Of a DNA stretch of 64,000 nt, positions 1-64,000 are shown piece by piece (the first letter of the stretch is position 1; every line of letters starts with the position of its first letter). The notes beneath the pieces are model-generated. The model was not told where the DNA came from. It did not search any database and was given only the letters and a program-made list of their open reading frames with translations. Source of the stretch: Owenia fusiformis (Eukaryota); contig CAIIXF020000001.1 of assembly GCA_903813345.2 (NCBI GenBank), positions 6,014,001 through 6,078,000 on the forward strand, read 5' to 3'. The position numbers and the translations under genes are program-made.

Positions 1-566
1 GTGAAACGGAATTCAATATACAAGCTTTAAGAGCATCATTATCTCAAAATTACTTAATTCACAAGAATTATCTAGAGAGAGAGAGAGAGTAAAAGCTGTT
101 TAACACATAATGTTGTATGAAGTATGTGTTATTTATTGCCTATCTATGACACTTACTGTGATAATGTGAGGAGTATTCCCGAATCGGGATATCAAATCTG
201 ATTTATATCCAAGACTGAATTGCCATGTATACATATAGTAGTGTATTAATACAGATTTGTTGCCTACAATGCTCTCTGACATTTACTTTCATGTTGTTTA
301 GTCTCCCATTCGATATATATATAGATATATCCGATGAATTGTATGTCTGTAATAAGAATGGGTACATCCTTTGTTTTTACAAATATTCATTTCCATGAGA
401 GAATCTTAAAGACATTCATCATATGCAAATATCATTATCTCTAAGGTCATGATGTTGTTACTTATACTTCTTAGAGTCTAGATCAACAATAACAACAGCC
501 AGCAATCCTCTTTATCCTTCACAGCTCTACATGTACATTGGAAGTATAAAGTAATATGAGCATGCT

Positions 567-964
567 CACTGGTACTCACCTAGTTTCACTGACGACACGT
601 CAGCGTAACAAGATGGAAGAACTTCTGGGCTTCGTTTTCGGTAAGATATTTTTATTTATCGATTCCACACCACTTACGAGTCAAGTTATGGATAATAATT
701 TGGCTCAAAGTTAAGGAAGATAGTGTAGTTTGAGAATATGCAGGTGTTTCTATGTTTGGTATATTGACAAAGATGCAATTCAAATATTTAGTCCTTCGCT
801 TTTGTTACGTTGACGATCTCCATGAACATTGTCACATTGGCAATATTATTGTCCACAACTTGACTTATAAGTGGTGTAGAATCGATAAATAAAAATATCT
901 TACCGAAAACGAAGCCTGGAAGTTCTTCCATCTTGTTACGCTGACGTATAGGTGAGTACCAGTG
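567..964. mobile_element. Palindromic MITE with CACTG...CAGTG termini and 5-bp TSD (Transib-like, non-autonomous)
   Basis: Arms ~567-700 and ~855-964 are long inverted repeats (cactggtactcaccta / taggtgagtaccagtg). ATGCT is duplicated at 562-566 and 965-969. A related copy lies at 32191-32717. Confidence 0.85.
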
Positions 965-1349
965 ATGCTACCTATACTCCAGCACTGCCATTCTATATAC
1001 AGTATTTGTATAATTCCCCAGGTAAAAATCATCATCTGTATCATCTAAATCATCCTGTATTTGTTAAAATTTCATCCTTAAAACTGTAAACAAAAAATAT
1101 TAAGTTCAGTTATTTTGACCGATGTAGTTTTTTTCTAAGAGATAATGGTGATGCATTTCTGTATTGGAGACTAGATATGAGATACAAGATCAATGTTGTT
1201 ATTAAATTACATGGAAGTTATAAAAGTATATATTTTATTTAATAGACCTATCCAGGGGGTGAGAGTCAACCTTTAAATTCATTCTGATCTGATTCATTGC
1301 CATAATATCATGATGTGATTTCATCCTTAACACAACCAGCAATGCATTT

Positions 1350-1851
1350 CAGGGCTTGCATTAACGGCGTCCCGTACATGTTAAGGACTCAAAAATAATT
1401 TGGAAATATTTCCGTTTTTTGGACGCAAAATTTTTTTTAGGTCACATACTACAATGTGTTTACAACGATACCTAACAAAAACAAATAATTATGATCTCTC
1501 ACCTTTATTTGAATCGTAAATAAGGCTCAACATGTTGAATAATTACAAATAATCATGATTCTCTCGAATTTTTTCGACCTTGTTTATTTTTAGATTTGAA
1601 ACCATGACACGCAACAGTTTTTCCTATTCAGAAACAAATATTAGGTTTTTCATGAAATGAAATGTATTCATTGTCGAATGAACGAACATGCATTTATTCA
1701 GTCCGTACTTAACGTTTACTTCCATTTTAAATTCGCGGCAAGAAATCAAAAACTGAAAAATAAGGGACACACTTTTTTTTCAAAGGACACACTTTTTAAA
1801 AAAAATTGCGTCCTTGGGACTCACAAATTTTCTAACCTAATGCAAGCGCTG
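1350..1851. mobile_element. MITE, TIR CAGGGCTTGCATTA, 5-bp TSD
   Basis: cagggcttgcatta ... taatgcaagcgctg; CATTT flanks both ends (1345-1349, 1852-1856). Confidence 0.7.
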
Positions 1852-1959
1852 CATTTTGTGGTCAATAGTTTGATAGTCAATTGGCCACACTTTCAACAAA
1901 TGTTATCAAGTATTTCAAATAAGGTACAATGTACAAATAAGGCAAATTTCCTGAATTAA

Positions 1960-4061
1960 GGTAGTTATTTACATGGCTCCATACTATAATTAGGAGCAAT
2001 GATTTGATGAGTGTTCAGCTTCAAGGTGGAGATAGGTAACACATTGCAGCCAGGTGAAGCTGTTCAAAACGATGCTGCAATGCAGACCAAAATGGAGGCA
2101 ACTCCGACTATCGAGCTACTTCGTCTTTCATTTCCTCAAAATATAGGTATGATTTTGAAAACTCATGCTTCACATTCGGTGAACCACTGGACAATCCCTC
2201 AAGCTATGTTAATCCATAGAAACTTCTGATCAGGCATTTACCAGTGCAGTATGAAGAAATAGTCAACAGAAATGATGATTTCCTGATCCTATTTTGTAGA
2301 ACTGTCTTCTAATACCAATTTAGGTGGTATTTTGCCACTCATGAGCAAATCTGCTAACAAAATTGAACTCGCCGGAAACATGGCACAGTCTTTTTCTGCA
2401 ATATGGCAATGAGTCAACAGCATAGATTACGTTGTCTGGCAACATGGCCCAGGTACCTACTTTCTCTGAATTGTAAAGTACAACAGGGCAGGTCAACAAC
2501 CCCATATCCTGAAAAATATCAGATATAATATGCTTTGATTATGTAATTATCGTACAAGATAGAACATCGGCGTCATTGCTGTCACCTCATTTCCATTTTT
2601 TGTCAATTACGTATGATGTCTGAACCCTTGTTGCCATATTGTGCTCACTGTGTTTCCAAAATATGCTTGGTATGCGACCCAGAATAGGTTAACAGGAGGC
2701 AAACAGTGATCACATTTTTGAAGATATATAGATTGCCATGGTGTTTATATGATTTTATAGACATGTGCTCAGCAACAAGTCAGAAACACAGAATTGAAGC
2801 TAGAAAGATGCCCTGATTGTCAAACTTCTGAATATGAATGACTTTGTGTTCCCAGATTATATTTCCCCGATTGACTAACTTTCAAGAAGCTTCACACAGA
2901 CATACTTTGTAACGTTCTTCACTGAATGGTGTATGCTATAATAACTATAGGATACTCAAACTGTTGTAAGTACCTTATAAATAAACTTACCACCAATTCA
3001 AAGGTTTCTTAAGCAGCCATTTTGTGTCTTTACCGCGTTGCAGCCTTGTTTGGACAGACACACGTTACCTATCTCCACCTTGAGCTTTAGGACATTTAAA
3101 TTCCTTGACATTACACTTTTGAAGAATGAGTCTTTTACTTTATATTGATACATAATTTTTATGGATTTAATCTATAACTTAGATGGGAGTAAGTGGTTAC
3201 CAGTTTCACCACCAGGTGGCTAATTTGGGTCAGATAACTTGGCAGGTATATAGAAAGTTCCCTTAAACTTGAATATCCATCAGTTTTAGTTGTTCAATTA
3301 TCATATTTCCAAAACGCCCCGCAGAGTCTATGACTACTGATAAGGTGTATTGATCCAATGGGGCATTTTGGAAGAGAACGGGGCATTTTGATCAATTTCG
3401 AACAGATGCATAGGACTTTTGGAAATTGCTGCGTTTAATGTAATAAATATGTTGATGCAGCGATGGAGGGTTGTAATGGGAGTCCTTGCGCAGAATATGG
3501 GGGAGAGTGATAGAAGAACTGGCGAGATATCAAGGATTGTGGTTGAAATCTCTAAGGATTTGCAACTTCTCACATCTAGGGACCAAAACACCGCTAAAAC
3601 GAGGGACTTTGTAAACAAAAGCAATGTCTCGAGTGAAAGGTATTTCTGTGAAGGTTTTAATGGAACAAGTTTGAAGAAAAACGGTGTACTGTGAGACTCA
3701 CAATCATTGATTTTCCAAAGAAAGGGTAGTTTTGAAATTCAAATTAATGGTTTTTAGGGGCGTTTTGGTTTCGATACGCCCGGTGAGTTAGTACCGCGTG
3801 AGTGTGCAAAAACTCAAAAATTCTCTCCTTCAGTTTTTGAGATAATCTGACTCTTAATCCCATACTATCCTATTCCCTTACTTTAGGATCAAAATGTTTT
3901 CTAGATTTAGTAAAGAAGTTGTTAATACCAACTTTTTGTTTGATTATGAAGCAATATTATGTCATGGTTATCTAATATAAAGATATATATAACTTGATCT
4001 GACACATCAATATGTACACTTATTGAAAAGTCATTTTTAGGCTATTGGGTAAACAACTACC
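1960..4061. mobile_element. Kolobok-like non-autonomous element (TTAA TSD, GG termini) containing nested TIR elements
   Basis: ttaa|ggtagttatttac ... gtaaacaactacc|ttaa; the same terminal motif occurs at 41129-41317. Confidence 0.55.
2025..3080. mobile_element. Nested TIR element (GGTGGAGATAGGTAAC)
   Basis: tcaaggtggagataggtaac (2021-2040) is the reverse complement of gttacctatctccaccttga (3064-3083). Confidence 0.55.
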
Positions 4062-4836
4062 TTAATATAAGAAGATCTGAGAGCATGTCACATATTCACT
4101 GTAATTAATTGCAAGCCATGCTTCCATTTGTTCCTAATACCATTCTCCTTGACACATGCAGAATATGCTGTATTCATAAATAGCTAATTCATTTTTTCTC
4201 TCTCGCTGTTAATAATTTAGCTAATTACTGTTCCAGGGTAATATTTCCTAAGAGCAATATGTAATTACAGGCCTCAAAGTAATCAAAGGAAAGGGAATTA
4301 GGAATCTTCAAAACAGTGTAGAATAATCCAGAACTAATAATAGAAGATCATTTTACAATGTTGCCTTTGTTTCCCTATTAACTTATCTATATGAGGTTTA
4401 CTCTTTAACAGACCTCTGTGGTTTGTTGTAACTTGGCCCCAAGGTATGGCCTTTACATGACATATAATACATGTATATGGTATATACATGTACTGCATGT
4501 TAATTAAAAATGGTAAAAAGCTGAAAAGTTTGTGTCCATAATCATTAATAACGGATAACATTCATGCATGTGTTAATCCATCTGTCTGTCATTCGGTCTG
4601 TCTACAATTTTCAGACAAATGAAAATTGCTATTCATCTGAAACAATGCTTATATCCATGGGGATCTCAGATGCTGGTAAAAAATAGGAATATATTGTAGT
4701 GAAGTCCTTTATCCATCAGACAAGAATATATTTTAAGATTACTTATTTTAAATGGATTTTTTAGCATTGACTGAAATCTAATTAAACACTAATAAAACAA
4801 TACCAGGATGTTTCTGATGTATGAAAAGAAATCAAA

Positions 4837-5300
4837 TAAAGGAGGGGGAGTTGTTTGTAGAATGAATTGGGGGAGTTTTTCATGCATTTTGTTCATGTTT
4901 TTCATATAAAAAACATCAATACACTTTAAACATGTTAAAACATTTTATTGACTAAGATTGCACCACATATTCCCAAAAATATTTCTCATTTTGAAGGATT
5001 ATCTATGGATTAACACCCAGGTATTTTTTTAACTTCAGAGGGCTGGGAATCATTGATAAGCAACGCTTTTGAATAATATAAATGCTTTTCTTGGAGGAAT
5101 TTCCCATGTAAATCCAATGGTGTGGTTCCAAGCAGATTTTGAGATAACAGGAAGGTAAATCTTTAATACATACCTTATTGGGTTGTTTTTGTTTATATTG
5201 CAACCCAATACTGCATTGATGTTTATTACATAAAAAACATAAGCGAAATGCATGAAAAAATTCCCCCAATTCATTCTACAAACAACTCTCCCTCCTTTAA
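4837..5300. mobile_element. MITE with ~85-bp imperfect TIRs (Kolobok-like TTAA ends)
   Basis: taaaggagggggagttgtttgtagaatgaattggggga... mirrors ...tcccccaattcattctacaaacaactctccctcctttaa. Confidence 0.7.
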
Positions 5301-6019
5301 TTGAAATATGATTAGTTTATTTACTATGGGTATAATCACAATATTCAGTGAACCATTTGCTATACAGATAATTAGAAATAGATAAATAGATGGCAGCACA
5401 TGTTTTGGTGAGGCCAGAATACTATTCATAATATGGAGACAACTGGCAAAAATCACTTAATTTTTTGTGTATTTCTATTGGGATTTAAGTTAAACTCATT
5501 TGGCATGTAACTTATTTGTATGATCTTGTTGACATGTCGATTGTGATTTAATATTAAAATTGTGAACCTTAAAGAGTAAATGAACTTTTAGAAAACTGGA
5601 AATTTGAATAAAGATGAATAAAGGAAGAAATCAAAGTTGTTTTAATAGAAAATTACATACAAAATTAAAATATGACATCAAAAAGTTTGATCTGTAATGG
5701 TTAAATAAGCAGATCCCCCAAAATCTCATTAAAACAAGATTTCAAAACGATCTAGCAAACCATCTATTGAATAATGTTCACAAAGAGGACAGGAAAATGT
5801 TATGTAAATAAAGTTGTTTTTCATTCATGAAATGTTCAAAATGATAAATGGTTTGTAATTGATAAAATTGATAAATGTGTTTGTTCAGGGAATTTGCTAC
5901 ACAAGAGAGATTATTATTTTTCTAGAGTCAACTACTTATATCACAGGGATAGACTAATAGAGTAAATATACATACACATAAATTGTGTTTTGCATTTTTA
6001 TGTATCTTGTGTTTTACAG

Positions 6020-6077
6020 CTGAGGTGCAGGCTTACAATGAAAAGAAAGCTGAGCTTGAAGCTAAAGGTGAACAAAT
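6020..6077 (+). CDS. USP5: Ubiquitin carboxyl-terminal hydrolase 5/13, internal exon (first visible; gene starts upstream of window)
   Basis: tttacag|CT GAG GTG...CAA AT|gtgagt; AEVQAYNEKKAELEAKGEQI; phase matches the next exon. Confidence 0.85.
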
Positions 6078-6245
6078 GTGAGTAAAAGCTTTGACATTTC
6101 TTTTATTTCTATTATCATCTGACAGTCACTCATATTTAAATATATATATATATATTCAGTGGGATAACAATATGGTATACCTGGTATAAATATATTGTTT
6201 CATAAGTTATTTCACATTTATCATCATTAATCTCATTGCATATTG

Positions 6246-6850
6246 TTATCCCACTGAATGTAGGTTGTAAGGGGTATAGAGAAGCTACCTGTCCATCCGT
6301 TTGTCTGTCTGTCCATCCGTTTGTTCATTTGTCTGTCCAGTCGATAACTCAAATACCAATTGACGGATTTGGTTCAAATTTTACAGGCTGATGCCTTATG
6401 AGCATAGGATCTTTGCTCAAGAAGGAATAATCAATATGCTGCTAAATCCAAAATGCCTACTTTTTTTCGTAAACATGTTATTGGGACAAGGAATTTTCAA
6501 GATGGCCTCTGAATTTCTAAATACCTCCCATTTTTTATGTAAAATGTAACATTTTGGTAATTGAAGTACAGTTTATAGAATTTGGTCCAAAGTTTATTGG
6601 AGTATGTCTTGTGGGCTATTACTACCTCTGCATGAAAGCATCAACAATATACATAGTAGATGCTCATGTTAAAATAGCCACCATTTTTTGTAAAAATGCA
6701 ATGTTTGATACTAATCTAGTAACTCAAATACTATATCTAGTAAATAGATTTGGTTCAAGATTTTATATGCTGAAGCCTTATGGACATAGGGCTCTGTCCA
6801 AGATGTAATTTTCAAGATGACTGCACAATCAAAAATGGCCATTATTTTTT
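6246..6850 (-). mobile_element. Helentron-associated (HINE/pearl-like) non-autonomous element
   Basis: Terminal stem-loop ttatcccac...ggggtatag, (CTGT/CCGT)n microsatellite, and internal subrepeats (gatttggttcaaattttacaggctg). Relatives at ~14420-14870 and ~21990-22135. Confidence 0.5.
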
Positions 6851-7509
6851 CATTAGAATATATTCTTTAGGTTTTTTGATAATTCAATTTTCACATTTGA
6901 TTCCAAAGGATCCGTACCCATTAGTGTACCTATAAGGACTTAGAAATTTACTGAAAATGGTAAAATGAAATTCCATAATTATTTTATATAATATGAATCT
7001 TTAAGAAATGTATTTTCAACAAATCACAAAAATAATATTTGAAATATGGTAAAAAGTTGTGTTTTACAGTGATTCTTAACACATCATTCTGACTCTTAAA
7101 CTGAGTAATTTTCACACATTTTCACAAAATCTTGATTTTTGTAGATAAACTTAAATTGACTTGTCAGTATAAAACTACAATGTGTCAGAACATACTAAGC
7201 TTTACTTTGCTGATCAGTCATGCAGAGATAGTTCGTAATCCTATTGTTGTGAAAGGCACCCTATTGTGGTTTTCTTTTTAACAATGAATGACCTTCTCCA
7301 GTCACTTACAGATTGAGGTGCTTCCGCAGGTCAGACCCCCTTTGATTTTACCTTAATTGTTTAGTATTGACATTATTGCATATTTCAAACATGAAATAAG
7401 AGATGGTCTTGACTGCGGAAGATACACAATGTGAAAGTATAGCAAAAATTTAGTTTCAAAAAGGAGGCCATATTGGATCTGCCAGACAAGTATCAAATGT
7501 GTTAATCGA

Positions 7510-8050
7510 TTTTTGATTTATCAGTCAAGCCTGCCTCTGAAGATGATGTGTTGAAGAGACACTGAATTAATATCCATTTAGCCATTAAAGGGAAATAAAA
7601 TATTTTAAATAGAGAATCAAAAGAGTCAATCTACTCTTGATTCATCAGTCATGCCTACCTCTGGAAATGAAATGTTGAAGAGACATTGAATTGGTATCCA
7701 TTTAGCCATTAAAGGGGCACTGCTTTAAAGGTAGTTCTCACCCCAAAAAAACAAATGAGTCAATCTACTTTTGATCCATCATTCATGCCTGCCCCTGAAG
7801 ATTGTATATTGCAGAGGGACTGAATCAATATCCATTTAGCCATTTAGAGGAACACTTTTTGTAAGATAGTTCTCATCTTAATGAACACTAAAATATTTTT
7901 AACAAAGGAACTTATGGGTCAATCTACTTTTGATCCATTATTCAAGCCTGCCCCTGAAGATGATATATTGCAGAGGGACTGAATCAATATCCCTTTAGCC
8001 ATTTAAAGGGACACTGTTTGTAAGATAGATCTCACCCAAAGAAACTAATG
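7510..8050 (+). repeat. Degenerate tandem repeat, ~4 copies of a 125-175 bp unit
   Basis: Recurrent gcctgcccctgaagatga...gactgaatcaatatccatttagccatt at ~7529, 7653, 7787 and 7946. Confidence 0.75.
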
Positions 8051-9118
8051 GGCACAACTAGATTTTTAACATTTGAGCTGAATACCTAGGTTTTGTTTTT
8101 TCAATATGTTGCCCTTTGTGTCATACCTTGAATAATGATGTTTTGATATACATTGAAAACTGTGTATACTGAGCATCTGTGAAGCCACAAAAGTCAGTAT
8201 GTGGTCAGGAAGGGTGTCTGTTAGAGACAGGTGTTCACTAGAGAAAGGTGTTCACTAAGACAGATTTTACTGTATTGTCTAAATTGAATGCCTAGATAAA
8301 ACTTTACTGTATACCAACTTAACTGAGGGGATCATGGTACTATTGCTGAGAACACCTTAATTAAAATTCATTGATATTACATTTTGAGGGGTTATTTTGT
8401 TGATTGTGTTTTCAATGTGTTGCCCTTTGTGTCATGAGTGGAGACTGAGATACCCCTGAAATGATATTCAGAATAATTTGCATGGTCAAACTTAAATGCA
8501 CTGGACAACCTTAGTTTTAATCTCAATGACCTAATTTCATTTTGGATATGTTATTTTCAATGATTTTTCATTGATTGAATGGTCATCATACTTAATATAG
8601 TCCAGAGTGAAGACTAAGATACTCCTAAAATAATATCATTTAGAATGATTTGCATAGTCAAACTTAAATGCCCTGAATGACCTCAGTTTTAATCCCAATA
8701 AATGACCTAATTTTGTTTTGGATATGTTCAAAATTGATAAAAGTAACTATTTCTATGTTACTTTCAATGAAACCTTCGAGGGCATCTACTGGTGTACGAC
8801 TCTGCTCAAGAAGGAATGATGAATTCGAATTCTGACAACACAAATTAAGAAATATGTGACAGACACATTATAAATGATACCAAATTCAAATTGGTATCTT
8901 AAGTCAACATATGTTGGATCCTAATTCACAGTAGTAACTAAAGGTTATGCTGCCAGAATTGTGTATGATAATGAGCATTCTAGTCATGCAATGTAACAAT
9001 GTAGAATGCTTCTTCTTACTAAGCATCCGTATTATGTTATCTGGGATAAAATGCCTGTATGCGTAATGGAACATTGTTGATTAATATGGTAAACATGGAT
9101 GTATCATTTATTTTGTAG

Positions 9119-9241
9119 AAATGTAAAGGAGATGGTCCGGCCCAGGATAGCATTGTCTGCTTGCTTACAGACTTTCCTCGAACCCGAAAATATTGATGAT
9201 TTTTACAGTTCTGCAATAAATACAAAAACAACTGCTCAAAA
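9119..9241 (+). CDS. USP5: USP5/13 exon
   Basis: ttgtag|...NVKEMVRPRIALSACLQTFLEPENIDDFYSSAINTKTTAQK|gtaagt. Confidence 0.92.
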
Positions 9242-10030
9242 GTAAGTGAACATAAATGTGTAATAAATAATAGCCAACAGGATCCTCACTAATCCACAGC
9301 AGGAATTCAAACTATTCATGTAAACGTGTAAAGTTCTGATTGTTAACAACTACCGAGAAATGAAATCTTTGAAATAAAGGAAACTTTAAGAGAACAGCTT
9401 TGCTGGGGATGATATTCAGTCAAATTACATTTTTTGGCAATGATATTATACTAACTAGATGTATTTGGAAAGAATATAAATTCAATGATGAATTGCACTT
9501 ATAATTTTAAGTTAGTATTATTATCATCCATTGAGTAATTCTAAGTGAATCTGCTTTATTTTGAATTTCAAAATAGTTTTCAAATAGAAATGTACCAAGA
9601 AAGTTTGTATCTTCTAAAAGACTTAATAATGGGATAAATACTAACTGACTAATATTATAATGGAAATGCTTGGAGTTAAGTGCAAAGTGCATTCATTATG
9701 CACAGAAATTGGATTTGTTTAGGAGTGCTTCACATATATAAAATGTTGACATTCTGATTCTGTCCCTCAGGAAATCCTAAATTGCTGCCTGATAATGGAT
9801 ATCTGCATTTATTTCAAAACTATTGTTCTGATATTGCCTACAAATTTGTGCTCTTTGAAATTCAAATCTTATTCAATATTCCAATAAAATGTTTTCAAAC
9901 ATACGAGTCGTATATACTGTATATTTCTTTTTTAAATTTGCAGTACACCGTGGAGTTTCTGTTTTTTAGTTCTTCAATTTTTGAGTATGCATGGCGAAAT
10001 AAAGTTAATCAAAATATAACTTCTTTTCAG

Positions 10031-10119
10031 AACAACAAAATTAGCCTCATTTCCAGACTACTTATTAGTGCAAATGAAAAAGTTTACAATAGGTGATGAT
10101 TGGGTTCCAAAGAAACTTG
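10031..10119 (+). CDS. USP5: USP5/13 exon
   Basis: ttttcag|...[29 protein letters not shown]|gtaagt, a characteristic USP5 segment. Confidence 0.95.
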
Positions 10120-10437
10120 GTAAGTTTACAATATGGGTTGATAAGTTACCTAGAAAAACATGATTCTATAGGATAAATATAAATATTCATTAGTTGTGTT
10201 TTTGTTATCTTGTCATTTTGTGTTCGTATTTGTTTTCATGCATCTCATTATATATAATGTCTCAGGTGCGTTACATATATTAATTGTATGTTAAAACAAT
10301 TTGAATCTCTAACCCAAGCTGGCATCGGCCAATAAGTAGTATTTTCTCAAATCATATATGAGCAACATTTACGTAAATTATGAGACCCAACCAGTAGTAC
10401 TGAAATAATGAACATTTCTTTTTTTGCTTTATTTTAG

Positions 10438-10551
10438 ATGTGTCCCTAGACATACCCGATGAGCTAGATCTGAGTAGCAGCAGGGGTAGTGGACTAGCCC
10501 CAGGGGAGGAGCTTCTCCCAGAGGCAGAGGTATCTGCGGAAGAACCCCCAG
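10438..10551 (+). CDS. USP5: USP5/13 exon
   Basis: ttttag|DVSLDIPDELDLSSSRGSGLAPGEELLPE...; the donor (gtctcc) is weak and was chosen by phase. Confidence 0.85.
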
Positions 10552-10965
10552 GTCTCCTGTTATGCATATATACCTTCACACTTGCAATTTGACCTACTTT
10601 TGCTTTTGCTTATTGAACTATTTTTGAAAAGTGAAAGCAGAAATATGATGTAAATTGGATTGAGGTTCGCTTTACCAATCAAGGAAGTACAGTGTCATAT
10701 TCATATAGTTTTTGGCTAAACTAGGCCTACATGTTTATGTTTTGAGAGAGGTTTAATGCATCCTCATCCTGCCTTGTAAGACAATATTACTTGCGAAACT
10801 ATTTTTCATTTATTAAATCTAAATGACATGTAAATACCAATTCCTCTACTAAAATGATGAAGTTTCAAACTATTATTATTGGATTAAAGCATTTATTGCA
10901 TCGTGCATAGCATCTATTTCATCACATGGCAGTTGTTTTATAATAATTGTGTTTTTATTATTCAG

Positions 10966-11109
10966 CTGTGCAGATAGATGAGGCAGTGGTGAGTCAGCTA
11001 GCAGATATGGGCTTTGCAGTGGAAGGTTGCAAAAGAGCTGTGTTCCATACCAACAATACAGGTGTTGAAGCAGCTATGAACTGGGTCATGGAACATATGG
11101 GAGATCCAG
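10966..11109 (+). CDS. USP5: USP5/13 exon, UBA1 domain
   Basis: ttcag|AVQIDEAVVSQLADMGFAVEGCKRAVFHTNNTGVEAAMNWVMEHMGDP|gtgaga; contains the UBA MGF motif. Confidence 0.95.
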
Positions 11110-12060
11110 GTGAGATATTCATGGTTCATTGTTATAAGAGCTGTATTCCATACCAACAATACAGGTGTTGAAGCAGCTATGAACTGGGTCATGGAACATA
11201 TGGGAGATCCAGGTGAGATATTCATGGTTCATTGTTATAAGAGCTGTATTCCATACCAACAATACGGGTGTTGAAGCAGCTATGAACTGGGTCATGGAAC
11301 ATATGGGAGATCCAGGTGAGATATTCATGGTTCATTGTTATAAGAGCTGTATTCCATACCAACAATACAGGTGTTGAAGCAGCTATGAACTGGGTCATGG
11401 AACATATGGGAGATCCAGGTGAGATATTCATGGTTCATTGTTATAAGAGCTGTATTCCATACCAACAATACAGGTGTTGAAGCAGCTATGAACTGGGTCA
11501 TGGAATATATGGGAGATCCAGGTGAGATATTCATGGTTCATTGTTATAAGAGCTGTATTCCATACCAACAATACGGGTGTTGAAGCAGCTATGAACTAGG
11601 TCATGGAACATATGGGAGATCCAGGTGAGATATTCATGGTTCATTGTTATAAGAGCTGTATTCCATACCAACAATACAGGTGTTGAAGCAGCTATGAACT
11701 TGGTCATGGAACATATGGGAGATCCAGGTGAGATATTCATGTTTCATTGTTATAAGAGCTGTATTCCATACCAACAATACAGGTGTTGAAGCAGCTATGA
11801 ACTTGGTCATGGAACATATGGGAGATCCAGGTGAGATATTCATGTTTCATTGTTATAAGAGCTGTATTCCATACCAACAATACAGGTGTTGAAGCAGCTA
11901 TGAACTGGGTCATGGAACATATGGGAGATCCAGGTGAGATATTCATGTTTCATTGTTATAAGAGCTGTATTCCATACCAACAATACAGGTGTTGAAGCAG
12001 CTATGAACTTGGTCATGGAACATATGGGAGATCCAGGTGAGATATTCATGGTTCATTGTT
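11033..12060 (+). repeat. 10 x 103-bp tandem repeat made of the exon 3' end, the splice donor and 26 bp of intron
   Basis: Unit aagagctgtattccatacc...gatccag|gtgagatattcatggttcattgttat; period 103; copies near-identical. Confidence 0.97.
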
Positions 12061-12470
12061 TCAGACACCTTTAAATCAAGCTCTCAAAATCTATGCTCCC
12101 CTGAATGTGCAGTAAACTTGATATAGTAATAGAATCTCCTTTTACCTCTACACTTATATCAAATATTGGTGTAGAATGTTTCTTGTATCTCTCATGCTGT
12201 GAAGGCACAAACTAATGGCATAGATTTGCCAGACCACTAGAATACATAACCTATTTTTTGCCACTCTCCTAGATATGAGCTCATACAGTGTATAAGCTGT
12301 GCTGTGTATTGAGGCTGCGAAATAGTTTGTCTACCAGTACTAAGTATTGGCTAATATAATCTGGGTTATATATCCAGGTTGATCAACTGAACACAGAATA
12401 AAAATTAATTTAACTCCGCATGAATTCAGTACAAGTAATTACATTTTTTTGCTTTATTTCTTTTACCTAG

Positions 12471-12610
12471 ATTTTGCTGCACCTTTCCAAGTCCCTGGCA
12501 CCAAAGGAGCCAAGGCTTCAAGTGGCGTTGTTGTCAATGAGGAGGGTGTTGGTATGGTGATGTCTATGGGCTTTACTGCAGAGCAGGCAACCAAGGCGCT
12601 CCAATCAACT
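12471..12610 (+). CDS. USP5: USP5/13 exon, UBA2 start
   Basis: cctag|DFAAPFQVPG...VMSMGFTAEQATKALQST|gtgagt. Confidence 0.95.
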
Positions 12611-12829
12611 GTGAGTAATGCATTCAAACCAACAAGAAAACAATCTCATCATATTCAATAATCCAAATCAGTTAAGCTATTAAAGCATGACAAAATTAAA
12701 ATAAAATTAAACATTTCTAGAAAACAAAAAAAATTCAAATTTTGCTTTGGGTTTCTTAGCAAACATGTGCTCGTGTTTGTTTATCTTTCCATATCCTGCA
12801 ATGATTGGCATACAATTCACTGGATTTGT

Positions 12830-12998
12830 ATCACAATTCACTGAGTTTGAATTAAAATTCACTGGGTTCGCAATACAATTTACTGGGTTTGTATTACAAT
12901 TAATTTGGTTTTGCATTACAATTCACTGGGTTCATATTACAATTCACTGAGTTTGAATTACAATTCGCTGGGTTTTGTATTACAATTCACTGGGTTTT
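12830..12998 (+). repeat. ~21-22 bp minisatellite (tacaattcactgggtttgtat), ~8 copies
   Basis: Direct inspection. Confidence 0.85.
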
Positions 12999-13170
12999 GG
13001 ACCCGTGCGATATCGTCCATTCTTGATTCCCTTTGATATAATGTTTCTTTAACTCATCTTTGACTTAATAAAAAAGAGTTATCAAAGCTCATCTACAAGA
13101 ACCCCCCTCTCTCTCTCTCAATATGTTTTACAATTTACTGAGTCTGTATAAAATATCTAATTGTCTTCAG

Positions 13171-13309
13171 GATAACAATGTAGAGAGGGCAATAGACTGG
13201 ATATTCAGCCATGCAGATGAGCTAGATACACCCATGGAGACTGAGCCATCTGTTGCTGCCCAAGCTAATGTTCCTGATGCTGGGCCTAAGTGCAGAGATG
13301 GACCTGGCA
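13171..13309 (+). CDS. USP5: USP5/13 exon
   Basis: ttcag|DNNVERAIDWIFSH...RDGPG|gtgagt. Confidence 0.95.
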
Positions 13310-13670
13310 GTGAGTATCAGAGAATGACAATAAATCTCTGTTATTTAGCATAGGCATTCTGATCATATGAAATGAAAGGATAACAGGACACATGTCTCTG
13401 TAATAATTAACAACACTGGACATCATCCTGAATGATTAGTTGGTCATTTGCACAAAACAATTTATATATTAGCATGATAGAATTCGTATTCTTGAGCCTG
13501 TTTTACTCCCCAGACCAATACATCTATGACAAAGATTCTGTAGATTAAATTATTCATCAAATGTTCAAGATATGATTAAAGTCCATAATACATGTACATG
13601 TTAAACATTTCCCCTTGAGTGGTCCTTTTCCCTAATGATTGTTTTTAATATTTGTTCTGTTGCATTTTAG

Positions 13671-13843
13671 AATATAAGCTGGTTGCCTTCATAAGTCACA
13701 TGGGAACATCAACACAAGTTGGACACTATGTATGCCATATCTTAAAAGATGGACGCTGGGTGATATTTAATGATGAAAAAGTAGCACTCTCAGAAAAACC
13801 ACCAAAAGATCTTGCATATATTTATGTCTACCAGAGACAATAG
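13671..13843 (+). CDS. USP5: USP5/13 last exon, His box
   Basis: [38 protein letters not shown]...YQRQ*; catalytic His and ND motifs of the USP family. Confidence 0.97.
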
Positions 13844-14106
13844 ATGAACTTAGGAAACTGATGTGAGATCTCATGGAAAAGTACTTTAAATGAGCCACAA
13901 TTAACAGTTTATAATGTAAACATGAGGACTTCAAGATCCGGGATCTCGTGGAGTACATTTGACAAAATTAGAGATTCTCAAGACTCATTTTGAGTGCAAG
14001 CATTCACATTTTCTAAACATCAAGACTAAAATTTGTGTAGAACAAAAAAAAGTGTCTCTAAGATGGATGAAAACATGGATGGTAGACTCAGTCGTATAAA
14101 TTGCCA

Positions 14107-14168
14107 AATAAAAGTGTGCAAATTTCACCTTTTGTACATGTACACTTTTAAATATTCTCTTGAATAAA
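14107..14168 (+). terminator. Candidate poly(A) signals for USP5
   Basis: AATAAA at 14107 and 14163, downstream of the stop codon. Confidence 0.5.
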
Positions 14169-14906
14169 TTATAGCTTTTTCTCGAAAATGCACGTTATTT
14201 AGTAATTAGGCCTATAGATGCCTGTACTCAATTATGTTCACAACTAGGAAAATTCATGGACCCAAAGTACAAACTTTGGACTTAACAGATGAAGAGATTC
14301 TCAAAGTTCACATGGTATATCACATGATCAAGTTATGTAGAATATAATCAATACTGGTATGTCAGTTTTTCTTTTGGGTTTCTTCAGTTTTTTAGGCCTA
14401 TCACAAGAACACTGGAGCTTATTATCCCACCAAACAAAGTCATTTGGGGTATAGAGAAGTCATTCCTCCCTATTCGTTTGTCTTTCCAGGTGATAACTCA
14501 ATACCTATGCCCATTAGGCATTAGCCAAGGAACTCTACTCAAAAAGGAATTTTCAGTTTGTATGTTCAATTAAAAATGGCCACCATCTTTTGTAAAAAAA
14601 ATACTATTAGGTAAATGCCAGTTGACTGACTTGGTTCAAATTTTAGATGCTGATGCATAAGGGACTTGGACATTGGACTAAGCTAAGAAAGAATTGTCAA
14701 TTCAAAATTCATGGAAAAATGTAACCTTTTTTTAATAACTTAATACCTGAGTTACAGGATTTGGTCCTGATTCTACAGGCTAAGATCATACACAGATATA
14801 ATAGGCATTTAGAATTTCTGTTCAAGAAAGATTTCCAATTTACAATGACTGCCTTTTTTGTAAAAAATTTAAATTGCTGGAGGCATGCATTTAAACTTAG
14901 GCTTCA

Positions 14907-15240
14907 TTATTTAAGAAATATAGACCGAAGAGCAGGGGTAATATTGTCAAATACACCCTGCAGGGCTAGGCACAAACATTTTCGAAAGCTTTTGTGCCTA
15001 GACCTTAAGGGGTGTATTCAACAATATTACCCCTTCCCTGAGGTCTATTTTACGATTTGAACATGAAATCTCACCAAAATGTTTCAAATATTCATTAACG
15101 TCCGCCATTACTACGACCCGCCGTTATGACGTCACACATTACACATATTATCAGGGTTATTTCTTCTTGAATATACCCCGGGTGAAATGTTGACTTTGTT
15201 TACAGTTTATAGAAGGCGTGAATACAGTTATGTTCGAATC
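14907..15240 (+). mobile_element. Unclassified interspersed repeat with subterminal hairpin
   Basis: A homologous inverted copy lies at 62661-63007; internal inverted repeat aatacaccc...ctaggcacaaa / tttgtgcctag...gggtgtatt. Confidence 0.75.
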
Positions 15241-16603
15241 CATGATATGACTCAATAATATTCCAACAGAAATGATATTTTATGATATCACTTGCATGTG
15301 GTTACCAACGCTATGTTTCACAAATCAACAAACCAAGAGATTTGACTTGATTAGTTTTATTTACATCATTAACATGATCAATTAAATTATTACATATAAT
15401 AGTACAATAGCGTGCTAACTGGTAGTTTGGGAATAATTTTGTCCACTGAACTATACATACTTCAGGCCCAAACATTATTTTAGTTCTCTCTTGAATACTC
15501 TAAGCTATATAACTTTATTTAAAAACTGATGGAAATATTTACAACAGTTTATAGTATTACGCTGTACATGTAGTTTGTAGTGATTGTCCATCTCAAGTAA
15601 ATAGCCTACATACTATCAACATATTTATATTGCAATTTGTACATAAAACAAGTATTGAAGATATAATAGACCCTTTATATAAATGCAATATATACTTTAA
15701 GTGACATTCACTCATCCACAGTATACAGGTATACAATACACATGGCATTCACATTGTCGTGTGTCTCCAGACTTATTGCAATTGAAGTAGTAATTGTTCG
15801 ACAAATAAATAATGGACCAACATGACAAAGCACTCTCATTTCTTTTAACTCAAGGAATGAGTTCTGTGACTTATGAACAGAGTTATGGGTATAGAATACC
15901 AAAGATATGAAAAAGTGTGAAAGCAATAGAATACCATTTCTTAGACTGGTACTCATACATTGGCAATGGTCAAGCTACAATACATGTACATGCATCACAA
16001 ACATGTCACCACCTGTCTTTTGTTACAGGGTCCCTGTAAATTGCAACCAGACTCCTGAGGACAACGCAACCAACTCCAATTGTTGCTACAAATAATAACT
16101 TCCATTGTAACCAATTTTAACCAATAAGAGCCAGGGTCACTCTGAGCCTGGTTGCAGTTTGCACACTTCCTTTGTTTTACACAGTGACTGCCATTTGTTA
16201 AAGATGCCGACCACCAAACACTGGCCAATAAAAGTTGGAGACGTAACAATATGTCACATAAAAACACATACATTCTGAGCTTATTTCTCACTACATGTAA
16301 TTGCATTTATACAGGTTAAGACAATACAAAGGACTAAAAACTAACATGATCTTTTAAACTTTCACCTTTGGTCTCAGAATATTGCAAAAAATAAATTATA
16401 GGTGACTGCACCTTAATGTTAATGGCAATGTAAAATTCACATATTGGGCTGTATGAGGGGCATCTCATTGGTATTTACTGACATACATTTTACAGACTCA
16501 TGATTATCTAGTCTCTTCACCCTATCACCAGAGATAATTCACCAGGTCTAATTAAGACAGTTACATCATATTGTGTTAAGTGTTAACATGGTTTTATGTA
16601 ATA

Positions 16604-18651
16604 TTATGATGCAAGCCATTGTTGAACTGCAGGTCCTACATCTTGTACTAACTGTGCAATCAACTCATACTTTTCAATAGCATCTTTAGGTACACTTGCA
16701 ATTAGTTCCTGACACATGTCTTTCAGCTTTTTATCAGGCTGCTTGCTCAGTCCATCTTGAGCATCCTTAAGACATTTGTATATGATCCGTAGCTCTTCAG
16801 TTTCGGCTGCCTGAATGATTCCTTCTCTCTCAAGCATGTCGGAGATGGTGAAGACATTCTCAAAGTCTAACATGACATCATCAATGGATGTTGCTTTGAG
16901 CTTTGTAAGAAGCCAATTGAGATTACAGAACATATGCTGTTTAACATGCGTGAGCCCTAGGACAGGAACCAGAACACGGCTATGTATGGGTAACTTGAAG
17001 AGCTTCCTCAGGTTAACTGCAGATGTAGGTTGTGGCATTGTGAAGTCTGATCCTGGCTCACAGAACATGTCAACAAAGTCTCTATGGAGTGCCAATGTGA
17101 AGTCGCAAGCCTCCTCTGTGATACTACTCTGCTCCTGGCCTGGATATAATATATTCAGTTCTCGGGAAACACCTTCCATAAAGCTATGGTGAAACCATCC
17201 ATAGACCAGCCTTCCATGCTCCATGTGCCTTATCAAGAAGGGATGCAGGTCCAGCATCACTTGGGAGAGAAATATTGAGGGCAGATGTTTCATGGGAGTG
17301 TTTCGCCCCTTTGATATTGCATTCATGACATCACTGTTGCGTGAGAGGAGATCATGTAGTTCTACTTCGCTAATCCCTTCTCCTGAAATGGTGATGTACG
17401 CCATTGTATATTTCAACACTGTAGCATCATTGCTTTTTTGCAGTCTTTTAATGAGGACCTGAATAGATTTCTGTAGAGTGGAACTGAATTCCAGATTTTC
17501 TCCACTTGATACATCAACTAGGTGATGTGTCAGTAGCTTCAGATGTAGAAGTGAGTGAGAACTCGCAGCCTCTAGCAAAGCTTCCAATTTCTCCTTCTGC
17601 ATAGTCATATTGGTGTTCTGAATCACAGAGCTCAAGATTTTCTCCTTCTCAGCCTTTGATAATGGCTGTACTTCTAAGTATGCCTTAGCTTCAGGTACCT
17701 TCTTCTTAAGTTCTTCGATGATATCAATGGACCCCATAGATGATCTTGTTGACAAAATCACTCTGACAGTTGGTGGCAGATCTGTGATAACATTTAGGAT
17801 ATTCATGGCCTGATCCATAGGGCTCAGCTGATTAATGCCATCTAATAAAATCACTAATTGTTTATTCTTCATTGCCTCATCTCCATAGCCTAGATGATTA
17901 ATGAGCTTCTTCAAGTAATCAGCCATACTCTGAAAACTTGTTGTGTCCACTGTGATTCCAGGGAAGGGGATGGGAATGTTGAAAGCCACGTGTATTTGTG
18001 TACACAGACTCTTCAATAAGTTGATAACGATTGAGCTGTCTGAGGTTAGCCCTATGAAGCGTAGTAAAGTGACAGTTCTTTCCTCTCCTAGATGAGTGGG
18101 AACAAGCTGAGAGAGTTTTGCCATCAGAAATGACTTTCCAATCTCTGGCAGACCATGAATGATGAGAGGATGTTTTTCTTTACTGTTTAGGTAAATCTTA
18201 ACTTGTGCTATGATTTCAGCCTGCTGGTAGAAGCTTTCACACATCACCTTGGCAATGCTAGTATGCTGGAGCACCTCCATGTAAATTGGGCTAGTCATCT
18301 GACCAGCAATTTTCATCACACTTGACTGGATTGCAGTGGTAAAATCTGACAAAACATCTTGCTGTATCTTCTCTAAATATTTCTCATGATCTTTATCTTT
18401 GATAGAGATGCCATTTTTGCTATATGGTACAGTATATCTCCAGACCTTCGAAGTGTTGCTATTCTTCACATATTGACGAAGATCATCCATGTTCTTTTGC
18501 TGAATTTTTGTTGTATTCTGATCAGTGCTTACATCTAGCAAATCTGGGTTTTGCTCCTTATTATCAGTATCTTTGAAGTGGCGCTGGTATACATAGCAGC
18601 CTGGTGTATTGCTGTGGAGGGGTAGGGCCATGTGAATTTCATTCTGAAGCT
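16604..18651 (-). CDS. NWD1/NWD2-like STAND protein, last exon (NACHT + winged-helix region; stop codon with no WD40 repeats)
   Basis: 2048-nt exon; Walker A HGLPEIGKS; LRFIGLTSDSS; Walker B LVILLDGINQL; GISEVELHDLLS; WFHHSF; FCNLNWLLTKLKA. All are NWD-family motifs. Confidence 0.9.
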
Positions 18652-18859
18652 CTGAAATCATTGTTAAATCATATTGTGAAATACAATGTATGAAAAGCAA
18701 TTATTGAGCCACATTCTCTATAATTGTGGTTTTATTGTAGTCTTTAACTTAAATGCTGAATACATAATGCCTCTGGAAGCACTGAAAGCATGTTTCTAAA
18801 CTTTATTTAGATAAGCAGAAAATTGGAAAGCAGTTTGGTTATAGGATATCTGCTTGTAC

Positions 18860-18935
18860 CTGATGAGAGGTTGTGAGCCCCTATCTCTTGAAATGTGTCA
18901 TATAGTTTCTGTAGCTGTTCCTCGGTAAGGTTTTC
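18860..18935 (-). CDS. NWD-like gene exon
   Basis: ttttcag|ENLTEEQLQKLYDTFQEIGAHNLSS|gtacaa; phases 0/1 fit the neighbouring exons. Confidence 0.75.
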
Positions 18936-19505
18936 CTGAAAATATTACAAGATTACTGCTATAGCAACTGCTATATTGTTTATGAAATCTATATATTTTC
19001 ATGTATTCTGGTATTCAGATGATCAATCACAATATTTTTTGCAATGGTTGCAATGCATGGAATGTGGAGCTGGTTACAATACATTCTTTCATAATGCATG
19101 TTGTTTAAACCTTGCCTTTGAATATGAGATAACAATACTGATATTACATATGTACATGTACACATTAAGCAATCATGCCAAGTCAGTACTCTCGTCATAT
19201 TGTCTGTGGATTAAGTTCTTCATTTTCTGCAGGGACACTGCATCTTCTGTGATCTCCTTCAACATGTTCAATGTCATACTGTGTTTTACTCAATTTTGAG
19301 CATGGGACAAGAACCAATCATATTAATTGTTTATGCAAAGTTGCCATGCTTACATTGAAAGGTCTGCCCGCCACATAGGTATGTTGAACATGTTGAAGCG
19401 CTAGCACTGCTAGGGATATTTTTAATTGTTATATTCTAATACAACCTCACTGACACAGAAATTAAAAATTATTACTCTTACATACTGTTTACAACTTTGT
19501 ATTAC

Positions 19506-19670
19506 CTTGAGTGTGTATGTTCCCATACCAGATGAACTCCCTTCATCATGTATGTAGCACTGGAGAACTGTGTCTCTCTTCTCAAACTGGCCTGTCTTCA
19601 TCTTGACATATTGGGACTCTGAAAACTGGTAGGGAACTTGCCATGATCCATATTTGTCACCAAGTAGCAC
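19506..19670 (-). CDS. NWD-like gene exon
   Basis: gttgcag|VLLGDKYGSWQVP...YTLK|gtaata; LLGxKYG motif of the DUF4062 region. Confidence 0.88.
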
Positions 19671-19682
19671 CTGCAACAAATC

Positions 19683-19862
19683 AACTAACCCTCAGTTCTA
19701 ATTCTTTTCTATGTGGAAATATCCCTGAAAATTTCAGATGAATCCCTGGAACCGTTTGGCTTGAAACCTGTAGACAAGATTTATTGAGACGCCCACCCGA
19801 CCGACCGACTGACCACCCACCCGCCACACTGATCACAATATAGCACCCAAGGGTGCGATAAA
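19683..19862 (+). mobile_element. Short HINE/pearl-like element
   Basis: (CCGA)n microsatellite and terminal hairpin gcacccaagggtgc. Confidence 0.45.
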
Positions 19863-20066
19863 AGGTCAAATTCTAACTTACTTCAAATTGAAGAACTCTT
19901 TTCTTAAACATCATCTACACATTGCTAAAGCGTTCAAATCTGAGATATGACCTTTAATGGCCATCAAAAGGTATCAGTTTGAAATCAGTTTTTGGATTAA
20001 AATTGAAGTCAACTGGATCAGAAAATATGTAATATTCGTCTGAAAGAGTAAAATTTTCAAGGTCAA

Positions 20067-20374
20067 CAGGGGCGGATCTGGGAAATCAGAAGGGGGGGGG
20101 GCAAATTTCAGGTCAGAGAAAAAAACAAAAAACATTTTGGGCCCCTAAAACACAAAAGTGGGCCCAAATTTTGAAATTTTGAGGCCCATTTTCTTTAAAA
20201 TTTGGCCTGAATTTAAAAAATAAGGCCTTAAAAGGCCCAGAAATGACCAAAAAGGCTGACTTTTTGGGGCCTTAAGGCCTTTTTTGGCCCAAAATCTTTT
20301 TTGGGCCCAATTTTTTTTTCTGGGCCCATCCAAGGGGGGGGGGCCCGGGCCCCCCCCCCCCTAATCCGCCAGTG
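20067..20374. mobile_element. GGGCCC-rich MITE with 5-bp TSD
   Basis: caggggcggat ... atccgccagtg; GTCAA at 20062-20066 and 20375-20379; a relative lies at 61964-62226. Confidence 0.75.
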
Positions 20375-20802
20375 GTCAATGTCATCAAACTAGGTCACAA
20401 ACTGTGTATTATTTTTGACTTAGTAAGTATACATTCTTCGCAGCTTCTATAAATATTAGTTATTGATTATCTGTTCTGAGAAAACACAAAGGGCATTATT
20501 AGAAAACGAAAATTGAAATTAACTTCACCAATATGTATTATTCTTTCAATAGAAAGTTAGTAAATTGTCTATTTCCTTTTCAGCTACCACAAGAGAATTT
20601 TAATTATTAGTTTATCGTGAAAGGTTTATGATGGATCAATATTGTCACACCACTACAATTACTTACAATCTTATTTCACCTTATAAATAATCAATAAATC
20701 TCATGATTATTAATTAAAGAGATAGATGCAGTTCAATTTTTCAGCTGATCTGTTATATTATTTCAATGGGATCGAAATGTAACAATCAGGCTTGTATTAT
20801 GC

Positions 20803-21301
20803 CTTACACCCCAGTCACATTTGTCGCACGGCGGCCGCAAGTCGACCGCAGAACAATTAAATCGGTGAATTTCTGCGGCGAGCGTAGAAAAACTACGCTC
20901 GCCTTGCGGCATCCATACGGCGTATCCAGTTTTTTACAGGCCGCAGGGTCGGCGTAGAAATTATAAATCGGGGTTATAATATTTGTTCATTTCTGAGGTC
21001 CCCGTAGAAATCAACTGGCTCAACAAGATTGAATCATTATTTGTCAATGTTTCACGATCACTTTTCATTTGATATTACATCCTAGCACTATGAATAACAT
21101 TTATAAATTGTCCTGATGTAAATAAAATGAAAAAAAGTATTATTTATCAACAGAAATTTAAAATTCGCCGTGCGGTTGCCATGGGAAATGTGACTGCAAA
21201 AGTATGAGAGGGCAGAAATTCCACGGCGAGCGTAGAAATGTTACTGGCCGCAGAAATGATAGGCCGCACGGCGGCCGCAGGAAATGTGACTGGGGTGTAA
21301 G
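20803..21301. mobile_element. MITE with ~20-bp TIRs
   Basis: cttacaccccagtcacattt ... aaatgtgactggggtgtaag; GC-rich subterminal repeats (cggcgagcgtagaaa, gcacggcggccgca). Confidence 0.8.
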
Positions 21302-23533
21302 TCCCATTTGCTGTGAATTCCAATCAAGCATCTGGTCAATTGAGTATTTTGTTCAAAAGTGAAGCTGCTACTGCCCTGCCCTCTATTGTAGAAAAAGGTA
21401 AACACTAGCATTGTATCCTTGACTCAGAAACCTTCAATTATATTGATTTTCAGAAATGGCTGACGAATGCATCAACAAACAACATCACTCTACTATACCT
21501 AACACCTAGAAATGCATAAGATACTTTGTCTAATTGTATTGTTTAGTATATTGTTGAAAGTTCCTTAGTAACACCTAACATTCAACCGATAAACCATTAA
21601 TAAGGAACAGATAAATAAAAACAAATACATAATCATTACTAATAAGCCAAATGGGTTGCTCATGAACACCAAATGCAAGGTATAGTAGAGTGACATTCCT
21701 TGGCACTATAATTTATTTTGTGATAGTGACATGGAAGTGAACAGGAGAAAAATAGAAAGTTAGAAAAGTACAATTACATTCATGAGTGTTTAGGGCATGT
21801 TAACTAAATCCTGGAAGGTATTGACAGTCGCATTCTTTAGCTAAATCTTACATCTACATGTGGTATTCAGAAACTAGATGTTGGAAACTTGGACAAATAA
21901 AGGTGATGAGCAAGATGGGTAATTATGTGTCATCTCTGAAATCTGAGGTTTTCCTTCCTCTTAGCAGAGATGATAATGCCTATCTGGTATCAGGGCAATA
22001 AAATTTTCATACATATATTTGTCAACTTGTATTTGAGTTATTGCCCAAATAGAATAATGGGAGAAAGATCAAATTGATGGACAGATAAACAGTTTCTCTA
22101 TATCTCTACACTACTCAAAGTTTGTTCAGTGGGAAAACAGATGTGATGAATATAACAATTAAATGGGACAAATCCTGAACAAACGCAATGATTTACCTCC
22201 CTAGTTTAAAAATCATTTGAAGTTCCATTTACACCTTCCCCATAGTTGAAAGCCCATGCCTTCCCCATAGTTGAAAGCCCATGCCTTCGCCAACCCATCA
22301 AGCTGATTGTTAAGAGGGAAGCCCTGTAGAATGCCAAGTATTGATTTCAAGTCAGCAATATATTGATTCCTTCATAATACCATATTGGATCAATTTATAC
22401 TCTTGTATTGCAGAAGTACTTAATGTTCAATGTATCATTATGAAATCTACACTCAAGAGTAAATAAAACAATAATTCTGCATGAATCGAAGTAATCTTTC
22501 TTGTTGTAATTGACTATTGACAGCTTACTTCCTAACACGTAAACTAAAAGTTCTTCAACTTGTACAGTTGCTATGGACTTGTACAGTTGCTATGAACTAA
22601 CAACTTAAAAATATAATGGTCTAGTCTAAAATACAAATGAATTTCCCTGCAATTTATTTTACATGGTGCCATACAGGGGACGTGTAATGAAAAACCAGAC
22701 AATTATGAATTCAATTGCTAAGCAAATAATGTTAAATTGCAATACTCAAAAAACATCTAGGTTTACACTATATTTCTGGCCACTCATCTATAATTGACTT
22801 TTTTGAAAACAAGTTCAGTATAATTTATACGGATTGTATTTTCACTGGGTTTGGAATTTTCCTTTGATTGCCATCTTGATTTTCTACACATTTTGATTTT
22901 GACATTTGAATTCTATAATACACGTACAATTAGAGATAAATAAACAGAACTTTTTGACTGGCCCAAGTATGTTAATAATATAAAAATGGATCCCCTTCAT
23001 CATAATTGCTGCAATCATGAAAGTTGTTTTCTCACGCAATTTTTTGCATGCTAAGCTTGCTGTACGAAAGAAAACTATTTTTCAAATTTTTGATGTCATA
23101 TTATTGGAAATGAAATACCACAAAAAGCAAAACATGATAAGTTGCATGTGGTTTCATAATTTCAAACCAAACATCAAAGCATTCTGCTACATGTAGACAC
23201 TGGAAGCACATATTCCTTCGCAAAATTGTACCTTTATTGGAATGCGTTCCTAAATAATTTATACTTGAGGTGAAAATTTAATATGTCTTCTTTTTCTTAT
23301 TGGTAATTTTTGTTAACTAATTTTAACTAAAATACGAATTCTATGCTTTAATAATATTCTAAATTGGTTTTTCTTCAGGATAATACTAATTCATTGAAGA
23401 TATGATCAAAAAGGAGAAGATGTAGCAATGCTCATTTTGAAGTTTTCATGTTTATAACCCTTACAGAGTAGCATAAACTCTTCTCTTGAAATCCCATACA
23501 AGTATTTTCAGAGTTGATCAGTGCAAAACTTAC

Positions 23534-23718
23534 CATGACAAATGGACCAATAGAGAGAGATCTACATTGCTGTATCTCATGTCGTCCAAGATCAGCGGAG
23601 TATAAGTCACTATCTTCTCTTAGGTCAACAACATTCAACTCGAGGCCATGCTTAGCGCATACATGACGTAGTTGAGGGAACACTTTGTCTTGGAGCATGG
23701 CCCTCTCAGCTTCAAAAT
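23534..23718 (-). CDS. NWD-like gene exon (DUF4062/TIR-like)
   Basis: atttcag|DFEAERAMLQDKVFPQLRHVCAKHGLELNVVDLR...EIQQCRSLSIGPFVM|gtaagt. Confidence 0.9.
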
Positions 23719-23749
23719 CTGAAATAAAGCGTACAGAAGAATAAGAAAT

Positions 23750-24310
23750 CAGCAACTCCATGGAGTAGCAAATCCCAACAAATACTATATTCATGAATCT
23801 GTAAATGTCACAATTGTAATGGTTAAACTGGTAGACATTAAAAGACATACTATATAGATTTTCCATTGATTTAAAGCATTTGGCAGTCATTTTAATTTTT
23901 CTCAGGAGGTATGAATTAAATCTGAATCAGAAAAACAATACTATAATTGTGGTCTACTAAAATTCCTTCAAATTAAGTATAGCCAAACTTTGAAGAGATC
24001 AGAAAATTATTGTGTAATCCCACATAAGGCCATTTTGAATTTACGAGGGTCAAATTAGAAAAACCATATAATATTTGCATTTTAAGGAAAATCCTTGATC
24101 CCCCATACACAGCCCTTGGGGGTCAGGCTGACAAACACGGAATAGATGTGAAAAAGATGTTGTGAATATACTTCCAAAATTTCAAACAATAATATGTTTA
24201 ACTTTGGTTTAAAATGGTAAACTTAAAACTTAAATTCCGCCGTGGTGGCCATCTTAAAAAATTATTTTGCGTAAAAATATTCACCAATATAGCTCTTTCC
24301 AGTACTAGTA
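23750..24310 (+). mobile_element. HINE/pearl-like element, copy of the family at 28280-29013
   Basis: Shared gcaactc.a.ggagtagcaaatcccaac start and shared internal subrepeats. Confidence 0.7.
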
Positions 24311-24492
24311 TTCGAGTAATCTTCCGGTCAGACAGAGGGACATTTTGCCAAATAATAGAGCATGCCATAAGAGTTCAAGTTCAATTATAATTCATCTCCA
24401 GTACTACTTGTCAGTGTGTAAGCAGATTAGATAGAAATACAATTTAACATTATCCAATTCTTAGTGGTGACATAAAAATAAACAAAAATTAC

Positions 24493-24674
24493 CTGTTCCC
24501 CCAGTTGACAAATATATGCGAACCACGTTACTCGGGGTGTTTGGAATGGAACTGTCAAGGTTTCCCCTGTAAACATTTTGCGCATGATCCTGGCCTTGAA
24601 CTTTCTCATTCCCTATCTGTGGTAACACCTTCTGATTTGGTGCAAACTCAACCTTGTTCATCACCTTTGGCAAC
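24493..24674 (-). CDS. NWD-like gene exon (start of DUF4062-like domain)
   Basis: ttctag|...NVYRGNLDSSIPNTPSNVVRIYLSTGGT|gtaatt; matches the NWD 'G.L..P...VRIFxSS' motif. Confidence 0.88.
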
Positions 24675-26621
24675 CTAGAAATATACATACAGCACATGAT
24701 TATGTGTTATACAATTATTTCTTGATTCACACTTACTTTAGTATCACAATTCAGTATGTTTTCCGTGAAATCTGCCACCAACTGAGCACCAACTGCAGAT
24801 TTATCAAAATATAATCATTAAAACTAAAACAATTTATTACACTCTGAGAAGAATCTGTCTGTCTACAGTCCAAGTCTGAGTCATCATTCCTCTGTTTTCT
24901 CCAGGTAAGTATGAAATAACTTATGTAATACACAGGTGTGTTACTATAAAGCTGTATACTGATACGCCTTTCACAAGTCTTAAAGTCTCCAATGTATTAA
25001 GTAGAATATTATGGCAAATTAATTGCTTCAGTTGCGCATTTACGTCTTACTCCTCCAGCTAACTTCACATTATAAATTACTTCTTTAATAATACTCCATA
25101 TTCACTCAATCGATAAATTCTTAATGATTAAAGAATATAGCAATTAGTGACCTCTGTAAAATGAATAATAAATGACACTGAGAGTTTACACAATATGTTA
25201 TTAAATATGCTTGTCAAATATATAAGTGATGGTGTGAATACTCCACAAATGGCAATAAAGAAATCACATCAAGGGAAATCAGATTATAATTCATTGGTAA
25301 TTAATAATATATGGTTGTATAATTGGAGAAAATATAATTGTGTTTGCATGGCACTGGAGATCAAATGTTTTCATTAATTCTAAGTGCACTTGTAAGTCAA
25401 TCCCAATGCAGTTTTAATGTAAAGGAGCATATAGGATTTCCAAAGGATTATTTAAAGTGACAATTCAATATAGATTGCATAACAGGGGAATAATTTAGAT
25501 TACAAGTACAACTTAATGCGCTTTCAGAGCATTTTCATTTATTGAATTTCATCTCAATACATCGCCTTTCAAGGATGCCTGGACTGTAAGCTCAGTATAA
25601 TATCTTGAAATCCTGGCACAAGTAAATATCTCTTTTACTGACAGTATCATTGTAGGTTCGATCCCCACTGGGGTGGACTGGCTTTTTCACATCAGCCCTT
25701 AGCACAGGATTTCATTTTGTGTTTTCTTTAACTTTAACTAAAAACTAGCTACAAATTATACAAATATATTCATGCACTATCTAGAAAATGGCAACTCCAA
25801 GGAGAAAAATCCTAATGAACAAATTATATTATGGATACTGCACTCCTGGTATTTTTTCCGTGTGCTTTGGTAAAATCACATTACCACAATCGCAAAAATA
25901 ATTTTTGCAACAATGTCAATTAAATCCTTCTAGGGATTTGCTAATTTTGCTTACACCAAAAAGCAAGAAATATATGTAAAATTGATGCAATTTCTGGCTT
26001 AAGTGCAAAAATTTCAAACATAAATATATATTACTTTGGAAGAAAAAAACTAGATAATCTAGAAAAATTCCAAATAAGGTGACCATTTTTGATTTTACGA
26101 GGCTTGAATCAGAAAACTGATAAACATTTGGAATCACCAAAGTCATACTTCGGAGAGATTTAAAAATTAATTAAAAAATTCTTCTTTCTCAATCCCAATG
26201 GATGGATGGATTTAAACATTAAATAGGATGCATTGCTCATTTATCCAGTAGGCTGCCATCTTTTAAGATTTCACATAGCATTTCATTGACAGACATAGAC
26301 ATCTATTAACAGATAGGAAAAGAAAATAGCACAATACCACCTATAGACAATTGGTTCTTAGTTTCTGTACAAAAACGTTTCAGGGCTTGTCAACTTAAAA
26401 TATACGAGAATATCTATCCTTCAAAACACAGACATACTTTTGATCTATCCCTACATAAGAAAGGCGTTTAAGGTATAATTGTGTTCTACGCCTGCTATAC
26501 CTGTCTGCTATGCTTATATGTCCAGTCCGTTTCAGTAAACTATTTCATCAAAAATTAAATTTTTCTCGATCTCCAGCAGACTTGATTTGAGATTTTTTAT
26601 CTGACTGATTTGTGAACTTAC

Positions 26622-26781
26622 TTCATTGTAGCATCAAATTTAGAGTTTGGTGCTGAGCGTACATGACTGGATCTATTCAAAGGCTGTAAAGATCCTGGAA
26701 GGGCTGTGTGCCTAATCCCTCTCTGCCCTGCCTTGTGCAGTTGTCGCATGGCATACATCTCAGGGGCAGTATAGGCACAAT
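26622..26781 (-). CDS. NWD-like gene exon
   Basis: tttgcag|DCAYTAPEMYAMRQL...FDATMK|gtaagt; phase-compatible. Confidence 0.75.
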
Positions 26782-27169
26782 CTGCAAACAAATAAATAAA
26801 TATGTATTCAGCATTCAAAGAATTATTTGGTAATTTCACATTAATTAGATGTACATTGTATATACATGTACAGCAGATAATTGTTATTTGGCATTTTACA
26901 GTTAGTTACACATTCTCAGTATATAAGACATAATTATCTATCAGTCTATATAAAATAAAAATGTCAATTAAAGTGCCAGACAAGTCTGACCCAATCTTCC
27001 TTTTAAAGAGTATATCAGTTTAAAAAAATAAATGCTCATGTATGTATGTACTTGAAATATTTCTATAAAATGAAGCCCAAAGTATAAATGTGAATTTCTA
27101 GAACATTAGAATGCATAAAAAAGTCCACAAAAAGTTCATAAGTGTTAATAAATGTCTAAATATCAGCAT

Positions 27170-27910
27170 AAGTCTAGTAATTCCTCTTCTCCAAAGTTCA
27201 TCACTCATTCCTCATTCCCTACTGGTTGGCAAGAGCGCCATCGCTTCACTGGCTTCTTCTTAGTCTTACGCCAAACCTCTTTCTCTTTGGAAAATGTTTG
27301 ACTTATCTCCTCTGCTTAGGCCCTCCTCTTTGCTATTTTTTTTTATATACAATCTGATTTTTTATTTTATTTTGGCTCGCCTTCTGGCATTTTTCGCTTT
27401 TTGTTATTCCTTGACTGATGCATATTTCCTAGGAGACTCAACTGGTATTTCAAGAGACATGAGGGGACAGGTCTAAATGATGGGGAGTCTGTTGAAGTTT
27501 GGACATTATGGTCAATGGTTGGAGCATGACAAACATCAGTTCAGGGACTGTGATCGATTACCTACCAAACAGCAGTTCAGCTGATGTGAACTTACTTTCA
27601 TGGACCAAGTTAGGGATGGGAGCAGCGACTAATATCCATCCCAGTCTCTGTGGTGCTTATCTCCTAGTTTGGAAAGGATATTCTAAATGGTCCTGTTCTT
27701 TCTTTCAAGCATACCATCACTTTCGGGCATATATGGACAGGTTCTAGTCTTATCGATATTAAGTGACTTGCTGATTTCTTGGAATAGATGACTCTCAAAT
27801 TGTGACCCTTGGTCGCTGTGAAGTCGTAGGGAGCACCATACATGTATCTGCATATGAACCCACGAAGTACTATATCAGCTACTGTCCTGGGCTCCATATT
27901 TGGCATTGAA
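27170..27910 (-). pseudogene. Degenerate Ty3/Gypsy integrase fragment (intronic)
   Basis: With frameshifts it reads PNMEPRTVADIVLRGFICRY..LHSDQGSQFESHLFQEISKSLNIDKTRTCPYMPESDGMLERKNRTI*NILSK..RDWD..ELLFGR, an rve core with stop codons. Confidence 0.85.
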
Positions 27911-27982
27911 ATAATTTTTTGAAATTTTTTTAACTTTCAAACTGATTGTTCAATTTATAGTGATTTCAAATACTTGTCCTAC

Positions 27983-28079
27983 CTTCATGCCTCGACATTG
28001 GGCTGACAGCAGGGGATGATGTCATACTCAGAGGTGAAAATTTCCCCTCCTTTTCTCGTTTTTTCTTTGGCTGAATCAT
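27983..28079 (-). CDS. NWD-like gene, probable first coding exon
   Basis: ttgtag|AT ATG...: MIQPKKKREKEGKFSPLSMTSSPAVSPMSRHE|gtagga; phase 1 fits. The full CDS is 2913 nt (~970 aa). Confidence 0.7.
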
Positions 28080-28279
28080 ATCTACAATAAATAAAAAAGT
28101 GTTGTGTTGATATATGTTATATAGTCCAACACAATTTATCTATACAGGCCCGTGGCCAGAGGGGGAGATTCGGGGATTCGAGCGAACTCCCTCCTACCAA
28201 AAATTCTATCAAAATCAAAGTTGTCAAAAGTGAACCTCCCTGGAATTTTTTTATGAACAAATAGTTTGGAAGACAATAT

Positions 28280-29013
28280 AAACTAGAAAATGGCAACTCT
28301 ACGGAGTAGCAAATCCCAACGAACACTATATAAATCATCAATCTGTACAGTCACAATGTAATATCTACTCTTACCATCTACTCTTACCTTCAATAAATAT
28401 TTTAAATCATTGTAGTATCGGTAATGGTGAAATTTCTGCTCTAGTCAGCCATTTTGAATTTTCAGAGGCGCAAATCAAAAAAACAATGCCATAATTGTGA
28501 TCAACTCTGAAATTCCTTCAATTTGAGTATAATATAGCCATACTTTTAAGAGATCAGAAAATAATTGCAAAATCCTGCATTAGGCGGCCATTTTGAATTT
28601 TTTGAGGCCCGAATCAGAAAAACGCTACAATATTTGCAATCTTCTCTAAATTGCCTTTCATTTGAGTATAATAAAGCTATACTTCAAAAACATCTCAAAA
28701 TTAACGCAAATTCCAGTTTTTCCAATCCCCCATTTATGGCCCCTGAGGGTCAGGGTGAAAAACCCGGGATATATGTGAAATAGATAGATGTTGTTAATAT
28801 ACTACCAAAATTTCAAATAAAAATGTTTATTATTTTGGTTTAAAATGAAAAACATAAAATTTTTGCGAAAATTTTTTTTTGAATAAAACTATTCACCAAT
28901 ATACATCTTTCTACCAGATATGAAGAAAATCTGTCTGACTGACAGACTGATGGACTGACGGACAGATGGAGGGCTTCACTATATCCCTACAGAACTTCGT
29001 TCGTTGGGATAAT
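28280..29013 (+). mobile_element. Helentron-associated HINE/pearl-like element
   Basis: aactag start, internal tandem subrepeats, (GACA/GACG/GACT)n microsatellite and a terminal stem-loop atccc...gggat. Confidence 0.65.
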
Positions 29014-29611
29014 TATATATCTGCTTTATATGGGCTTATTAGCCTCTTGCAGATTATTGACATAGACAACAGAAACGTCGATTTAATACTATTTACTATT
29101 GTTACGTAACAGAACATGTTGGACGAGCAGATCTTACTGTTTTTTGAAGTTACACTTACGTAACAAACACGAAACGTTTCAGTAACCAGTGTAATTGAGT
29201 GCACCACCAGTGCTAAAGCCATTAGCCACACTGTGGCTAGTATGTATCCAACAGACTGACAGAAGTCAGTCTGTTATGATATACTACTTTCCTGTGGAAA
29301 TTGCAGTGAAATTTTTTGCACAAAATTATCAATTAGAGGAACCATTTCTTCAATAAAATAAGCATTACAAAATTTCAATTAAGTAGTAAGGTACAATTAA
29401 ATGCAATAAAAAGTAACACAGCATATTGTCAAGTGGAAATAAGGCTAGTTGAAGTAAAAATGTGCAAATTAATTTTACCAAATCGGCCATTTTGAATAGC
29501 ACTTCCTATGTAAACAAATATTACAAATTACCAATCTTTAACATAGGTGCCTTATAGTCTGAATATAATTCAGACTAAATAGGATATAGTCTAACACTGT
29601 GGCTTACTCAC

Positions 29612-29910
29612 GTCGAGAGCTACCATGTTAGATTTTGAAAGTATAGCTCTCCATCGTGAGGATCTCCCAGCTGAAGAATTGTGACATCTAAATTTGATCA
29701 GCGCCAGTCAGCGGCTTGCTGTTTGTCTCAAACTGTAGCCTACATAGAGTTAAAGTTCGAGTTAAAGTTTTACAGACCTATTTCCAATATGGCGGTTTGC
29801 TAGGTGCGAGATACGCAACGAACGAAATGAATTTTGAGAATTAGTTAGGTTCGGACAACCTCCGGAGATTTACGAAAATGTCCGAGCAGAAACCGCCATA
29901 TTGGAATTTG
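29612..29910 (-). promoter_or_regulatory. Putative promoter and non-coding first exon of the NWD-like gene
   Basis: Locally CpG-richer; strong donor GAC|gtgagt at 29611; inverted YY1-like AATATGGCGG motifs at 29782-29798 and 29890-29906. Confidence 0.5.
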
Positions 29911-32190
29911 GCAGTAAAACGATTCCGTCGACTAACAATTACAAGTCTTGATCGAAAAAGAAGTACTCCAGCACTCCAATACTTACACGGATTGATGATA
30001 CTGATGTAAGACACAGTTAGAGACCAAAAGTAAGCCGCGGATCGACTTAATTCGATTTCAAAGGTCACGATCATTGAGCTGTCCAAATGCTCCGTGGGAA
30101 AGCTATTATATCAAAATCCAAATAGCTTTCGCAGGAAGTATTATAGATTCTAATTGAAAGCCCATGGTCTAATTCTAGCCACAGACTCGAGTAAAGCGAG
30201 ACGTACAGAATTGGTATTTTAGCATGAAGTAGACGTGTTGAACTTCAGTACCACTACAACTTAACTAGAACTACATACCCTTGATTTATAGGCCTACATG
30301 CTGTTGTGGAGACTGTAAATTTTTACACGACGATCGAATCGATATCCGATGATAAAATTCTTCCTCTTGATAGATACCTACTAAGTGTCCGTGTGGCACT
30401 ATTGGCAATATAATGCTGTCTTTTGGCACTTGTGAAATTACCTAAATAGCCTACTTATATCAGCTATTTATAAGAGAAGCGATTGAAGAGAGAGTTGAAG
30501 CGAGTGTTTATCGTTGTCGTTATTGGCAAGGGTCAAGGTCTTAAATGAATTGTATCTATATTTCAAACTTAAACATCTTATGTGAAAATATTGAAACGAA
30601 AATACTATAATTAATAATATCACAGTTTATCACATCTCCCTTCAAGCTTTAAAAAGTATGGTAACCAGGACTAATCGTAGACTATCATATTTTAGGATAG
30701 TCTCAGATGGAATATTTGGCCAGGCCATGGGGAGTCACTCGCCTCTATGGGCCTAGGAAAACATTTAGTGCAACAAAAATTGTTGGGCATTCGGAAATGG
30801 GGCTGTTTGGGCATAAATATGCTGTTCATGCATTTTAAAACAGGAACTTGTAGCACTATCTATATTGCTTATCATCAGATATATTGACTCATATCTGACA
30901 TATAAGCATGCATCTCATAACAGTGCTAGACACAGGCAAAAAGATAATACTGAATTCTGTTGGTGCTGCCATCTTTATATCGGCCCAGAACCTATGGTGC
31001 TACACGTTCCAATGCCTTTTTAGGCCCAATGTAAATGGGCTTAATTTTCGAAATTTTGACCCAATATTTGATTTTTAGTGCCCGCTTATTTTTTCCTATT
31101 CCCAATTACCGATAAAATGCTTTTTATTTGAAAGGGGCCTCTTTATGATTGAATTTTTATTTACATAACCAGTAATGAAAATACTTATGATAGGCCTAAA
31201 AGTGAAAATGTAACTTGACTTCATTTCCAATGCCTCTAAATTTTCCCAATTTTTCTCAATTGATCGGAAATGGATTTTAAAAGAGGAGGGAAAGTATCGC
31301 AACAGATTAAAGGAACCCTTTAAAAGAATAAGTAATTCCTCTTCGATAAAGTGGAAACAATATTTCCCATGTTATTTTCCCAAAGGGAAAACTCATGCGA
31401 TCCATTTCTTTCAGCTAATTTTGGTCACCCATAATGGATATCTTTAAAAAACCCGGAGGAATTATATATTCTTTTATGTTATGTTATGTTATTTTATTTA
31501 CCATCTTTAGAAAGATGATGAGTAAGCCTACATATAAATATGTTCCAAAAATAAATAAAATTAAAAGTATGCCGAAAATACTACAAGTTATAATAGGTAT
31601 GTTAGATGAGCAAATTAACATGCGCATATGTCATTGCATGCTATTATTTACAATGATTTAAGTAAGAAGGTAATTCCTTCTTTTGTGCATTTCATATATC
31701 GTGTCCAGCAATGGAAGCATTATTTCAGAATCATATTCAATCCCTCCACCGAAAATGAAACATACGAATTTACAAAGGTTGTTGACTCCTAGTTTATATA
31801 ATTGTATCCTATATCTATATAAGCTTACGCTGGGCACGATAGTAATACATGCTGTACGTCTCCAGTGACATTTAAATTGCACATTAAACATACCTCGTTC
31901 AGACATTTGTTGTCCGTAATTACCTACCATGTATGTTCCTGATATCATTTTCATTATAACTTTACATTGTGCGGGTAAGCGTCTTGGAAAGCGCCTGGCA
32001 ACTTCCCACCATAAAAATGGTTTTAAAACAGTGAAACATCTCAATATTGGTCTCAGCGTTGGATACAAGGAGCTAAGAACGAAAAAACGTCTTGTCTCAA
32101 ACGACTTGACAACATTCATGACTTTTCTCTTCCAGACACATTTGAGTGGTGTCTTAGCAGTAGTTATCATATTCAAAACGTCACCATGTA

Positions 32191-32717
32191 CACTGCTACC
32201 CCTGCTACCCACCTAGTTACACAGACGTATCGTCGGTGTATCATGGCTGAACTACTTCCGGGATTTGAATTTGGTAAGATATTTTTATTTCTCGATTTAC
32301 ATCTACTTATAAGTCACGATGTGGATTATAATTTGGCTCGAAGTTATGGGAGATAGTCTAGTTTGGTTGGTATGTTAACGAAGACGCATTTCACATATTT
32401 AGTCCCTCGCTTTTGTTACACTGACGATCGGCATTAATATTGCCAATATTACACTGATATTGGTCGTTCGTCAGTGTAACAAAAGCGAGGGACTAAATAC
32501 GTGAATTGTGTCTTCGTTATCATATAAAACCTAAAACCATCGACACATTCTCAAACAAGACTATCTTCCTTAACTTCGAGCCAAATTATTATCCACAACG
32601 TGACTTATCAGTAGGTGTAAATCGGGAAATAAAAAAATCTTACCGAAACCTAGTCCCGGAAGTAGTTCCGCCATGATACACTGGCGATACGTCTGTGTAA
32701 CTAGGTGGGTAGCAGTG
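32191..32717. mobile_element. Fully palindromic MITE, CACTG termini, 5-bp TSD (Transib-like)
   Basis: ~260-bp inverted arms; ATGTA at 32186-32190 and 32718-32722; homologous to 567-964. Confidence 0.88.
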
Positions 32718-34669
32718 ATGTAGGTCGTATTTCGTATTTATTTTACTGTTCGAACAAGAGGTAAAGAAGTGTCAGATCTACTGTACATTATCACTGGTAA
32801 GTATCAAGCGAAGGTTACGGCCGTCACCTTCGCATTTAAGATGGCGGACAGGAAGTATTTATTTCGATATTTTCAGTTTTCATGGAATTAACTATTTGAA
32901 AGTTGACGTAATGCTTTGATATCATTTGAACTAAACCAAGCTTTTCTCATATGACTAACAAAGATAGCCTAGAGCCATCTTCACCCCATGCAAGATATTG
33001 CATCTTTCATCCTAAAAAGTCACACGTGCAAGATGAGATTTAGTTGTGACATCACTTGTTTAAAAACATCAATAATATAGCAACAAATATACTGAGTTTT
33101 TGGTTTCATGATCCTTACCATATCATACATTTCCATTAACCTTCCATTAAGCGTCACCGTACAGCTGATGCGTCGCCGCACAAATCTGATCTTTTTTAAA
33201 TAGCCTACACACAATGAATGGTTATTTGCTGAATCTTCGCCCGTTCTAAAATGTGTAAGTAACAAATACATATTCTCATAAAAATAATCCATTCTCTCAG
33301 ACTGTAGGAAAAATAATAACCAAACGAAATGTGGAAAAATCACTTTGGTCGATTATGTGGGCCGATTCACTCAGGAAAAATCCGGACAGTGCTCGTAAAA
33401 CTTTTATTATGTTTAAAACCATTTCTAAGAGAATGCTGTTTTTATTTCACATGAAATCGTATTTGTTTTCATCAAATTAATTTTTCAAAACCTTTGCCAT
33501 AGTTTTTTGCTTCAAAGCAGTCAATTTGCGTCACCGTACAGAAAACTGTACTCCGCTATTTTTTGACGCTGTGTTGAGACGATGGTTAGGCGTGTATGTA
33601 CAAAATAGCCAGCCACTCATTTAGCACACCATTGGAAATCCCACCTCGTCTTCCTTCTCATTCTTTCGCGTAAGTGAACGCATGGGACTTTACAGAAATA
33701 ATATCATACCTGCCATGTTATTTTCTGGTACACAGTGAAGAATGATGACATTTGTGTAGTTCCTTATTTTTTCTGGAAAATATGTCCTTGTATCTTGTTC
33801 AAGTGAATTATAAAAGAATTGAAGGCGGGATTGAACGCAATTCATTGTTACATGTAACTTGGAGAAGATTTCGAAAATTGAAAAGGTGGTATATTTTAAA
33901 TGTTTTCTTGAAACATCAGCATTTCCTGGAGTTGTGTCATTGGTCTCTTACCAGGTTTACTAAAATGAGATAATGCAAGGATACTTTGCTGAAAAAGCAA
34001 AAGATACCCACATACCTTTTTATACCATGCAGAAAATAGCATCGTGAGTAAATGCAGTTTTTTCAAAAATGTTTCCTTGAACTGTACCTCGTTAGGAAAC
34101 GAAAATAGTAAACAAGCAATACAACGTACACGCACGTTTTTGCTACGATTTGATAAAATGACATACAGTACACAGTTGGAAAGCTTTTCTCGCCTTTTTA
34201 ATCTCCTTTTCAGAAGAGTTGATTCAGACGCCCAGGGACTAAGAAATTAGTGTAACGCGGAAAATTTTAATAGTAGACAACAAAATATTAACGACGATAG
34301 ATGTTTTTGTCAATAATTTGAAATATCCAGCCACACATACATCACGGCATTGGAAAGCTTATGCCCGTCTTTAATCTCTTTTAGAAGAATCGTACGTTCG
34401 TTAATATTTAAGCCTATATAGTTCTCTTCAATCTGATTTATACGAAAATTAAACTCATGTGACTTATAAAAGAATGCGCACACAACTAGAGAAAAATGTT
34501 TGGCATTATGTAATTTATTGTTCTACTCTAGGCTAACTAATAACAACAAAATTACAGGAAAATTGATTCATAGAATGAAATGAATCAATTACCCCCACCA
34601 TCCGGAGAGGTTACATTGCATCGAAAGAACAAACCATGTATGAATTATGGCACCGTGGTGGGGGGGAGG

Positions 34670-34838
34670 GAGCCAAAAAATTACAAGCAATATAGCATTA
34701 TAACTAGCACATGTTGTCCGCTGCAAGGACAGTAGCAGAATAAGCAGATAACAGCCAGACACAAGAATTTTACATAACAGTTGAAGCATGCAGGAAACAT
34801 ATGTTGACCTGGTGATGACCCAGGCTGTCTTGAGAAAC
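34670..34838 (-). repeat. Direct repeat A2 of the YR retrotransposon
   Basis: Identical to 37772-37940 (offset 3102). Confidence 0.95.
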
Positions 34839-34844
34839 AGTGCC

Positions 34845-35210
34845 GTGGCGTAATGGCAGCCTTCTGCCTAGGGGGTACTCCAAGTTCCTTTGATATGCCC
34901 ATAAGCAGTGTGTCTAAGGGCCAGTTGCTTTGAAGTGGATTTGGTAAACCCATTTCTAAGTGTAATATCCTGATAATGTTAAGATATAATTTAATTGATG
35001 ATGGTCTAATGTGGTCACTAAGAAATGCCACATAACGAAGCAAATTAGACTGTGAAACAGGTGCTGGTGAATATCCCATTAACTTGCAGAAGTCTAGATA
35101 TTTAGCAAGATGTGCTGCATAAGTGCGCTTGGTGTTGTCTGTGTAGGTATATCCCCTAAGCTCTATGATTTTCCTGTCCAGGCTATTTTCCAGCTGTGCC
35201 ACTCTTTGAT
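34845..35210 (-). pseudogene. Tyrosine recombinase ORF3, N-terminal core-binding part only (truncated after ITP)
   Basis: YTDNTKRTYAAHLAKYLDFC...YVAFLS...SSIKLYLNIIRILH...GLPNPL...RQKAAITP, then runs into repeat A2; no catalytic R-HxxR-Y residues. Confidence 0.85.
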
Positions 35211-36842
35211 CTGAGGAAGAAGAAAAAGCATGGACTTTAGAGTCATATGGTGATGAAGAATCATTGCAGATAACTCTGAATTAGGGAAAATTCCTGGATA
35301 CAAAATAGCCTCTAATGTTAGAAAGTTTTTGGGCTCATTTAGTCTGGAAATTACATCTGGTAGAATATTGAGTTTCCCTGGGACATGAACGGCTCGAAGG
35401 TCAAAGTTATACTGAACAGATATCCAAAACATATGTCTCAATATTTCCATTATACCAGGATGTTTTGTTGTACCCCGATTAACAATAGTCATGGCCACTG
35501 TAGAGTCAGTATGAATCAGAATGCGTTTATTCACCAGTACATGTTTCCATCTAAGGATGGCAAAATATACTGAGAGGACTTCTTTATAATTAATATGATA
35601 GTCTTTGTATTGAGGTACGTCCATAGCAAAATTTACATACATCCAGTCTCCTTGATAAAAGAGGCCAGATGCTGTATTTGAAGCATCAACTTCAATGTCA
35701 ACAACAGGCTTACTGTCCAATATAAGCGCTATGCCATTGAATGAGTCAATACAGTTCAACCACCACTTAATATCCTCTTTGAATTCTTTCCCGATTTTGT
35801 ATTTATGTTTATTTCGTTTTAGCTTGCATATAGCATCAAGAACTCTCCTGGTGTAAATTCTACCGCCACGGATGACTTGTGCAGCCCAACTTAGCTTCCC
35901 AGCTAGCGATTCTAGCTGGGTACGTGTAGCTCGTTTAAGTAGCAGATATTGATTTAGCAAATTTTTAAAGTCTAGCAGTTTTTGTTGTGGTAACAGCATT
36001 TTCATTTTTTGCGAGTCTAGTTCCACCCCTAGAAATGTCAATACCTGAGACGGACCATCCACTTTACCCCAACTAATTCCAAAGCCGAGGTCACGAAGCA
36101 GTCTAATTAATGAATTTAAATGCTCCATGCATTCCTCTTGGGTTTGTGCAATTATCAAAAAATCATCCAAGTAAACATAGATGTCACTGCAGTTGTACTT
36201 TCTCTGCATTACGCGTTTTATACTTTGAGTGATACGATGGAATATTTCGGGCGATTTGCGAGCCCCAAACATAAGTCTTGTATCAATGATGTAATCATAT
36301 TTTTTACTATTGTTGAACTTCCATTTTAATCCAGCATATTGATAGTCTTGGGGGTGTATAGGAACGTATCGATACGCTTCACTTAAATCGACTTTGCACA
36401 TCCAGTATCCAGGATGTAGAGCCTTTGTTGCATCATTAATTGTGGTATACCTATAAGATTTAATTGTAGCATAATCGTTGACAGCACTACCTTGCGGTTG
36501 ACTGCAGTCATGTATTAATCGTATAGCCTCCGAATTGGGTTTTGGCACTGACCCTAATGCACTAATGATCGTTGGTTTATAATCCACTTTGATATAACGA
36601 TTATTGTCAATTTCTTTTATTATTTGATTTTCCACTTTCCACTTGTTCTCAGAACAAATAGCTGAATTATAATTGTTCATTTCTGCAGAGGTTGGGAAGG
36701 CATCCTCATCAATTATTCGAAATCCATTATAAATACCATTTAAAATAAAGTCCTTGTCATTATCTTCAGATAGTTCATTTTCCCATTTACTATAATTGAG
36801 GGGTGAGTTAATAGGTCCGTGAGAGGGGTGTTTTAGTTTCCC
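35163..36842 (-). CDS. Reverse transcriptase / RNase H (DIRS/Ngaro type), intact
   Basis: RLIHDCS, KVDLSEAYR, LMFGARKSPEIF, YLDD, FLGVELDS; RNaseH motifs DAS, HINYKE, HTDS, HVPGKLNILPDVISR. Confidence 0.95.
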   Translation of the reverse strand, partial: GKLKHPSHGPINSPLNYSKWENELSEDNDKDFILNGIYNGFRIIDEDAFPTSAEMNNYNSAICSENKWKVENQIIKEIDNNRYIKVDYKPTIISALGSVPKPNSEAIRLIHDCSQPQGSAVNDYATIKSYRYTTINDATKALHPGYWMCKVDLSEAYRYVPIHPQDYQYAGLKWKFNNSKKYDYIIDTRLMFGARKSPEIFHRITQSIKRVMQRKYNCSDIYVYLDDFLIIAQTQEECMEHLNSLIRLLRDLGFGISWGKVDGPSQVLTFLGVELDSQKMKMLLPQQKLLDFKNLLNQYLLLKRATRTQLESLAGKLSWAAQVIRGGRIYTRRVLDAICKLKRNKHKYKIGKEFKEDIKWWLNCIDSFNGIALILDSKPVVDIEVDASNTASGLFYQGDWMYVNFAMDVPQYKDYHINYKEVLSVYFAILRWKHVLVNKRILIHTDSTVAMTIVNRGTTKHPGIMEILRHMFWISVQYNFDLRAVHVPGKLNILPDVISRLNEPKNFLTLEAILYPGIFPNSELSAMILHHHMTLKSMLFLLPQIKEWHSWKIAWTGKS

Positions 36843-37744
36843 TGGTGTTCCTTCTGGGGGTGTTTCTTGAAACATTGCAGGCATAGATGCTCGAATCTGC
36901 AGTTTTCAAACCTGCAGATTCCTTTGTTGTAGTTACGACAAATAACATTGCCGTTAGGTGCTGTTACATTATTTTCAGCCCTCCTGTTTGTTGTTACCTT
37001 CTGTTTCAGATGGGTACTACAGATATGAGGGATATCTGTCCCCCATGCAAATCCTTTTAAAGCCTGGCGATATCTATATTCATCGTCATACAAAATGACA
37101 CTTTGCCAGGTATAGCATTCTGCCAGTTCATAGATGTTAATTTGGTATTCCAAGTAGGCTGCTACCTCAAATGAAGTATTGGTGGATATTAGATGAGTCA
37201 AAATTCTGTTACTCGCCTGCCCCCACTGTTCGATAGATACAGATTCGAGTCGAGGTTTCCTTGACGTGCGCATTACCAAGCTGGTCTCCCCGTCAGCGGC
37301 CATGACTTTGTCTTTGTTTGTAAGGGAACGCAAAGATGGACGCACAAAGTCTACTATCTTTAAATATTGCTCACCTTTGTTAGCGCTTGCACTGGCAGAT
37401 TGAGTTGTGTTATCCTGCGTACCTATCCCAAGTTGCTGTAAAACTTCGGATAACGAACGATCACCCTCTGCCTGTCTCTGCTGGGGGGTTTCTTCAGCTG
37501 ATGAGGACGTTTGTTCATCGACTGCAGCGAAGTTAGGGGTCTCGGGCCCTTGTCCAGCTTGCAGGACGGTCAAGCCTTTTTCCAACAGTCTATATTGTCC
37601 TATTGGCTTGATTTTCATTGCCTTCAGGTCATCGGGCAATGCCATACTTTTTAGTGACATCATGTTGGTAAATCCATTGTCACTGAGTGTCTTGATAGTG
37701 TCTGGTGATAGGCACCACTTCTCCAGGAAGTCTTCAAATTCCAT
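36833..37744 (-). CDS. Gag-like ORF1 with N-terminal SAM-like domain and C-terminal Cys/His finger
   Basis: ATG at 37744 just inside repeat A1; YTWQSVILYDDEYR motif; CRNYNKGICRFENCRFEHLCLQCFKKH. Confidence 0.88.
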   Translation of the reverse strand: MEFEDFLEKWCLSPDTIKTLSDNGFTNMMSLKSMALPDDLKAMKIKPIGQYRLLEKGLTVLQAGQGPETPNFAAVDEQTSSSAEETPQQRQAEGDRSLSEVLQQLGIGTQDNTTQSASASANKGEQYLKIVDFVRPSLRSLTNKDKVMAADGETSLVMRTSRKPRLESVSIEQWGQASNRILTHLISTNTSFEVAAYLEYQINIYELAECYTWQSVILYDDEYRYRQALKGFAWGTDIPHICSTHLKQKVTTNRRAENNVTAPNGNVICRNYNKGICRFENCRFEHLCLQCFKKHPQKEHQGN

Positions 37745-37771
37745 TATTTGGTTATTTATCCAAGGCAAAAA

Positions 37772-37940
37772 GAGCCAAAAAATTACAAGCAATATAGCAT
37801 TATAACTAGCACATGTTGTCCGCTGCAAGGACAGTAGCAGAATAAGCAGATAACAGCCAGACACAAGAATTTTACATAACAGTTGAAGCATGCAGGAAAC
37901 ATATGTTGACCTGGTGATGACCCAGGCTGTCTTGAGAAAC
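37772..37940 (-). repeat. Direct repeat A1 (5' end) of the YR retrotransposon
   Basis: Identical to 34670-34838. Confidence 0.95.
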
Positions 37941-40659
37941 CCCTCTCAAGTTTAAATTAATTTCACCATGAAATAATAATAAAACCAAGCTATAAACTTT
38001 AAAATAAGTTTCTGGATTGCAAATTCAGAAATTCTTTCATAAATACTGGAGGGCAAGAAGGGTCACTTTTGGTAAAAGGTGTTTTCGTTTGAATCTGGCT
38101 CGAAATGAGGCAAAATCAAATGGGCATAAAGGTCGGTTACACAATATACTGATCCCCAATCAGGAGGTAATACCAGGCGACATACATTAAAAAAATAAAT
38201 AAATAGGCACGGTGATCTTGCCCAAGTGCTCTTCTTACACCGCTCTTCCCTAGGCGCATACGTGTACATTGAATAGCCTTTTCTTCTTCAAACAATTAAA
38301 TGTTCAGGGACTGGGAAATTAAATGTAACGCATTGAAACTTTTAATATTCGACGAAAAATATTTCCCCAGACCGACATTTTGTAAATTGTTTTGTGTAAT
38401 GATTTAACAGAGACATATGATAAAAAACATGTTTTATATTGCCTCTTAAATTGCTAGTCACATATACTGCATACCATTGGAAAGCTTACCTCGTCCTCTT
38501 TAATCTCATTCATACCCGAATCAGCGTGTCATCATATGTTGACAAAAATATTGGCAATTAAGAGACATACATGTATAAAACGTAGTTTTGTGTTTTATAA
38601 TGAGAGATAATTCAAAGAAAGTAAATTGCACAAATCTTGTTGAAACATGTTGAGATAAGAATTCAATGCAATATACTTTTCAGATAACTTGTGAACGTTC
38701 CAACATTTCCGCGAAAAAACAGATCGCTATTTGTATGGTAAGTTAAACAACACCCAAGCTAAGCTCAAGCCGATGATCGCCATCATGGTTTGTATTGTAT
38801 GGTTCCTACAATGACCAAGTTCTTGACAATTATGCACTATCCAATCAACACAACAATTCAGATAATGTTCTTAGAAAAACAATTTATTGCTACTTAAAAA
38901 TATAAGAGTTGGAGCTTTGAGAGAGATGACATTGTGTAAGAAAGAAAGTAAGCGATTGCAATAGATAAAGCATGCACATATCCAGTTTGTAGTCCCCCAA
39001 CATCAAACTCAGTGAATGTTTTAATTTGATGCCATCTTTAGCATTGATGATATCAAGTTAATCCAACTAATCACTGTCAAAAAGAACAATTTACACCTTT
39101 ACCAATGAAATACACCACTAGGAAATAATAGCTTGAAATAAGCCATAAATAAATCATATGATAGTTGTTTTTACATTATCCCATTGAGACTATTCTTAAG
39201 TTTGGCTAATACTCTATTAACATGTTTGTAGCCATAACATTCAATGTATGTACTTCACTGTATAATATATAGTTTTTGCCTTCACCTCTCTTAACTTGTG
39301 AATGTAGGTTGTGAAATTTGGGTTTTCTGACTTGGTTTTGCTCCTTGTTGCATTGACACAAACTCATGTACAAAATGTACAATAAATAACCCCTTTAATT
39401 GGTGTCTCAATGTTATGCAAGTAATACAAGAAAACTGATACATAATTAGACATATGTATGTAATAAATAACACAAATGAGATTACTGTGGTTTGTATGTA
39501 ACTAACATAACATACTTAATAAATTATGACAAAAACATTCAGAAACGTAGTCTGTCCAAAAATATATCAGATCATTTGCACATAAATAACAAATAAATAC
39601 AACAAAAATGTTAGTTTACATTTTTACTCTGGGTCATTATTACCATGTTTTACACTACTCACATGCATTGATTGAATCATTGGAGGTTCTGTCACATCCA
39701 CGATTACTTCTTAAATTGGATTGAAACATGACCCAATAATGACAAACTATTTACATATTATTTAATATTTATACATTACATAATAGTGTAAGACAGCAGC
39801 TCTGTGCATGAACTGGATTTGCTTTTATAATGCTCAAGTCTGTGCTTGTAACAAAAGTTTATGCTTGTGAACACAAGCTTGATGAATTATAATCAATGTT
39901 TGCTGCTGCAATCTTGATGCACAGTTTCAATAAAGTACAGCTGTTCCATAATAACATATTAACAATTACATTTTACAAAATAAATTATGTTAGTATAGAA
40001 CTAGTAGTAGGTTAATGTCAATGAATAAATCTCATTTTGTGCTATTTGATGCATGAATATCATTACTTGTCAACATTGCACTGACTTATGATTACACTGT
40101 AACACAAACTAAACTGATATACATATACTGCTTATAATTTGGCATTTTTAATAATGAAAATCCATTATTTATAGAGATCCGTTTTCCAAGGGCATTATAG
40201 AGTGTTTATATACAAATTATCAAGCAAAGTAAAAAATTACAGAGAAGATACCTTCTCTGAACTGTCCCTGGCAGTAAATAATACAAAGCCCTTGAGAAAA
40301 CCCTATGGGACAGTCATTTTCAATTTGCATTGAAAACATATTATTTTATATTCTGTAGGCCTATGTATTAAGCATTGACACAAAGTACATGCTCCCAGTG
40401 GAGTTGGATAACATATCTGGCAATACAAAATGGCAAGCAACTCATATTTTCAAGTGACCACAATAGTTATATATCGGAAAATTATAAGCCCTTTCTGTGG
40501 CTGAATAAAAACATCTTATGACTTAGTTACAATTGTGTAAATCTAGAGACATATTTTATTTTACACATAACTTATGAAACTGTTTTTTTTCTCAATAACA
40601 GATGAAAATTTTGTACTGTATTGCGTTATAACTGTTATTCCATAGTTAGCATGATATTC

Positions 40660-41070
40660 ATAGGATAACATGTGAAAATAAAAACGGTATTTTTGTAATC
40701 AGTGGTAAAATATGATATTTTTGACAAACTTTCACTTAACCATAGCATACGATTTTTTAGCCATGACATACGACGTCGTATGCGATGGTTTATGGATTTT
40801 TGCTACTTCAGACTCAAAACGAGGCTAAGTGTCAACATCGCCGGATCGTTTGGAAAATTCGAATTAAATGACTTAATTTCCGACGATTCTGATGATGACT
40901 TTAACTATGGAATAAAAAGAACATCCTATGATTTACTCGTGATATGATTTTAATCCACTCATGGTTATTGATATCTGCACTCTCTCGCTACGCTCGCTCG
41001 TGCAGATATCATATCCATTCGTGGATAAAAATCATATCACTCATAAATCATAGGATATCCTCTATTTATT
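40660..41070. mobile_element. Unclassified non-autonomous element with terminal hairpin
   Basis: Inverted repeat atcctatgatttactcgtgatatgatttt...gatatctgcac / gtgcagatatc...aaaatcatatcactcataaatcataggat (40923-41057). The left boundary is approximate. Confidence 0.55.
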
Positions 41071-41128
41071 ATCATCAGTGTTTAATTGCCAGCAACTCAC
41101 TTTCCACAGATTTCCACTAAACACTTAA

Positions 41129-41317
41129 GGTAGTTCTACAAATGTTAAAAATAAATTTTGAGGATGTGGCATTTCGACAATTTAATTAAAATATTTTGGT
41201 ATTAAACCATGTTTTGTACTATGTACCACAATGTGTGAATATTCATATCCCTTCAGAAGTGAAAAATATTATCCCAATCATGACAATTACATAAAATTCT
41301 TATCATACAGAACTACC
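41129..41317. mobile_element. Small Kolobok-like MITE (TTAA TSD)
   Basis: ttaa|ggtagttct ... agaactacc|ttaa. Confidence 0.6.
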
Positions 41318-42275
41318 TTAATTTGAGATCATACACTATTTTACTCGAATTAACAATTAAATAGTGCTAACAATAATATCAATTCCCCCAGTAGCAATGG
41401 ATTTCAGAGTGCAATCACAATCAATTTTTGAATAACATTTATCATTTTATAGGATTAATTCATCAATATGATAATTGTGGAATTGAATGTGTAATTTCTG
41501 AATCAATCCGTTAACTGATAAAATGCATTGTAATTACTTATACCTTATTGAGATTCAATATTCCACTAGGTAAATCCTATGTCTCTAGAGAGCCTAGGAA
41601 TATACTTAGTATATGATAACTTGAATAAATGTTGGAATGTAAAACACAACATTAAACATGTTAAATATCTTGTCATAACCTGACCATGAATCTCAGTGAT
41701 TATAATACTGACACTAAAATTGTGCATACATTAATCAATCACCAAATTGTAATTGATTTAGAAGAACATTTTTAAATGTTACATTAACAGTGGAAATATT
41801 TGCAAATGTAAATTTTGTTACATTTCTTCATATAAGTAAGTTCAGTTATCCACCAGATTGGTCAGAGTATGCCACATGAGTTCAAATCCCTTATTTACAC
41901 CGGTTATATATAACATACAAGCTTCCCTATGTACAGTGAGGACACCCTCTAAACTAACTAATTCTAAGGATTTCTCTATAAAATGTGTAGACCCTGTTAT
42001 TTGAAATGATATCAAAATGTATTTCAATTATTGGAACACTAGACAAACTGCATTTTCATGTGGATTTCTTCACACAGGCCATTGCACCGACTGTTGCTAT
42101 AGACTGGGTCTCTTGCACTGACCATTTCACTGACTGTTGATTTAGGTTAACTCTCTTGGACAGGCGATTGCACGGACTGTTGCTATAGACTGGGTCTCTT
42201 GTTGCGTATATGGATAAAGACAAATCCATTTTGGAAATCTTCAGATTGTAAATGTTTTACTTATTGGAATATCCA

Positions 42276-43486
42276 CTAGAATTTTCTTAAACGCTTAGCC
42301 ATCTCTTGGGTAAAGTCCATATCATAGAAAGAACGTTTGCCATACCTGCCTGCATCATGAGTGGCTTGCGCCTGTAGGGCAGTTGACATGGTTGAGAGTT
42401 CTAGAGGACGTGCCCCAAGTAGACCAGGATTTGTGGCGAGGGAGGGGGCACAGGCAAGCTGACTGGGGAGACCCAGGAGGTCTAACTGGGACTGGACTGC
42501 TGGTTGACCAGCTGGAGTGTCAATAAACTTCATGAAAGGTTGTTGTGCTTGCTGCGAGAGCATACCTAGAGACTGGGCCTGTGAATAAGCTTGCATGGGT
42601 GTGATACCTTGGAGTGTGCCTAGACCACCTGCTGATAATCCTTGAACCCCAGGCATGGCTGGGATGGTTGGTACACCACCTAGGCCCTGGACTCCTGTCA
42701 GACCTGGTTGCATACCCTGAACCTGTTGCATCCCTTGTATCCCAGGCACTTGCTGCATACCTGCATAACCCTGGGGGAGTCCTGCAAGACTCTGTTGTAG
42801 ACTGGGTACACCGGGGATTCCTTGTAGACTTGGTAATGTCTGTAGGCCTGTCATAGTGGGAATTCCAGGCATGAGTTGCTGTAGGGAGGAGGGTTGGATT
42901 GACTGGGTAGTGGCTGGGATGGTTAGACTACGCCCAGTGTAGTTGACTGCTGCTGCAGCTGCAACATTATGACCAGGCTGCCCCAAAATTGAAGCCTGTG
43001 GAGAGGCAGGTCTGTATGGGGACCCTGGGGCTGGAGGTCTCATCTCTAGGCCATTTGCATCTGGCTTCATTGGTGGACTACCTCTCTTAGCAACTGTCCA
43101 AGGTTTGGCCCATGGCTTAGCATTGATCTGATCCACTATGTGCTTCAGCCTGGGATTTTCCATGATACCTCTAGGCCCCCCTGGAAAAACTACTTGAGGT
43201 CTGAGTGGAGGGGTGGCAGCTGGAGCAGGTTGATGTCCATTCATGATTGGAGGTAAACCAGGAGGGCAGCCTAGTAAACCATCTGCTCCTGGGGGATGTA
43301 GCACCTGACCAGGAATGATGGGCATGCCTGGTGGCTTAGCAAGCATAGGTACACCAGGTCTAACTGGGGCCCCAGCAAGTTTGGGAGATACAGTGCCTAA
43401 CTGGAGGGCCTGGTCTGGAATTCCTACAGCTAGTGGGGAGACTGGAGGTGTGGAAGCATTCACAAATGGCCCACCTATCTTAGCTT
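42276..43486 (-). CDS. DUF3715 (TASOR/TEX15-like) gene, last exon: P/Q/G-rich low-complexity tail with basic C-terminus
   Basis: gtttcag|AA GCT AAG...; 1211-nt open exon ending GKRSFYDMDFTQEMAKRLRKF*. Confidence 0.88.
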
Positions 43487-43729
43487 CTGAAACAGATAAA
43501 ACAGGTTAAGTTGTTGTTGCACAACCAAATAAAATATATTTGTATTCTGAGTGGTTCACAGATTCCTAATACTTTATCATGTATCAGATTATTGCCTCAT
43601 ACGTTATTGTTTATGCAAGTTGGGCAAGTTGTTTTTAGTGTTTTTAGTTGCAAAATAAATGTTTGATGTTTATGGATTGAACATGACTTTTTCCTCTTGC
43701 TAATACTATTAACATGTAACATTACTTAC

Positions 43730-43934
43730 CTGGTCTTGCATTGATGGCATTCACTATCTCCTGTAGAGCTGGGTTCTCTGCTAGCTGTGCATTGATTGGT
43801 TGGGCTTGTGGTAGAGTACTAACCACAGGACTGACTATCTGTGAATGGCGGGATAAGCTGACCACACAATATGGCATGCAAAGTCTTGGACGACGTACTG
43901 GCTTACGCTGACTATCCATTTCAAACAGATAAAC
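43730..43934 (-). CDS. DUF3715 gene exon
   Basis: ctgtag|VYLFEMDSQRKPVRRPRLCMPYCVV...INARP|gtaagt; matches the TASOR/TEX15 'YxYE...PRxxxPYAVV' motif. Confidence 0.88.
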
Positions 43935-44530
43935 CTACAGAAAAGATATGTGCACTGAATTACATGGGTCTAAAGCTCAGGATTACGTACTAGCTTACGC
44001 TGACTATACATCTCAAACAGATAAACCTACAGAAAAGATATGAGCAGTGAATTACATGGGCCCAAAGCTCAGGATGGCAGACTGGCTTACGCTGACTATC
44101 CATCTCAAACAGATAAACCTACAGTAAAGATATGTGCATTGAATGACATGGGCCCAAAGCTCAGGATGACGTTCTGGCTTACGCTGACTATCCATCTCAA
44201 ACAGATAAACCTACAGTAAAGATATGTGCATTGAATTACATGGGCCCAAAGCTCAGGATGGCAGACTGGCTTTTGCTGACTATCCATCTCAAACAGATAA
44301 ACCTACAGAAAAGATATGAGATTGAATGACATGGGCCCAAAGCTCAGGATGGCAGACTGGCTTACGCTGACTATCTAGTATCCGTCTCAAACAGATAAAC
44401 CTACAGAAAAGATATATGCATTGAATGACATGGGCCCAAAGCTCAGGATGGCAGACTGGCTTACGCTGACTATCCATCTCAAACAGATAAACCTACAAAA
44501 AAGATATGTGAATCGAATAACATGGGTTTA
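43885..44530 (-). repeat. 7 x ~92-bp tandem repeat spanning a splice acceptor and exon 5' end
   Basis: aaacagataaacctaca at 43923, 44015, 44107, 44199, 44291, 44389 and 44481. Confidence 0.95.
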
Positions 44531-44931
44531 AAGCCAAAGATGATGGTTTGACTCATGTTGAATGTTCATCTCATAAAAGAAGAGGGTAATAACCAGGCTA
44601 CATGTAAGATATTCATTTCATTTCTGGATATCCATGATTGTGAACACCAATACACTAAGAAAGAGAAATTCCATTATTGAGTCAAAATGACTAAATCAAA
44701 CACAGCATTGACATATAAACCTGGTACATGTATATGTAACGACAATATGACTTATGCAAATGCATTTTGAGTTTTTATGAACTATCATTTAAATCAATAA
44801 GTTTCAACAATAGTCTTGTCATTTAATCAATTCTGGTTCAATATGTTCCATAAAATGTTCTACAGTAGATCCATTACAGGAGCTCATATGTGATAAGCCC
44901 TTGTAAGAGTACTACATGTACCACTACCTAC

Positions 44932-45078
44932 CTGTGCTTTGTCAGCCTTTGCCTGAAGAGTATCATGTGGGAATGATGGGAGTGCAGAGATGTGACAATC
45001 AAAGTTAGGTGTGGGCCTGATGAACTCTGTCGCGTTACTCACTCTTGGCACAGCAGTCGTTCTTTTACCATACATGAA
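44932..45078 (-). CDS. DUF3715 gene exon
   Basis: tttcag|FMYGKRTTAVPR...PTPNFDCHIS...KAQ|gtaggt; PTPxxDCHxS is the DUF3715 signature. Confidence 0.9.
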
Positions 45079-45761
45079 CTGAAACATACGAATTAACAAG
45101 TTCATTTAATAGAAATCCATCACTTTTGTGCCCGTTTTGTATCATTATAGACCAATCTCTGTCACTAACATTTCCTCACCTAAGCAGAGATAAAACAGAT
45201 TCGATTAAACACAATCCATCTATTATTTTATGTCAATTTCCCATATTGTAACTGTACATTCAAAATCGGGATTAAGACTCACAGTTGCTGTCGATGAGTC
45301 TTTTGCAAATGTATATGTGGTCTAATATAACAGAAGAGCAAGATATTCATTAAATAGTATGAACTATAATCAATATACGTTTCATTGTGTTTGTTGTATT
45401 AATTGTTAAGGTTATTCGCTACAACAATATATATTGCTATATAGAGGAGGAATAGATGGCAATAGTAGTCTTGGTCACTGGTCAGGCTAGTATTTTATTC
45501 CCTTATATGGAAAAAGTCACTTTATTTCTAAATTTATCAAGTATTTCTAATTGGTTTAATGAACCTTTAATGATTATATGTAGTAACTAATAAAAAGTGT
45601 CGATAGAACCTTTTCCAGAAAACTGAGTGGAAAAAAGATGGATCAGCTATCACTGAAACAAGTAAATAAAGTTAGAAAAAATGACAGACAAAATTTCAGC
45701 TATCCATCTGTATCAATTGAGAACTTTCCCTATTCTATCCCTTTTCTGCATTCATTAGTAC

Positions 45762-46021
45762 CTTAAATACTGCCATCCTTAATGTTTGCTGATCCCTGCC
45801 CCCTGGCTTCTCCAACGCCTCCTGTATACACACATCGGCATGTTTACACACATAGACCCCAAGTGAATTGTAGCCAAGTACATTGTGTACAGAATCTTGT
45901 GTCATCAGCCCATTGGTTGTAATGTTAACAAGGGCTCCATTGTCATTCTCACATACAAATCCATAATGCTCCTCCATCTCAGCCTCATTGTATCCAAGCC
46001 TTGTGAAGTGCTCTTTGACAT
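45762..46021 (-). CDS. DUF3715 gene exon (pseudo-PARP core)
   Basis: atttcag|DVKEHF...EEHYGF...ITTNGL...LGYNSLGVYVCKHADVC...MAVFK|gtacta. Confidence 0.9.
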
Positions 46022-47073
46022 CTGAAATACAATAAGCCATGCTCCATGCATTGATTATGAAATAATGATTTCTCCTTATTAAGAAGTAATGATGATTGCG
46101 CTACTTCTTATCAGGTTAATTGCTATATTGAGCCGATGATTTGTGATCAATTGGGAATTGATAGGACAGATACTGAAGGATATAAAGCTTCATTGTTTTA
46201 TATAAAATCATTTGACAGTTATCAGTGTTCAATACAATATCATCATTTATCAATTTGATACGAGTGAATCTTCTTTAAACACCACTCAATTCCAATCATA
46301 GGTTTTTAAATCAATTCTATTAGACTTGACAGTCTTTGTAATTTACTTGGATTTTCCAATTTGTGAAGCACCAAATCTGAGAAATCAATGCTCAATATAA
46401 ATCTGCAATGACACGAATACTTCTGGGAGTATCAGTCAAAACTGGCGTTACTCTAATGTCAGATGCACTGTCCAAAGAAATTGTTAAATTGTACTGATCT
46501 TCCATGTTATCATCCAGGTGGACAGTAACAGAAACTTCGTAAAGTTACGAATTCGTAAATCAATTGTTGTTACCATGGATATAATGACATCACAGTTAGA
46601 AAACAATTGAGTTTAGGAATTCCTAACTTTAGGAAGTTTCTGTTAATGGCCCCCAGAGGAATAACCCAGTTGGCTGGGTTTTGCTTTCGAAAGTTATTAG
46701 AAGTGTAATGGAGCAAAAAATAGAAACAGTTCAGTTTAGAACAATTGGCATTGGCAATTTCAGCATGGTTTAGAATGAGTGACTGCATGTATTAGATTAA
46801 TATTAAGTTGATTTATATCTAGGTCTTTCTGATAGCAAAAAGTTCCTAAAAACTCTCCAATGAGAAGGAGTGAAAAATGTACTTATTTTGGTGCTAAAAA
46901 GTGAAAGAAAATTGCTGTTCTGTGGTGATTTATGCAGATTAGAACAAAATCTTTGAGATTATCTTGTTCTAGAACTGAACCTTAATGTTAAATTTTTGTT
47001 CCATGTTCCAATCCAAGAGCCTTAGATTCCGCAGACAGGAACAAAATTGTTCTCTTTTAGCTAATGTGCATAC

Positions 47074-47226
47074 CTTGAAATTCCTGGGCAAGTTTTTCAT
47101 TCTGAACTATCTGTACAATCTTAGGAGTCCACTCGCTTTTGTATTCTCTATCAAGGTTGGTGTCTTGGATGTCTTTTAGTATGTCTTGCTCAAAGTCACT
47201 ATTTGGTTCTAACTGGATTAGTATGC
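47074..47226 (-). CDS. DUF3715 gene exon
   Basis: cctag|GILIQLEPNSDFEQDILK...VQIVQNEKLAQEFQ|gtatgc; resembles the start of a PARP-like fold. Confidence 0.85.
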
Positions 47227-50200
47227 CTAGGAACAGTATTAGACAATGTGAACATAAAGAGCAGAATATCATACATTTGTAGGGCATACAGGGGAAAAAG
47301 GGACAAACAAAACAGAACAGAAAATATCAGGAATGCACCAAAATCTCCAAACTGACCATGTTAAACACTTAAAGAAAGCTGTTTGTCTAAAGCAAACCTA
47401 GTAATTCGCTTCAATGCTCTAATATGTACAGTAGCTAAAAAAGCATCTGAGAAAAAAAGATAACGATATCAACAAAAATAAAAAATTTAAGTTTAAAAAA
47501 TATTCTAATGGAAAGAATATATAGGACATAAATGTACAATATTGTATGTTGTGATTACATGACTTTTAAGGACTGTGCTAATAGTAAGTCTGATTTTAAC
47601 ATAAGATTTAAAAGAAATAGATATTGAAAGCAGATATTAATATTAAAGGAATACAAACCATACACCCTTGAGGTCTACAATATTACATGGTGAACAGTAA
47701 TAAAACATCTACCAAAACATGCATTTAGTTGAATCATAGAATCCCAAACTAAATATGTCAAAGCTTTCAAATTGCCAATCAATTTATGTAAGATCTGTTC
47801 ATTCTTATTCCGGCAGCAGTAATTTGTCAAGAAACGTATGTTTTGTATAAAATTAAACCAGCTTTAGTGAACACCTCTCTGGAGAGGCAAAGGTGTTTAT
47901 CAGGTGTTTTTCTTTTGTCTAATAAATACAAGATTAAATGTCATATATATGTTGACATGGCAACACTCTATTGTAGGATGAAAAGGAATTTTGTAAGAAC
48001 ATTTCTGAAAGCTTTGACACATTTCTAGGGGCCATTTCGAAATCACAATACTTGAATTAGTAATTTAATCTACATATACGGTGATTTATAAATTATAATC
48101 ATTCATAAATGAAAACATTGAAAGGAATATGAATCTTGTCTGCTCTAAGTGCACATTTAGCATTTCGTTTTTTTGGAATCCATTTTTCATACACGGAAAT
48201 TGGTCTATTTTACACATGCTTTATAAGGAACACAAAATAGTGCTTTAGTTGGCGAATAAATTAATAAAGTCTATAAAAATAAAGAAAATGAAAAAATTAT
48301 CAGGATATTGCACATCTCCGTATATGGTAAATTAGGTGCTCCAATCACGAAATTGGAACATAAATCTAATCCAATGCTTTTACATGAAGAGGACAGTATT
48401 CATCCACTTGGTCAGTAGTAATTATCCAGAGAAACAAATTAATGGACTTCCATCTCTTTTGAACTCAATTTCCGACTTCAAGGGAATTGACCTCAATGAA
48501 TTGATGGACTTGAATTAACTGATGCTTTATTGATTTCCATTCTAACTACTGACTTTATATAATTGTAATGTTTGAACATCTGATGTATATAGCTTTTTAC
48601 TGAATTGGAATGTTTAATCAATTAATGGCTTGTAATGATGTTTTAGCTCAACTTTCTCAAAGGCTGGAAATGGGTTTTCACACGAAAAGAATTCTAAAGA
48701 TATACGCCTCTAAATTGCAATGTGAATTATTAAACCAGATAAGAGCTAATGGGACAAATATCATCCCAGGATAGCTTAAATTCTAATATATTCCATTTCG
48801 ACTCATCAGTCAATATTTCATTTGTAATAATGAAATGCATTAAACAGGATACCTACTCAATACATCCTTTTAACCGATTCTATTTGGAATTTTCTGTTAT
48901 TTCTTATCATTCACTAAAACATGTAAATTGATCTGTCCTACACTGTTGCTCATTTCCACAGCGACCATAAGAATGTTTTATTTTAACCAAGGGACGTGTT
49001 TAATTGTGAGATACGTCCTTTATAAGAGAACACAGGAGCTGGATGAGGCAAGATAAACCTATTATGAGTCCCAGGTGAGAGTAAATGGCATATCAGAATA
49101 ATTCATGGAGATATTCAGTTAACTGCTTCTATACTGAAGATATTGCCAGGGTTTCTGATGAGAAAAAAAATGATAAATTGTTGTTCTATAAATGTCCATC
49201 TCTATGGTAAATACCTATTAATTCAAAATAAGCTGCATGAATTTGCATTGAAACGTCTCAAAATGAACTTCAATTCTCAAGATAGAATATATTTTGAGTT
49301 GAAAAATTACTGTCCTTCCATAGAATAGAAGGAACGGAGGAAAAGAGGTCAAAAACACTTTTTATGGTCAACAAAATCTACCAAGCCTCCTTGAAAATTC
49401 ACTATTAAAAGAATATATTTCAAGCAACTAAAAGGCCAAGTTTCTTGTAAACAGAATTGCTTTCATAATTACTTCTGAGCACTGTCTTTGCAAATATAAT
49501 TGAATTAAATGACATTTCTGATTAAAGATAAATAATAGAAGGGAATCTTAATCCATGTCAAAATGATTTAATCAACTTTTATGACATGTTCATTCTCTTA
49601 AGCTAGCTCAAGTCAAACTTGATATGCGATTCATTGATTCTATTTCTATATTTCCACTTCTACCATATTTGTTTATGTTACTTTATTTGGACCATAAATT
49701 GATCATGACCACTGACCATGGGGAGGATTTAAGATAAATAAATAAAAGATAGTAATAATCTTCCTTGGTCTGAAATCCCAAATATTATGATTGTGCAAGT
49801 TTCAAACTTGGTATCCTGTCATATGATGTTTTAGATTTAATCTGATAAAGTATAATGTCTCAGACTTCAAAAGAGGGGAGGTTTTATAACATTTATTGCA
49901 CAGTGATTTGACTTAGTTCTTCCTTCCTTTTTTGGGATTACCTGAATATTTACTATACAAATAAAAATTAGTCCAAGGTATTAAAGGGAATTTCCCCGAT
50001 TAATATGATAAGTCCCTCTTTACTCTTGAACTGCCGGAGAATAAGCTCTGCAACTTGGATAATTTGATCAAGATGTTATTAACATCTTCCAGCCTTTGCT
50101 TCTTGTTTCAAGAAGAAATGAAAATTGAATGGAGTGTTTCAAAGATTTATTGGCATTTTATCTTCAATATTAGGCATATTACAAAGGAAAATGGGTTTCT

Positions 50201-52365
50201 TAAGGATAAGCAAACTTTTTAGAATCATATTAAGCTCTACATTACAATGCCGCAAAACAATTCCATGTGATATGTGTAATACAAACCATTTAACACATGA
50301 ACGTAAATACGGTTCTAATCTTTCCATGAAAATGGTACAATAGAACAAAAAAACACAGGATTTTATTAAGGTATTATATTATTGGGTCAATGTATTTTTA
50401 TCATTAATCATAACGAACTATGGTCACAATTTGATAAATAGCTGCATCCAATGAATGAATTATTCAACTCTGAACTGATTTATTATCATAAGTTGACTGA
50501 TCACCATTTCACATTCGCAAACATGTTCTCCTTCGTATATTTACTTCTTTAAATGAAAAATTATTACATTTCTTGAAGGATCCTACCCATCCTCCCAAAA
50601 CATGGTTGACATCAAATAGAATGTTACATAGAAAGTAAATTATATAAAGCATGTGTAGACCAAATCATTGTTCTATTATTTACAAGTAATAATTCAATGA
50701 TAGAATAATAGATTTGTGATTATCACGCAAAGATGTACGTACATAGAACAGGAAAGATTCCTTTCAACCAATTATCATGCAGTAGTTAAATTATACTATT
50801 ATTTCAACTAGAACTATAAACTGAGTAATTGTTAAGACAATACATACAAAAGTGTTACTTACATACAGTTAGTTTTAATACCATTCTTAAAATGGCGTTG
50901 ATATATAAATGATAAAAACAGTGAAACAACAAATAACTGAAATTAAGCAATAAAGAAAAAGATTCCTATCCCTAATTCAAGATTCCATACTTTTCACTAT
51001 GAACAAATGATATTATATTCTGCTTCATATGAAATCAACGACAAAATGTAAAATAATTTTTTTAACCTACAATTGCATCATCAATTAACAATAAATTAAT
51101 GGATATGTTCTGTGCATAACTAAAAATATGGTAATCTTGAAGAAGGCTTTAGAAAAACTGAATACAGGAGTCACAAATGCCTGGACAGATATTAACTAAG
51201 CTGTGTTATAAGGATATAAGGCACATTCAAAGCAAAAGTCCTAAATAAAACCTAAATAAGCTTTAATTGATAATTGTGATTAAGTATTTACTGCACAATA
51301 CCCAGTACAGTAGAACCTGAGTATACAGAGGTTACCTTAGGTAGATTATCATTTGAAGAGTATGCTCAACTTTAAACAAGTGATTGTTCTGAACCAATAC
51401 ATGTACTTAGTCAATCAGTGCCTGTTTTTTATTGGTGGTGCTTTCCAATGATGTCAACATTGACTGATTGATTTGAATGATTAGTTTGAATTATTACATA
51501 TTAGCGTATGATCATCAGCTACTCTCCGACTGATTGCGAAAACAATTCGGTATAATTCTCTGATTTAAGGATGAAGAACTGATAGTGTGAGAGTGAGTGC
51601 TAAACTGAAGATAAATCTAATAAAAACAAGTATAATGTTCTAACCAATGAGCTTTGGGAATCAGTACGCTAACAAATGTTTTACTGTATAGAAAACTAAA
51701 TTGGTACAAAAACAATCTGATGGTTTCTGAGAATCCTTTCAACATAAGCCTCTCTCCAAATTGAATTCCATATATGTGTATTATATATAATGATATTTGA
51801 TGATCACTTGACTTGAGTTATAGGTAAAAGTAAACATTTTGGATGATACAGGATGAAGTGAATATGATGCATGGTTTAAAGAAAATATATACATGATGTT
51901 TTTTATTCCTTTGACCAGATTTTCATTCATTATATGGCACAATGCTTTCTCAGATTAATCAGAACTCAGGTTACAATTGTTAAACATCCAGCATAAGCAA
52001 CATAAAACTACAACTACCACTGTTATTAACTACAATAAAACATTGTATTTATAACATGGATGGATAATAACCAATCTGCTAGCCATTTCATGTCTTTGAT
52101 TAATTCTGTTCAAGAGCTCACGAATGATTCACAAAATAGGATTAGAAAAATACAAAGAGAAACAGATATATCTTCATTAGTAAAATTAGCAATTCAAATT
52201 ATCTGTTTTTTTCTATGTCCTAGCCTGTTATTACTAGAAACCATAATGTAGCTTATTTAATCAGGGCTTTGTATTAGTTTCCAAAAGTCAGGAAATGATG
52301 CGCCTTTTCTTATAGCGCAACAGCAGCTGGCAACTTTAATTGTTAATTAAACAGCTTTTTTAGAC

Positions 52366-52406
52366 CTGGGAATCTTGGTTGGTTGAACGTTTGAACTCTG
52401 AAGGGG
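52366..52406 (-). CDS. DUF3715 gene, putative 41-nt exon
   Basis: tcttttttcatcag|PFRVQTFNQPRFP|gtctaa; phases 2/1 fit. Confidence 0.65.
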
Positions 52407-54733
52407 CTGATGAAAAAAGACATATTCAAGAAAACACACAGATGGCTAACAAATAAGTTAGATAGGCAAGATATTATATAGAGTAGCTTGCAAGATGAAA
52501 GATTAAGTTTGCAGAAAGAAACAACAGCAAGTTAAACCTTTGTATCATTTTCTAATTGGAATCATCAATTATATCAATACTGCCATTATCATAAATCAAA
52601 ATGAAAAATGAAGAGATAAAATTAATAATTTTGGTTAGGAAAAATGATACAAAACGGGAAAGCAGAGTTGATGAATGTCATAACCAGTACTCTAACATAG
52701 TAGACATTATGAATTGTACTACTGGTTTTGACATGTTTCGAAAAGACAAGAGATAGACAAGATTAAGTATCTATGAAAAAATGAAACCTTTTTGAATTTT
52801 GGTCAATCCCTCTAGACTAAGTTTCATTAGGTCATAATTCAGAAAGAGATGTGATAAAAATCAGATACTTCAAAGAGCTGTTTGCATGCCACATTTTGCT
52901 CATATGAATGTAGCGGATTTATATCATTAAAAGACAGAACTAAAATGAAAGAATGAAACTGACCCTTGTTCATGGTTGATTATACCTAGATCCTTTGTTA
53001 TAGAGGGTGCTGTTTAAAAAAGTACAGTAAATAATTGGTAAAAATCAGTAGCTTGGCAGCATTATGCAGACTGCCGTTTAAAACATTAATGTGTGGCGCA
53101 CCAGATGTAAACATATAGCATAGACATTCAGACCATAGACTTATGGACACCATCTAACATTTACACTATCATCTTCAAATTAATCATTATCATCAAATAT
53201 AAACACAAAATTATTTTATTCCAATCAAATAGAAATCAAAAATGTATATATTGTACATAATATTCAAGATATAATCATAATTTGAAGATGGCAGGTTTAG
53301 TAGATAGCATTCTAATCTCATGTATCATCAATCAGTCAATTATATATAACAATTACATGTATTAGAAATGTTATTTTTATCTTCTTTCTAGGGCTTAGTT
53401 GCACAAAGCCAATTAGACTAAAACCTCGAGAGTGCTCATCCTATTGATTTTATAATCTCTGTTTTCTATCTGTTTTACAATGTCCAGATTAAAGTAGAAA
53501 GAATCGCCTTGCCTGATACATATTGAATTTTTTTAATGACTTTCTGTATTTAACTTGATAGAAACATGCTTAAAAAGACTCTTCAGATCACGCAACATTG
53601 AGCTGAGATACAGGGGGTCGGTTTACACATAGGGGTTGTAAATCAATATATTCCAATCCAGTTCTCGCTAATGTGACATATGGATATATCTTGCATAGGA
53701 ATTAGGCATGATGATTTATTTTCTAGAAACTCATTCTCCAAGCAAATTATTGAATATTGAATTTTTTTTATGTTCTGAATCTCAAGAAATAATGCCTACT
53801 GTTCTGGCTTTGTTTTCTCAATGTGGGGCACTTAGGTCAATTCCGTATTTCTCCAGGCTATATTTGTATTCAATTCCTTATTCCGGAATCTAATTCAGTT
53901 TTATTGAACTTTTTGAAGAGGGAAAGCATTCATAGATTGTGTATAATTCCATAATGACATGACAAAGTGTAGATTTATCGATCTTTTTTTGTTCAGATTT
54001 TGTTCTGGTATCAAATAGATCTTACAGTTATGGCAGTTTAATAATCCACTGATTTGGACTCATAATTGAAATGATTTTCCTACTTACAGATAAACTTAGT
54101 TCGGTGTAATTTATAGGAGGAAGGAAAAGCACTGCATTTTTATGATTCATTTATCAACTAAATGGATAGAAATCCAGAGATTACAATGAACAATCCAGGA
54201 ATTCTAAATAGAGGGTAGTCCAGTAAATGAATAATACTCATGAAAAATTTAATCATTCTGAATAATATTATTTTTTATAGGCATATCAGCTGTTGTCCTG
54301 ATTCTGACTATGAGGCTGTTAGAACTTTCATTCTTAATTGAGCAGCAGAAGCAACATTTCTTCACCTATTGTTCTTGAACAATTTCATTTTTCTCGCTTC
54401 AATAGTAAAATTGACATTTAATTCAAGTTGGCAAGTCAATTATTGAAGAGTACTTTTGGGCTGACACTCCATTTCTCCTAGAAGTACAGTGGGAATTCAG
54501 CAAAGAATTATGTGTTAAACGTTGCATTGTTATTATGCCTTAGAGTCATTACCAGGAGTGAATATTAGATCACATGTCAATGCTAAATGTCTTGTTGAGA
54601 TTCATATAAATGGGAGTGTTACGGTTGATTGGAGATGGGCCAAATATTTACTGTTTGACTGATTGACTAAGCTGACTGATTGATGATACAATGATCACTG
54701 ATTGTTCAGTAACTGAAGATCTGTGTGTACTAC

Positions 54734-54748
54734 CTTTGGTCTGTCCAG
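54734..54748 (-). CDS. DUF3715 gene, putative 15-nt microexon
   Basis: attag|CTGGACAGACCAAAG|gtagta; frame-neutral; weak acceptor. Confidence 0.35.
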
Positions 54749-57094
54749 CTAATCTTTATATACTACATATAATTCTATTCAAAATAATCACAAAATAAAC
54801 TATAAATGAGAATTTTGGCATAATTGAAAATTAAATATACAAATGTATAAAGGAAATCAGTAATGAATTTTAGGAAGTAAAGCTTTTCAATATAAAAGAA
54901 GAGAGGTATACTTGTAGTGACTATAAATAAGTCCAGAGCTTTTAACAGGCATTTGCTATGCATGGAAGTGTCAAATGAGAGTTACAAATGCTCTTAGGTA
55001 AAAATAATTTCATCGAATCAACTAATAGAAAAATAGCTTCAGGAAATATCACTGAACATGATTTAAAAGCTGAACAGACCATTGCATCCCTAAAATGATG
55101 TAATCATATAAAAGGAAAATATATTCAAAGCACATATATAATTACATTGATGCAACATGTAATATTATAATAGGAGATTTAGCTATAAATGTAATTGTAT
55201 CTACAACTATCATTTTGTGATAATCAAAATAAACAAAACGTCCACCAAAAACTGCAAATAGAGTTGTATAAAGTAAAGAATAAAACTAGACATTGAATAA
55301 TGATGATTGTGATACAATTATAGATATAACTTGTGATTATTTATCAAATACACACCACTAAATGTAAACCAAAGTGATTTGAAGGTCAGAGAATATGAAT
55401 ATGCATGAAACCTTTCAATGGATCTTCCTTCAAACCACTTCAGATAACAGCATTGATTAAAAGTCTTTGACAAAATACATTAAATCCTAATTCTAAAATA
55501 ATATCATTAACATACATAATGAGGCACCAAAAATGAAAAAAGTTCTGGCAAAATATAATGCATGAAGATCCATGCATTCCAATGACAAAAAACACAGAGA
55601 CACCTATTGGACAAGATCATCTAATTGTTAATTAACTATCGAGGAGAAAAATATTAGAATTTTTGCTACAAGATTCAAAATGGAATTGAAAAATTGAAAA
55701 AAATGTCAGAAGATCACGGCACCAGTTTCCAATCTGCAATTCTCTGCAAATAAGAAATGACATAAACATGTATAGAGTACAGTACAGGCAAATCAACTGA
55801 ACATTTCATTCATACAAATGAAAAATACTAACATTTTGAAATTGTTATAAAACAAAATGAATAAGCAATAAAAATGTTTCAAATATAACTATATTCAAAC
55901 AATTTTATTGAAAAAATAATTAAAAGCATAGGCTAGTTTAAATAAATATTAAAGAAAAATTTTGAATATGATATTTTCGATTAAAGCTGAATATCAGAAA
56001 ATATCAATCAAACATATAAAAAATAAAATCCACCATTGAAAAATATTGATTTCAATTATTTTCATAAATCAAAAAAGAATTGGTATAATGCAGTAAATAT
56101 AAAATTTTAGTAGAAATTGACAATCACCTAAATAAGCCTTTTTGAAATAACAGAATAATATTGATTTTAGGATGACAGATGTTGACAATTGAAGATTAAA
56201 ACTATTAGGAAAACAATAGAATGAAAACATGTAAATGAAATCTTGACATGTGTGAATATAACAACATGAACCATCTGGCAATATGGTAATCAGCATAAAG
56301 GAAAACCCATAAATCTATTTTCATATTACAGTGTTGTTCAGTTTCAGCGTTTAACAAAAAGATTTCTCAACCTGCATGTTAGGTTTATTTAATGTAAAAT
56401 GTTTACACTGTGTACTCAGACTGGATCTTCAATGCGATACAACTTTGCTTGATCAGTTTCAACTTAAATAAATTTAACACAAAGATTCTTTGTTGATGAA
56501 AAAAAGCTAAAATCTTGATTCAATAAATCTAAATTTCTACAGTATACACCCTTAAACAAATGTAAGCCCTGTCTACACAATCCTACTACCATTATATTTT
56601 ATAAAGCCCACTTGTTTAGAAGGTTAAAAAAACCTGTAAACATTTTCAATGTTAATTTCATGAATTTAAATGGATGAATTACATTTTTGAAATAAATGAT
56701 TTAAGTGATTCATTTAGTCTTAGAATTGAACTTTCTATAGCACCGATGTACTCAACTTCCTAAAAGGACCTATTTTTTACGTATTTTGCATTGAATAGAT
56801 CACAATAATAGTAACCACCAAACCAAAATTGTAAGTGCATGACATTATCTAGACTTATTCTATATTTCATGACAAAAATGTTTGCTCCATGTTAAAGTAT
56901 TATCTCACTATAACGCAAGTCAACAACAATTCATACAATTAATTTTATCAGCTCCTAAAACAGACATTAAAAATAAATGTCAATAATATGCATACCTTGA
57001 AGCAAATCTTATCGCCCATCTGACCTGCTAGGGAAAAATATCCTGATTAGTTGATATCGGGCGATGAGTAAATGACATAAGAAACATATCCTAC

Positions 57095-57131
57095 CTTATA
57101 TGGTGAAGCCGAGACACTGACTGAGCCAGGT
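57095..57131 (-). CDS. DUF3715 gene, putative 37-nt exon
   Basis: tttatag|DLAQSVSRLHHI|gtagga; phases 1/2 fit. Confidence 0.55.
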
Positions 57132-58109
57132 CTATAAATGCTCCAGCTTTTGTAAAGACTATTCGAATAATTACCTCAGACTCGTATAGTACAAATCAAT
57201 ACTGTTCAATTACCAAGACTTGAAGCAGGGGAATCACTTTCCAATTTATATTTTATCAACTTATAATTATCACTCCCATATTGGCCCTGATAAGTGGTCA
57301 ATAATTCATCACAAAATGTTAAGAATCCACACCTTGTAATATGTGTTCCCAGCCATGTCATTCCAGTCATATCAAGTAGCAATTGAAATACAAGACTGAT
57401 GCAGAGACAAGGTGGATAATTGAAATTTTCAAGCAAATCTAATCTTGATAGCATTTATGTGTGTGACAAAGTTATGGTTGGGGATTCACCTAATGTTTAT
57501 CTCAAGATTGTGTGGACAAGTATCACTAACTGTTATAAGGAGGCTCGGCAGAGGCCTCCTATCAATATTACCATATTTTTCTTCAAATTGATCAAATCTA
57601 TTTTCAGAAATCATCTACTAAGTCTCAGGACTTTAAATCTTAGATTTGAAAAGTGACTTTCAGTGACCTTCGAAAAGTAAAAAGCTGATTTTTCAAAAAA
57701 GCTTTATTTTCAAATTGAACAAACCTTTTTTAACATCATCTACAAGTTGCCAGGAGTTCCAAAATGACCCTAAAGATGTGACCTTTGAATGACTATCAAA
57801 TTGTCAAATTCACCTACAGGACCTCTTTAGGATTTCCAAAACTACCTTAGATTTGACCTTCAAACATAAATTCACCTATGAGGCCTCCGTAAGATTGCTT
57901 GCAATCTTAATGTTTACTTTTTTTAATAAATACCCTCACTGCTAAACAACTACAGAAACGACCTTATATTACAGACTTAAATTATTAATGTTATTGGGAA
58001 AAGAAAAACATTTCTGGTGAATCATGTTACATCTAAGGAAAATTTCAGGAAGTGAGTCTAATGGACTAGTATTCAGTGTAAAAGATAAAATATAGTACTT
58101 TTACCAAAC

Positions 58110-58129
58110 CTGAAGATGCAGCATTGATC
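58110..58129 (-). CDS. DUF3715 gene, putative 20-nt exon
   Basis: gttacag|G ATC AAT GCT GCA TCT TCA G|gtttgg; phases 2/1 fit. Confidence 0.5.
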
Positions 58130-61100
58130 CTGTAACATATAAAACACATTTAAATCATTATTCTTCCCCAAACCAGCATCGATTTCTGCCACTAACTCCC
58201 ACTTGAATGTGTTTGATCATTAGACCTATTCATCCCATGGGGAGAAAGATGCCACTTGAATCTAAATGAACTGGTCTCAAACTCTCTGACACAGTTAGTC
58301 TATCTTAAACGTTATTGCTTTGGTAACATCAACTGACAAAATATTACCCAAATGAAGAAATCGTGTCATATGAACACCATTTAATATTGAATTCAATATT
58401 GATCAAATATCATCTGCAATGGAGTTAACTAATTTCAAAATATTAAACCCAGCCAGGCATTATGCATTTCCAATCGAACACCTTAATGTGAAAATGCTCT
58501 TTAAAAGAAAGGATAGACAACTTTTAAATTCAGTGCACACTGAATCAGTATTCTGGAACACTCAATCTAATGGACAGTAAACTTTATACAAGCATTATAG
58601 GCCTCATCATAGGCCCTTATGTCATGCTAATCACGCAGCGCCCTAAAAGGCTATTTTTCTCCAATAATCTCACAAAATGAGAAAGTAATGAAAATATATT
58701 GGCCATAGCACTGCTGTGGAAACATCACCCTGGAGATAGAGCATCAATTCTAAGTACAAAGCTGAAATTCCAATTAAATATATGAATGACGAGACAAAGA
58801 GAAAATATAATCCTTTCAATAGATATTCTCAAATGATATCCAAGCAGACCCATCCATATGAAGGAGGTCATTAACAGATTTAGCAATTTTCTTAGCTGAC
58901 TTTCTCTAACCTGTTTTACCAAAATCACCGGTATTCAAGCAAAAGTGTGTGGTTCGGACCGATTTCGGACAAATGGCATGGCCCTATGTAAAACCCATCT
59001 ATATATAATATGTTTTCATCAGATATAAAAACGAATGCTGCTTTATAAAGAGACAATCTATGAATCTATAATACTATACGTCCATGCAATAATAAGTTCA
59101 TTTCATAAATGCTAAGCTTTGTCAAATTCAATTTCCAAATCTAAATGAATTGAATCAATTTCCAGATGTGATATACAGGAGAATCTGGTAGCTATGGTAA
59201 CTGTCTCCCTTCAATGCTCTATTTCTAATTTAAAAGATAATGTAACATCCTCTCTATAATTTACAGCTGATTATTCTGAAGTGCATGTTTGAATACTAAA
59301 ATCACACGAATGGTGCAACATGACATTCACCAGAACATCTATTAGAGAAATATACAAATCTTACATGTATGTCATCCTACTCCAGCCAGATTTTACAAAA
59401 GTTTTGAACATATAAAAATCGGTGCCATCAACTTTTACTTAAAATAAACATTTTGATTATCCATGTTAGGGAATATAGGTGAGTAGGGGATTAAAATGCT
59501 GCATTATCTCCAGAACTGAACAACAGGACCTTTTAATTTTTGCATACTGGAAAGTTCAATTATTAATGTTGATTTTGAGAAAATAAAAATCGTAGGTTTC
59601 TGACTTCATTTCACCAAAGTGCAACAAAAATACATTAAAAATGCCATTGCTGGGTACAATTCATTAAATCTATCAAAATTATATATCAATATAATATAAA
59701 AAATATTTTTCAAAAGTATGATATTATGAAATTTATATGTGCTAGAGCTGAACACTCATCAAATCATTGCTCCTATAATGGTTCAGGGCTGGCAGGGATG
59801 ATGAGTTTATCACACAAGTAGCCAGCATGGTGCAATGTTCTAAAAGCCATATGGTTTATAAGCTACAGACTGAGGAATTGGATATTCAATTTACCAAGTC
59901 ATTATCATGGAAAATTACATTTGTATCATTACTAAAATTCCTATTGAGTTTGACAGTCTATAAAGCATTTTCCAATATTCTGCCATAAATGATCAAGAAT
60001 GGTAAAGTTATAAATATTACCATTTGAGAATTGGCATTTTGTGTGACCCTCTAAACACATCTTAACATCCCTGTGGGTTTAGATTACATATTGACAGACT
60101 GTAGATTGATCTCTACTGTCCCACTAAAATCCCAGATCGGTTCTAAAAACAGAATTTATATCGATTTTGTTTGGGTCAACAAGGTTGATTAAGGTTTTGC
60201 TTCAAGGAGGCTGATTTGGTTATATTACTAGAAGTCATCGTGAATTCACCATATGGCAGAGAGGAAAATGGTCTAAATATCAGGCAATTTGGCAGGGAAA
60301 TTGCATGTGTTTATAGTTTACAGTTTACCACACTTCCTATCTAAACTTCCTTTTGGTAGCACACATTAGCCTGTGATATCAAAACATTCACAAAGGAGCA
60401 ACAAAGTACAGACAATTCTTAAAAATAGGAAGTGTTTTGATATTTGATGATAATGCATGATTCAAATGTTTTTGATCATCTTAATTGTTTGTTCCTGAGC
60501 TAAATCCATTCCTTGAAAGTATACAGCCAAGTTTTATATTGATTTCAGCTGATGAAAGAGCATTTGGGTTATGAACCTAACAACCCCTAGAGGACTAATG
60601 AATGCTTATTAACAGTATGGGACAAATTAGTAGCAAGATTCACATGAATAAATGATGAGAGTAAGACAATTGAAGAATTTAGCATGTTAATACATACTTT
60701 AGTTCCCCTAACATCCACCCTTTGTAGAATATCATTAACCGGTTGCAATTTCTCTGGAGCCCATTTACGAGTTAGGAATAATAGCCGTATTCGCAGTTGC
60801 TAAGCACTGTTTTACAAGACAAATGAATCTCAAAAAGACATAGAAATTGATCTACCCAGTAGCCTGAGGTATAAGCTTAGATTCAATGCAGCCTTATGCT
60901 TCAAGTATTGTAATTTGAAAGTGAAGCTAAGCTGTATATATGGGAATGATCAGAAGATTCTGTTATTAGCCGACATAAGGACCAGAATGTTATTCCAGAT
61001 AAAATGACATTATAAGATCCACATCACTAAAACACACATCAAAGTTGGTTCAAAAATGCAAATTATATTCTGAATATCAGTTGCACGATTTGTACATAAT

Positions 61101-61963
61101 TACAGTGTTTTATTGTGTACATTTCACAAAGCATACTTGGTCCGAATCAATACTAACTAGCATTCTCACGTAGCCCATAATACTGACTCGATTAGATGCA
61201 ATGAATGGGAAGACAAACAAGTGAAAGTCAATGGTTTAGACTATGTTAATACATTTGTTGCAATGACGTTATTCTTAATATTGATTGAGGACAGATCAAT
61301 TGATGGTAGAATGAATATTCTAAGCATATTTCAACATAAAACAAGCTGTGACAACAATAGAATATAAAATTGTTGAAACATTCATTTTAATTTTGAGAAA
61401 TGGAACATTATACACTTTGTCTAATTTTGTTTCAGTAAAGTTTAAATAATTAAATAATAAACATTCTGATCAAGAAAAAATGAAAGAAACTCATTTGGTA
61501 TCTGGTTGTTATAAGGGTATGGATACTTTTGCTGCATGCTGTTTACATAAATATGTATATTATGCAGTAACATAATGTAAACAGTCCAATTTATTCTTCA
61601 TTTTACAATGATATACCAAAAATTTCAAGAGAGTAGAGTAGCACTTACATCAAATGCAAAAAGTTTAGCCATTGGTATACAAAAAGTAAATGTCATATAT
61701 TTTATACAGCGCAAAATCTAAATCTTGAAACAAACCTCCTATCATTAAAATATATGCCATCTATAACTTTTCAATTCTAATAAGTTTGAAGTGTAAAACT
61801 GTAAAATGTAAAAGCAACATTGATACCATGTACCACACTTGAAGAAATGTCTATTTTGATATGTCATGTTTGTTATTAGACCCATTTATTAGACTTCATC
61901 CACCGGAAGTAGCAGTATCTTGATAGATTTCTTTAATTAGGAGAAGAAATACATGAGAATAAT

Positions 61964-62226
61964 CACTAGTAGATCCAGGGGGAGGGAGAAAGCTCCCCCC
62001 CCATGCCCCCCCCTTAGGGTAGGACCAAAAAAGTTTTAGGCCCCAGAAATTTTGTAGGGCCTCAATAAATGAACCTTTTCGGACATAACTTGGCCTTTTT
62101 ATGCCAAATTATCAAAAATGGGGCTTTTCAAAATGTGGGCCCAATTTTGGTTAAAGGGGCCCAGATGTTTTTCCCTTTCTGACTTGAAATGTGCCTCCCC
62201 CTTGTTAGCTTCTGGATCTGCCAGTG
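61964..62226. mobile_element. GGGCCC-rich MITE, CACT...AGTG termini, 5-bp TSD
   Basis: cactagtagatccag ... ctggatctgccagtg; ATAAT at 61959-61963 and 62227-62231. Confidence 0.75.
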
Positions 62227-62660
62227 ATAATAGCTATTATTGAGGGTTCAGGCAACAAATAACAATTTTTGCAACTAATTAGAAAGAAAAAACAGGTGGA
62301 TATGAAAACCCTGACATAGAGCACATTATAAAGATAGTCTACATCTGTGATATGTATTTTAAAGATTTAACTCCTTCCACTTTTGAGGTTTTCCTTCCTT
62401 GTATGAAATTGTGTTAAATATATATTTATACCCTTGCATCTTTACTCTACATGAAGGATTACTCCAATGCCCTATGGCTTAGTGTCCACCATGCTCAATT
62501 CCTCCCCCCCACGAATTACATTCATGCTCTATTGTTTCTCGAATTCACTGATTAATTATTACAAAAAAACATAATTCAAGCAAAGTTGTATCATATGAAT
62601 ATAAAATCTATCTAGTGTGAACATCTGTTTTGCATTTGAAATTTTAGTTTGAATTAATAT

Positions 62661-63007
62661 TCGAACATGACTGTATTCACCTCTTCTATAAACTGTAAAC
62701 AAAGTCAACATTTCACCCGGGGTATATTCGCGAACAATACCCCTGGTAATACAAGTAATGTGTGCGCCATAACAGTGGGCTGTAGTAAGGGCGGACAATA
62801 ATGAATATTCTAAACATTTTGGTGAGTTTTCATGTTCGAATCTTAATACAGACCTCAGAGCAGGGGTAATATAGTCAAATACACCCCTTAGGGCTAGGCA
62901 CAAAAGCTTTCGAACTTCTCACTCCCTTCGGTCATTCAGGGTACACATTTGTGCCTAGCCCTGCGGGGTGTATTACCCCTGCTCTTCGGTCTATATTTCT
63001 TAAATAA
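62661..63007 (-). mobile_element. Second copy of the interspersed repeat at 14907-15240
   Basis: Reverse-complement homology. Confidence 0.75.
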
Positions 63008-63854
63008 CCTACATGAATCAAAATAACCTTTTAGATCCCTCTAGTTGACCAAAACATTCATGGCAAAGATGACAATGAAAAAAACTTGGTCATGGACCCT
63101 CTATAAGCTAATGTCACAATGATGTTAGTTTATTTACAAAAAATAAAGACCAGCCTTGTATATATTAGGAATCAGTCACCATAAAGTAACTATATGATCC
63201 TTATAACTGATGCATGTAAGTTAAATCAAACCCCCATGATTCACCATGGGGTCTTCTAAATGGTCATGGTTTTACTTTCAACAAAATATTTAATATTTGA
63301 ATGAATCCTGAAGTAAAGAGTACATAGCAGAATGCAGTCTGAGTACATGGTATTGTAATGACCTTTTCAGTAGTATTTGCATGTGTTAAGCAACACAAGA
63401 ATTTGTTTAAAGCAGGACTGCTCATTATAACACTGGCCATTTCAAATGCTGCTGGAGTAATTCAAAGTAAATTTTAATTGTTCTGATCTCCACTTGAAGG
63501 AAGTGTTAGTTGTCACTCGTTATTTTTTTGTGACTGAAATTCCCGTCATAATTTTCCTGCTCATCACCCTACATTTAATTTCCTGATTTTGAGAGAGTAT
63601 GTTTCAAAAAATAAAATGAGGCAAATTCGAAGGTAGTATCAAATTACTTTAAAGAAGTTGATTTTGAATTATGAAGTACAGACATGACTTCAAGATCACC
63701 AAAAAGTCAAGGTACATATTTATTACTCCCGTCGAGAGCTACCATGTTAGATTTTGAAAGTATAGTTCTCTATCGCTAGAATCAACAGCTTAAGAATCCT
63801 GACTTCAAAGAAAATTCCGGGGAATTCAGCTGACTCATGTTGCACATTATATAC

Positions 63855-63886
63855 CTGAAAATGTATCCTACATCGCCATCTTTCAT
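63855..63886 (-). CDS. DUF3715 gene, putative first coding exon
   Basis: ATG AAA GAT GGC GAT GTA GGA TAC ATT TTC AG|gtatat in a CpG-richer region next to a YY1-like motif (63977); phase 2 fits the exon chain. Confidence 0.5.
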
Positions 63887-64000
63887 TCAGCTCAACTATA
63901 GAACGTCTCACTGCCCTATGTATCGATCAGGACTTCATTTTATTGGTCGTGTCAAACGTTTTGGCCAGGTATATTCAATATGGCGGCTTGACGTTTCCCA

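Follow-up and report, generated by a model that had tools for sequence, protein, structure and literature searches.

Retrotransposons of the Ngaro type have the structure A1-[ORFs]-B1A2B2, with split direct repeats (PMC8547959, PMC7192593). Their genes follow the order gag, reverse transcriptase/RNase H (RT/RH), tyrosine recombinase (YR), an order shared by the element family described here. We take the gag-RT/RH-YR order of the present element to fit Ngaro rather than DIRS1. In the parts of the Ngaro/DIRS literature that our search covered, the ORFs are described as separate or overlapping and splicing between gag and recombinase is unmentioned, while Goodwin & Poulter 2004 and Poulter & Butler 2015 may bear on the novelty of such a mechanism. 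Production of the recombinase by splicing from gag thus seems not to have been described previously for YR retrotransposons. The descriptions covered leave open how the overlapping, ATG-less ORFs of these elements are expressed, and a conserved intron would offer a concrete and testable answer.

The nearest parallels come from other retroelements. Avian sarcoma/leukosis virus has a splice donor inside gag, and its Env begins with a few Gag codons, while the pol mRNA of foamy viruses is a spliced subgenomic RNA. MuLV env is made from a spliced mRNA (PMC5778647) and the gag-only mRNA of Ty1/copia elements is likewise a spliced subgenomic retroelement RNA (PMC5580714). In the retroviral env strategy one promoter yields an unspliced RNA that is both genome and Gag/Gag-Pol mRNA, and a spliced RNA for the downstream gene, and a corresponding arrangement is proposed here. 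As in the avian viruses, the gag ATG and the first gag codons would be shared with the downstream product. However, the downstream gene in the present case encodes the integration enzyme and not an envelope protein, and the shared part, at 97-188 residues, would comprise an entire folded domain and a linker instead of a handful of codons. Moreover, unlike the retroviruses, the element is neither an LTR nor a DDE-integrase element; no rve (DDE integrase) or protease match was found by Pfam among the ORFs of the window, by which we mean the whole 64 kb stretch of DNA analysed. In Ty1/copia and foamy virus splicing sets the proportions in which a compact genome yields its products, as it would here, but those splices do not join a Gag N-terminus to the integration enzyme. 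We propose, with a probability of roughly 0.8, that in this Ngaro-type family the recombinase is translated from a spliced subgenomic mRNA.

Architecture of the element copy

The window holds a single Ngaro-type (DIRS-order) tyrosine-recombinase retrotransposon copy, which lies on the minus strand, as do all features described below, and is internally deleted (34447..37977, 3531 nt). Both of its ends were set by a head-to-tail joint, 37977->34447, seen in RNA reads of run X18 (4 reads, 3 starts) and in contigs of run X2 (838x), in which the contig loose end is plus-strand 37968-37977. Along the copy follow a 37-nt leader, a 169-nt repeat, gag, RT/RNase H, the N-terminus of the recombinase, a second 169-nt repeat and the 3' B region. 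The 5' direct repeat A1 (37772..37940) is 100% identical over its 169 nt to the 3' copy A2 (34670..34838). The latter is joined straight onto the truncated recombinase ORF (ORF3), so that the deletion junction is 34838/34839. The 3' terminal region (34447..34669) contains a high-copy block, 34447-34595, which acts as the B repeat: reads cover it about twice as deeply as the internal region, a loose end occurs at 34595 in runs X18 and X2, and its B-end connects to 37977. Terminal direct repeats are common to Ngaro elements and to this copy, where A1, A2 and a B-like 3' block are all present and the B-end-to-A-start joint in the reads fits B1A2, a circle or a tandem. This copy differs from Ngaro elements in having neither B1 nor the catalytic half of the recombinase. 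A family contig of run X2 (3659 nt, 517x) spans 34839-37801 and continues past 34839 with 697 nt of differing sequence. A search for an empty-site paralogue that would fix the insertion point found none; a 64-nt related segment, present in both flanks of the element, was the sole resemblance.

The gag ORF (36833..37744) comprises 303 codons and a stop, starts with an ATG at 37744 and encodes a CCCH zinc finger near its C-terminus, which matches Pfam zf-CCCH_4 below the cut-off in the window copy (E 5e-4), while the relative L008 matches zf-CCCH above it (9.6e-5). The RT/RNase H ORF (35163..36905, 580 codons; Pfam RVT_1 9.6e-17, RT_RNaseH 8.9e-7) would need no ATG; it lies in the -1 frame relative to gag with an overlap of about 70 nt. 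Synthesis of a Gag-RT protein by frameshifting, which had been postulated from the sequence in the initial annotation, is supported by an in-frame heptamer directly before the gag stop, GGGAAAC (G GGA AAC in the gag frame; 36836..36842), a candidate -1 slippery site. Pseudoknot-free folding of 95 nt downstream of it gave no stable hairpin (-8.2 kcal/mol, z +1.28 versus shuffles).

ORF3 opens at 35280 and has, as previously remarked, no ATG at its 5' end: the first one is codon 68 (35079), inside the conserved core-binding domain, and the V of 'RVAQ' is encoded by GTG. What had escaped the initial annotation is that ORF3 is cut off at 34839/34838 by the 3' 169-nt repeat and that the catalytic domain is absent. 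The portion which would form exon 2 (34839..35210) is therefore a remnant holding only the N-terminal core-binding (SAM-like) domain (Pfam Phage_int_SAM_4, E 6.3e-5). Full-length relatives, as read by eye from an alignment, carry a conserved R...K...HxxR...W...Y pattern, presumably that of a tyrosine recombinase.

The SAM-like N-terminus of Gag

Gag residues 1 to about 65 (37535..37744) form a SAM-like domain, in agreement with the fold suggested earlier for this region. A profile of 14 homologues retrieved the Caskin-1 SAM domain from PDB sequences (E 6.1e-7), and AlphaFold2 run with an alignment gave five helices at a pLDDT of 84.4, while the single-sequence prediction was unusable (pLDDT 45.5). 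The top Foldseek matches listed were nearly all SAM domains (TM about 0.54-0.74 over 57-70 columns, identity 12-26%), with E-values of only 0.13 or higher, which are weak because the domain is short. Pfam SAM_1 was reached by 4 of the 14 homologues and the window's own gag N-terminus had no Pfam SAM match; the ESM Atlas, a lead only, listed SAM families at 0.81-0.88. The five-helix fold is common to this N-terminus and the SAM domains of Caskin-1, Eph receptors and tankyrase, and many of the SAM domains matched by Foldseek are known oligomerisers, their entry titles naming dimers, oligomers and filaments.

A candidate intron from gag to the recombinase

Within gag lies the 5' splice site AAG|GTGAGC (37367..37378), which is cut between 37375 and 37374 with its GT at 37374-37373. 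The 370 nt from the gag ATG up to the donor place it in phase 1. A 3' splice site, CTTTTTCTTCTTCCTCAG|AT (35211..35229), with its AG at 35212-35211, lies just upstream of the recombinase homology and has a pyrimidine tract (16 of 17 positions) that ends in CAG. Exon 2 begins at 35210 and the junction codon in the ORF3 frame is 35211-35209, so the acceptor is also in phase 1. The candidate intron measures 2164 nt and encloses the whole RT/RH ORF except its last 48 nt including the stop. Its removal joins G to AT in an Asp codon, keeps the reading frame open and places gag codons 1-123 in frame with ORF3. Direct reading and recomputation of the coordinates thus confirm the donor/acceptor pair with matching phase, the intron length and the in-frame fusion, all of which had been claimed for this locus.

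The strength of the two sites was assessed by a rough position-weight matrix of our own making, with general consensus frequencies in place of a published scorer. On the minus strand of the window the donor ranks second among 3350 GTs and the acceptor first among 3499 AGs, and these are also the top-scoring donor and top-scoring acceptor of the whole element.

Conservation of the splice sites

Conservation of both sites and of their phase in related elements had been named as a check on the proposal, and it was passed strongly. As acceptor we took the highest-scoring AG between -32 and +12 nt relative to the start of recombinase homology, in 67 loci including the window, which make up 48 families (at least 70% amino acid identity) and were drawn from 74 metagenome loci; the comparison loci are metagenome-derived with no host assigned, and several copies are degenerate. 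The best acceptor is in the same phase in 63/67 loci and 45/48 families, compared to 447 of 1005 control windows placed inside RT ORFs (by family, binomial p about 5e-13). In 31/67 cases no AG in the entire locus outranks it, where 1.09 would be expected from position alone, and it scores at least 4 in 70% of loci versus 3.1% of controls. Across 47 family representatives the acceptor reads (Y)n-N-C(41/47)-AG|G(30/47). Picking the best site in a window inflates the apparent motif, an effect that the control windows address. The boundary is also visible at the protein level: of the best 150 among the 1814 homologues of ORF3 (E<=1e-3), 135 show homology that begins no earlier than the acceptor codon.

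Donors were compared in the 20 loci (14 families) where the recombinase and the beginning of gag are both retained. Between the ATG and the gag core, the highest-scoring donor is in phase 1 in 19 of the 20, scores at least 8.7 in 16 (11/14 families) versus 6/79 control windows, and ranks first in its own locus in 11. Among the 14 family representatives the consensus is well kept (-1 G in 13, +3 R in 14, +4 A in 11, +5 G in 12), and in six families the donor lies at most 4 nt from the position homologous to 37375. In-silico splicing left a frame of 423-513 aa open in 12 loci, where the introns measure 2228-2399 nt and exon 1 contributes 97-188 aa and exon 2 about 313-329 aa. The sequence features of a spliceosomal GT-AG intron are present, with canonical 5' and 3' splice sites, a pyrimidine tract, compatible phases and conservation, and the preservation of donor and acceptor in relatives argues that the pair in the window is not due to chance.

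Fused proteins and RNA reads

The layout expected of a spliced product, a SAM-like N-terminus followed by a linker and the recombinase, occurs in four of the best 150 ORF3 relatives (of 1814): XP_013410293.1 of Lingula anatina, XP_050388701.2 of Patella vulgata, XP_019631166.1 of Branchiostoma belcheri, which has a weak SAM match, and one ENA protein. An alignment of 235 columns that crosses the junction links the Lingula protein to the in-silico spliced product of the window (36% identity, E 2e-42). As automatic gene models these proteins may rest on the same GT/AG signals and are not fully independent evidence.

RNA reads from runs with the same species label were sparse, at 27-44 per raw RNA-seq run (6-12% of each run read), with roughly 6 covering the donor, 4 covering the acceptor and no joint listed between them. 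At a depth of about 1-4x and a listing threshold of 3 reads, the 37375->35210 junction was listed neither in the three raw RNA-seq runs nor in the one contig run; the power of this test is very low and the data are too shallow to count either way. Exon bins were 2.5-8x more covered than intron bins in three RNA runs, a weak, hand-computed figure from 27-44 reads per run, irrespective of strand.

Proposed expression mechanism and alternative explanations

In the mechanism we propose, the full-length RNA would act both as genome and as mRNA for Gag, and Gag-RT would arise by recoding at the gag stop, in the window copy by a -1 shift at GGGAAAC. The recombinase, having no start codon of its own, would be produced from a spliced subgenomic mRNA. 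The phase-1 donor, located where the variable N-terminal part of gag ends, would be joined to the phase-1 acceptor a few bases before the conserved recombinase start, and an intron of about 2.2 kb, containing the gag core and RT/RH, would be removed. This removal in vivo we infer from the evidence above. The predicted product is an N-terminal oligomerisation module and a linker followed by the tyrosine recombinase, the module being SAM-like in the window copy and most relatives and apparently coiled-coil-like in two families. With this module spliced onto the recombinase, Gag and recombinase would have their first roughly 100-190 residues in common, and the shared module may bring the recombinase to Gag assemblies, as in the packaging role suggested in the initial annotation, or aid its multimerisation. 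The earlier proposal of recombinase expression by splicing is thus supported for the family, on the strength of site conservation, the SAM-recombinase proteins and the SAM fold, but not for the window copy itself, which is unable to make a recombinase because the internal deletion removed the catalytic half of ORF3. Both splice sites are kept in this copy, so its spliced product would be a truncated protein.

Alternatively, the recombinase could be the tail of a Gag-RT-recombinase polyprotein, reached by recoding, such as a -1 frameshift, where RT and ORF3 overlap over 118 nt, with the GT and AG unused. ORF3 does overlap RT in its -1 frame, extensive overlap of the YR and RT/RH ORFs is stated to be frequent in such elements (PMC6681497), and the C-terminus of RT and the recombinase form one protein in 12 of the best 150 relatives. 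With RT and recombinase also in the same frame in 7 of 56 loci, some relatives may in addition, or instead, make an RT-recombinase fusion. However, no productive slippery heptamer exists in the overlap, as the sole X_XXY_YYZ match (TTTCCCT at 35289) precedes the stop at which ORF3 opens, and a shift there would meet TAA at once. Among the same 56 loci the relation of the recombinase to RT is mixed (-1 in 27, +1 in 22), while the phase of the intron is constant, which argues against frameshifting and leaves no single recoding mechanism that fits. Canonical splice signals of constant phase, conserved at both places, would also go unexplained, and we consider the polyprotein improbable.

Still less credence is given to translation of the recombinase alone, from a non-AUG start (GTG at 35201-35199, whose context has A at -3 and G at +4) or from an internal transcript of its own, the splice-like sites being incidental. 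The closest relative, P0001, has M at the V of the window, an ATG falls within 5 codons of the recombinase start in 10/67 loci, and many database proteins begin there, though ORF callers would choose that start anyway. Against this, the extension upstream of the recombinase is devoid of any ATG in 44/67 loci, in the full-length RNA the GTG is preceded by about 2.5 kb, and neither the conserved phase-1 donor in gag nor the SAM-recombinase proteins would be accounted for. Equally doubtful is that the sites are real but serve another purpose, such as down-regulation of genomic RNA or host-imposed processing, with the fusion protein a functionless by-product. A by-product would not be expected to show conservation in 45 of 48 families, nor a phase that keeps a long recombinase frame open, as in the 12 loci with in-silico products of 423-513 aa, and most copies have no other start for the recombinase.

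Production of the recombinase from a spliced mRNA therefore remains our preferred reading. A wider claim, held tentatively and at somewhat less than even odds, is that a whole clade of Ngaro-type elements (spanning at least brachiopods, molluscs and cephalochordates) depends for its integration enzyme entirely on a spliced subgenomic mRNA that grafts on the Gag module (SAM or coiled coil), capsid protein and recombinase co-assembling via their identical N-terminus. If true, a subgenomic-mRNA strategy and a Gag-tethered integration enzyme would both be described for the first time in the DIRS order. Splicing of the recombinase would also mean that a retrovirus-like division of labour, with unspliced RNA as genome and Gag/Gag-RT mRNA and spliced RNA for the third gene, evolved in a retroelement lineage that is neither LTR nor integrase based. 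The shared oligomerisation module suggests a simple route by which the recombinase could be delivered to the Gag-RNA or cDNA complex. As regards annotation, ORF-based pipelines would miscall the recombinase of such elements, by a false start or by fusion to RT, and gene finders would list SAM-recombinase 'host genes' that are in fact transposon products.

Searches for further fusions

Word-index searches of ORF3 against longer proteins and of gag residues 1-123 against proteins gave no match. Among the relatives, L030 was considered as a retro-copied spliced form, with SAM and recombinase and no RT between, and was rejected as an internal deletion leaving about 530 nt between two separate ORFs. 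A SAM profile run against longer proteins returned eight proteins and no new fusions; seven of the eight match the gag core, and P0173 is an N-terminal gag fragment without it.

Reading frames and splice signals of the element

The only copy of the element within the 64-kb window (34447-37977, minus strand) carries gag (ATG at 37744, 303 codons, with a C-terminal CCCH finger that is a weak Pfam match here and lies above the cut-off in the related locus L008), an RT/RNase H frame (36905-35163, minus strand, 580 codons; Pfam RVT_1 9.6e-17, RT_RNaseH 8.9e-7) and the recombinase frame, ORF3. The latter opens at 35280 on the same strand, and in Pfam it matches only the SAM-like core-binding domain that phage-type integrases carry at their N-terminus (6.3e-5). 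The absence of an ATG from its 5' end, claimed in the initial annotation, is borne out, the first being codon 68, within the conserved domain. Re-reading of the minus strand also confirms the positions, phases and length of the intron proposed to join the Gag N-terminus to ORF3. Its donor (AAG/GTGAGC, cut after 37375) and acceptor (a pyrimidine tract, 16/17, ending in CAG, with the AG at 35212-35211), both on the minus strand and in phase 1, enclose 2164 nt, and the reading frame is open across the junction codon G+AT (Asp). Scored with a rough self-made matrix of consensus frequencies, these are the top-scoring GT and AG of the element, ranking second of 3350 and first of 3499, respectively, on the whole 64-kb minus strand. 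With a score of 6.6, the element's next-best acceptor-like sequence occurs at 37824 and 34722 (minus strand) in a 169-nt repeat, 5' of the gag ATG in the case of 37824, where a candidate 5'-UTR intron is possible.

The proposed production of Gag-RT by frameshifting is upheld in part: RT lies in the -1 frame and a classic heptamer, G GGA AAC, is in frame immediately 5' of the gag stop, but no stable hairpin is found 3' of it in the window copy. The mode of gag-to-RT recoding varies within the clade. At seven related loci (L004, L006, L014, L019, L034, L048, L067) a single in-frame stop separates gag from RT, which suggests read-through, and three (L037, L038, L051) have A-rich heptamers and RT in the -1 frame.

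Conservation of the proposed splice sites in related elements

Both proposed splice sites are conserved, with their phases, among relatives of the element. An exhaustive HMMER search with ORF3 gave 1814 relatives, and in 135 of the best 150 the homology begins at or after the proposed acceptor codon. An alignment of 27 full-length relatives and the window ORF3 fragment was used to fetch 74 loci from metagenome contigs, which were mapped with the window gag, the window RT and one full-length recombinase. The recombinase start and 45 nt or more of preceding sequence are present in 67 loci of 48 families (at least 70% identity); the seven lacking one or the other were left out. When the best AG within -32 to +12 nt of the homology start was picked at each locus, its phase was that of the window in 63 of the 67 loci and 45 of the 48 families, compared to 447 of 1005 control windows tiled over RT ORFs (p ~5e-13 by family). 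This AG is the top AG of the whole locus in 31/67 cases (1.09 expected from position) and scores at least 4 in 70% of loci versus 3.1% of controls, and the profile of 47 family representatives reads pyrimidine tract, N, C (41/47), AG, G (30/47). The peptide encoded 5' of the acceptor is not conserved among relatives, and, relative to the recombinase, RT lies in the -1 frame in 27 loci, in the +1 frame in 22 and in the same frame in seven; the acceptor signal is therefore a nucleotide-level one that follows the recombinase frame irrespective of that of RT. A short upstream ORF extension without any ATG is seen in 44 of the 67 loci, while an ATG lies within five codons of the recombinase start in 10.

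The donor was assessed in 20 loci of 14 families in which both the gag ATG and a recombinase 3' of it are preserved, leaving out four 5'-truncated loci (L012, L017, L038, L064) and, in L002, L034 and L060, the second of the tandem copies. Of the GTs lying between the ATG and the conserved gag core, the best is in phase 1 in 19/20 loci (L014 departs from this, although L004, of the same family, has phase 1), compared to 39 of 79 control windows. It scores at least 8.7 in 16 loci and 11 families versus 6 of 79 controls, and ranks first of its locus in 11. The consensus of the 14 representatives is canonical-like (-1 G 13/14, +3 purine 14/14, +4 A 11/14, +5 G 12/14). In six families the donor lies at most 4 nt from the position homologous to 37375, and in the remainder 11-134 nt upstream of it, in a variable linker where the alignment is unreliable. 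Joining the two sites in silico leaves 12 loci with an open frame (423-513 aa) and an intron of 2228-2399 nt; the other loci are truncated at contig ends or degenerate, and L051, L054 and L057 give no open frame.

The Gag N-terminus and fused proteins

The claimed SAM-like character of the Gag N-terminus is well supported. Fourteen homologues align well; searched against the PDB, a profile built from them hits SAM domains, Caskin-1 among them (E 6.1e-7), and Pfam SAM_1 is found at E<=1 in four of the 14 (best 8.2e-4). The alignment-based AlphaFold2 model has five helices (pLDDT 84.4), and almost all of its leading Foldseek rows are SAM domains (TM ~0.54-0.74, rmsd ~2-3 A), with E values of at least 0.13 for this short domain. 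In the L007-L013 family (gag residues 1-188) and in L051 (1-139) the N-terminal part lacks SAM character and, by eye, is rich in heptads and resembles a coiled coil, with sub-threshold Pfam matches only. The donor is kept despite this, indicating that the N-terminal module has been swapped and the splice architecture retained. If one oligomerisation module replaced another, this would be in keeping with a self-association role of the N-terminus, and a shared N-terminus could conceivably package the recombinase.

Among the best 150 relatives, four proteins have a SAM N-terminus resembling that of gag, joined through a linker to a recombinase: XP_013410293.1 of Lingula anatina (partial; gag N-terminus match E 3.8e-8), XP_050388701.2 of Patella vulgata (452 aa, full recombinase), XP_019631166.1 of Branchiostoma belcheri (weak SAM match, E 0.2) and an unnamed ENA protein, all being automatic models that may depend on the same GT/AG signals. 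The in-silico spliced product of the window and the Lingula protein can be aligned along 235 columns that include the junction (36% identity, E 2e-42). A further 12 of the 150 join an RT tail to the recombinase; this may reflect an additional RT-recombinase fusion product in some relatives, or merging of frames by ORF callers.

Transcript evidence and the splicing model

Three raw RNA-seq runs carrying the same species label, with 27-44 reads each (~1-4x), show no joint at the proposed sites among those listed. Exon bins have 2.5-8x more coverage than intron bins in the three runs, by hand arithmetic on very few reads, which is compatible with splicing. The splicing model of the initial annotation is supported by conserved sites and phases and by fused proteins in relatives; the RNA junction was not seen in these runs, and the window copy has lost the catalytic half of the recombinase. 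Comparative support is strong, and we put at roughly 80% the probability that recombinase production in this element family relies on a splice that attaches the SAM module from the start of gag to the recombinase exon. Mechanistically, the closest known parallel is retroviral env mRNA: avian sarcoma/leukosis viruses have their splice donor within gag, and the first codons of the downstream protein are therefore those of Gag. No account of gag-recombinase splicing in Ngaro/DIRS elements was found in the searchable literature.

Element ends and internal deletion

A 169-nt repeat overlooked in the initial annotation is present at 34670-34838 and 37772-37940 (100% identical), and the first of these copies ends ORF3 after ~148 codons. 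By contig mapping, a high-depth family contig spans 34839-37801 and then runs through 697 nt of different sequence past 34839; the window copy has therefore undergone an internal deletion removing the catalytic half of the recombinase, and is a deletion derivative unable to make the enzyme. At 37937, the start of the 5' repeat, one base is skipped in 3/8, 5/6 and 1/2 RNA reads of runs X18, X19 and X20, a family polymorphism or homopolymer-length difference.

In RNA reads and high-depth contigs 34447 is joined head-to-tail to 37977, which sets the element ends and a length of 3531 nt. A Ngaro-type B1-A2 junction would give such a joint, as would a circle or tandem; Ngaro elements are described as A1-[ORFs]-B1A2B2 (PMC8547959). 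Read and contig depth of the repeat blocks is ~2x that of the interior. ATT-containing sequence adjoins both ends and the joint has a 3-base ambiguity, as might be expected from a short recombination core and not from a target-site duplication. The element is flanked on each side by related segments of 41-64 nt (33603-33643, 34321-34361, 38448-38488), indicating insertion inside a host repeat. In L002, L034, L052 and L060 a second gag or recombinase tail occurs within a few hundred bases before or after the element, so that relatives are often arranged head-to-tail.

Other features

An open frame of 698 codons at 16604-18700 (minus strand) encodes a NACHT domain (3.2e-7) and an NWD1-like winged helix (3.5e-11), and represents a gene of NLR type or a large exon. 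Another, of 409 codons (42276-43505, minus strand), has no Pfam match and no usable lead in the ESM Atlas (best 0.81). Just downstream of the element, nested inverted repeats (32202-32365/32552-32715, 164-nt arms, 90%; inner pair 32371-32430/32465-32524, 60-nt arms, 92%) look like a foldback element or MITE.
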